Below the pieces are notes generated by a model, which worked only from the letters and a program-made list of their open reading frames with translations, did not search any database and was not told where the DNA came from. The position numbers and the translations under genes were made by a program. A DNA stretch of 63,174 bases, filler included, from Sluysia triapertura (lineage: Eukaryota): assembly GCA_046118255.1 (NCBI GenBank). It is 5 parts of 5 records of this genome, joined end to end, with 100 filler letters (N's around TTAATTAATTAA, not from the genome) between each part and the next. Parts side by side here need not be neighbours in the genome. Positions count along the whole stretch, not along the records: positions 1 to 11,887 come from JBJNIA010160377.1; 4 more parts are not named here. One strand, 5' to 3'. Positions 1 to 63,174 of this stretch are shown in pieces (the first letter of the stretch is position 1; each line of letters opens with the position of its first letter).

Positions 1-439
1 AATAGAATGGTTAAATACTATAATAATTATTAGGAAATAAAAATAAATAAATTAATTAATAAAATTAAATAATAATTATTTATTATTTAATAATAATAAT
101 ATATAATAATATATAATAATAATTATAATAATATTTATTATATTATTAAATAATAACTATTTTTTCTATTTACAGAATTTACAACAAATTATTTACAATA
201 AATTAAAATATTACATATTATATTACATATATTACAAATATTACATTTGCACATTTACAAAATAAAATATTCAATTATTAACAATGATCAACTTTATATC
301 AGTACAATGATCAATAAAATTTTAATTTTAAATTTTTAAACATTTTTGATGAGCGTCGCAAATCTAAACAAAATTTATTATTTTTTCAAAATTTACTACC
401 AATTTATTGCTCGTTTATTATTATTTTATTATGATGTAA

Positions 440-780
440 AATTTTATGATTTTAAAATTTTATAGCTTCAAATATAAAATCTGTACTACAAAAAAGTCTT
501 TCCATAGTTAATTCTAACTACGCAAAATATTAATTAAAATATTTTTGATTACATATTTCGAAGATTACTAAAAGCTTTTAAAGGTAAGGCCAACTAAAGG
601 AGTTTCCTTTTTAACCAACGTTACAAATTTTTTTTACTCATATCTACAAAATCCAACGGCTGGCCCTAGCTGGTAAGTCCAGTACGTTGATGAAGTCACG
701 TTAAGCTTTTACTTTATTCTATTGCCTTACTTTTAATTTTCTCATATAGAATAAACTGGTGCCCAGAGTGAGCACCAGTA
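440..780 (-). repeat. Third (inverted) copy of the hairpin-bearing repeat, with PBS-like TGGTGCTC at 770-777
   Basis: The reverse complement of 648-702 matches 7017-7070, and 455-515 matches ~7290-7355. Confidence 0.7.
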
Positions 781-1338
781 TTGAAATAATATAAAAGATA
801 AAAGGTTTTAAGAAGAATTTAAGGACCAGTATTGAAATAATATAAATAAACATAAAGATTTTTAAAAAGAATTTGTAACGAATTTTTAAATAATTTTTTA
901 AATAATTTATTTTAAAACCATGATATACTGAGGGGAAAATTTTAAATTAAAATCTTATAATATTTGATTAAAGATCCTTAAATTAATTACTTGATTTTTA
1001 TTCTTAATTTGTTAAATACATTTTTAGCTTTTATACATAAAATATGTAGTATCATTTTAATAAAATCGTTGTTCGAGTATAAGTTTTAATTTATATAAGA
1101 TTATGTGAGACCATCGTTAGCACTGGGATTATATATTTAGTTAGAGACATGTTTTATAAATAAATATATTAAGATTATTAACTTAAAGTTACAGGAACAC
1201 CCACTATATGTTGTAAGTCGTTTATTGTAACTGGACCCTGATAAATTTTATTTTGCTGTAGGTTTAGATATAAGGAAACCACAGCACACACACATACTTA
1301 AATAAAAATTACATATCAAAAACTACAAATTTAGTATT

Positions 1339-1855
1339 TATAAATGTTCAAAATGTCCACCTTGAATTTCGATATAAGCACAACAGTTTTTGACAACACT
1401 GCGACATACTTTCTGGCAAGTTTCCTCTGAAATCTGGAAAATCTGGTGATTCTTCACAAAATGGTACACAATTCTGACAAAATTTTAATCGTTTATCGGG
1501 ATTATCCTCATTTAGGGCAGCATGAAGAAAATGACATGCAAGATATGGTGAAATGAAGTTCGAGAAATGTCAGCTCTTTCGATGCCTGGTGGATAGATTT
1601 TTTAGGAGAGTAAACAAATGAGGCTGACCTGTTTTTAGGTGAATGAACTGTTTTTGGATAACCTTCTTTAGGAGCATTTGACTCACTTTCAGTTACTTCC
1701 AATTGCATACGAGATTGAACATTGTTGTCTTACTCGGTATAGGTGTTCTGATTTGTGCTTCCCATCATTCTTCAACATGCTTGTAGCTAGTCCTTGCATA
1801 GTAATTCTTAATGACGAAGATGCGTTCATTTAAGTCTAAAGTCCTTCGCTGTATT
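1339..1855 (-). mobile_element. Internally deleted Tc1/mariner transposase remnant (DUF4817-HTH type)
   Basis: Frameshifted translation gives LNERIFVIK..YY..PSKTTMFNLV (HTH), then GYPKTV..SPKKSIHQASKEL, then PY..LHAALNEDNPDKRLKFC..ESPDFP. This is fused directly to the family's typical C-terminus EETCQKVCRSVVKNCCAYIEIQGGHFEHL*. The DDD core is absent and TIRs were not resolved. Confidence 0.8.
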
Positions 1856-2093
1856 TTTAAGAATGAGGGTCCAGAAACGTAATGACATCAGAACAAAATC
1901 AATAAGATCACGCAGCAAAAGTCAATCCAAAGACTACTATTTGCAGAAGGAAATGAATAGTATCGAAAATTACATAAAAGAAGAAATTACATTTGTCGTT
2001 TTTGATATCTAATTTTTATTTAAGTTTGCGATTCGGTTACTTTTGAGTTTTATCTTACTTAGACTTACGAATAAAGTAAAAGATTTTCTTATG

Positions 2094-3050
2094 GTGAGTC
2101 CACCAACGTACTAGGCCTACCACTTAGGGCTAGCCGTTGGGTTTAAATGAAAAAAAACTTTATATGGTGGTCAAAATTTTACTTGCACATTATGGCTTAG
2201 TAGTTGGGTACAAAATTCCTTATAAATACTAACTATGAGTTTACAATAAATCCTATTAAATGGATTTGTAAATCAATTTTACAGCACCAGAATAAAATTG
2301 GAAAAATCGTATACAATTAACATAATTTATTATTTTGTAACCATACAATTTGCGTTGGATACGTTAAAATGAATCCTTTATCCAAAAATATCAAATAAAA
2401 ATAATTTACCAAAATATATTAGATACAAAATAGTTTACAAGATAATCAGTAATATTTTACGTTATTAATTATAAATGAGTTAATAAAATAATAACGATAA
2501 TTTAAAAAATGATTTTACAGATGAGCCTTAAATTGATTCCAAAATTTTATACAAAATATTTTAAGTGGATTTTACTAACGTATCTATTAAATGATACTAC
2601 AACTTATAAAAATTAAACTAACGATTTGCCCGAATTGTCCTCAAAAGCAAATATTTAAAAACAGTTTGTAAATTTAACTTGTGTGGTTTATGTGAAAATG
2701 TTACTTACTATATAGTAATTTTAGTCGTCCTTGAACGACTTCGGACAAACAAAAAATTTTAGCATTACTATTTAGTAAATATCAAAATTTTAAAATTTAC
2801 AAAAATAATCATTAATAATCATTAAAATAATAATTTAAAATTTACAAATAATATTTAAAATATTATTAAAATAACAAATTTAAAAATTAAACATAATAAT
2901 ATGAAATTTTACAAATAATATACTTACATATACCATAATAATTCCAATTAAATTGTTAAATCAATACAATTAATAAATAACACATAATGAATAAACAACA
3001 ACTGCAGAATAAACAATAATTGCACACCTAATGATCAATAGCACACATTA
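2094..3050 (+). repeat. Second copy of the hairpin-bearing dispersed repeat
   Basis: GTGAGTCCACCAACGTACTAGGCCTACCACTTAGGGCTAGCCGTTGG is nearly identical to 7020-7066. Shared downstream block at ~2268-2320. The right boundary is approximate. Confidence 0.7.
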
Positions 3051-3715
3051 TATATGTGTTCTATAATGTTCTAAAACATTATAGTAGCTTCTATTCTACT
3101 TTTAGAAGCAAATTTTTTTCGAAAATAAATTTCTTTTTTGGAAAAATGATATTTTTAAATGATTTAGAGGGTTGAACACAACAAAGCCAAATTCACTTTC
3201 AAAATCTATAATGTACATTTTAAAACTCATTAAAACCATTTTTATACATAGTTCCATACCAACATAATCAAAATCATTTTTTTCAATATCGCACAATTAC
3301 TTTTTTAGAATGCACCAAAACCTAGGCTATAATTTATTTTCTTCCAATAAGCCACTCTCTTTTCAATACATTTTAAATTCACAATTTTATATCAAAACAA
3401 TACTTACGTCCAAAATCATTAATACACATTCAAATTTCATTTAGGACATTTTAACTCATAACCTCACAACATTAGAACTACAATTTAAATCTTAAACTAT
3501 CAAATATACAACAATCTAATCCAAAACATTTCAAGTTCATAATTTTTCAACACTCAATTTTATAGAGCATCGAAAAATATTAAAGTCACATAAAATCAAT
3601 TTAAGACATAGTAATCAAAAAAGAACTAACAATACGGTAAATAAAGAGATTACAAATTTGTTAAGAAAAAGAAATCTAAATATTAAGGAATATCGTGTTA
3701 TTAATAAGACAACAT

Positions 3716-3858
3716 NNNNNNNNNNNNNNNNNNNNNNNNNNNNNNNNNNNNNNNNNNNNNNNNNNNNNNNNNNNNNNNNNNNNNNNNNNNNNNNNNNNNN
3801 NNNNNNNNNNNNNNNNNNNNNNNNNNNNNNNNNNNNNNNNNNNNNNNNNNNNNNNNNN
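3716..3858. other. Assembly gap (143 N, no linker)
   Basis: Plain N run. Confidence 0.97.
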
Positions 3859-4845
3859 TTATTATTTAATTAATTTCATTAACTAGTAATTACTACTACC
3901 AATGGTGACATTGTTAGTTTCTATGTATAAATCATTGTCATCATTGATAGTGGTTTGCCTCACAGTATGAAAGATTTTTAGTGTTATAGGTTATCTAACC
4001 ATAGTAGCTATTTTCATTATTTTTATACCACTGGTTGAACAACCAATGAAAAGGACACACAATTTTGATAATTTTTATGTTTTATTTCACAGTAATTTTT
4101 GCAGTACTCAAAAGAATAATAAAATTCATTTTAAAAGATTACTTTTCTCAATTGTTGAACAAATAATAAAAATTTCATTTTAGAGATTATTGTTGTTTAT
4201 CAATCAGTAATTTACTGTTGTTTTTACTTTAAAAAAAATTAAGGGAAATTAATAATAAACAAGATATGGATTTTAATATAATAACCCGAAGAAATAATGA
4301 TAAAGAAAGTCGTGAAATGACTACTCTACTATTCAGTGTTGTAACTGATGGCCTCATTGTTCAAGTTGAACATGCAAAAGTTTTGAAATTAAATGCCGAA
4401 AGATGTGATTTAACTATTAAACTTTTATTTTTAGATGAAGATAATTTTAACTATTTAGTAAAGAACATTATTTGTTTTGTTGAAACAATGTTGATCAAAT
4501 CCAAGAGATTATTTAAAACAATCTGATTCATATGTTGAAGAAATTTTATCCCATGTCAAACATAATACCAATGGTCCAAAAATTATTAGTGTTAAAGATA
4601 AATGTTCAAGTGAAATGAAAGTGATTAAAGGTAGACATGCATGTGATATATTTAAGCGAAAGTTTGAAGTAAAATTATGTTTTTATATCTATGTTGTTAA
4701 AAATGATTTTAAAGCTATGAAAGAACGATTTTTTGAGTTTTATATAGACTTACAGAAAAATTATGCTCAAAATGTACTGTTTTAAGTTTGATTATTGATA
4801 ATGTAAACGAAATAGAAATTATTCATAAGCACTTTAAGTTGAATA

Positions 4846-4920
4846 TTAACCTCTTAATGCACAATTTAAAAAAAACCGTGCACGCTCGTGTTAATACGTT
4901 TCTGCGCGTTAAGGGGTTAA
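4846..4920. mobile_element. 67-bp piggyBac-type mini element flanked by TTAA
   Basis: TTAA-CCTCTTAATGCAC ... GCGCGTTAAGGGG-TTAA; 10 of 13 TIR positions match. Confidence 0.65.
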
Positions 4921-5226
4921 TGACTTGTTTTTTAAGTATTATTTATCCGACAAGTATGGTTCTAATGTCACATTAAAGAATCCACAAGACGTTGTCATTA
5001 TGTTGGAAATAGAAAAACGAATTCAACAAAATTTATTATATATAAGTCAATTTTAATTATTTAAATCGTTAGTAAGACCAGAAATAATTGGGGAACTGAG
5101 AATGTCGACACCTCCAGAGATTCCACTCCGCGGCAATATAACTATTTAAAAATCGGCTTTGAAAGAGAGAGTTTTTTAATTTGATACATTCACTAAAGGA
5201 CAATTTCAGGTCTGGATGATAAATCA

Positions 5227-5312
5227 CTTCGCTTCAAGTCTGGTTGGTGCATGTACGCCGTAATTCAAAGTATGGTCGTAATTGTACATACGCACACTAT
5301 ATAAGTGAACTC
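5227..5312 (+). pseudogene. CCCH zinc-finger relic within a GC-richer decayed coding patch (~5090-5418)
   Basis: LRFKSGWCMY/RNSKYGRNCTYAHYISEL with one frameshift fits the KT.LC...C.YG..C.YAH...EL pattern; the second Cys is lost. Confidence 0.55.
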
Positions 5313-5470
5313 ACAGATAACTTCTCTTGGACGTCATGCTTGACAAATCATGGTCATCGAATTCGACAACATGCTTTATCGTTGAGAGGATGTCTTCAGA
5401 AAACAACAAATGCCATAATTTAGAAGTATTCGTATTTTTTATTATAATTTTGTTGATACTTATATAACCA

Positions 5471-6467
5471 TGTTTTATTATTATTTAATATTTTTTAGAC
5501 ATGTAAAAAATCAGGCTTTGAAACACGTCGAGGAAATCATTTATCAGAAAAGACTTTTAAATTTAACTTGTAATAAATTTTTCAAATTGATTATAGCAGA
5601 TGTCAAAGGTGTTCTTTATTTATTTTATGTAAAATATTGTTGTCTTAATTAAATTAAAGAAAGAATTTCCTAAGTTTTGTCTTAGCATAAAGAATCAACA
5701 AAAACATGTAAGATCTTATTTTTATTTAAAACTCACACAATTTAAATCACAACAAAATTGGTGTCAGGAGTTAAAAGAAACCCAGTCATTTCCTCGACAT
5801 GTTTCAAATCCACGTTTTATGAGTTTATTTCAAATTATAAGGACATAAACCTTTTAAATTATAATAATATTGTAGTAAAATATACAAATAATCATAACAT
5901 TAATTTTAATAATAATAAATTTGCATATAATATGTATATGTCTTTTGACAAGTATATAAATATAAATAAAAACATATATAACAATATAAATATGTTCAGA
6001 AGTACCATCAAAGAGTATTTTGTACATAGCAGACTTCTCAAATACAATAATACTACAACATCAACACTTTCACTTAGTAATTTCACTGATCATGACAATA
6101 AACCTCAACAAAACATAACTAATATATCCACAAAACCTCAAAATAACCATACATCTCTGAATACAAACACAGATCAGTACTCCTCAATATACCTTCACGC
6201 AATGCCATATGTATCAAACATAAATTGAATAAAATAAAGCTAAGTAAAATACAGAAAAACATTACAAATTTAGGTAACACCATCAAACCGTCCCAAAATA
6301 CATCTATTAACAACATCAATTCCTAAAGTGCGTCGCGATCAACATCCATCATTATGTATGTCTTGTTCTACTAATACCCCTATGATTGATGTAGTCAACC
6401 TCAATCAGTACATTATAAGAATTAATGAGTTACCATCAAACATACGTTTGAAACTTCTTAAACCATA
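5471..6467 (+). mobile_element. Putative LTR (5471-5754) + tRNA-Leu-type PBS (5759-5771) + decayed N/T/H-rich ORF
   Basis: A TG...CA-bounded ~284-bp segment is followed 4 nt later by TGGTGTCAGGAGT, a common Gypsy tRNA-Leu PBS. An A/C-rich ORF (5758-6228) and stop-interrupted continuation follow. No second LTR was found and the LTR start is a guess. Confidence 0.5.
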
Positions 6468-6891
6468 AACACATCGTATTTTTATCAAATTCTTGCATAA
6501 AATTTTAATTAAAAACAATGTCTTTTCTGTTCAAAACGTTTGGAGATTTGTACAGTCTGTAAAGGTGTAAAAATTATTATTTTTATTTTATATTTTAGTT
6601 AAATTTAAAAAATTGTAAAAAGAATAATAAAAATTATAAAAATTATCATTTCTATTTACAAAAAAATGTAAATTAAAAAAGAATTTAAAAGAATGTTTCA
6701 CAACAGAGAATTGTTTTATTAAAGTCATTTATAAATGTCTTTATGAATATAGAAAGAACACAAAGAAGAAGAAACTATAATTAATTTAACATAAACCATA
6801 ATTGATTTGTCAGCTGTTTAATTAATTCGTCATTTTTGTAATTCAATCCATTCGTCATCATAAAGTTATTAATTATTTTATATCTTAATCT

Positions 6892-8150
6892 TGGTGCTCC
6901 AGCAATTCTCAAATTCGTCAAACATCCAACGGCATTATATCCCGCGTCTATGATAAGAGAGATTACAACTGTGGGGATTTTAAGATAAGATACTTATAGA
7001 ATAAAATAAGATTTTTAACGTGAGTCCACCAACGTACTAGGCTTACCAGTTAGGGCTAGCCGTTGGACTTATAGAAAAAAGATTTCTTAAGTAAAGGTGG
7101 AATAACTTCCTAAAGTGTCTGCAAATTTAGTATGACACTCTTAACTCAGTGAGTCTATTCAAATATTTTACTGTCTTTCAATATAACAATTCAGAATGGA
7201 AGTTAATGCAAATATTAATTTAAAAAATTATTAAAAGTAGTTTGCGTAAATCCTATGAAAAGGATTTGTAATAAATGATTTTACGATATCAGAATTAAAT
7301 TATGATAAGAGAAAGCTTTGCTACAGTAGGGATTTTATATTTAAAACTATAAAAATTAATTATTAATAAAAATGAAGTCTATAACAATTTATAATGTATA
7401 CTTAATAGGGTACAAATGCAAATATAAAAATTAATAAGTTACGGAGAATTATGGAGAATTATTGGTTAATTCTTCAAATAATAATAATTTATTAATAATT
7501 TTTTGGGAAACTATTATAAGTTTCGAAAATTAATTACAAAAATTTAGTGAATTTTACGGGAATATTGTTTACATTCAAAACTTAACATAATAAACTAACG
7601 TAGTATTTTTTTAAAAGGAAAAATTCGGTAAGTTTTATATTCATTTTTCCAAAATTTGTAAACTCTTTAAAGATTATGCCACTATTGTTCACTCTTCGTT
7701 CGAATAAAATATTTATAAAAATTGGTTGAAGTTGTCAAAAAAATATTGTGTGAAAGTTGTAAATTTTATGAGAATTTATACCTAATTTAACTGGCCTTGG
7801 CCAGATTAAAATAAAATATTTATTTTAATTATTAAAACAAAAATAATTCGATTTAAGTTTAATTTTAAAAAATATTAAAGTTTACATTTAATTAATAAAA
7901 TTACTCACGTTAGTTTATTCCAAAAACAATAATTATAACAATAATTAATTCAATAAAAATCGATAATTAAAACAAAACAGTCATTAATAAATTTTTAATC
8001 ATTATATAATTCAATCAATTCGATCAATTTATTATTTAACATTATTCAGCGCACAAATTAATCACTTTTACAATACGTTTGCACAATACGTCAATACATT
8101 TGTACTTTGTACACAACTTTCAATTATCAACAAACTGAGCAATCAAATTA
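6892..8150 (+). mobile_element. Dispersed ~1-kb repeat copy: PBS-like motif + conserved hairpin + AT-rich leader (probably LTR-retrotransposon 5' region)
   Basis: TGGTGCTCCAG at 6892-6902 and the hairpin at 7020-7070. Downstream blocks (AAATCCTATnAAAnGGATTTGTAA; GATTTTATATTTnAAnCTATAAAA) are shared with the copies at 2094 onward and at 1-780 (minus). The right boundary is approximate. Confidence 0.55.
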
Positions 8151-10009
8151 TTTGGGAAAAACAATTCTAGAGCTCGAACACTCTTTTGTTAATTAAATTT
8201 TTAAGTTTGTTTTGTATAGTTTGAACACTCAAATTGAGTTAAAATATCCACGTAAAATATCAAATTTTCGGTTTGTCATTAAGATCAATCATAAAATCAA
8301 TTTAAAATCTAAATTCATCGCTTTTTAGTTGGCCCTTAAGGTCAATTATAAAATACTTATTAATAGGTAGAGTCTTCGGGCTAGACCTTTATTATGAATC
8401 ATTTTTTATTATTATTATACTTTTATTATTTACAAAATTTTTGATTATTAATATTTTTCTTTTTAATTTTATAAATTCGTCATTGTATTATTTTAATTTT
8501 TTTCAATTTATTCAATTTGTCGTATAATAAAATTTGAAGTTTTTTGTTTATGAGAATTTTGTGTTAAATTCCTGAATATAAGTCGAACTTACGTCTTTTA
8601 TATTATAGGAAATTTAAAAAATTAGATATGTTGTTATTAGTGGAAATAAGTGAATTACAGCGTAAACTCTTTAATGTATTAAGTAATTGAAGTTAAGCTT
8701 AAGAAATAAAAGAATAATACGTTTTTATATAAATATTAACTTAAATATTGTATATTCCCAAGGTTGGTTGTAATTATTTTTTAAATCATTTATTATCAGA
8801 CGATTTTGTCCATTATTGTTTTAGTTAAGGCAACGAGTATTTTTATACAGTTAATTTTTTAGAATTGTTTTCACGTAATTTTACAGGTACGCCTTTAGTA
8901 AGTCGTATACTGTAAACGGACTCTGAATAATAATACTCCCAGCAAGTCTGTAAATTATGGTACATGGTTCATGAAGTACCGTAATATATGGTACATGGTT
9001 CATGAAGTTGTATTATACATAATGCTAAAAGAAATTAATAATTTAGAAATTGATTCCAACTTAGTGTTAAGTTTTGCGTTAACTATTTCTCGTTGCTTCA
9101 ATGATGTTCGCGTATATAGAATCGACTCTACAAAAGATAAAAGTACGAATATTAGTACATTTATATCAGATTTTGATACTTATAATGTCGCCGCATGTCA
9201 TAGTAAATTCATAGCAGATTATTCAACAGAACTTAGTGTCATAAACAATCTTGTTACTGCAACAATCTCACCTCTAACCGACTTTTTATAAATCAACAGA
9301 ATTATATACTATATAAAACAGCACAATGCCCGTTTCAATCGAATGATTTAGGTCAATGTAGTAAATTCGGACAATCTTGCGTCTTTTATCAAAATATCAA
9401 TGAAATTAGTTATATTGATACTAAATCAAATGTTATTTATGATCATATACAACAATCTAATAATGGCAAATTAAAATAATGTTAAAGTTAAAAACAAATT
9501 GAAAGGTAACAAGAATTATAATGATGTCGTTGAAGTTATACAAATAACTTTGAATTTGAAGTAACTTTATTCTTTTGTTTTCGAACACTATTTAATGCTT
9601 ATCCCTTTTATTTTAGGAATCCACAATTAGAGAAATTCGACTTTATTTATCAGAAAAATATAATGTATACCATTCAAAACTTTAAATCGTAATAACAAAG
9701 TTGTGGAGGGCGTCAAGTAATTTAATTCTAATAAATTATAATTAGTTCTATTTAATTTTAATAAATTATGTTTAATTCTATTTATTTTCGAATATGTATT
9801 AAAAAATTTAAAGAATTTAATTAACAAAAAACTATCGAACTTTACTTTAAAAACAATTAGTGAAATACAAAATTTTTTTATCAATGAACTAGGCCTAATG
9901 CCTTTAAAAAGTAACGAGTTTAATAAAATGACAAAATTTGAGATTTTATTTATACTGTAAAATATAACAAAAAATATATAACAGTACTCACATCACTATA
10001 AGCAAAGAA

Positions 10010-11095
10010 TCTAGAGAAATGAGTGATACGAATATTGACAGTGCAATACTATGTTTCAAAAACGAATAATAGATGATATGAGTAATGATATGGGCAATAA
10101 AATATTGTTTATTAAGAAATTACTGCTGGTAACAATTATCAATAGTAACAAATGGATCCATCCAAACAATACAAATTGCTTAAAATAATATTTTTTGTCA
10201 ATATCAAAACGAAAATCACTAAACCAATTAAATAACAATGCAGTTAATCTTCTTTAACCAATAAAATTCGAAAATAACCAATGAGACTTTCTCCGAACAA
10301 GAAATAATTTGATGTGAACAAAAAAAAGACAAAGAACGAAATAACTTCAAACCATAGTAACGGTAAATATTATAACCGATTTTGATGACTGCATGGAAAA
10401 CCTTTATTTGAATTAGCATTACTAATATAAGTGAAACTATCGGTCCATGTGATCCATATATAACATTTTGAGCAGCAGTTCGTGCAATTTCAATATTGAT
10501 TGGTAGCTTTGCTGACAAAGTAGCATTTGGTTGTGTAGATTGTGGATTTCTTTTAATACTAATGCTACATTTCCTGTAAACGAATTCCATTCTGATAAAG
10601 CTGGAGTGTTCATTTTTCCAAATTCATTTCTATAATCGAAATTTTTCTCTATAGTAGCATCACTTGTAGACTTACAAACAACAATTGGTGCTTTCAGTGA
10701 ATATGAATCTTCCAAATTATTTGTAATTCCAAATCCACAGTTTTACTAGAATTATTGATGGTTAATTTAATTGTTATTTTTGTCGAATTTTTTGGTAAAT
10801 TATAATCAGTCAAATAAACATTACAACTGAATACTGGTGTATCAATTTCGATAAGTTTTATCAGAGGATCATCAAATGAAATTTCTAAATTTTGAAATAT
10901 TCCATAGATAAGTGAAAGTTGATCAGTCACTATTGATGGATAATCCAACTGAACTGAGTATCTATTTTGAACATGCACTGCTTTTGTTTCTTCTTTCAGG
11001 TTTGCTTTCCACTCACCAAGTAACTTTTTAACGCTTATATCATTATTAAATTCATGATTTAAAAATATAATTAATATTAAGAACATAAACCACAT
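10010..11095 (-). pseudogene. Frameshifted membrane-protein gene (signal peptide, ectodomain, hydrophobic segments); possibly a divergent pentameric ligand-gated ion channel
   Basis: Four overlapping ORFs tile one strand with frameshifts. The N-terminus is hydrophobic (MWFMFLILIIFL) and the C-terminus has TM-like segments. The family assignment is weak. Confidence 0.45.
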
Positions 11096-11887
11096 AATAA
11101 TTGATTTTTTAACATCATAAATAAATATTTTTATATTTAGATGAAACCATTATGTATTTGACGAAACATTTGTATAATATTCTAATAAAAAGAAACTAAA
11201 ACAACTTATGCATTTAATTTGAAACAATGATTTATTAAGTTTTATATGCATAATAAAATATGAATTGCAAAATATTTTCATGCTTGCTTATTATTTTAAA
11301 TAAATTGTTATTATCATATTATAAATTAATAATAATAATTTTAAATTTAATTAAAATTAAAAAATAGATTTAATCCAATTTAATATTTGTTAAAGTATTT
11401 CGAAAAATCCGAATTTTTTTAATTATTAATGATAAGCATAAACTGATTAATCGATTTGATAAAAATACCAAGAAATAAAATCATGAAAGTTATTCGAAGT
11501 TATTTGCGAAATGATTTTTTCTAATTAGGATGGTAGTTCAATTAAATTTCGATGATTACTTCTTCGTACTGGTGGACTCGAGCTCAAATTAATTTCAGCA
11601 TTTCTGATTTGTCTAACGTATATCTTTTGCGAACATGGTATTCGAATAATTGACTTTCTGTGAGACAGTTAAATGGAAATGTTGTAGTTATTGAAGGTCA
11701 AATTTTATAACAGATATTAAATAAATACTTTGTAGATCAGCAAATAGACATGTAGATACAAAAATGGGAAAAACAAAAGAATAAAAAGAAAGAATGATAA
11801 TAATGATAATAATAACGTGGTTATTATGTTTATTAATACTACCATTGTTGATGTTGATATGAAATTTATTATGAAAATTATTATAAA

Positions 11888-11987
11888 NNNNNNNNNNNNN
11901 NNNNNNNNNNNNNNNNNNNNNNNNNNNNNNNTTAATTAATTAANNNNNNNNNNNNNNNNNNNNNNNNNNNNNNNNNNNNNNNNNNNN
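11888..11987. other. Artificial contig spacer
   Basis: 44 N + TTAATTAATTAA (stops in all six frames) + 44 N. Confidence 0.97.
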
Positions 11988-12017
11988 CCGACTGCTCTAC
12001 CACTGAGCTATCAGCCC
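11988..12017 (-). tRNA. 5' half of a tRNA gene truncated by the contig end; anticodon missing (D-arm resembles tRNA-Cys)
   Basis: Reverse complement GGGCTGA-TAGCTCAGTGGTAGAGC-AGTCGG gives a 7-nt acceptor strand, a perfect A-box/D-arm (GCTC/GAGC stem) and the start of the anticodon stem. Confidence 0.75.
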
Positions 12018-14186
12018 CGTCTAACTTTTTCATTTTCAATATATTCAATTATACTACTTGGAACATTTTAGGCCTTTTTGCCCCAACATATTAGTCTACG
12101 TAAAATTGTGAAAAAAATTAATTTATGTAATAATAAAATGTTGACCACTGATGCAATAAAATACAGTTTAAGGCGTTTTATAGAATGCAATATAAATAAT
12201 AATAAAAACGAACCATCGACTGGAATCTACGTTCTGCTCTCAATTTTTCGAAATTACAAACATTACTTATCCGACTCACCGTTCTTCTCTCAATATGCTG
12301 AAATTTCATGCATTATAATTCGGTTTTACATTTGTTCTCAGCATTAGAGATTTCATAAAATTTGGCTCATCATTAACGAAAACATAGACTCTTACTTAAC
12401 GTAACTATCTTTTTACTCCAGCCCAAGCTAGTAATAAAATTCTTATCAAAATTTAGATAATTGGACGCTAGGACCACAGCTTTATTGATATATCCTACTT
12501 ATTAATATATCACTGTGTAGTTAAATTAAATTTGTTGCAAGATGTATTTTGTATTGTACTTTCTGATTTGGAAGTTAAATATAATTTTATATTAATTTGT
12601 ATTATTTATTTTTACTTTAAGATTAGGTTTAAAATTTTAAAAAGCAAATAATTTAGAAGATATAATAAAGTAGTTGATTAAGATAAATAAACTACTAAAT
12701 TAGCCTGAGTTTAAATAATACAAATCGTTTAAGAAGTTAGATCCCAACTTTCAAACCAATGCGGTGACTAAAATAAGTGAAAGATTTCTGTATAATTACT
12801 GGTGCCAATTAACTTTGTAATTTAAGAGTTCAAAAAATTAGAAATTAATAGCATAACCATTATCAGTTATATAACGATATAAATTTCAACAGCATGACCT
12901 CAGATTTCTATATACTGAGCAAAAAATAAAGTGTAAACCATATACTATTGATGCTAACACTTAGCATCAAGACTATTTTGTAAGTAGATTTTCGGTTAAA
13001 AAAATTATTGCACATCTTTCTCACTTATTTCTTAATCAAATGTTAATTAAGCACAAACTATTTAAGATGTTTTTGTTGTGTCCAAGCTTATCACTTGAAA
13101 TTTCAAATTCATCATTTCATACTTAAAATCATATTTCATAAAATTTCACATTTTCAGACTCATTAAAATTTCAGATAATCTAAAGCATTTTAAATTCACA
13201 ATTCCACAACATTAAAACCATAATCAACATCGAAAATCATCAAATGTTTATTTCAAAATTATTTTAAAACAATAAATCAAAATGGAACTTCATTCAACAT
13301 TACCAATTTTTACTAATTTCTTTTTTATAATTTTTATTTTTCACATTTTTGTTTCACAAGAACTTAAGGATTTATATTTTAAAAGAATTTTTATGTAGTT
13401 TTAATTGTAAGATAAGACAAATATGCTGTTATTATTATCATTATTTATTTTTATTTTATTATTTATTATTATTTGTGTTATTTTATTTTATTTTCATCTG
13501 TATTATTAATTACAATTCTATTATTTGAATTATAATAATTTTATTATCATTATAATTATTATCTTTGGTCATTATCATTGTACAAACAGTATTTTAATTA
13601 TTTCATGACAGTGTTAATTAGGAAATTCATGTATATACTGTCATCAGTTGACAGTTTTCATTGTTTAGAGGTGTGCAGCTATAAAAATCACTTGCTCCCT
13701 ACCTGGCCTTTGTTGTTATCTACCAATTTTAGTTACTTTTATATTAATTCCAATTGGCCGTTTAATAATATTCATTAGTAACATTATTTTCAATTAAACT
13801 CAACATCATACTAGATTAGCAAATCATACTATAATACAATTCTCGGCAAACTAAAGTTAGACTATATGAATTAAGCATAATAACCAATGTTAAAAATGTT
13901 GTAAAAAACGATTAATCATTGTACAAAATCAGTATAAACTTTTCGATAATCATAAATTAGTTATAATAAAACAAGTTTATACATTTGTAAATAATAGTGT
14001 ACTTGATTTCCTAAAACGATATTTGATAATTTTATCATAGACAATTTATTAATGATATCGTATCTTTAATTGATAATCATGTGTAACAATGTATCTTCAA
14101 CATCGACATCATTACTACTACAGCTACTTCTGAGCAGTTTATAAAACCTGTAAAATTACATAAAATTATTTACAAATACCAGTATG

Positions 14187-15008
14187 TAGAAACGCGAAAA
14201 GAATAGCAGTATTCAATGTTTATCGAATAATTCTACCATTGTTATCCACAAATTTCATTCAACAGGTGATAACATTATTATGCAGAGTAACCATAATAGA
14301 AATGATAGTACAATTATGAGTTCTTTACCAAACAATCAAGTTCATTTTAATAGTCCAAATTTCAGTGAAAACGATAATATGAGTATTGAAGAAAACATTA
14401 TCATATTAGATTGGATCTGTTAGTCAGTTAAACTTTGACGTGGCATCAGAATATCGATTTGTTAAGAACGTAGCACCGTTTTATGGTGAAGATTATACAG
14501 TTGTAAATATGAATGATAAATTTGATAATTGTTCACAAAATAATAATTTTAATGAAACACATTTCTCTAGAAAACACTTAGATTTCTGTCGACAACAATT
14601 AGTACCAATTCATTCAATCACAAGGTGAGGAATACTTAACATTAGTTGTATATTTTCCCAATATAAAACATAATTTTAAAGCAATGAAGTATGTCAGTAT
14701 ACCAAATGATCATGATTCTAATCCTCCATTTTCCACCAGGACATTTCGAATAATCGGAACAAAGACTTTTCTTACGTCTATAATCCCAATCCTGATAAAT
14801 TTGGCAATATGGATCAACCTGATGGCAAATATAAATTTCCAAAGTATGCACACTGTTCCATTTCAGGCTACTACATCGGTACAATGTGCGAAGTATGGCG
14901 ATCTGTGCCCTCATGCCCATGGTTGGAAAAAACTGGTTTCAATTTTGGAAAACTTTTATGATAGTTCAATTTGGTCAACCTGACTTCTTGTTAATAACTT
15001 TCATAAGG
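14187..15008 (+). pseudogene. Decayed gene with a CCCH zinc finger
   Basis: Successive open stretches broken by stops and frameshifts. C-AKYGDLCPHAHGWKKL at ~14885-14936 fits C.YGD.CP.AHG..EL. Confidence 0.45.
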
Positions 15009-16310
15009 TAAATTTTATTGCTTTAAAACAATTTCTCATTTTTGATTTTTATGATGTGTATTATAACTTTCTTATTTTAATTTTAGGATTTTATAAAACA
15101 TGACTCAGTACGTTCAAGTGAAAAGAATTTTCATAATTTTTAGGTGCTAAATGTTTAATAACCAATTTTATGTTTTGCATTAAAGAATTCGATAAAGTTT
15201 TATATATAAAGTTAATTACATTTAAGTTTTTCATAAGATACGATACTCCCAAAGTTTTCAAAGATTTTCCTGACGTTATGCTTTTTAAATGTTTCAAAAA
15301 ATAACGATGCACACTGTTTTAACGATTTAGTCATTTTGTTAATGAATATTTTAAAAGGTTTAAAACTATTTAGTAATGCTTTAAAAGATATTTCTGAAAA
15401 TTTAGTTATAATTATAATATTTTGAATTAATGTTTTAAAAAATAATTTTAATTATTTTTCCAGATTTTGTAAATGTTTATTACATTGTCTTGTTTTCTGA
15501 GCAGCTATTACTCTTCCCCAAAACGCATGTTATATAAAATTAAATATTTATTTTATTAAGGACAAAATCTGCATACATGCACTTCATAGTCATTTCACCA
15601 CAATATATTTGAGGAAACACTCAATTTACAATTCCTACTTTTATTGCACATTTATATTCTATATTATTAATTCTTAATTGTTTGTTAATCGTTTTAATAT
15701 TATCTTAAATAATAAAATTATTATTTATCTTAAATTATCCTTAAAGCACAATAAATTATTTGCATTCGTAGATAAACAGAAACAAGCCCAAAATATACAA
15801 TGTTTTATATTAAACAAACTAACATTATTTACATTAATAAATATAAATTAAGCCACACAATAAAGATCACATTGTTGAATAATACACCTTGTCGATTTGA
15901 TTATTTGTAGTATATCATGTTCGAACTAGGTGAGGTACTTCATAAACCTAGGTAAAATAAGAAAATTAATATCAGCAATACTAAGCAAATTATATTCTTA
16001 ACTATAAAATTCATATATATATATATATATATATGTACCAGAGCTTATAATAAAAGTAAATGTTTGTATGCAATTTCTTAATTGCACTATCATTTGATTC
16101 ATACTTTTAGTGATTTAACTAAAGCATAAATAAATATATTATAGCAGTATTAATACAATAACTAATTCCGGTAACTATATATCTAAACTACGTACACTAC
16201 AGTTTAATTTATTCTACAATTTACATACAATTTTCCTGCATCAAAAGATACAATTCACTAAAGTTTTTTTAGAATGGATAAAATTAGAATATTAAAATTA
16301 AAAACATGCA

Positions 16311-19300
16311 TTACCCATGTGAACAAACCTTTTTCTGTTCTTTGTTTTCTTTATTAGCCGGTAACCAATAAATACTTGGTTGAGTCAAAGTTTTTCTAAA
16401 TAAATCTTCAAGCTTTTTAACAGGGACTGGTTTCGATTCTAAATTATGGAAAATAAAGTTGAAATCATAAAACTTAGTATCAAATTACGTACTTCTATCG
16501 TTTGAATTTATCGTTATTTTATTGAAAACATTAATCAACACAAAATAAATTATTTAAACAAAACATCTTATAAAATATAAATATAGACAGTAGAGTTCTT
16601 AGACTTTGTAATAACTCTTTTTTGTTATATAATATTTGTATAAATTTAATATTTTGTTACTGCATACGCTATTTTGATGATCTCTACGATAGCAACCGCT
16701 TTCACAATACTTAAGTTACTTATTATATTAACGAAAATAAATTTGGAATTTGTACTTAATAAAGGAATTTTGATTAAAAAATCCTAACAAAATGCATTAT
16801 CCATAATTGAATTGAATTTTTTCGTCTCAATGTTTTGTAGTATAGAATCAAATATAAAATTGTTTTAGCTACTACTCAAAGATAAATATAAAATTGTAGT
16901 CTTTGAAATTTCAATAGAGATCGATAATTTCAGGTTTTGTAGACATATTGTAGCAATTACTTGATAAATTAATAATTTTCATTAAATCCACGCAATAAGT
17001 AACACTAATAAACTTGCATCTTCTGAAATCAAAAGCAAAGATATGAAACAACTTAAATCCGTAATAAAATAATAAAGTACAATGTTCTTTAATATTGAAA
17101 ATTGATATTAACCTATTATCATTTTGCACTTTAAATTTAAATTCTAATAAATAAAATTAAAAACATATACGCTTACAATGTTAAAGAGTTTAAAAAACTA
17201 AAATATTGACTTGAATCGTAAGTAAATGAGACTTCTAGAGATAAACGTTTGTACCTTATTGTCGCAATATAAATTTCATGCTAAAATTCTCATCCATTTG
17301 GAATCAAAATTTATATTAATATTTATATTCACAAATTAAAATTTTATTCTATTTACAATCTTGTAATAAATGTCACACCAAATATCTAAATTTTAGCCAA
17401 ATTGCGATATTAATTGTTGGAGTTAATATATCAGGTTTTATTTTGTTTTTAATTTATTTATGTTTTATATAAATATATGTAATTATTTTGTTTTATATTT
17501 TTATAAAATATTTTATATTATTTTATTTTATATTTATTATAAAATAAATAACACATTATGAGCGGGGAGGGTATTAGTAACAGCTATTATGTGCGATATT
17601 TAAATAAATACGAATATTATTTTGCATATCATCGATTTTTGCCAGCTACATATAAATCTAAATTTAATTTAAATAGTTTATTTGAATGTATTGAAAATAA
17701 TATGAAAGAAAATTCAATATGGTTGCTTACTGTAGATTTTATATAAATACAGGTAAAATCTTGCAGTGAAAAACCCCAAAAGAAAATAAAATTACTATCA
17801 TCCAAAATAAGAACCACGAATTAGTAAGTTAGCTTTTGATAAGTTTTGAACTTCTTATTTAATTTAAGAACTAAATTCCTATGTAACTTTTTTATTGCCA
17901 CGCTAGACCTTAATACGGCCAGTTCAATTTGTAAATTTAAAGCACTCTAGTGTTCGAAGTCTTTTCTAAACACTACATTAAATATTTTTTATTATAATTT
18001 TATTTCGCTTTGTACCACTTTTGATCAATAAAAGTTAGATTATTAAGTTTCTTTTGTTACATATTAAATTCTTAGCCAGTTTGCTAGACCATAATCGGTT
18101 AATTCAACTAATTAATCAATAGTTTAAATTAAAATCAGTTGTTAAGGAACACATTCCATTTTTCACGTGACAACCTTGACTGAGAAATTTGTGAAGTACA
18201 ATTAAGTAATTTACTTTCCAAAAAAGCCTAATAGGAGTCCTCGTACTTTGCAAGATAGTTTGTTAAAAAACAAAAGAAATATGCTAAATTGAATGCAGTG
18301 ATGTTATGAAAATGCAAATTGATTTAAATTTGCTTTAAAAACGAAGTTCTGCAAAAAAACCAAAGCTTGGAATGCCGAAGTCGTGTGATACGATGTCTTA
18401 CGAACTTCTGGTTTTGAGCTTTTACATTCAATAATGAATAAGTTTAAAGAAATATGCCATTTTCAAAAAATTGCAAATGGAAATTTGAAAAAACTCTATT
18501 ATACAATCCATTAGATAAAAGGGTTTTTCAGTCGCTCTGTTTTGTGTTGAAACAATATTCGGAAACAAATGTATAATAAAATAAGCATTTTAAATTGAAA
18601 TTGTATAGAAATAGTATGAAATCAAAATTTATAAACATTAAACAGTTGATTAAATAAGATAAAATTAATTTAAATTGAGATTAGATAGAAATGATATTAA
18701 ATTTTAATAACATAATATTCTATCAAAATCATTTTGAAACAAGATTTAGAATTTTAAAATTTTAATTTAAAATTTTATGCTAACGTTGAAATTAATTTAA
18801 TCTAAATTAATTGTAGTATTGCATTTTAATTATTCTACTTGAATAAATTGTTTTAACTTTCTTGCAAACTAGAGGGATTGAAAATAAAGTGATAAAATAA
18901 AATAACGTTATAAAAGTTGTGAAATATGCTTGTTATTAAATAAATCTTTCACGAATCGAGTTACAGTGTTGAAAATAAACCAGTTCTTTTTGTAAAGCCA
19001 AGTAAAGTTTCATCAAAAACTTGGATATAATTCGTAAAAGGAAAATATAATTCCCAGAGAAGATACAACCCAAATGAAATTTTCTAAGCAACAAAAGATA
19101 CAATCCATTAAACATTTCCATCTCGAACTGAGACATTAAAGATAGGTACTTTGAATCGAGTAAAACTTTTAAATAGGCTAAGTGAATTAATATTAAATAA
19201 CGGCATTAAATTATTAAATGATTACTCTCACTAAAAACATATAAAACTTCAGAAACTCAACGTAGAGCAATTCAACATAATGTAAAAACAATTATTACAG

Positions 19301-22044
19301 TGTAATGAAAAATTTCTATAATTCAAGTTTGGTTAGGCAAAAATTATATTTCCTAATCAACAGTAAAAGTGAAAAGCTTACAAGCATTTGATGGAACTAT
19401 GATGCATTACAAAAACTTCTAATTATCATGGGAACAACTTATTTGATTATATGCAAAATATCTTGCAATGACGAACCAATAAAGCAAAATTACGCACTAG
19501 ACAGAAATGAATCATGAAATTTTACTGCACCTAGCTTAGAGTCCAGATCGTGAGCCATCATATAACTATTTATTCAGAATGATGGTACATTTTCTTTAGT
19601 CCGCAGTTCACTTCTGGCATTCTGAATCACATTGTGAAGGAGTTCTTCGCCTCCAAATATTTCACATTTTAAATTTATTTTGATTTTTTTCGTGCAAGGC
19701 AAATATTTATTACCAACTTAATATTTTAACTGTTTATCAAAAATTTACCTTTTTCTTCATTTTTTTTCGACTTCGAATTAGCATCATCGTTAGCTTTTTT
19801 CGAAACTGGAGATCTCTTGCGCCGCTTCTCACTTGTAATATATTCTCGTGCATCTCTAGTTCGTTTGTTGTTACTCTTAGTAATATTTGCATCTTTTTTT
19901 TCAGAACTTCGCTTATAATGAATATCACGATTTGATTCAGTATTTGAAAATTCACTATTAACTGATTTACTGTTCAGTAAGTCTGCCGAGTTAACAGGCT
20001 TGGTATTATCGATAACAAAACGTTGATGACCTGAACTTGATGAAGAAACATTTAATAAATTAGAACTAGTACGATCTGAAGATATCTGTTGATGTTTGTG
20101 ATCACCTTGCTTTTGCATAGATTCCATTTCTTTTGCAGTAGTATAATCAACAGATAATAACTTTGGATTTATACTCGGCCATTTGCAACCATCTAATTTG
20201 TCTCGAGCACTAACAGCAAGACTTTCTGTTTTATAATGAACGTAAGCTACTGATTTGATTCTATTGAGCCAAACATCTTTTATGACATCAGCACCACTTA
20301 TTCCAATTAACATATCTTTAAGTTGATCTAAAGTAAATGGTCGCACTAGATTATCAATTCTAATTACAGGTGATTCTACATTTCTAGACATAACTGGTGA
20401 TTTTATACGAATTGGTTCTTCGTTTTTATAGCCCACTGCTTTAGTTTCTTTAAGCCCTTTCTTTTCGTAAACTACTCTTTTACCAAGTCGGGCAGTAATA
20501 GGTAAAACCTCACCTTCCTCCATTGCATTTTCTTCAGTCCTTTTTAAATTATCGCTAGCACTTTTATTTTCTGATAAATGAATTTTTGTACTAGTATGAT
20601 ATTCATCTTCTTTGTTTGAAACTTCAACTTTTCTACTTTCTAATTCAATCTGCGAATCTATGTAGACTTCATACATTTCATCGTTTTGTGAATTAGAATT
20701 CATGAGTTCTAATTCTTTATTAATATCCGTACAAATTATAACACGTGATGAATCTTCACTTATATTCCTTTCATTGTCATGATTTTCTATTTTTTCTGTT
20801 CTTTCTTGATTAGATTTTTCTGCAAAATCAGTTTCTTTTGTTGTTTTAAATTTTGAATTAATTTCATTATTTTCTTCTATATTATCATTAATATTGTCAG
20901 ATATTAAATCATCGTGCTTTACTTCCATCTAAAGTTAATAATTTAAATATATTAATTACCTCAATAGAATCTTCCGCCCTGAAAATAATTATTTTTCATG
21001 CAGTGTTAATAATGCTTTACATTAATCCTTCAGCTTAGACAACATACAAATTTAATGCCTTATACCAATATAAGGTTTTAATGAAATTACATAAAGTTTG
21101 ATTAAAAATAGTTAAATATACATTTACAATTTTATTTAATTTGCTTATTTTAATTAAATTAACATTTTAATGTCCACGTTGAAGGATTAATTTGTCTTTT
21201 ATATGCAATAGATTTAATTTATAACAAGTGAAATTAGTTTTCTGAAATATATTGTTTGGTTGTTAAAAAGGATTTCTCATCAAAAGGATTTTAATGTAAA
21301 AATAAAATTAAAATAGTTTAAGTATTGAATAAAGTTCAATACTTGCAAAATTTTTACAAAATTCAAGATTATTTCATAAGTAAATAAATTATTTATTTAC
21401 TAACGCAATTTCATCATCAGGAATGAGGCTTTCGTCATTAGGGGTGTCTAATACTAATGTATCGACAGCAGTATGCGATTCCGTTTGACCATCCATTGGA
21501 CCGTAATCATCCTAATTATTTTAATTATTAATAATTAATATCTAACTAAATCAACACTTCCATCATCTTTATTTGCATTTGATTCTGCCTCTACTTGCTG
21601 TATGAAAATAAATTTAATTCGTTATGTTCATTTTAATTTATAAATATAATTTTCTAACAGATTTTGATTCTTCTGTGGATATAACAACTCTCTAATTTTG
21701 ACATAAATTAAAAATAAAACTTACGCTATCATTCATTTCCGTTAGTGTATCTGAGAAATATAAATTATCTTCTATTGAATTAAACAGTACCTGTATCCTA
21801 AAAAAATAAAAATAGTAATATATATCAAATACTTTAATGTCTTCTTCATTATTGCGACTTCCTGCAATAGCCTAATAAATTCAATAAAACTGAATATATT
21901 CATTTATACTTCATTTAATCGCAATAAGAGTTCATTTTTTAAACCAGATTTTGATTTGTTTAATTTTTCTAATTCGAACTTTAACTCTGCAACTTTTAAA
22001 TCTGATGTTTTTCGACCATCAGCTAAAAATACTTCTTGGTCCAT
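16311..22044 (-). CDS. ACIN1: Acinus (apoptotic chromatin condensation inducer; ASAP/EJC-associated splicing factor), ~570 aa, 10 exons: 22044-21910, 21871-21833, 21797-21791, 21750-21725, 21691-21659, 21597-21547, 21511-21405, 20978-20960, 20928-19749, 16438-16311 (or donor after 16329)
   Basis: Exon 1 encodes a SAP domain (SDLKVAELKFELEKLNKSKSGLKNELLLRL). The large exon has the Acinus RRM (IRIDNLVRPFTLDQLKDML...WLNRIKSVAYVHY...RDKLDGCKWPSINPKLLSVDY). The last exon has the RSB motif (KKLEDLFRKTLTQPSIYWLP). All introns are GT-AG with compatible phases. The 3' end is uncertain: read-through to TAA at 16311 or a further exon. Confidence 0.93.
18560..18830 (+). repeat. Copy of the AT-rich foldback-family repeat (in the Acinus long intron)
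   Basis: GATTAGATAGAAATGATATTAAATTTTAATAACATAATATTCTATCAAAATCATTTTGAAACAAGATTTA matches 41065-41140. Confidence 0.7.
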
Positions 22045-23065
22045 CTTAATTTTTTAAAAAATTTCACAACAAAAATTATTTAAACAAACCGGTCAAATAA
22101 TAAAATACAATTATATAGAACTTATAAATACGTCAAATAATAATTATTTATCCAACAAAATATTGTTTTGGAGCAGTTCCAAAAATTTGAAAACATAATT
22201 TAGCTATCATACATTGAAGAGTATAATTTGTACAAATTATTATAAAAGGAATCTTTGGAAATTTTTTAACTTAAAATTATACAAATCACCAGAAGTTTTA
22301 CTTTTTATTTGAAGCACCTTGTTGCATAATTCTTTCCTTCGTTTTTTGTGTTTAAGGCTTAACAATTTAATTATGCTAATAAATTTAACGTAAAATCTTA
22401 CGATTTCATTTTCAGCAAACTTTTTAAAATAGTTTTATTAAATTCATTATTTTAAATAAATTGGATTTTCCGATTGGTCTCTGAAAGACAATCGATGTAA
22501 AGTTGTTAATTTTGTTTTTTTTCGTATTTATTTTACAAAACAATATTGAAAACAATTCAATTTTTTAAACTGTTTGTTAATATATATTATTTCAAAGTTG
22601 CTTTTGGTATTTTTTAACAGGTTACTATTGAAGTAATCTATTATATTAAAAATTATTAGTCGATCCTTTTAAAATGGATCACATATAAAAACCGACAACA
22701 AAAATCTGTAAATTATTTTTAAAGTGGTTTCGTTTAAACGGAACTAAACTATATTTAATTGAAAGAATTTCTAGTAAATTATAATTAAATTTTTCATAAA
22801 CGAGATTTGTGGTTTCTTTATATGAATCAAAATAAAATACTTAAAAGAGTTTTAATTTATTGAAAGAATTCTAATAACATTTAAAATTGTAGGGTTGTAA
22901 TTCTCAAGATTATAGTTAAAAGAATCAAAACAAATTATAAATTTTGGTTATATTTACTAATGGAGCCACAGTAAAATAACATACTTTACTTGTTATGCTT
23001 AAGAAATATTTATATATACATCATTCGAATTTGCCTTCAAAAAAATTATACCTTATTATTCTGTA

Positions 23066-23118
23066 AAATCCAACGAACTAGCCGTAACACGTAAGTCTAG
23101 GATCGTAAGTGAACTCAT
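23066..23118 (-). repeat. Fourth, most diverged copy of the hairpin motif
   Basis: Reverse complement TGAGTTCACTTACGATCCTAGACTTACGTGTTACGGCTAGTTCGTTGGATTT aligns to the other three copies. Confidence 0.65.
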
Positions 23119-24049
23119 ATATTGCATAAGCATTTCTCAATTTTTTACATTAATTTTAGAGAGATTTTTTAATTGGTCAAAAACAAACTTTGATTAAAAT
23201 AATTTAAGCGATAGTTTATAATTCCCACGACATCGAGAGGGATCTTACAGTTATTAAATTTACTACTTGATTGATTAATCGTAATATAATTTCTATGAAA
23301 TTCGGAAACTTAGACTGCCCACCTATTTATTATTGTCGAAGTAAACAATTTTAATGTGAGTAAAAATTGAATTTGCTTTTTGTTCAGTTTTACATGTCTC
23401 TTCTAAAATTGTTTATTATATTTATACTCAATTAACAATCCATTATCTTAGGTATAAAATATTTATTTTCTTTTTACAAATCCATTACAACTTTTAAAAT
23501 CCATTATCTTAATTGGTTAATGGAATTTCACCATTTATTATTATTGCAAAATATTTAATTCCATTCATTGCTAATGTAAACCATTTACATTTGATTTCAT
23601 TTATAATTGTAGTGATTCACTTAATAGTTCAAAATTTAATATTACCAAGTTATCCATCAACATAAAACAGAAATTCATCACTTGAACAATTGTTACATTG
23701 AGTAAATAATTAACCAAATGCATTAAATACATTCAACCCAATACATCTATACCATAACATAAATTCTTGAGTAGCACACTTCTTTTAAAAAATTGAAATA
23801 CCTCTTACCCTCACTTTTTCAGTTTTCTCAAACATTTAAATTTACCAATTGTTGATAATGATAATGATTAATTGTTATAGTAACTATCTTAGGAATTACA
23901 ACAAATTCAGCACTTAGTTTTGTTATATTTCTGTCTTATTTTATTTTTATACTTAACAACAGTTATGTATATGACTTCAGTATCTGTTATAATGACAGTA
24001 TTTGCCCTTAATTTACATCATCATGGACCCAGTCAAAATCTACTTCCGT

Positions 24050-25459
24050 AATTGCTACAAAGCCTTATGAAGCTTACAAATACTACCAATGTATCGTGCC
24101 ATCAAGTAACTTATTCTGCACCTAGCTCTCAAGATCATAAACATATTATTCAACATCGCAATCGAAACTCAGTTTCCAATCAAATAAATAATTCCAACAT
24201 ACATTATTTAACCAATGAAACCCATCACGCTAATCGTAAATTGTCTAATCTGTACAAGATATATATCTGTACTTTCTATGGAGAATATTACTTTATCAAT
24301 TACTGAGAAACAAGATTTGAAAGCAAATATATTCATATACTTTAAGCAAAATATTGTTTCCCGTTCCTTAGATCAAAACACTTCCTATAATCAAAAACCA
24401 TTAAGACAAACACATCACAATAATCGATCAAATGTGTCATTTGAGAAACTTCTTCGTGAATTGATAGGAAAACTTAAACAACAAAGCCGATTGTTTGATC
24501 GCAAATATGCTACTATGATTGAATTATCAAAAAAATGAAGAATTATCACAAATAGGTATCGCTATTGAAACTGATGATTATAATTCGATATATGAAAATC
24601 AACATATTATCTTTCCACAAGAAGATACTGTGAAAAAGAAACTAAAGATGCATGTGTTAAAGCAAATCCAAACCTGTTGAAGGCTGGTCGCGATATGAAG
24701 AGTAAAATCAAAGATTGGGTTCGAACTGGACGGTTAAAAGATCCAGATATTTCGGCTCCAACAAGTGCGAGACTTTTAGGAATACCTGGTTCTTCGGAAA
24801 TTACTTCACAAGATCGTGAAGGTAGTCAGAATGTTCGAGTTGGAATAAATAACAATATTCAAAAACAATACCAACAACTACCAGTAATTAGTAGCACAAC
24901 AATTAAATTGACACCGAACACAAAACAGCATAAATACTATGACCGCAGTTATTATTCTGTGTTCAGCAGTAATCGTATACCTTCATCTGATACGAGACCA
25001 GAAACAGCAGAGCAAACTACAAACATGGAATGAAATATTTCAAAGTTTATTTTTCAGTGTTTTAAAGCGATTGGAATCAACAGAACCTCAATAAGATCAG
25101 TTGCATTAAGTTTTATTAAATCGACATCAGATTATTTAACATTTAAAAGTGATCAATTTCATTGTTATCAATCACGTTAGAGTTTGGAAGTATGATTTTA
25201 TCAGCAAGATATAACTGATGATAATTATTCGTCAGATAATGGTATTGGAACATCAAGAAAATTTTATGGATTTGTATTATTAAGTATTCGTTGTGAAGAT
25301 AATATCAAAATTTCATTAAGACCTCAACTTAATTTCGTTAAATTTTAACAGATTTTTTTCTCCGTTACTAATGTCGGTCTAAAATTTAAATCTAGAAATT
25401 ATCATATTTTATATGATGATATTGGTATAATTCGAAAAACCGAAGACAATGATGTGTAA
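24050..25459 (+). pseudogene. Decayed coding region of unknown family
   Basis: Same-strand tiling ORFs (84, 107, 118 aa) plus a further stop-interrupted frame at 25060-25459. Confidence 0.4.
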
Positions 25460-25531
25460 AGAATAAAATCCAACGATAATTGTAAACAATAATTTCGAAT
25501 AAATTTAAATAATTAAAAGTTATTGTAATTA

Positions 25532-25631
25532 NNNNNNNNNNNNNNNNNNNNNNNNNNNNNNNNNNNNNNNNNNNNTTAATTAATTAANNNNNNNNNNNNN
25601 NNNNNNNNNNNNNNNNNNNNNNNNNNNNNNN
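25532..25631. other. Artificial contig spacer
   Basis: Identical 44N-TTAATTAATTAA-44N. Confidence 0.97.
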
Positions 25632-27605
25632 TATATTTCTGTCAATAAATGCATCAATTATTTTTTTCGTACTTCATTGGAAAATAAGTTTAAAAAATGA
25701 GTTTAACGATTCAAAAATTGATAGCTTAGTGTTTGATATGATCAATATGCAAGTAAACTTGGAAAGGATAAAGCTTCAAAAGCTTATAATCTGGCAAAAA
25801 TTATTCCCTTAATTCTGTTGAAAAGAAAATGATTTTCCAGTTTATGATCAAAATGATTATGATGACGAAGAATTTATAGAAAAGATTAAGAATACTGATG
25901 AGAGGATTAACTTGGTCAAAGCGAGTCTTGTCCGAATGAATTGTCTGAACAATAGAATCAAGAAGAGGTCGCCCGTCTGGAAGTAACAAGTTATGTCAAA
26001 AAACAGAGCAATATATGCCTAAAAACAATTTAGAAGGCGTTATTGCTATCCAAGAATTTAAAAACGTTTGGAACATTACTGACTTTTTTGGTTAGGGAAA
26101 AAATAAATACTATAGCATATTTTTGTTTTGTGAATAAATGTTTATTAGATTGTTCGTTATTTTTTTAACGAATATGGAAAAAAAGTTGGCTTTCGTTACA
26201 TGGAAGTCTTACTGTATCACTTACAAATTTATAAACTCATTAACTCATTCAAAATTACAATGCAACAGCAAAAACTATGATGGGATTATATTTGAAATTA
26301 ATTTTTATAGTAATTCTAAATACTTGAAATACTTGAAAGTGCTAAAACCCAACAAAATAATAACAAAGTATAGCAACTAAATTTCTTTTTATTTAAAATC
26401 AAAACTTCAAAATCAAAGTTTAAAAAAAGAACTAAATAATAATAAAAATGATAAAATAAATATCGGAACAAGTATAAATGAGAATTAAATTATGATAGCA
26501 AATATGAAACGAATAGGAAGGACTGCTTTCCCAAAGGAAATTTAACCAAAAAAATAAAAATAAAACTAGTGAGGGAAATTTTCTCTTAGCTAAAAATTAA
26601 TTAATAATTTATTATTTCAAAAAGAGTCGTATCTTCTAACACAATTTAAATAATAAGGTGAAAGAAAATATTACTTCCCAAAAATTTGAATAAATAAATT
26701 AAACGAGATATTCATCAAAATTAAATTTTAACTTATTAATAAATTGACATAATGATTCCCAAAAATCAACTTTCGAATTGACAATAAAATAATTTGGATA
26801 AAGTGTCCCACCAAAATTAAATCTTATCTTAAAAGTAAATTGGGCAGAAAGCCCTTAACTTAAAAATTTATTTAAGTTTTTTAAATATGCATGTCATCAG
26901 TTAACTGTTGAAAATTGTGCAAAGCTTTTTTATGTGAAGCTTATCAAAACCTCATTCGCACTTACTGCTTTGAGAATCATCATAATAAAATTAGTTGCAA
27001 ATAAAAATTGCAAATAATTTTTTATATTTAGATGAAATTGTTCAATTTTTACCTGTACCTGATCGAAAAAACAGTTGAACACTATTTTAAAAATCTGACT
27101 AACATTTCAGCCATGAAAAACTTTACAAAATATTAATACAATTAAAGCATCATGAATTACCAATGAAACCATAAATGAAATCATATTATGTTTTACTTAA
27201 TCAACTAGAAATACCGAATGAGTACGTAATTATAAGAAAGTTTCGGTACTCATAGTATTCCGGATAATATAGGGAATTTTTCACACAAAACACTATATTC
27301 TTGAATATATTCTTATTCTTACATTGTTTTAATATATTGCATAAAATGTAATTGAGAATTAAATTTATGATTATAAAAAGTATGTAGAAATATAATACAT
27401 AATATGTATTATTATTAATAACGTTTTAGACAAATTAAATAATCTTTTATTTTATTTTTATCATCAATTAATATTTATCTTATATAATAAATTATGTATT
27501 AAATTCATGATTAATAAATAATGAAACATAAGCAAATAGAATTAATTGCTCTTTAATTATTTTTGAAATTTTATATTAAAAACATTCCTTTTAATTTGAA
27601 GAATT

Positions 27606-29408
27606 ATGTCAAAAAGTATTTCATCAAAACGTATAAAATTAGAGCATAATTTACATGATAATAAGCGATATCAAAAATATGAAGAATTTGTGTCAGATTT
27701 TAATAAATTATCAAAATCTCAAAAATTTTCTGAAGTTAAAAGTTTTATTTTATTTGGTATTTCTCTATATCCAAATAGTTTTGATATGAAAGTAATTATT
27801 TTTTTAATATAATAAATTTAATAGTTTACGGCATATAAATATGTTAAGGATAATAAAGATTATAAAATGGCTGCTAGTTTGTTGAACGAAATGTAAGTTG
27901 TTGATTCATTAATGATGAATATTTTATGGTAGGTATACAAAATTTCCAAATGATTTGTATGATGAATTGATAGAAATATTGGAAGATGTTAAAAATGGTG
28001 AAGTTTCGTCAAATAAAGGTTAGTTATTATTATATCGTAAAATAATTTTATTCCAGAAATATTTTATTGCTTGGACGCTCAAGTTCAGTATGATATCATT
28101 GTAAAATTTTCTCAGTCGTTATGCTCAACATACGATCAAATTATTTTATTGCTTGAAATTATTAAGTTTATGTCAAAAAATACAAAAACATCAAATAATG
28201 CATCAAGTAGTAGTTCTATTGGAAGTCAGTATTATCAATTATTAGCTTCTGAAATTAAACATTTACTAAATTTAATATTAACAACAGAAGAAGACTGGCA
28301 AAAAAATTGGGTATTAAAAGCTAAAAATGATTCAGAAATACAAAATTCACCCATGAGATTCGTTGACTTAACATTAAATTATTATCGATATTTATTAGCT
28401 ACAGAAATTTTACCATTAGTACATGGTACTTCAAAAGGAGTAGTTGAATTAATTGATAAACGTTTGTTGACAGACATGGTAATGAATTCAATTCAATTTT
28501 ATTTAGCATATGTTGGTTTTATTCCAGATTACCCAAACGAAATGAAGCTAAATGCTGATAACTTTTCTATTGTAACCATACATGGTAAAAAGTTACTTTT
28601 AACTGCTAAAGTTTTGAATTATTTACATTAATATTAAAAATTTTACATAAAAGTTTAATTTTATTTTTAGGTATTGATCCCGGTTCTTCAGTAAGTTCTC
28701 TAGATAATTTGATTAAAGATGATGTGTGGCATAAATTAAGACGGATTTTATCCATGGCTGGAGATATGTTGAAATGGTATGGTTGTTTTGCTTCAGCTGG
28801 TGTTGGTAATCTCTTATCTAACCGAAATAATCGTTAAATTTTTATTTAATTATACCTTAATATTTATAGCTGCCCAAAGTTCCAGTGGTCATTATAATTA
28901 TTATCAGCATTATCATTATAATCACCATCAATTACCGAATGGTGGATTGCCCCTTCCGATTGTCTATGAATCTTTATCTACTACAACATATTGCAGACAA
29001 GTTTGTAAAAGATTTTGATAAAATGAATCAATATTGTAAATATTATTCGTGCTTTTATGGGTTTTTTGTATTCAGGTACAAGCATTGTTAGATTACGCTT
29101 CAACAACTACGCTAAATCGACAAATGGTACTACTACAACAAATAGGATGCGTTGTTTGGGTTGGATTAGCTCAATTAATTATGGAATATTTGCGATTATC
29201 AAAGCCTTACTTATGGTATGGTGGCGATAAAATAGAAAAAAAATATGCTAATGCTGTGTTTATGTTTTGTCGTGGCGAAACAGATTGTAAATTGGTAAAT
29301 TATAAAAAAAATAGCAAACGAATGTGTCAGATATATGAAGCATTTTCAATAGCAATTAAACTTTATGCGGCTGTACCAATAAAAGAATGGGACAAAATAA
29401 GTGAGAAG
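27606..29408 (+). CDS. INTS10: Integrator complex subunit 10, 5' exons: 27606-27791, 27825-27892, 27933-28018, 28057-28584, 28671-28805, 28870-29000, 29076-29408; 3' end unresolved
   Basis: The spliced product FSEVKSFILFGISLYPNSFDMKFTAYKYVKDNKDYKMAASLLNEMYTKFPND...EIFYCLDAQVQYDII...NYYRYLLATEILPLV...WHKLRRILSMAGDMLKW parallels the animal INTS10 N-terminus as recalled (SLYPxxF, A+LL+M+xFP, FRKLFVCDVLPL). GT-AG introns of 33, 40, 38, 86, 64 and 75 nt keep the frame. Confidence 0.8.
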
Positions 29409-31034
29409 GTATGATTTAATATTGAACTTAAATTATGTTGTATTAATTTGAGTCATAAATTGCGTTTATTGAATAAAAAGTCGAAACAAATCTATTTAAT
29501 TCTGCAACTTTACGAAGTATGAATTGAAGTTAATAGTTCACAGAATAGACAATAATTTAAGTTTTGACTCAAGAATAATTTCGTAGTTCCATGAAACACG
29601 GCCATAAGCTTTTTATCCAAACTTTTCATCTTTACTGTCGATTTGGATTTTCGCTTAATCAAGCATGAGATATAATGTATAAAATGAAATAAGCTAATTT
29701 AACTTAGCTACCAAATTTGTTTATATACTTAAAGTGAAATATTTAAAACTGTCAGTGGGCTTTCTTATAGGCTTTTTTAAATCAATTGAACTTAGGCTAA
29801 GCGTTTTATTTGTTTTACGTAATAAATTTGGAGGATTATTGATTATGGCTGTATTTGAAAAACTTAATTGTGATATTAAAATTTTAAATTATTTTCTTTT
29901 CCATTGCGCTATTACTTTTTTAATTTTTGATGAACGCTTACTTTTTTCGTCACAATTTTTCCAAGTATTAACAGTAATTAAATACAATCGAAATTAATAT
30001 TTCAACCATTATTTGAAAAATATGCGACTTCTTACAGTATAGCATAATAGCTAATAAAAATTTGTTAAATAAACATTATTTATCAATATGTTAACTTTTA
30101 ATAACAATTTTATGTGGTGTCCTAAAATACAATATACAATTTGTATTTTACGTGGGCATTTTATTTTTTGCATAAATTCACTATTTTTCACAGCTAAAAT
30201 AAATGGAATTCTTTTGTTACGAAATCTAAAGTAGTCGTTTAGTAGTTCACAGTAATCTTGTTTCATCATGTTCTTTGTTTCAGAATAAACTCAAACGACA
30301 AATACCTCCAGTAATGGTTTAAACTTTTCCAATATGGTTTAAATTGATATCAATAATGAATTTTATGTTTTTATATGTACAACTTTGAATGTTACGTAAT
30401 AAAATAATAATGAAACAAATTGGTTATTAAAAATACTGCTAGTTAATAAAGTAATAATGCAATAAAGATAAATTTTTTTACATTATTTACATTTTAGTAT
30501 GTTAACTTTTAAGTTTAAATTAGATTAATATAATATCATATTTACTAAATTATTACAAATTACGAATACCGCAATAGAATTTCGCTGGAAAAATCTTTAT
30601 TTTGTGTATTTTCTAGTGATATACAAATTTCAATTATGTGATTGAGAATCGGTTAAGTCATGTGATAATTTTTAAAGTTTATTTACTCGTTTACTTATTG
30701 AATATAACTAATGTATAACTACTGATTATGGAATCTCAAGATTGGCAGCTCAAGCCCATATTGGCGCCACAACAAATGATTTACGCCTAGGCTCAGATCT
30801 TCACTGCGAAACTTTGATACTAATTTTGAACAGTATGTATTTTTATAGGGTCACTACTTTTGTACCTTTGGTTTCTTCATGGTGGCCAAAATTTTTTGGA
30901 ATTTAATGTTGTATATTTAATTTAACATATACAGAAACTAATGTGTTAAAAATAAGGATTTACTATTTATACCGAAATATTTTGTGTAAATTATTTTATG
31001 TATCACTAATATCCAGCAAAATAAACTCATACAC

Positions 31035-31102
<68 letters not shown>
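31035..31102. repeat. (AAT)n microsatellite
   Basis: About 22 perfect units. Confidence 0.95.
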
Positions 31103-31103
<1 letters not shown>

Positions 31104-31945
31104 GCCACTTTACAAAAATTGAACGAAATTTAAATTAAAATATATTAAGTAATGATAAACTATTTTTAGTTTGGTCTTTATAGATATTAAATTATCATTT
31201 AATTGCTTGTTCATTTTACTATTAATTCTCTGAATTTTTTTTGTTTCAAATCCCATTGATTTTAGAAATAATTAGTATCCTCCTTGACACAAGAGCACAA
31301 ACTGCAAATTATCAAATGGTGTCTGGAACATAAGACTGCCGCAGTTTGTCTTCATTCTTTAATGGAATCTGAGACAACATCAGTACTATAGGACGAATGG
31401 TTTCGAATCCTAACTTTCTACCTTCGTCTGAGGTAAATCCTCATCATAAAATATTGCAATTTGATAATTATAAATTAATTTTTAATGCTAAAGTTTTAAT
31501 TGAATTAAACAAGTATTTAAAAATTGAAAAAAATTTAAAACAAAAATACTAATAATAAAACTATAAAGCCTTTTCATAATATTTCTAATTGATATGTTTA
31601 TTCGGTTGAGATAATATAAAAATTGTACTGTACATGATAAATAATTTGTGTGTAATATTATATTCACTTAAATCTCAAACATATAACAATTCTTACAACC
31701 TCTCACTCAACAGCTTCCGTATATTTCTATAGATTCTATATCATTTTATGTTTTGCACATCGTTTCTAATATTTTTTTACAAAGCTAAATATAAAAACAA
31801 GTATTATGAATTTTAACTTAAAAAGAGCTTAAGAAAAATCATTTAACAAAATAAGTTTAAATTAGAAAGAACTTTATCTTCATTTTAAACATCGCATAAG
31901 TTTGAGATTTTAGGATTTTTTTTAATCAAATCAAATAAAAATAAA

Positions 31946-31946
<1 letters not shown>

Positions 31947-32023
<77 letters not shown>

Positions 32024-32024
32024 A
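31947..32024. repeat. Compound (AAT)n-(AAAT)n microsatellite
   Basis: Read directly from the sequence. Confidence 0.95.
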
Positions 32025-33621
32025 ATTCTAATGAACAAAATAATGTCATTTTATTCTACATCATCTTCATTAATGTCATTAATGATATCAGAAATTATAC
32101 TTATGCAAGTATATCTGTTTTAATTTACCACTTACAAAATAGTTTTGTAAGTGGCGGAGACGCTCTTGTAGGGTTTTAAAAAAATGGTTACGATTAGTAA
32201 AAAGTCTTGTTTATCCTTTGTAGGTATATTTCCTTTTCGCTCTAAATGCATATTTTTGTCTTTAAGCTGAACCAATAACAATGCTTTAATGTAACTCTTT
32301 CCTATTTAATGACTTTTCTTATGTTTTTGTTAGATTTATAATAAAATGAATAATATATTCAAAACTTAATTAAGTAAAATTCAATATGTTTAATAATCAA
32401 ATGTCTCTCTGGATACTTTCTATGTCAATAAATTAATATACTCTTACAAAAAAAATTAAACAATTAGATTTTCGATACAAATTCTGTAAAACGTTAATAT
32501 TCCTCAATATTTTAAAGTGAATATCAGTAACGACTTAAACTCTTTATTGTCTTGCTATTTAATTTGCTGTGGTTTTTATTAAAATTTACGTCGAAACCTA
32601 CGGCAAAATAGAAAAACGAGCAGAGTTCGGTTGCAGTAAGAGTCTTACGTTGTCAAGAAGGCACTTCTGCAACAAAATAAGTTAAACGAATCAAAATCAA
32701 TGGAACTTTTAATTTTATAGTAAGAGGATCAACTAATTCTTAGATGAATTCACTAAAAGCTCAAAATTTTATTTTAAAAACAAAATTTTACAATTTGAAT
32801 GGGTAAGTTATATAATAAGAAATAATAAGAATAGAAACAAGTTGTCTGATTTTAATATTAAAACTTATGAAAATATTTAATATCTTCAATTAATAATTTA
32901 CCTGTATTTTGCCCCTCACTATATCGGGGAACCTTAAGAATAAAGTTATTCAAAATTGATTTTGAGTTGATTATAAGATATTAATTTCCTTAAATGAAAT
33001 TAATAACAAGCCAAAAAAAAACAAATTACTTGAATCATGGAATAATTTGTGGAAATCCAAAGATAATATTGCCGCGAATTAAATCATCCAACTGATGGCT
33101 CAACCAATTTGAAAATAACTGAATTTGAAATTAGCAAATTTATAAATGGCTGTTTTGCAAATGACGATTTATTCTACAATTTCTTACTTCAGTTTCTTGG
33201 CATTGATTTTCTATGCTTATGTAAAGTCCTAAGTGCTATTTCTCAACGAATTATAGTATTGTGGAAATATCAGTGACTTATAGCTCACAGAAAGTGTGTT
33301 ATAATTATATCAAATTGTCTAACTTTAAAGAACTTTCCTTTTAACGATTCGGCCACTTTTTATATTTATAATCCTAATTGCTTATAATTTCTCTCGTAAC
33401 ATCTCACGATGCTTAACCATGAATTTAAAATTTTAATGGGAGACAATAATGATAACTAACTGGCTTTATGTTTACAATAGAAAATGCTTCAAATAACAAT
33501 TCAATATACAAGTATAAATTATAATTATAAATTATAATAATAATTTATTATAAATTATTATTATAATAAATGTAACTTTAATAAATATAGAAATAAAATT
33601 TTTAATGCAGCAATTAATATT

Positions 33622-34126
33622 TTAAACCTTTCTCTGCCGCTGGGACAAATTGGTCCCACTCGTATTTATGCAAGTTTCTCAGGCTTAAGTAGGTCATGTT
33701 ACATATTGTTTTAGAGGATTAAATAAGGATAATGTTTTGCATAATCGTTGCTGTTTTTAAAGTGTATGCATAAAGTTATTTCAATAATGTACCACCTTTT
33801 TGTGAGAAAAATATCTGAATCAAATAAAATAAGTGAAAATATTATGCAGTCTAAAGTTATTATTAATTTTGTTAGAAGATGGCCGATTGCTTTAGAACAT
33901 TCCACACTGTATTACACTTTGATAGAGAATACTAAATTTAGCAATCTTTACATTTTATGCTATTTTATTGAAAATTCATGAAAACTTATACATTTTCTAT
34001 TAATTTTGAAATTAACACTAACGCAAGTGGCGCCAGCTTTTTAATGACTTTTCTCACATATATTTCATATAATCTCAAATAAATTTATGTTCGCAAAAAT
34101 GCGCTCACCGGCGGTTAAAGGGTTAA
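33622..34126. mobile_element. ~500-bp non-autonomous piggyBac-type element
   Basis: TTAA-ACCTTTCTCTGCCGCTGGG ... CTCACCGGCGGTTAAAGGG-TTAA; 13 of 19 TIR positions match. The right end is the canonical ..AAAGGG-TTAA. Confidence 0.55.
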
Positions 34127-35532
34127 ATGGATTTTAAAACTAGATTATCCTAGTTTGAAAAATAATGATAGTTTACGTAGATTTTAAGTCTTAGCTTGTC
34201 TAAGACGAAAACTTAATGTATAAAACTTACAACTACAATGGAACTTGCAGTATAAATTTTGGTGCACAAAATAATTCAATTATCTAAATTTTACTAATAT
34301 ATTTTGTCAAAAAAGTATTAGAATAAATTGACATTTAATTTAATTTTTGTAGTTCACATTATTAGCATGGTGGTTTAAAATCAGGCTCATAATTTTATTA
34401 TTTAGTTCCTCATATAAAAATTTTATTGTTCGTGTTTATTTAAAAATTTTACCGAACAATTATGATTAACTTACTGGGTCCGCCTATAATCTAAGATTTA
34501 TATCTCTCGGAAGTGTCGAATGCTGCGAAAAGATTCCTTACAGTTAAAGAGATTATTAAATATTCACTAATGTCAGATGGTCGTTTATTAATACTTCAAT
34601 TAATCTATTAATTCTTCAACGATTTTTTACTAGGGTCGAATAAACACTGTAGAGTAACCCTATAGATAATATTCAGAGGGTCTACTTCCTATTCTATTCT
34701 ATCACAACAAATTTAAACAACTTTAAGAAATCGAAAAAATAAGTTAAATGTAACCTCAATATATTTTCTGTTTAACAATATACAAATAATGATACACAAA
34801 ATCAAATATTACAATATAATTAATATAATAAGGATTTCGGGTCCTTATGTTAACAAAAATTTATTTTAATAGATATATTGACCAAGGAGAATGCTTGGGT
34901 TTAAAAAATCAAATAGATTTTAAGTATTAAATTGACAAAAATATTATTGTGAAATCTTAAAGGAAATAAGCTTACTAATTCGAGGACAACATTCAAAAAA
35001 CTGGAAATCCAATGAAATCCCTTCCAATTGATATTAATGTGATTCCAATTCAATTAAATCAAATCTCCAAAATTACAAATGATATTGCGCCAAAGATTTA
35101 CAACAATTGTGTTACGAAGATTTAATTTTTCACTATTAAGCATTAGTAAGAAGCTTATTTCCTTTTATACTTATTTAAAGTTGATAAAATTATTTAATTT
35201 ATGCCGAATATCAAAATAATTATTTAGTCGACAATTTTTTATCTAATTATCATAATTTTTTTAATCTATTCTGATATATAATTGCATGAATAATTAAATT
35301 TCTTGTATTTACGTTATAATAAATTAAATTTATATTATAAACTATTATATTATAATTATAATAAAATACATAAATTAAACAGCTCTTAAAAATATTCTTT
35401 GAAAAATCATATTAACATTACTTCCCCGTCAGGGGAGATTCATCCCGAATCACAAAAACATAAAATAGAAACAGTCACAAGCCAGGCATTCGATGCCAAA
35501 GAATATAACGACCGCGTAAATACAATGAAATG

Positions 35533-36220
35533 TTAATCGTCTAAGTCCACATTATAACTGTCATGCAGGGATGATGGATGAGCCGAGCCGTTCGGAGAAG
35601 AAAATGAAACATTCCGCCGCTTCTGGGAGTAAGCATTACGCGTACGGGTTTGATCTGACATGGAATACGCAGAATCTGCCTGACGAAGTGATGATTCTTG
35701 CATGATGGAGGACGTTCCCAAAGTGGGTATAACCAATTTCGCAGAACTCGTAGGTGTTGATGATGGCGGCAACGCTGAAATTGATGTAGACTGCAGTGGT
35801 GTGACTGACGTTGAAGTTGATGATGTAACCTAGTGTGGAGGTTGATGGTGTCATGAAAACGTTACCAGAAAGAGAAGGCATAGAAAAAAGAGGAGGTGGT
35901 GAACACTTAGAAATAAAAGAAGGGTCCCTTTCTCGGATTAAATCTAACAAAGAAACCAGTTCGGAAGACATTCGAGAACAGGTCATACGCGGCGGCACAA
36001 GATAAAGAGGCCGAAAAGTTTGTCGCGCTTGTAAAATCGCGTTATAAGTTGTGTATGACAGGAGATTTTGATTTGACAAGTTGATAAGTCCTTTTAACCA
36101 TCCAAAAGGTAAGGCAAGACTTTTAAAGATAAAACATGGATTAAGAGACACCATGATTTTATCGTGCAAATGTCCCAACATGAAAGGACGAATGTTGTCG
36201 ATATCCTTTGCCTCCGATAT
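35533..36220 (-). CDS. Unknown intronless-looking ORF in a GC-rich island, with one apparent frameshift near 35830 and an S/T/P-rich tail
   Basis: ORF 36181-35636 (181 aa) continues in a second frame (VTSSTSTSVTPLQSTSISALPPSSTPTSS...DLDD*). GC is visibly far above background. Confidence 0.5.
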
Positions 36221-36634
36221 TTAAAATTTTTAAAGTTATAAAGTTTACACAACAAATTAAGCTCATAGCAAAGAAATAAATGCCATATGTCATCAATTGT
36301 ATACTCTATATCGAAGCCGGATATGTCGTATAAAGTTACTATAATTATTGTAGAGTTAGAATATTATGACGAAATTCGCAACATGACGTCAGCCTGTAGT
36401 GCTCAACTTACTCACGAAGATCTAACAAACCAAATCACAAATATTCGATACACAATACAGCTTTACCACATCTTTCACACAGGCCAACACCTAAAATATA
36501 ATATACTTTAAACATATTATGTACTTTAAATATATCGTATTAATACACCTTATCTAAAATATAACGTAATACATTTAAATTACAATAATTTATCGCATAG
36601 CACTATTTTAATCCACCGAGATCGCCTCTTCCAA

Positions 36635-37141
36635 ATGTATCAACATTCCGTGAATTTTCACACCCTTCTTTTTATTATTTTTATTATTATTAACGTTATA
36701 TTGTTTTATTCTGATATTTTATCTAATTCTGCTCATGTTTTGAACTATATGAATTATTCGAATCCAATTGTGGAGTTGGTTAACGATTGGGAAAAATCTC
36801 ATTGTATGGAAATGGTTTTACAAAGCAAAAGTAAAAAGCACCAAGAATTATGGAATAATATTTCCAAAGAAGTTCTAGAAATGTGTAATGGTGTTGAATT
36901 AACTAGTTGTAACGAACCTATACCTTTTGTTTTAAAACATCTTAATGGTTTTATTGAATTATTTTTAAAAAATTTATGTCTGGAACAGCAAGTGCTATCT
37001 ATTTTAATGTTTTAAAAGTTTAATAGCAAATTTTGACAATAGAATATAAATGTGATTATATCGTCAACGACAGTAATATTACGTTTCCAAAACATGGGTA
37101 AATCTTTGGAAACAGAGCTATGTAAAAAAGATATCAAGTGA
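36635..37141 (+). CDS. Hypothetical spliced gene or exons of unknown function
   Basis: A 126-aa ORF with an N-terminal hydrophobic stretch. A 36-nt GT-AG intron (36991-37026) continues the frame into QILTIEYKCDYIVNDSNITFPKH. Confidence 0.4.
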
Positions 37142-37630
37142 AATTTTCAATGTGAATTTTTTTTTAATCAGTACAATTTTGACAAGTTATTAAAAATATA
37201 TTTAACACGAAATAACAGTTACATTGAGGAATATTTGTAAGTGAAAAAGTGCATACCAAACCAAATATCAAATATGAATTTAAATGAATACAGAAGATTA
37301 TATTATAATACATAGGATAATAGAAATTGTTTATTTTTGAATAATATGTTCTTATTAATTATTTACTTGCCAATTTGTAAAATATATTCGCTCGACGTGT
37401 AAAGTTGATCTGTGTTGTCTGTGGTAATTTTATTACCACTCACATACGTCAATTCATACAAAATTCATGCGTAAAACATACTCTACATATCATAGTGTTG
37501 GGATTGCCCAACTTTGGATTAGGAGACGAGTAGAAGACATAGAATTATAAATAAAGGAAAAATTGATGAGAAGTAGCAGATGAAGTATTATAAACACTGT
37601 TGAAATAAGAATCATGAAAGAGAAAACATT

Positions 37631-37730
37631 NNNNNNNNNNNNNNNNNNNNNNNNNNNNNNNNNNNNNNNNNNNNTTAATTAATTAANNNNNNNNNNNNNN
37701 NNNNNNNNNNNNNNNNNNNNNNNNNNNNNN
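37631..37730. other. Artificial contig spacer
   Basis: Identical 44N-TTAATTAATTAA-44N. Confidence 0.97.
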
Positions 37731-40530
37731 TAATAATATTAAACAATAATTTGTAAATTTTAATTTATAATAATAATATTATTTAGATAAAAATAAAATA
37801 ATAAAAATGAAACAATTTTGTAAAATAAATAAATAGTTAATAATAAAATAATGAAATGTAATAAATTTAAATAGATCAGTAATAAAAAATATAAATAAAT
37901 AGTCAATAAATAATAATAAACAAAATAAAATTATTAAATAATAATAAACAAAATAAAATATTATTTATGATAATATGTTATCACGCAATTAATAATTGTT
38001 ATGTTAATAATATGTTATCGTGTTAATAATATGTTATCGCTATTCTGCTATTCTGACATTACTATGGTAATTATTAGTTATTACTAGCCTGGATAATTAA
38101 TTTTATAAAGATATATCTTAATCTTAAAATAAATCTAAAAATTCAGAAACAAAAAAAAGGAAAAGTCATGATTTTATTAAAATAGAAATGAAAAAATGAA
38201 GACTAACAAATACAAGTTAATACCAATGAGGGTATATAAAAGTTTAAATTAATTATAATGTGGCCAAACCAATATTATAGAAATTAATTAATTAATGGAT
38301 GAAATTGATCGTATCACGATGTTACATAATAATATTATGTGATTTTAACTATAAGAATATATAATGGAATTAACTTTAGAAATATAGAATTTATTGTCTA
38401 TATATAGAATTTATATAATGTGATTTTTAATCAGGATTTACAAAAAACAATGTATTTTATAATCCCATCTAAAAATCGGTAAAATAAAGTTATGTATTTT
38501 AAAATTGTTTGAAACTATATATTTGAATTGGTAATGATTTCGCTGTGCAGCGAGATTATTTTAAAAGTTTATGTTGGTCCTTATAAAATGGATTAATTAA
38601 AATCAAAATTTTTCTACCGAAGAAAAACCCGTTAATAATTGCAAAGTTTATATATTTTAAAACATAAATTAAAGTTGTGGTTTGGTTATTTTAATATCAG
38701 AAAGGTTGAGCAATAATTATAGAATTTTAAAAAAAGTCGGTTATTTTAAAACCTATTATTGAACAAATTAATAATTTTTGTTTTAATCTACGATTCGTAA
38801 TGATTTAATGTAACAATCTTAAATTTTATTAATATCCAACAAAATTACAAATGTTAATAACAAGTCTGTAAAAGTGTTAAATTGTTTATACAACAAAATT
38901 AAATACGAATATTCGAAACAATAAAACATATAAATTTACTAGATTATTTATTGTGATAATCTATGTACAAAAATTTTAAATGTTTAAAATTTTAAAAATT
39001 TAAAAGGTCTTTAAAAATATGTTTTAAGAATTTTCGTTTAGTTTACTTAATAAAAACTTGACTAACGGTTAATTTCATTTATCTTAATGAATCTTAAATT
39101 GTCACATCTTTTCTCCGAAAGAAAATTTAGATTATTAACTTGTATGGATCTTTAAATATTGGATCAGATGTTGTTGAATTGAATTGTTGAATCTTTTCTT
39201 CAAAATATTTAGGTTACCAAAAATGTAAAAATTAATTGTACATTCGTTATGTAATTCGATATGACGGTGTAGTTAGATTTAAAATAGTAAAGAATTCGTG
39301 TGTGATGTAGTAGTTTTATTATTATTATTTTATTATTAATTTAAAATTATTTTAAAATGTATTTTAGTTATTACAATTATTACTAATCCAAATATACAAA
39401 AATATGAAACAAAAAGAACAAAATTAAATGCAAAATCACAAATTTAATTATGAAAAAACAGATTTACAATATCTAAAACAATCAATATTTAATCATAATA
39501 TTTAATGATAATAATAATATCATAAATTGCTGTATATATTTACTATATATTTTCAAGTCATTCTGAGATAGAATTCTTTGAATTATTTTATATTTTTTAA
39601 TAATCTTATTTACCTTTGGCAATATTAAATGGTTTTCAAAACATTTTTCTCTAGTAAGACAGCAGACCACTTAAAATATCGTTTTATTATTTTTTAATTT
39701 GTCAATATTTCTGTTCGAAGGAATACAAACAATATGGATTAAATTTTTTGACAAAAGGATTAAATTTTATGAAAAATCATGTATTTTTTGTCTACTGATC
39801 AGGAATTAGAATATATATACAAATACATTGTTACAAATACGTTATGTATTAATGACAGCTCTTATAAATAAAATCTTAACAAACTTCAGCGCAATCTAAC
39901 ACAAAACATCAAATCAACAAACGACACACACGAAGCACAAACCCAATTTTAACAATTATAGTCTTACAATTAAAATTTATTATACTCGTTTAACTTTATA
40001 CCAAAATTGTTGCTAATTGTTGTTGCATAGTTATATCTTTATCTACTAATTTTATATTTTCTGAGACTTGTTGGTATGTATTCTTTGTAAGTATGTCTAT
40101 GCATGCATGTATTATTTGCCTATGATTCTAAAATGATTTTTAGAAGATGTACTTCCTCTAAATATTTCTCTTGAATTTTTTTATAGACAAACACGATCTC
40201 GAATCACAATTTATATTAAATTTTTCTGGTCTATCATGTAGTGTTATGTATTGAATTCATCAATCATTGAATAGATTTTAATTTTATTATATAAATTTTT
40301 TATTTAATATTATATAAATACTAATTAAATCACATATCAGCACATTTTAATTTTTATACATGATACTTATTCTTTAAAATTAAATTAGTTCAAATCATTA
40401 ATCGAAATTAATTAATTTTATTGTATGCATACTATTTTAAAATCACATTAATAAATAATACATTAAAATTATTAAATAACACATAATAATTTCTTAGTTT
40501 AAATTATTAATTTATTCATATCTCAATTTT

Positions 40531-41226
40531 AATCGATTTTAATGGTCTTAAACTTTAATTTCATACAATTTTTATGCAAACTTAATTTAACATGATTTTG
40601 TTTTATTTATAGAATAATTTTAAAATTATTTTGATCGAATATTATGCTCTTAAAATTTGATTTCATATTATTTCTATCTATTCTTAATGTAGAATGAATT
40701 TATTTAATCAGTTTAATGTTTATGAAATTTGATTTCATATTGTTCCTATACAATTTCAATTACGATGGTTATTATTTTATTTAATCATTTGGGATAGTAG
40801 AGTTTAATGCTTATGGTAACATAATGCTTAATAATAATAATTTTAATGTTCGATATTCAAATTTAACTATTGAGATCATAATGCTTTTGTATAGAATAAC
40901 TATTTTAAATTGAGATTACATAGAGGTAATGTAAAATCAAAATTTAGTAAAAAGTAACAATCATTTTAAATTGAAATTGCATAAAGACAACACGAAATCA
41001 AAATTTATAGTCATTAAACTATACTACCACAGCTTATTAAATAAATATAATCATTCTACATTAAGATTAGATAGAAATAATATGAAATCAAATTTTAAGA
41101 GCATAATATTCAATCAAAATAATTTTAAAAACAAGATTTAAATATTCTGTAAAAAAACAAAATCATGTTAAAATAAGAATGCATATAAATAATATGAATT
41201 AAAATTTAAGGATACTATTATCGATT
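40531..41226. repeat. Foldback inverted repeat (arms ~40531-40770 and ~40960-41226) of an AT-rich dispersed family
   Basis: For example 40622-40696 (ATTATTTTGATCGAATATTATGCTCTTAAAATTTGATTTCATATTATTTCTATCTA..) is the near-exact reverse complement of ~41052-41128. Confidence 0.85.
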
Positions 41227-41589
41227 AAAATGATATTTAAATAAACCGGAGATTAATTTAATTACTGTATACGAAATTATTATTACTATAAAATTATTAC
41301 TGTAAAATTATCACTATTACTGTGCATAAACTTATTACTGTGTTATAAAATTATTAATACTATCTAAACCGGAGATTAATTATTTAATAAAGTATAAAAT
41401 AAGTATGAAATAAAGAACAAAATATTAAAGACACAATTTGGATTTGGTAACTAGATTGCAGATCCTGAGTTTAATTTCGGCTAATATTTTGGTCGCGATT
41501 ATTTAAAAGATAATGATCCCGATTTCTTATTGCAAGAATCATAAAAAAGATCCATTAACTTGGTAACAATTACTGTTATGATAATTAAA

Positions 41590-41955
41590 AGACATTGATT
41601 AACTTGACCACCATTATTGACCCTGATTTTGATGATAAAGTAAGAATTGACTTCTGGTTTATAAAATTTAATTAATTTGTAAATATAAAATATAATTTAA
41701 AAGAGACTAAATCTAGTATTTAGAATTGTATTATTTGCATCATTTAAATGAAAAATTTTCGATTTTATAAAGTTAAAAAGGAGATTGTTACAGAATAAAA
41801 CAAAGCTAATATAAAAAATAAAACAAAGTTATAAACTAAGATTTTTTTGAAATAAAGTTTTATAAAAGTTACAATGTTAAGAGATAAACCAAGATTTCAT
41901 CAAAGCAAAGCAAAACCCCACTAAATAAAGGAATAGTCGGATATGACTCACGGAT
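41590..41955 (+). pseudogene. Possible dUTPase relic
   Basis: INLTTIIDPDFDDKVRI resembles motif III, YKVKK/GD the lead-in to motif IV, and KGIVGYDS/G motif V (RGxGGFGSTG), in the correct order but heavily degraded. Confidence 0.35.
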
Positions 41956-43119
41956 AAATTAATTAACGTTCAGTTGATTCCTAATAAGAACTAGTATATA
42001 GAAAGCTTAGGAACATTGCGAAATAAAAAACAACGGTGAGGTTAAAAATTAAGTAAAGTGAATATATTAGTAATGCAATAATTAATAAATTATAGTTTAA
42101 TCGTTATATGTTCATTGAGTTTTTATACCTTGAGTACTTGTAGCTGTATCGGTACTGTTAATAATGATTCACTAATTGACTTACTTTATTTAAAATTAAT
42201 CAAAAATATTTATCGTTTAATGTGGCGAGTTATATACTTGTCTCAGTTGTTCGAGATGGAAGTGCTAAACAATTTATCCTTATACATATTTAAAATTTAT
42301 TATAAAAATTGCAACTCAACTTATAAATCTTCACTTCGTTTTACCAAAACTTTGCAAAAGTTTTAATTTCACTTTGACTTCTATGTAGCTCTAATTCAAA
42401 TCCTCCTAGCTGTTATCAAAGAAATGAACAAAATTAAACTAAAATAATTTTATTTTACGTTATGACAGAATAATACAATTGAGATTAATCAATTTTAACA
42501 ATAAAACACAATTTAGATTTAAGTTAATAGAAATTTTTATATTTTAAATTTATATTCAGACTGAAATATACTTACCGTATTTTATTAACACGAGTTTATT
42601 AATCATCTCAATCGACAGAAAATTTCTATTAAAGTTTCGTTTAATAATATTGTCATTTCGTATCAAATTAAATCAAATCAGGTCTCGTAAAACTTTAACT
42701 TGTAACTTGTAATAATGTGTTCTTGCTCGTTAATATTTATACTGCTGTGATATTAGGTAAAATCAATAATATATAGTTTATAATTTATTTACTTTAATAG
42801 ATATACCTTAAGATGTAATTTTAAGTCTGATATATTAGTTAGCATTATTTTGGTCAATCAATAATAAGATTGTTATTCATAATTCACTTAAATAATTATA
42901 CAGTACAATATGTACAAATTATAATAGATAATTAACTTTAATGATTATAAATTATAGAAATATGTACAAATTATAATATGGTATTCAAATTATGCTACAT
43001 ACTATGTAATTATAATTATGTTATAATATTTGCAAGTTATACTGAATAAATAATTATTTTTAGTCTGAATGTGCTACTAAATTTTAATTTATTTTTATTT
43101 AATCATAATTTAAGATAAT

Positions 43120-43560
43120 TTTAGTCGATTATAATGCTTTTAAATTTTAATTATATATTACTTCAATCTATTCTGTCTAATCTTTAATTTAAGTTAAATT
43201 TTGATTACATACTATTTCTATTTAATCCTAACTTAACATGATTTTATTTTATTCAGCATAATATTCTAAATCTTCCTTTTAAGATAATTTTGAACGGATA
43301 TTTAGCTCTTAAAATTTAATTTCATATTTTCATTAAATCCTATTTTTAAACGATTTTATTAACTATGATAGCAATGTTTGATTTATAAATTTTTATTTCA
43401 CATTGTCTTTATACAATCTCACTTTAAAAATGCTTACTTATACAATTTCGATTTAAAATGATTGTTTGTTATTAAATTTTGAATTTATATTATCCCTATG
43501 TAATCTCAATACTTTCTACAGAATCATTGTAATTTTTATAAAACCATTATGATCTCAATA
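43120..43560 (-). repeat. Copy of the AT-rich foldback-family repeat
   Basis: GCTCTTAAAATTTAATTTCATAT and other subunits are shared with 40646-40670 and 61340-61780. Confidence 0.7.
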
Positions 43561-44226
43561 ATTATTATAATAATTAATAATACTGATTTTTATTATTAAG
43601 AATTAAGATGATTCATTAATTATTAGCATGATTTTAAAATAAAAATTAAAATGATTTTATTAAATTAAAATGAGCCTTATATTTATTTTTACAGTAATAA
43701 CAATAGGTTATCTCAAGCATTTCTATCTCGAACAACTGAGACGAGTATAAGACTCACGACATCAAAATAATTTTAGATTAAGTTAAACTTTAAATAAAGT
43801 TTAGTGTTTTATATTTTAAATCGAGTAAGACATCAGTGAATTTATATACAATCAAAAGAATTCAACGTAGGGAACAAAATGACATATTATACATACATAT
43901 AAACCACATTCTTAATTTTTACATTATAAATTTTGATTTCACACTTTCTATTCAATTTCAATTTAAAATGATTATTATTTTATTATACATATTATGTGTT
44001 TTATATTAAATGTTGATTAATTACTATTATTATATTGTGATAATTTTATTATTATATTATTGTACATTATGTTACAATGTAAAACTTTTATGTCTCGTTT
44101 CTTTTCAACAAGTGAACAAATTTGGAAATTATTTGTAAGTAACAAATTATAAGCGACATTACAAAATTTATTTGTGATTTTATCTCTTCTGGCACTATAT
44201 TTTTGGTACTTTGGTATCAAATCAAT

Positions 44227-45740
44227 TGGCGACAGTGGCAGATTCAAATAATAAATAATAGTGAATTTAGTAGCTTATATTACTACATATTTTAATAACA
44301 GTAATAGTAATTTTAGAGTTTACAGGGGTCTGGCTACATAGGCCTTTTATATAATAAATTATTTAATTTATATTTTTAAATAATTTTATGGCAGACTTAA
44401 TGGCGTTTATTTAATATTTGTAAATTAAATGCGCAAATTGCGTAAATTTGGATTATTTTAATGTAAAATCGAAATAATAAAACTTTAAAGCGTATTATTG
44501 ATACTGGTACCTTAGTGAATGTTATGTCGGCAAGTATATATCCTGAAATTAGATTTAGATGTAAAAGACACCAAATATGTCCTTAATTTAGCATGAAGTG
44601 TTTCAGATCTCATGGACAACTTATCAGTGTCATGTACTATGCTGGTTATATTTTATTATTGGGTAGGAATATGACAAATGTTCTGCATCATTTAATATGA
44701 TTATCAGTGAAAGTAAGCTTGTGTTTCATGAAATAATTTTTTCAGGACATGTATTAAAAAAAGATAGTTTTGGTCTATGTCCAGATAAAGTAAAAGTCAT
44801 TGAGTTGTATCCAACACTGAGTAATTTTGTGGAGTTATGCGCGTTACTTGAATTCTTTTGATTACATTAGTCAGAAGTTTTCTCGGATTATGTAACGCTA
44901 AACAGGAATATATTGAATATTGTGAAAATTTTTGAATACAAATGGTGTTAATTCTAAGTTCGAGGTAGGTAAATGGAGTTTGTAAATGAAGATCCCGTTT
45001 TTAGAGAGGCGTTATTTTAATTATAACATTATCAAAATAGTTATGAGAGAATTTTAAGCATTTAAAATTTTAAAAATACAAACATTTTAATTCTTAACTT
45101 AACATACTTAATAAACGATTTAACTTCTTTTAAAATTACAAAGAATTTAAACAATATATTAACCAAAAACAAATTTAATTTAATTTTAAGAAAGAGGATC
45201 AAAACTATATAGAATAACGTACTTGAATAAATCTGAAAATAAATTTGACAGATAGTCACGGAATTTGTGTTGTGATTTAGTATGAAAATGTGGAGTTCAA
45301 TAAACCATTGAAGTTAGAATTGATACTAGCGAATGTGGATTAACAGCTGTTTTATTACATAATTGACAGCTGATCATGCAAGCATCACGTAACATCCATA
45401 ATGTGAAAATTAGATATTTGGAGTGGAACATTTTAAGTTATTTTTGATTGGTAGGAACTTTACCATTTCAATCGATACTATGTTTTTGGTGTCACTATTT
45501 CGTATAACAATTAGTAAGACTAATTCTAGAATCCAGAGATGGTTATTGAAATTGTTTGAGTATCCATTTCACATAAGGTATGTTCGTAATAAAGAGAATG
45601 CATTTTCAGATAAAATGTCGATAACTCTATTCCCAGAGAGATTATTCCAATATATTCTTTTTCGATTCCAATGGAAGATGTCGAAATGATGAATTATATG
45701 AAGAATTAAAAAATATTATAGATAATGGAATGCTTTGGGT
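44227..45740 (+). mobile_element. Degenerate Ty3/Gypsy LTR retrotransposon internal region (PBS, protease, RT end, RNase H)
   Basis: PBS-like TGGCGACAGTGGCAG at 44227 after ..ATCA-AT. Protease IIDTGTLVNVMS at ~44495. RT/connection FSGHVL..PDKVKVI..P...EL at ~44740-44850. RNase H KPLKLE/DTSECGLTAVLLH..ASR and VEHFKLFLIGRNFTI..RIQRWLLKLFEYPFHIRYV..KENAFSDKMS at 45300-45620. The order PR-RT-RH fits Gypsy. Confidence 0.85.
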
Positions 45741-48700
45741 TGATTATAAAATTTTTAGTTAATTTTCATTTCAGCTCTGTTTTTTTAATTCTTTTAATTC
45801 AAATTACTCGAAATTTATTCTTTAACTCTGGAATCTTACCGTGATCTGAATTTTAATCGAATAACTTTTAATTTGCAACTCTGATTTGTTTAACTTTAGC
45901 AATACAAGATGTTTCTGCGGTTACTAATTTATCAAAGTTTGGCCTTATAAAATTTACGTATTTTTATTATTATTCATTTGGTTTACTGATTAATTCTTTA
46001 TAACAGTTAAAAAACTTCTTTTATATCTCTGTACGACTTCGTACAACTTTATCGAATAACCTTTTGTTCATTTCGCTTAAATCAGTAATTTTATTCGTTT
46101 AAAATTTTATAATCTCAATCTGAAGGTTCGGTTCAATACTTGTACCTGTTCTTAAAGATGGGAGTGCTAATTAAATCTATAAAAAATCTTTAAACCTTTA
46201 AATTATTTATCAAACTTTAAAATTCACAAAAGACATTTTTAAAATCTTCAAAAATTTTTTAAGTTCTTTGAAATCTAATTTTCAATTAATAAATTATAAG
46301 ACTTTTATATAAACAACATATTATAATCACATGTTATAAATACAAAATTACATTATACTTGAATGTATATTCAAAAACTTAATGCAGAAAAGTAATAAGT
46401 TTGCCCACTTAAAATAAATGACCGTAAATTGTAAAATATCAATGGAATGTTATCCTGGATCACTAAGATTTTCCATCATAAGTCTGTTAATCAATCGATG
46501 TACTGTTTCCAAACAATTCGATTTGTAAGTGCTGTGGTTTTCTTAAAGCTAAACCTACAGCAAAATAAAAATGAGCAGGGTCCGGTTACAGTAAACGTCT
46601 TACAACTGGTAACTAATAAGTTAAAAAATTCTGTTATATTTACTTAAAAAATAAGTTTAAATCGTTCTTATCTTAACTATTTTAGGAGGGTCTTAATTAT
46701 CTTGTCAATTTATCAAAAACCGAAAAACATACTTAATTTTTATTGATAACACTAAAAATTTTGATAATAGAAGAAAAAGGGTATAAGTTAAAAATTAAAA
46801 TTCCAAGAGAATATTTAATTTTATTAATTAAAATTCCTCTCAGTATATCGAGGTAAAAACAATGTTTAATTAAAGATTTGTGTAATATTTTAAAATTTTT
46901 ATCTTTAGGAATTGCATTTTGTAGAAAATTAATTTCTTTTTGGAAAATAATTTTTTCTTTTTTAGAAAATGTTTTTTGGACATTTGGAAACTTTAAAATA
47001 TTTTTTAATAATATTTTACATAATTTTAGAGGTCGTGTTGGCAACCTAACATAAGCCCAAAATATTCAAATACTATAATCAAAAGTATCGATCAAAATTT
47101 CTTATCTAAATTTATGTGCTTTTAGTAGAGCAAAATTATCACTATATGCAAAACTAAAATTATCTATTTTTGAAAATCTATATATTTTTTCATTTATGCA
47201 AATCTTATATATCACTTTGTGCATACAAATCATGTACTATTTATTGCATTAAATTTGTTACATTTCTGCATTACAAAGTTATCTACTATAGACTTAGTAT
47301 GAAATTAATTTATTATCATGTAAACATATATTTCTATTACTTTAAAATTTAATTCAACATTCATTTATTTCGTTTATTAATATTACTTATTAATAATTCA
47401 GCATGTTAATTAATCATTTAATATTTCATTCACAATTTATTTGCGTACAATCAATATTCATTTTAATTCAAAATTTCTAATTCAATTTATTCAGACATTC
47501 ATTTAAAATTCAAGCATTCGATTCATTCATTTATTTAGCAATAACAACTTTTATTACACAATTAAGATTTTGTTAATATGGAAGATTAAATATTGTGGTT
47601 TGATCGAAAAATATGTGTTCATGAAGTTGCAGAAACAGATATTAGAAGTAAAAAATGAAGGTCATTTTGGAGACACTATAATAAAAGCACATTAGTAGTG
47701 GCAAAGAATGGTTTTGATATTAACGGATTTATAAATGCATATGATCTATATAATCGTTTTTGTCAGGAAATTTCAATGTCGTTAAAAACTATTCAATGCG
47801 AACAAAATAAATGTTGGAATGTAGAATTGATATTTCTATTCCGAATTATTTATTTTAACTATCTGTTCTTCATATGTAGAATTCCACAAAGGATTTGATA
47901 AATACATAAGAAAATTAAATTTAAATCAAGTATACGTACATAAATAATTCGTCATTAAATGAGACTATGCAGAAATATAAAAAGCGTTTAGAGAAACTGT
48001 TTCAAAATTCAGATATAAATAGCGCCGTATCTCAAGTATTAGTTGATTTGATAGCTATAATGTGTGCTAAAACAGGTTTAACTTGTTTTTGAACTTGTTT
48101 TTTGATTGAGAAATAACAATAAGTTCAGTCATTATGGTAAAGATGGTAACTTAGCACTTTGTCTATGATAAGATACATGCAAATAAATTTGTTAATACCA
48201 GTGATGGAATAATCGTTAAATATAAATCACAAAATAAAGTTCTTTTTGACCCCATTTGGATAATGAAAATTGATAATCGCAAAATTCGAAAGAATAATGT
48301 AAGAATTAAATTATTGAAAGTGGCTTTGTTTGAGAATCGAGAGTAACTCCAGATGAAAGCTGAATAATTATAAATAATTTGGAGTACAAATTTTAAACCG
48401 GCGGGAAAAGATGATGGAGTTAGACCATACAAATGTCATTGTCAATTTTATAAATATTACCATTATATTTGTGAAAGAAAGAAATATTAGAAATGCACAG
48501 TTCCTACTAATGTTCTACTGATTTTTACTTACTCTGTAAATAATAAAATAATAAATGAATGTAAATCTCTACGTATGAATTGATTTAAAGAATGTTTAAA
48601 ATATATGATGAACGATTATAAAATTTATGAGAAAATAATAAATACTTGTAAATTAAGATGTTCAAATAAAATTTAAATGAATATTAAAGATGTTATTATA

Positions 48701-51700
48701 AATTAATAACAATGAATTAATCATTGTTGGATTAAAAAAGGTAGATATATTAAATAAAAAATTGTAAGTAATGAATAAAATAATAGTTATAAATAATGAG
48801 ACAAATATAATTACTACTAATAGTATTGTGAAATGGCTGATGAAATGTGAATGTTGATGAATTATAGTTGTTGAATAGTGAGCCAATGTTGATGCTGAAA
48901 TTTTAATAATTCAGTTAGTTTAATAGAACTTCTACTGAATAAATGAACGAATGGTATGCTGATTTTAATATAGTAAATGAAATTGAATTTAAAATCAAAT
49001 GTAAATAGTACGAATTGCTATAAAAGTCTAATAATAGTTACGGATAATTATATTGTAGTATTAAATAGTTAATTTTAAATAAAATTCTAATAGTAGTTAA
49101 TTACACAGAATAGTTTATAATTAAAAATAATTTATTATTAAATAAAAATAGTATTCAATAATTTTGCTGGAAATTGATGAATAACAAATTATGATATAGT
49201 TATTTTTTATGAATTATAAATAAAAAATTTCCAAAAAAATGAAATTACAACAATAACAAAGAGATTTAATAAAAGAAGAAACATAAAGTTCCTGAATTAA
49301 AATTATCTGCTGGTCTAAACATTACGCAAAGCGGATTGTTTCTCTGATAAACGAAGTTTCTAAATTATAGTTATCTGCCCGTCGTTTTGATTTGATCAAC
49401 GAAAGGATACAATTTTTCTGATAAGCGTAAATAACTTATTATTTGATTAATTCCAACTTAAATTCCATTAAATTTATAAATATAAATTTGTTATTATAAA
49501 AGACTTGATTTAAATTGATGCTTTACAAAAACCGTGTACATATTTTGTAAAATTTTATTCGATTATTTAATTAAAATAAATCATAACCGATACTTGAAAT
49601 TAACTCAAATTATAATTTAATTATTAAGAAATAAATAATGTAAATATTATAATATTTAAATCAAATACATTTAACAAAATAATGATAATAAAAAAAGATT
49701 CTTTTGTGATTTTTTACGTATTAACAAAATTCTACGTCAGATTATGAAAAGCGGTTTTAATTTATATCAAGATCCTTTTCATAAGTACACTACGGGAATT
49801 AAATACAATATCTATTACCTCACACTTAACAAAGATATTAGATTCCTTAAAGTATTAAATAAAATAAAATAAACCCTTAAATTTTATAAAATCGACTTGG
49901 ATTAACATTTCATTCCTAACACTTACATCAAACTGTACTTCCGAAAATACCAAAAAACAATTTATAAAATTTATATTCCACAAAATAGAAACTGATCCAT
50001 ATTTTAAATTTTCCAATTCTTATTTATTAGGTACCATTTCTTGCAGCAAATCATTACATATATTAATCTGAGTTACTTTCATCATTTATAAAAAATTAAA
50101 AATGTACTTCTAATTTTTATTGACATGTACCTTTGAAATAACATAAAATTAAGTACCAGAAATAAAAGATTACCAGTACGTTTTTTAATTTTCTTGTACT
50201 ATGCAGGAAATAATAATAAAACCAAAGGTATCATTTTTAATCTATTTCGATTCAAATTTCATAAGGAAACTAGAAATATCACAAAGTGTTTTCCAAACTT
50301 ATAATTTTAAAACACTGTGTGATCTGCGCGTGTTTTAATTGGTTCAGGTACAATCCGTACAATAAGGTACAATTCCTTAATTACATACTTCTGAAAGTAA
50401 AATTTTATGTATCTAAAAGTATTAAAATCTAATGTGATAATTGTACTGAAAGAGTTAAATTTACACTTAAGGTGCTTTTTAGTTATTGACATTGGCTTAA
50501 GGCTTTTATATATTATAAAATCCTAGAAACGAGCTTAAGGATTTTAGAAATCTTATCTTTGATTAGGAATTTGAAATTTTTGGGCGCATTTGTTTCTTAA
50601 ATTAAAGAACCCAACCCGATTCAAAAGAAATATATCGGTGTTTTGAATAAACAATAAATGAAAATACAAAGAAATGTTTTTATGGTAAAACGACTCCGAA
50701 ATTACAAACCTTGGATTTACGGCGTTAACAACAAATTAGAGACGCTTTTTGATTGTAACAGAACCTTTATGAATATTCTATAAGCGACACAATTGAGAAC
50801 TACATTAGCATCATTTAAAAACGATTTATGAATAGATTCTGCACATTGTCAAATTGCATCCTCTTTTAAGAGAGGACATGTTGCTATAAAATATCTGAAA
50901 AATCTTTTATCAATGATAATGAAACTTCTAGTGTTTTATTCTTTGTAACTCAAAAGATAATTAGTCATTATTGGGTTCATCTACAATGATCGAGTTAAAG
51001 CCTAGAGGATTTTTAAAGATATTTTAGTTATTATGAGGGTCTAAATACTTTTACCGAAAACCTCATTATTTTCAAACTAAGGCTTGTATTCTTGACTTTG
51101 TGTAATATGAATTGTACTAAATTTATAGTCTTATTTATTTGTCAGTAGAGCAAAATTAACAATTAATCTTTTTTAACATATGGGACTTTTTATTCAAGTT
51201 TTTTTCTCTCTGAAATTAGATTATTGGATCTGTGTAACTAAGAATCTTTCATATAATTAAATTGAGTTCAAGGACTTAAGAATTAACAATGAAAATCCCC
51301 TAATTGTCAAACAATAATTCAATCCCCGAGAATTTATAAATTTAATAGTGATTAAACAAATAATATATATTCACACTTACTTTAATTTATAATTTATGTT
51401 CATATGCAATAGAATAACACGGATTAACGATAAAAATATAATGATACTTTACGTTCCACATCAATAATTTAATAAATATACTAGGATAATTTTTGTTTTA
51501 TAACTAATAAATTCACGTTCAATACTGTAAAAATTTAAGAAGCAGATATAAGTGTTATTTATAATAAAATAACACGTAAATATTAATATTAATTCGAAAG
51601 TTTAATAATGATTTTGTTCGTAGCTTAAGGCCACTACAAAAGATGTGAATAATTTACTAGAATATAACAAACTTACTAAATACGAGAATAATAATTGTTG

Positions 51701-52122
51701 TACAATATATCAAATCTTCTTTCCAATAGAATTGAATTTTTACATCACCCCCATATCTATAAATTGTATGCAGTTATTTAAATATTCTGCAAATTAGTAG
51801 ATCCGCCAATAGTAAGGTAGGTCGCAAATATTTTAAGTTTCTGTTATATCCTTCGTAAGATTTGCTTTAACGAGATTTTGTTGTGTGTAATAATATTCTT
51901 TTTTACGTCTTGAGCATATGATTTCGCTTTTATAGAAAATTTTTAAGTAAAAGTGGGTGTCACGCTCTAATATTTAAATAATTATGCATAAGTAATTTGA
52001 GAATAAAATTAATTTTTTATTAATATATAGGCGTATGCCTTAAAATGAATTTTATATCATAATGGGCGTTACACCATAATTAATTTTTACAGTTCAGTAA
52101 CAATAATAATTTTTACAGTTCA

Positions 52123-52124
<2 letters not shown>

Positions 52125-52194
<70 letters not shown>
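52125..52194. repeat. (ATT)n microsatellite at contig end
   Basis: Read directly from the sequence. Confidence 0.95.
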
Positions 52195-52294
52195 NNNNNN
52201 NNNNNNNNNNNNNNNNNNNNNNNNNNNNNNNNNNNNNNTTAATTAATTAANNNNNNNNNNNNNNNNNNNNNNNNNNNNNNNNNNNNNNNNNNNN
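52195..52294. other. Artificial contig spacer
   Basis: Identical 44N-TTAATTAATTAA-44N. Confidence 0.97.
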
Positions 52295-53423
52295 GTTGTA
52301 CTTGAAACGAAGAATGTTAGAATAAATTCTTGAGATTTATTTAAGTTTTATAATTAAAAATACGATTTATATGTTGACTGTAATGGTTTAAAAGACTTGT
52401 GAACAGGTGATAGTTTATTTGATTTAGAAAATTGATTAAAAAATAAATCTTGGCGTATCTACTATATTATTGAAAGGTATTGATAATGATTGTGTGAAGA
52501 AGCAGTGGATTTAAATTAGTATGGTTGATCCGTAATTGTAGAGTGAACGTTTTTTATGTTTGAGGTAATCGTTTGTGTTGTTGGATATTGTTACTACATT
52601 TATAATTTAAGTATTATGTGTTGTGATTGTGAATTGGTTTGAGAGGATGACTATTGAGTAATCATTGTGGATTATTTTCGTGTTAATAGAGGAAGTATGG
52701 TGTGAAATGAATTACTGAGAGCATTCAACAAGTTGCTCTTAGGAAGTATATATTGTTGAATCGCTGAGTGTCGAATGTTGTTTTGATGGATCAGTTAATG
52801 TATTGAGTAGTATGAATGTGATTGATTAATATGTTATGTTTTTATAAGCTAATTGTTGTGGTTTAAATGTGTAAGGTGTGATTAAAAATTAAAGCTGTGA
52901 GATTTTGTGAAAGTTAAGAGTTGTGGATGTTGGCCACTACAGAACCATTTAAGAAATATAAATAAAATATTCCAAAGTAATTCCAAAAAAATAAAATTTA
53001 TTATTCAAAATTGAAATCAGTGAATAGGACCAATAAAGAATTCTACAATGTGATATATTTATTTTCGTCGTTTAATATTCATATATAAGTGAATATAAGA
53101 TATGTTCCGAAAATATACAACCAACTATTGGATAAGTCATAACTGGAAGATTATAAAATATTTAAAATAATTTTTTATTTCAGAAATATTATAATGAGTC
53201 ACATAATTTAAGCGCTTTAGATAATTATTCATGCAACAAGGACAGTCGTTGTATTACACCACAACGCAAATTCAATTTATGTTCATAACAACTTTTATAA
53301 TATTACACACTTTAATGATCATAGACGATTTTACAATCAAAATTTAATATTATTAAAATTATTTTAGCATTGTTGTTGCGTTATTGTTATATGCAAAATT
53401 TTTAATTTTCTGTTTTCCATTAG

Positions 53424-54315
53424 TTGTGTTTAATGTTTTTCAATTTAGTTTTATGTACTCGTAAATATGTTGCCATTTTATTTTTAACAAGTCATTTTAT
53501 TTCTATTATTTATTTTTATTTTGCTTCGACTTATCCTGTTTACGTAAATGAGAAATATTCGTTTAATTCTGATGAAGCATGTGAAAGTAGTCATTCAGAA
53601 AGTGAAGTGGATTTAAAAAGTAAGAGATAAAATTAATGTCGAGCATAAATATATATTTTGTGTGGCTTGTAAAGTAAAACAACCTTTGCGAACAAAACAT
53701 TGTGATTCCTGTTGCCCTTGAATAGACAATTGTATTGGTGAAGATAATCCTATTTTTTAATATTTTTATCATATTTGAACTTATAGTTATTATTTGGATT
53801 TTAGCTTGAACCTTGTTATCAAATCCCCAATAAAAAGACTTCCCTATTAATAATCATTTCTCCTTATCAAATTGGTTGCAGTTGAATGCCATTTATACTG
53901 TCATTTTATTTGTTTATTTGTTGTCCTTTTCCTTTTGTTAATATTTTTTTATTTGTTTGTGCACTAATAATACAAAATGGAATATGTTGCATGCAACAAG
54001 ATTGCATATCCGAGGCAAGTTAATTTAATCGTTTGATTGCTAAGGAATTTTCTTACATGCTAAAAGCGCGATAGCGCTTCACCGGACTCAAACGGTTAAT
54101 TATATATCTATTTCATCAGGGCTATTTATTAAAATTTTGCCAAATTTTTTAATTATAAATATTCTAATTATTGGAAGACATGTTACTTAAAAGACAAAAC
54201 AACACTCTAAAATCTCAACATAAGAAAGTTGGAAAAAAAGAATATAACTGAAGATGAAGATGATAATGGCAAGAGCGAAAGTGATGAAGAAGAATTGTGT
54301 AAACAACATAAATGA
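53424..54315 (+). pseudogene. ZDHHC12-like palmitoyltransferase pseudogene (DHHC segment deleted, nonsense codon, frameshifts)
   Basis: FCVACKVKQPLRTKHCDSC|CP*IDNCIGEDNPIF at 53656-53760. Upstream YPVYVNE resembles DPGYV. Downstream TNNTKW/(E)YVACNKIAY and FHQGYLL/NFAKFF resemble the TTxE and NPFDRG motifs. QPLR and GExN(H)PxF fit the ZDHHC12 subfamily. The start is approximate. Confidence 0.8.
54025..54099. mobile_element. 67-bp piggyBac-type mini element flanked by TTAA, inside the ZDHHC pseudogene
   Basis: TTAA-TCGTTTGATTGC ... GGACTCAAACGG-TTAA. The subterminal GCGCTTCACCGG resembles GCGCTCACCGG of the 33622-34126 element. Confidence 0.6.
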
Positions 54316-54592
54316 ATTAAGTGTGCCACAGTTTTATCTTAAAATAACGTCTTTCTTGATTGATTTCAATTTTTGTTTTACTCCTTTTATTGTGACCTGT
54401 GTTTGAAAAACCCACCTTTCTATTGCACGTACACAGGTTATATCTGCCATGTCTATTCGCAGACATGATGTGTACTTAATTTTTTCTTGATATAAAATGC
54501 TTCTGCCAAATCTTTAAAGTTTATGCGTTTTGTTTTTGCCTTTTAAATTACTTTACTGCCCTTTTGTAAAATTTAAATGTGTCTGAATGCTT

Positions 54593-54596
<4 letters not shown>

Positions 54597-54630
<34 letters not shown>
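54597..54630. repeat. (TA)n microsatellite
   Basis: Read directly from the sequence. Confidence 0.9.
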
Positions 54631-54636
<6 letters not shown>

Positions 54637-57246
54637 CTTTTGATATATGCCTATCTTTTAATAATAGTCTAAACTTCTTTCTTATAATAATTTCAATTTC
54701 TTTAGTATTATTTTCACTTTTTTGTAATGTAAAGCTTAAAATTATTACTCATTTGTTACTAAACTCAAAATTTATATGTTTTATCTATTATTTATACCTA
54801 TTATTATACCCATTATTTATCTTCTTAGCTCTTAAGCATTTTATTAATTATTTAACTAAATTGTCTGGAGGTATGAATTAATATGCTCGTTTTTGTTATT
54901 CGGAATAGAAGTGCCTAATTAAAACTCTCAATTCTTAAAATTTACTTAAATCCCTGTTATAAAAATACGTAAATGATATAAAGATTACTTTTCCTCTATT
55001 CTAAATAAATAATCTAATAACTACTTAATTCTATTCTTAATGATTCAATCTTCAATCCCTTCCTTAACGTTTAAGTAAAAGAAAATTAAAATAATATAAT
55101 TTCTTTATTTATTTTACAAAATGGCAAAATTGAAATTTATATCGAAAATAATATTTAAATTTATGTTAATAATTTTAACAAATTACTTGGACCAAAAATA
55201 ATTAATCTCACTTTCGTTAAACATTCAGTTAATGTCTTCTCAAAATATCGATAGTTTTTCCGAAATTTCTGGGGCAACGAACTTCCTAAGCGATAAAATA
55301 TCTCTCCGAGCAGCGATATATAATGATAGCTTTCCAAAAATTTATGAGCAACAAACTTCTCTCAAATGTTATTTTTCTATGTTAATTCAAAAAGTTTTAG
55401 AATGCGTTGTTATTGTTGTGTTTTTGAATGGCGATATTTATACTATTTTTTGGTCGAATAAAGGATATCCAAATAATTAATAAATAATATTATATTATTG
55501 AAAATAACGTCCATTGGTCTAATAATGAATATCCAAATAATTGATAAATAACGCTACATTAAATGTCAATAATTAATAAATAACATTATTTTGAAAATAA
55601 CGTCAACATTAAAAACTTCAATTATTATTAGTTATTAAATCAAATCAGTTATTGAATCAAATTGATATAAACTTCCGTTATTAAATTAATATAATATTAT
55701 GTTTATATTATTTATAATTATCTTTGGTCCAAACTTGTAAAATTTAATTTACATTAATATTTCTTTAAATAAATGAAAATGTGTTTATTTTATTAAAAAT
55801 GATAAATTACTCTACTAAAATAAGTTTATATATTAAAACTGATTAAAATGAAGAATGAGTATTATGTTTATATCTTATATTACATTATTATGTTTTAACT
55901 ATACTATTTTCGTAAACAAGGTTTAGTCTTATTTTTGTAACATCCTTATTAATTTTATTTAACTTGTGTTGCATTCATATCATATTCCGTAATTGTTATT
56001 TTCTAATATATTTACGAATTTCTTTAGGCATGTATACAAATATGTTATTACGTAACCGTTTCCGAATTCCTTTGTCGATACGAGTATATCTACTTCATAA
56101 CTGCTTAATCTACCACCACTAACAGAACACAAATCGAGTAGATATTATTCATGGTCATTCCATAGACTTTGTGTTACTAAAGCATTCGAGTAACTAGTTC
56201 TAAAAAGATATATAAAGCAAAAAACAAAATTCATCATTGTCAGAATAATTGAATAAGCATGGAAACAAATTGTGCATTATGTACATTTCGTAGGTTCTAC
56301 AAGCGTTTCAGTTATCCATTCTAATACTGCATTTCAATTTAATTCTTATCCTGCTCTTTAAACGACTCCAGTAATTTCCACATTAAATGATTAGTCTGAC
56401 TATTTTGAAATACACTTAAAATGAACGCTTTGTCGATATTACCGAATATAATTGTGTGGTTATATTATTATCTGTGCAGTCGATTTGAATTATAAAAATA
56501 AACTTCACAATTTGATAGATTTGGTTTTTGTATAATGATTAGTCACTATTATTATTAATTTTAACACAATAATAATTATCGTTGGCATAAACATAAAAAA
56601 ATCAATTTTGAAAATGAGATTATGAGAGATGTACAAATTTTAGATTTAATCGTCGTAATGACGATTTGTACCCTGATTTATTTTTGTTATTTTCTTAAAT
56701 GGCAAAATTCTAATGAATATCAATTTATCCAAAAAGTTCGATTATTAAAAGACAATTAATCTTTTACCAAATCATGTGAATCATGAAAATATGTTACTAA
56801 AACAGGACATTTTATCGAATTATATGAGGAATAATATAACTACTCTGAATCCTAATGATTATATGATTTTTCAATTTTAATGTAAACAAAATTGTAGCAC
56901 ATTATACATGATTTAAATTAGATGTATTGAGTATTCGAATTTAAACTTAACTTATAAGCTGCCAATTATTGTTATAAGAATTTACTAAATTTGAAGTGTA
57001 AAAATTTTATGCAAAAAATTCCAAAAGACGCATCTTAGTTTTACAGCCTTGTAAAGATATAAAATGAAAAATTATAATAAGAAATGAGGTAACATTAGAA
57101 TGAGATTAAGTGAAAAAATACTAACTCGATAAACTGCCGCTATCGCTTAAATGTGAATTTTTATAGTTTGCAATGCCAATGTACAATTTATAGTCCATTA
57201 ATGCTTTGTTTTGGAGAAACTAATAATAATAATAACATGATAATAG

Positions 57247-57249
<3 letters not shown>

Positions 57250-57299
<50 letters not shown>
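57250..57299. repeat. (AAT)n microsatellite
   Basis: Read directly from the sequence. Confidence 0.95.
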
Positions 57300-57300
<1 letters not shown>

Positions 57301-60300
57301 TCCAAATTCAAATTATGTGCATTCTTTAAACTAATTCCTATTATAATTATAATTATTAATAATTCTTACCTTGAAATTATTCGTAAACCTTAGGTGAATA
57401 TAAACTTTATAAAAAGTTTAATTTTAATTTTCTTAAAATTATTCTGGTTTAACTATGCAATAAATAACTTCGAGTTATTTAATATAATAAAGGATTGTAA
57501 AACCTTAATATAAACAGTCTCTATCTGCAAAGTTTTAGTTCTAACTCATTTCTGATCTAAGAGATGGAAGTGCAAATAAAATCCTAAATTTTCTTTCAAA
57601 GTCTCAAAATAAAAATACAAATAAACGAACTACAATATCTTCCACAATTGCAAAGTTATTGCAAAAAGCAATACAACTTAAAATCACACATAATGCTTAA
57701 AAATAAATTTATAAGAAATTTTTACTTTATATTAATTATTATATTTTCAGCATATCGTATTTATTTATCAAATCTTCAATACATTTTTCACAATTTTTGG
57801 GTCCAATCAATAATGCCAAATGATAAATATAATTTAACAAATCTTCAATAACTTGTTATCTCCATATTCAGCTTTCAATACTTGAAGTTATGTCTTGCTC
57901 TGACTTGTGCGTTTTTGCAGTGAAAAATACTTCCATACATAGTATTTTCTACTAAACGTATTATAGCCAAAAAAATTTCTTGAATATATTTTACAATAAT
58001 TTCTTCATAATCAATTATTCTCTATAGTTAATTTCACTCTATAATAAAAAACAAATTTTAATCTTGTTTAATATATTCTTATCTCCTATGGCCAATTTTC
58101 TCCATATAATATATAATCACATTCTCTAATATAGTTTTGGCTACATTTTCATCAGCTTTATTTTGCTCCGGTTTTCTTAACTCTTAACCTTCGGCAAATT
58201 AAAATTGACCAAGGTACGGTTACAATATACGACTCGTGATGTAGAGTGGGTGTTACTGTAATGAAAATAATCCTTTGCTGCCAAAAATTCGACTTAATGT
58301 ATATTACTTTAACAGTTATTTTTATTCTGCAATAGTTATTTATGATTTATCTATTTATTTATTTATTTATTTATGATTCAAAGTAATCTAATCCAAATTA
58401 TATTTTCGGTAATTTTATTGTATTTCAATAATAATAATCGAACTCAAATTAATAACAAAACTTTCATTGTTTATTATTGAAAATTCAAAAACTAAAGAAT
58501 AAAAAGTAATATTTTATAATTAAAACCATTTCAGGTATTTAATTTTGATTCTTTTTTAATTTTAAATATAATTTAAATCGGGGTAAGAAAAATAATCCAA
58601 AATGATTTTACTTAGGATTTTAATATTTTGACCAAAATGATCAAAACAAACTTATAAAAATAACTGACTAAAAATTGATCAAAATAATATTCCACGATCC
58701 GAAAGTTGTTGGATACCAATTGAAGAGATAACTTGATCACATATAGTAAATTTAATTGTATTTATTAATGAAATATTATTAATGAAATATTTTTTATTCA
58801 AAGTAATGAAAATAATTGTAATGTTATTGCATACATATAATATTAGTCATCAGCCAATAAAAATCAATGAAATTTCTCGAAAATTGTAGAATGTTCTAGA
58901 ATTTTTGATTTATTTTATTTTAAATGATTCGTATTAAGAAACTTGATGATTTGAGAGACTTGTGATGACAACCTAAAAATTTATTTTTATTGTCTACATT
59001 ATACTTATATGTGCTATAGTAAATTCACATTCACCTTAATTTTATATAATAAAACTGTATTTATATCTCTATTAATATCAATTCAAGTTTTTTCACTTCT
59101 ATGTTGTTCTTGCCTGTCTGCTGCCTATTTCGTGGCTAATTAAGTATGATAAGCTTCTTTCTTCTTTTATTATTTTTTAGTATTATGAATTGTTTCTTTT
59201 CATTTTTCAAATGTATAAGTTTTTCTTGAGTTCTTGAGTAAAATTTATTTACTTATTCATTTTATTAAATGTTAAATTGTCTTAACAATAATAAAGTTAT
59301 TACAAAAGTTTATAAATTTTGAACTGCAAGTAAAGTATTGTGATTATTTTTCTAACTTTTTAATTTCTTTACTTTTATTAAAATTTAAATATTTTGGATT
59401 TGGATTATATCTAGTACATTGTTATTATCTGAAATTAGACAATAGCTTACAACAATAATAATAATAATAATAATTAATAACTAATAAACATTTGTTTATA
59501 GATATTTAATTTAATTAAAAAATTAACCTCAACATCTGAAATCAGGATGGTCATTAAAAGTTTCTTTTTTACTTCACCAATCCAAATTTTCAAATTCATT
59601 TCCAGAAAGTCGATTTCTTTTAGTATTAATATTGGTAAATTCTGAACTATTTCATAATTATAAGAAACAAAACGAATCAATTTTATAAAATAAATAAAAT
59701 TAGATTAAAGAGGTCTAAAAGTTTCATTAGTTACTATTTCTTGCGCAATATTATTCAAGAGATAGAAAATGATGCAAAGTGCATAAAAGGTGTAAGTGAC
59801 TGGCGAATTAGTCATTCAGAGACGCATAAGGATCATTTTTCAAGAAAAATTAAAACAACGGATGACAGAATCACTGTGATTCTATTACACTATTATATAC
59901 TATCGGGTTATTCGTGGATCAACATGAATTATTTAGTTATTCATAAAATATCGGTTTCAAATGTATGTACCATTGGTCACTTCTAATGTGGAATATTGTT
60001 TGGAAATCCTTGGAAAAGTACCCTTAAAATGATTTTATTTTCCATTATTAGTTGAAAACCGTTGAGCATAAGAGAAGCACGAAGATAGATCAACGTTAAT
60101 CAATGTAATAGTTTTTGAACATGAAACGAGTACTCATCATTAGGGCAATCTAACTTCATGAGCACTTTCTTAACATTTGGTGACATTCTTAGTATATAAT
60201 AAATAAAAATGTTTTCAAATGCATAATGTGACTCTGCAACCGAACATTAAGGTTAATAATATTGTAAAAATTAGTCATGGTGATACTTATATGAACTCTT

Positions 60301-61339
60301 GGTCTCCGGTTTTAATCTAAACTTCTTTAATATTTTTTCACTTTATATTACTACTTAAATTTATCTGGAGGTACAATGTTTTATTAATGTAAATTTTCCT
60401 CTATTAACTAATTCAATTAATTATTCAATTAAACTCTTGTTTCAATTTTAAGAAAATTTTTATCTTATATATTTAATTGTATCATACGGCTAAAGTAACA
60501 ATGCCTTGTTAGCACATAAAATAAACCACAATTAATTTATTTATAAGAAATTAAATAATCAAATAATTCAAGCAGTATACAGCGAAATATAATTATAATA
60601 ATTACTTTATCTTATTTTAGATTTATATAACAAATAATTAAAATACTTGAACTTGAAATAATTATTACCTGATAAAATAAAGTTATCGGTTTGATGAATT
60701 TTCTGTACACAATCTTAATAAATTCAAATGCAAATCTTTCGAAATATAGTCTTAATAAACTCCAATTAATTTCTATCTAAAATCTCGATTAGTTATTCGA
60801 GATAGAAGTGTTATGGGTTCGATTAATTTTCTGTCCGAAACCTTTATAAATTCGAATGCAAACCTTTCGTAATATATTTTTTGTCAACTTCAATGAATTT
60901 CTATCTAAAATCTTGATTACCTGAAATGTTTTAAAATATAGTTTTGATTAACTAGTTACTGTAGCTCTCTTCTCTTTTTTGCTTTATATAATGTTTCCCA
61001 AATTCGAATATCAGATAATTTATCGATATAATATTTATCAATATATTGTAAATCAAATAATTTGTAATTTGTATTTTTTCAATATAACGTTATTATAAAT
61101 AATTAATCGGTATACTAATAATTTATATATTAGCTATAATATGACTGTAAGTCGAATTTATTCAAATAACATTATTAAAAATCAGTGTAATTGTAATAAT
61201 AATTTTATATTAGTTATAAAATGATTGTAATAGCACCTCATAATAGTTTAATTATTTCAAGTTCGAGTGTTATGATTACAAATATTGTGATACTAAACTT
61301 TGATTTAGTATAGTATTTATTGAATCAAAATTTAAAATA

Positions 61340-61780
61340 ATTTTAGCCGATAATGCTCTTAAATTTCGATTACACATTACTTTTGTCTATTCTATAAATC
61401 TTTAATTTAAGTTAATTTGGATCGAGAATTAATTACATACTAGTTCTATTCGATCTCAATTTAATATAATTTTAACTTACATATTGTAGTATTCTAAATC
61501 ATGTTTCTAAGATAATTATAATCGGATTTTATGTTCTTAAAATTTGATTTCATATTACTATTATTGATTCTTAATTTAAAATGATTTGTTGACTATAGTA
61601 ATAAGGTTTAATGTTTATAAATTTTAATTTCATATTGTTTTTAAAGAATCTTAATTTAGAATGATTATTCATATAATTTCAATTTAAAATTGATTATTAT
61701 TTGTTAATGAATTTTAAATTTATATTAATTCTATGTAATCTCATTTTAAATTAATATAAGAGCATTATAATCTCAGTGAT
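61340..61780 (-). repeat. Copy of the AT-rich foldback-family repeat (a further partial copy in the opposite orientation at 62860-63020)
   Basis: Colinear with 43120-43560 (TCTTTAATTTAAGTTAA, TCTTAAAATTTGATTTCATATT, CTATGTAATCTCA). Confidence 0.7.
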
Positions 61781-62699
61781 AATGATTTTAATTTTATTTT
61801 GAAAATAAAATAAATAATTTTAAATTAAAAATAAAAATTTGAAGTTAAGATGAGCATTACATTACAATATAAAACTAAGTTTGTAAACTACTAATACTCT
61901 AAGCGCAGAACATCATTGAGAATTGTGCCTTGTGGCTTAAGCCGATAATTTAAAATTAAATCATTGAATTTAAATTTTAACACATGGATGATAAAGAAAA
62001 TAATATTTAAAAATAAAAATCAATTTCATATTTAAAATCGTATTCTTTAAGATTTTCAAAACACTTTCTTCAATCATAATCAAAACTTATGACAATGATA
62101 TTTGTAATAAATTAATGAGAGTAATGTCGTTCGGCATTTGAACAATGATTATACATCAAGACTTCACACCATGAACTTTGGGAAGAGGATTAACTCATTT
62201 TAGTTCATCGATAAAATAAATTTATCAAGATAATAATTTTAACATAAAATTATAAATAATTTTATGATTTTCAAACAAGGTAAAACATATTAAAATCTTG
62301 CATTGTGTACAACTTTTGTGTGACATAACGACAAGATGTAGATCACAATATTCTTCTTTTAACTTTCACGCATATTTAAAAAAGCCGGAAATTGAAAATG
62401 ATCTCAAAGATAATTTACGTTTTCTTTAAAAGCATAAAAATAATAAAGCTGAAAACAATAGTAAAACAATAGTGTGATGGATTTAGCTATTTTAAAAATT
62501 TAATAAGTACAATTTAACTAAATATTATTTAGATATTTATTATAGTGTTTAATGGTTCGTAAATAAAAATTTATAAAGATTTGTGGTTGTTGGTTAAACA
62601 TTCGTAAACTTGATTTGTAAATCAAATCATTTTAAAATCATATTAGAAACTTTTAAATAGTATTGTAACACATATAAACACAATGTTTATAAGTTAAAT

Positions 62700-62816
62700 T
62701 AAAACAAAATTATAAACAAAATTATAAACAAAATTATAAATTATAAATTATAAACAAAATTATAAACAAATTTATAAACAAATTATAAACAAAATTTTGT
62801 TAAATTATAAACAAAA
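62700..62816. repeat. 12-bp minisatellite (TTATAAACAAAA)n, imperfect
   Basis: About 8 units. Confidence 0.85.
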
Positions 62817-63098
62817 TATTAATTTATTTTAAAAAAATTATAAACATAATATTTAAAAAATCATTTTAAATTGAGATTAGATAGAAATAATATGAAATTA
62901 CATTTTAATAACGCTTATCAAATAATATTATAATACAGTCATTTTAAATTAAGATCAGATAGAAACAAAATGAAATTTAAAACATTATATTCGATTAAAA
63001 TCTTTTTAAAATAAGAATAAACTAATTTGATGACCGACAATTAATGCAATTGAATTCTTAGTGTAACTAGTATATTAACTTATTTTTGTGTTCTAATA

Positions 63099-63174
63099 CA
63101 GGGCTTCTTAAACTGTGGGTCGCGAGACTACTGAAAGGGGGTCGCAAAGATCTGATACTTTTCAATCATTATAA
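63099..63174 (+). mobile_element. Left end of a hAT (Charlie/Buster-type) element running off the window
   Basis: CAGGGCTTCTTAAACTGTGGGTCGCG with a repeated GGGTCGC subterminal motif. The preceding 8 bp TTCTAATA fit the nnnTAnnn target pattern. Confidence 0.7.

What the first reader, a model, noticed from the sequence alone, without database searches (positions are those of the whole stretch)
7020..7070. Four-copy ~50-nt GC-rich hairpin with compensatory substitutions: candidate undescribed structured RNA element
Seen: the motif recurs at 648-702(-), 2094-2145(+), 7020-7070(+) and 23066-23118(-) and is far better conserved than its AT-rich flanks. It folds as an outer stem CCAACG/CGTTGG and an inner stem CTAG/CTAG. 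The 648 copy changes both inner arms to CTGG/CCAG (A-U to G-C) and has a C-G to U-G wobble. The 23066 copy gains a pair (ACGA/TCGT). The wobble favours the strand shown at 7020. Inference: this is a selected RNA structure. Its position 70-120 nt after a PBS-like motif in two copies suggests a retrotransposon packaging or dimerisation signal (CTAG is self-complementary). It has no hammerhead CUGAnGA/GAAA core.
Basis: partly seen in the sequence, partly recalled or inferred. Interest (0 to 1): 0.75.

Follow-up and report, generated by a model that had tools for sequence, protein, structure and literature searches.

The report
Conserved hairpin inside retrotransposon LTRs
The GC-rich hairpin is real and shows compensatory base changes, but it is not a free-standing RNA gene: it is the best-conserved part of the long terminal repeat of a very abundant LTR retrotransposon, lying just upstream of the site where a methionine tRNA primes reverse transcription.

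Summary
The motif is present at 647-699(-), 2094-2146(+) and 7020-7072(+). It is a genome-wide repeat: each of three searches of the 619-Mb genome gave about 1,550-1,760 first-look candidates.

The 7020 copy lies 50 nt inside a 1,144-bp solo LTR (6970-8113, TGT...ACA ends, 4-bp target duplication CAAC). In 5' LTR copies the LTR end is followed by a 10-nt spacer, an 18-nt primer-binding site matching the 3' end of elongator tRNA-Met(CAU), a ~450-nt leader and a gag ORF with a CCHC zinc knuckle. All of these are on the strand opposite to 7020(+). The hairpin therefore sits in the U5 (or R/U5) part of the LTR, about 70-125 nt upstream of the PBS in the element's RNA.

The core is 89% identical among 98 copies; its flanks are 47-55% identical. 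In more distant LTR families of the same genome the stems have different sequences but still pair (8 of 13 pairs compensatory among 12 family representatives).

Next to the hairpin is a conserved 8-mer complementary to the TΨC arm of the primer tRNA, and then a U5-leader stem. This layout resembles retroviral reverse-transcription initiation domains.

Verdict: a real, selected structure; a new member of a known kind; moderate interest.

The parts
6970..8113 (-). Solo LTR, 1,144 bp, with the element's sense on the minus strand. On the plus strand it starts TGTGGGG and ends TTGTACA.
   Evidence: The repeat extent was defined by BLAST against 29 other copies. The ends are TGT...ACA, and the 4-bp duplication CAAC flanks them. 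The sister copy in L003 has the same ends and the duplication TGTA.
6966..6969 (.). Target-site duplication CAAC, left copy. The right copy is at 8114-8117.
7029..7066 (.). Hairpin core: outer stem CCAACG/CGTTGG, inner stem CTAG/CTAG, and an apical 4-bp stem with a U-G pair in the 7020(+) sense. In the element's RNA it is the reverse complement.
   Evidence: Folding gives -20.5 kcal/mol, z -2.7, on the + strand. 94.7% of cells are paired against 47% or less when the partners are slid. RNAalifold finds the same helix de novo on 12 family representatives, with 8 of 13 pairs compensatory.
7020..7027 (-). 8-mer GTGAGTCC in the + sense (GTGAGTTC in the other families). It is identical to positions 49-56 of the primer tRNA-Met, so in the element's RNA it is complementary to the TΨC arm (a PAS-like motif).
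   Evidence: Comparison with the tRNA. The GAGTYC core is kept in the deep families whose stems differ; three have substitutions in the first two bases.
6997..7005 (-). TAGAATAAA in the + sense: the U5 strand of a U5-leader stem. In 5' LTR copies it pairs with the 10-nt spacer between the LTR end and the PBS.
   Evidence: A 10-bp stem is predicted in all 5 of the 5' LTR copies folded. There is a compensatory change in L092 (TTCTG with CAGAA) and a different complementary pair in L091.
1..746 (+). 5' LTR of a truncated element on the plus strand, probably cut by the contig start. Its hairpin is at 647-699, and its 3' end reads ...CTCATA.
747..756 (+). Spacer TAGAATAAAC: the leader strand of the U5-leader stem.
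757..774 (+). Primer-binding site: the first 16 of 18 nt are complementary to the 3' end of tRNA-Met(CAU)+CCA. It is followed by ~100 nt of leader (775-872), after which homology to other copies stops.
   Evidence: The 18/18 version is in L034, L057 and L083.
2041..2624 (-). Third LTR, of another subfamily, with the element's sense on the minus strand; hairpin at 2094-2146. The start is approximate and the far end was not determined (at least 2624).
   Evidence: The body matches L024:306-911 at 67% over 622 nt. Sequence.
8875..8925 (+). Diverged family member with the same architecture (GAGTCC motif, 7-bp outer stem TTTACAG/CTGTAAA, 4-bp inner stem TACG/CGTA), matched on the minus strand, so the element's sense is plus.
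   Evidence: CM hit of 26.1 bits, E~0.005. Sister copy at L075:1330-1377, with 130 nt of shared repeat.

Best explanation
The motif is a cis-acting stem-loop in the U5 (or R/U5) part of the LTR of a high-copy LTR retrotransposon lineage primed by elongator tRNA-Met(CAU).

Read in the element's RNA sense (the reverse complement of 7020+), the order is:
- the hairpin;
- an 8-nt motif (GRACUCAC) complementary to the TΨC arm of the primer tRNA;
- a U-rich strand that pairs with the 10-nt spacer just before the PBS (a U5-leader stem enclosing the LTR terminus);
- the 18-nt PBS;
- a ~450-nt leader and then gag.

Shown: the identity as an LTR, the orientation, the PBS/tRNA match, the hairpin covariation and the conservation of the 8-mer.

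Inferred: the hairpin and the adjacent 8-mer are part of the reverse-transcription initiation domain. They would hold or present the tRNA-contacting motif, as the U5-IR/TΨC interaction does in avian retroviruses and the primer activation signal does in HIV-1. The same sequence would also fold in the minus-strand strong-stop cDNA.
For: LTR identity: TGT...ACA ends and 4-bp target duplications in two copies.

Flanking element parts: in 7 of ~100 copies the LTR end is followed by the spacer and PBS. The PBS matches 18/18 the 3' end of the tRNA-Met(CAT) gene at L096:1452-1526 plus CCA. A gag ORF lies downstream on the same strand (L083:2093-3079; zf-CCHC 23.2 bits, above the cutoff; Retrotrans_gag 20.5 bits), and is homologous in L057, L034 and L022.

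Hairpin: core identity 0.89 against 0.47-0.55 in the flanks. 94.7% of cells paired against 47% or less for slid controls. 11 of 14 pairs have double changes, with 0 of 500 shuffles reaching this. An independent RNAalifold run on 12 family representatives recovers the helix with 8 of 13 compensatory pairs.

Deep families (L085, L043, window 8875, L075, L044, L091, L056) have different stem sequences but keep the GAGTYC core of GTGAGTYC directly beside the hairpin.

The U5-leader stem is predicted in 5 of 5 copies and has a compensatory change in L092.

The HIV-1 PAS is likewise an 8-nt U5 motif complementary to the tRNA TΨC arm (PMC1865047).
Against: - No RNA data: the one run that holds the locus is a DNA run. 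The transcription start, R/U5 border and strand usage are therefore unmapped.
- An 8-mer shared with the tRNA arises by chance in ~7% of shuffled sequences. The canonical family has 7/8 plus a G-U.
- The same 8-mer is necessarily also complementary to the 3' part of the PBS, so it may mask the PBS rather than contact the tRNA.
- In the three main families the 7020(+) sense folds better (-20.5 against -14.7 kcal/mol) and carries fixed G-U pairs that are A-C mismatches in the RNA sense.
- No pol gene or paired LTRs could be fetched.
- The gag ORF has no hits in the word search.
Confidence: 0.6

Rival explanations
1. The functional form is the 7020(+) strand, that is, the minus-strand strong-stop cDNA (or an antisense transcript). 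There the hairpin, extended by the GAGTYCA/TGGAYTT helix, would act in first-strand transfer, as the cTAR DNA hairpin does in HIV-1.
For: In the main families the + sense folds better. The fixed G-T pairs (apical T24-G34; G3-T51, G5-T49 and T7-G47 in the extended helix) are tolerated only in this sense. One-sided changes (C-G to T-G, T-G to C-G) keep pairing in this sense.
Against: The extended helix is not supported in the deep families: position 45 covaries with position 12, not with position 9. Deep families show no strand bias in energy. Wobble counts in decayed copies are symmetric, 20 against 23. G-T pairs add little stability in DNA.
Confidence: 0.15
2. One reading: a genomic-RNA dimerisation or packaging signal, with a kissing loop.
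For: In the RNA sense the apical loop holds a 6-nt palindrome or near-palindrome: ACCGGU in the 'TTATCAAGG' family and ACUGGU, with two G-U pairs, in the canonical family (sequences). The loop sequence is highly conserved within the main families.
Against: The loops differ and are not palindromic in the deep families. CTAG is in a stem and changes to CTGG/CCAG, TACG/CGTA and others. Known packaging and dimerisation signals mostly lie downstream of the PBS, whereas this lies upstream, in the LTR. No direct test was possible.
Confidence: 0.12
3. An R-region hairpin that controls transcription start or polyadenylation, like the TAR or poly(A) hairpins. It would mark the U3/R border rather than act in priming.
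For: Conservation between subfamilies begins about 10-15 nt beyond the hairpin and runs to the LTR end, about 125 nt. That is the size of R-U5 in many small LTR elements (my own knowledge). The canonical family has UAUAAA directly 5' of the hairpin in the RNA sense.
Against: The UAUAAA is not kept in the other families. There are no end-mapping data.
Confidence: 0.1
4. A free-standing structured non-coding RNA, a miRNA-like hairpin, a SINE head, or a DNA-transposon or Helitron end.
For: A ~60-nt imperfect hairpin with ~22-nt arms and a high copy number. A tRNA-like piece lies next to some copies.
Against: No Rfam hit at E<=1. No tRNA or A/B-box head: ARAGORN finds none. The tRNA piece is the antisense PBS or a 3' fragment. 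The element has LTR ends, target duplications, a PBS and gag. The hairpin lies 50-100 nt from the terminus, not 10-12 nt as in Helitrons, and there are no terminal inverted repeats beyond TGT/ACA.
Confidence: 0.03

Closest known systems
U5-IR stem-loop, U5-leader stem and U5-TΨC interaction of avian sarcoma/leukosis viruses (my own knowledge; U5-IR is mentioned in PMC3601003)
   Same: There is a stem-loop in U5 just upstream of the PBS. A stem is formed between U5 and the leader flanking the PBS. A short U5 sequence is complementary to the TΨC region of the primer tRNA.
   Different: The primer is elongator tRNA-Met, not tRNA-Trp. Here the tRNA-complementary 8-mer lies beside the hairpin, not in its loop. 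The element is an endogenous LTR retrotransposon of an AT-rich eukaryote, with no env seen. Nothing has been tested functionally.
HIV-1 primer activation signal (PAS) in U5 (PMC1865047, PMC3675109)
   Same: It is an 8-nt motif in U5, tens of nt upstream of the PBS, complementary to the 5' strand of the T stem plus the TΨC of the primer tRNA (positions 49-56 here; the TΨC arm in HIV-1).
   Different: In HIV-1 the PAS is masked inside the extended PBS stem. Here it lies between the hairpin and the U5-leader stem, and can instead pair with the 3' part of the PBS. Its function here is only inferred.
Extended tRNAiMet-template contacts of yeast Ty1 (boxes 0, 1, 2.1) and the bipartite PBS of Ty3 (my own knowledge; review PMC4974528)
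   Same: They are LTR retrotransposons in which regions outside the PBS pair with the T and D arms of a Met tRNA primer.
   Different: Ty1 and Ty3 use initiator tRNA-Met and the extra boxes lie downstream of the PBS or at the 3' end. Here the primer is the elongator tRNA-Met and the motif is upstream, in the LTR.
Conserved LTR modules found by HMMs (Benachenhou et al. 2013, PMC3601003)
   Same: U3 is variable, the R/U5-proximal part is better conserved, and the residual conservation is linked to stem-loops.
   Different: That work gives general LTR architecture. This particular hairpin family and its covariation are not described there.

Membership tests
LTR retrotransposon LTR | TG...CA termini with a short inverted repeat | tested here: met
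   The window LTR 6970-8113 starts TGTGGGG and ends TTGTACA. Other copies start TGTGAG or TGTGGG.
LTR retrotransposon LTR | Target-site duplication flanking the insertion | tested here: met
   4-bp CAAC in the window and 4-bp TGTA in L003. Only two copies were examined.
LTR retrotransposon LTR | PBS complementary to a tRNA 3' end next to the 5' LTR | tested here: met
   18/18 match to tRNA-Met(CAT)+CCA, 10 nt after the LTR end, in L034, L057 and L083. Window 757-774 matches over its first 16 of 18 nt.
LTR retrotransposon LTR | gag downstream of the PBS on the same strand | tested here: met
   L083:2093-3079 is a 329-aa open frame with zf-CCHC above the Pfam cutoff and Retrotrans_gag just below it. 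It is homologous in three other loci.
LTR retrotransposon LTR | pol (RT, RNase H, integrase), two direct LTRs and a PPT | not tested
The superfamily (Ty3/gypsy, BEL/Pao or copia) is therefore open.
Retroviral PAS / U5-TΨC contact | U5 motif complementary to the T arm of the same tRNA that fits the PBS | tested here: met
   GTGAGTTC equals tRNA positions 49-56 (8/8) in two main families, with a 10-mer in the L026 type. The canonical family has 7/8 plus a G-U. The chance rate is ~7% per sequence.
Retroviral PAS / U5-TΨC contact | The motif enhances tRNA-primed initiation | not testable with these tools
   Needs primer-extension assays.
Any Rfam family | Covariance-model match | tested here: not met
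   0 matches at E<=1 over the whole piece.
tRNA-derived SINE | tRNA-like 5' head with A and B boxes on the element's sense strand | tested here: not met
   ARAGORN finds no tRNA in the window or in six loci with the tRNA-like piece. Only the 3' 18-39 nt of the tRNA are present, next to the LTR end.
Kissing-loop dimerisation site (HIV-1 DIS type) | Self-complementary 6-mer exposed in the apical loop, kept as a palindrome when it varies | tested here: inconclusive
   ACCGGU in one family, ACUGGU (G-U) in the canonical family, and no palindrome in several deep families.

The most novel reading that the evidence does not exclude
The hairpin and the adjacent GRACUCAC motif would form a primer-activation module that contacts the TΨC arm of elongator tRNA-Met. 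It would be conserved across many otherwise unalignable LTR families of one genome. That would show that PAS-type control of reverse-transcription initiation, so far documented in retroviruses, also operates in a non-retroviral LTR retrotransposon lineage, with a natural covariation series ready for testing.
Probability: 0.3. Interest if true: 0.5.

Novelty: new member of a known kind. Interest (0 to 1): 0.35.

Why it matters
It changes the annotation. What looked like a rare new RNA is the signature of a retrotransposon LTR family with at least ~1,500-1,800 candidate copies, so it can be masked or annotated as such.

It also offers a natural series of LTR families in which the stems vary but an 8-mer matching the primer tRNA's T arm largely persists (the GAGTYC core throughout). 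That series is useful for testing how far retrovirus-style control of tRNA-primed initiation extends to LTR retrotransposons.

The covariance model and the PBS give a simple way to find and orient these LTRs in this fragmented assembly.

Tried and rejected
- SINE head, or a 5S/7SL/tRNA origin for the hairpin: no Rfam or ARAGORN support. A by-eye resemblance of the reverse strand to 5S helix IV/V was dropped.
- 3'-anchored, 5'-truncated LINE/SINE tail read on the minus strand (suggested by coverage that falls away from the head): replaced by 'variable U3, conserved R-U5' once the PBS and gag were found.
- Helitron or MITE end: the hairpin is too far from the terminus and there are no TIRs.
- Common central target between head-to-head copies: the intervening DNA is not shared.
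- Expression and strand: the look-up of sequencing runs gave one DNA run and no RNA; read laying was not used because DNA contigs cannot show strand or ends.
- gag word search: no hit at E<=1e-5. The large HMMER search was not spent because Pfam had already named the protein.
- Window ORFs: no pol or gag; only a weak UEV hit.
- RNAalifold on the gappy CM alignment and on 81 decayed copies gave near-zero energies and was uninformative. The 12-representative run and the pair counts were used instead.
- Target duplications for the LTR+tRNA chimeras: inconclusive.

Full report
**Observation**

The motif is present at 7020-7072(+), 2094-2146(+) and 647-699(-). The strict 38-nt pattern is not expected by chance: 0 matches in 200 shuffles. 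The window is AT-rich (about 24% GC), has few ORFs, no tRNA genes and no Rfam match at E<=1.

**It is a high-copy repeat**

The window's genome is 619 Mb in 263,945 contigs, which indicates a eukaryote. A 76-nt query around 7020 gave 1,760 first-look candidates, and all 40 scored matches were 95-100% identical. Two variant copies used as queries gave 1,648 and 1,554 candidates. These sets probably overlap, and the counts are lower bounds.

The 7020 copy lies 50 nt inside a repeat that BLAST against 29 other copies delimits to about 6970-8030 or beyond. Its first ~180 nt are 85-93% identical between copies; its body is only 66-85% identical. Over 98 copies the 48-nt core is 0.89 identical pairwise, against 0.55 upstream and 0.47 downstream.

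**What the repeat is**

In 7 of about 100 copies, the sequence just outside the 'TGTGAG/TGTGGG' end of the repeat is the same. Read on the strand opposite to 7020(+), it gives in order:
- the LTR end ...CTCACA;
- a 10-nt spacer TAGAATAAAC;
- TGGTGCCCAGAGTGAGGA;
- about 450 nt of shared leader;
- an open frame with a CCHC zinc knuckle.

The frame L083:2093-3079 (329 aa, open to the edge of the locus) scores zf-CCHC 23.2 bits (cutoff 20.8) and Retrotrans_gag 20.5 bits (cutoff 24.1). It is homologous in L057, L034 and L022.

The 18-mer is the exact complement of the 3' end plus CCA of a tRNA-Met(CAT) gene found at L096:1452-1526. By its sequence this is the elongator, not the initiator, species (my own knowledge of eukaryotic tRNA-Met).

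The window copy is a solo LTR, 6970-8113, with TGT...ACA ends and a 4-bp target duplication CAAC. The L003 copy has the same ends and the duplication TGTA.

At the left of the window there is a truncated element on the plus strand: an LTR up to 746, the spacer at 747-756, the PBS at 757-774 (first 16 of 18 nt match) and about 100 nt of leader. The 2094 copy belongs to a third LTR of another subfamily, on the minus strand.

The superfamily is therefore open. A 4-bp duplication, TGT/ACA ends and the gag type are compatible with Ty3/gypsy-like elements (my own knowledge).

**Position and strand**

In the element's RNA the hairpin is the reverse complement of 7020(+). It lies in the LTR about 60-115 nt before the LTR's 3' end, which is about 70-125 nt upstream of the PBS.

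Over 98 copies the two main stems carry 20 G-T pairs and 23 A-C pairs, which is the symmetric result expected from neutral decay of dead copies.

The three main families do fold better in the 7020(+) sense (-20.5 against -14.7 kcal/mol). They also carry fixed G-T pairs in an apical stem and in an alternative outer helix. But the deep families show no consistent strand bias, and the alternative helix loses its covariation there. The 7020(+) sense is also the sense of the minus-strand strong-stop cDNA, so a role in that molecule stays open.

**Is the structure selected?**

Within the main families the sequence is nearly invariant. Most of the variation is post-insertion noise, which says nothing about structure. 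One family-level compensatory change stands out: A-U to G-C, 20 rows against 56.

The decisive evidence comes from more distant LTR families found in the same loci. These are L085:2580-2634, L043:417-471, window 8875-8925 with L075:1330-1377, L044:56-115, L091:1100-1151 and L056:193-250. They keep the same layout: a GAGTYC-containing motif, a 5-8-bp outer stem, a two-base spacer and a 3-4-bp inner stem. Their stem sequences are different, for example TCTATG/CATAGA, TTTACAG/CTGTAAA with TACG/CGTA, and CCTAACAG/CTGTTAGG.

The counts are:
- On the MAFFT alignment, 94.7% of cells pair, against 47% or less when the partners are slid. 6 pairs have double changes, and the covariation score is above all 500 shuffles.
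- On the model-fitted alignment, 11 of 14 pairs have double changes, and 0 of 500 shuffles reach this. This alignment leans towards the structure.
- RNAalifold on an independent alignment of 12 family representatives predicts the same hairpin, with 8 of 13 pairs kept through changes on both sides.

**The neighbourhood of the hairpin**

Directly beside the hairpin is GTGAGTYC in the 7020+ sense. It equals positions 49-56 of the primer tRNA, that is, the 5' strand of the T stem plus TΨC. In the RNA sense it is therefore complementary to that arm. An 8-mer match arises by chance in about 7% of shuffles. However, the GAGTYC core of the motif persists in the deep families where the stems have been replaced; three of them have substitutions in the first two bases.

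Further on, a U-rich 9-10-mer in U5 is complementary to the spacer before the PBS. A 10-bp stem is predicted in 5 of 5 5' LTR copies. L092 has a compensatory change in it (TTCTG with CAGAA), and L091 has a different complementary pair at the same place.

The layout is thus: stem-loop, then a T-arm-complementary motif, then a U5-leader stem, then the PBS. This resembles the initiation domains of avian retroviruses and the HIV-1 PAS, an 8-nt U5 motif complementary to the TΨC arm (PMC1865047). U5-IR and LTR stem-loops are discussed in PMC3601003.

One caveat applies. The 8-mer is necessarily also complementary to the 3' part of the PBS, and unconstrained folds pair the two. It may therefore mask the PBS rather than contact the tRNA.

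**Verdict**

It is a module of a retrotransposon LTR, not an independent RNA gene. Its most likely role is in tRNA-Met-primed reverse transcription (initiation, or strand transfer). Dimerisation or packaging, and R-region transcription or poly(A) control, remain as weaker rivals. It is a new member of a known kind. Interest is moderate, mainly for the natural covariation series and the conserved tRNA-matching 8-mer.

Noticed in passing
L021 (=L094), L092, L093, L095 and L091: the junction just outside the LTR end: In five independent loci, an LTR end plus spacer is followed not by 18 nt but by 38-39 nt of the tRNA-Met 3' part. All five begin at tRNA position 38/39 (...T CTGGAGGTC...), just 3' of position 37, and are then followed by unrelated flanks. 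L091 carries a different LTR family. They look like integrated plus-strand strong-stop products that read through into the primer tRNA as far as the modified base next to the anticodon. The genome has only about 10 matches to this tRNA segment, including the gene.
   Followed up: partly
L096:1452-1526: A tRNA-Met(CAT) gene of elongator type; its 3' end is the primer for this retrotransposon lineage.
   Followed up: yes
window 7791-7804: A second GC-rich palindrome, CTGGCCTTGGCCAG, lies in the U3-side part of the LTR and is conserved in most full-length copies. Its function was not examined.
   Followed up: no
window 5259-5314 (-): A weak covariance-model hit (16.6 bits, E~0.6) that starts with GTGAGTTC. 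It may be a badly decayed LTR of a further family.
   Followed up: partly
window 10437-10715 (-): An ORF piece with a sub-threshold UEV-domain match (23.2 bits, cutoff 27). It is probably an exon of a host gene.
   Followed up: no
window 1293-1333 and 1988-2028: A 41-nt inverted repeat, 90% complementary, with arms 654 nt apart. It lies in the stretch between the truncated element and the next LTR, and may be the ends of another small transposon.
   Followed up: no
window 8950-9008: Two tandem 28-31-nt units (93% identical) lie next to the diverged LTR copy at 8875-8925.
   Followed up: no
loci L003, L008, L018, L024, L026 and the window: LTRs of different subfamilies cluster. 5 of 29 loci have a second hairpin copy within 1.5 kb, and the 11.9-kb window has three to five. 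In L018 one LTR abuts the start of another. This points to nested insertion in repeat-rich DNA.
   Followed up: partly
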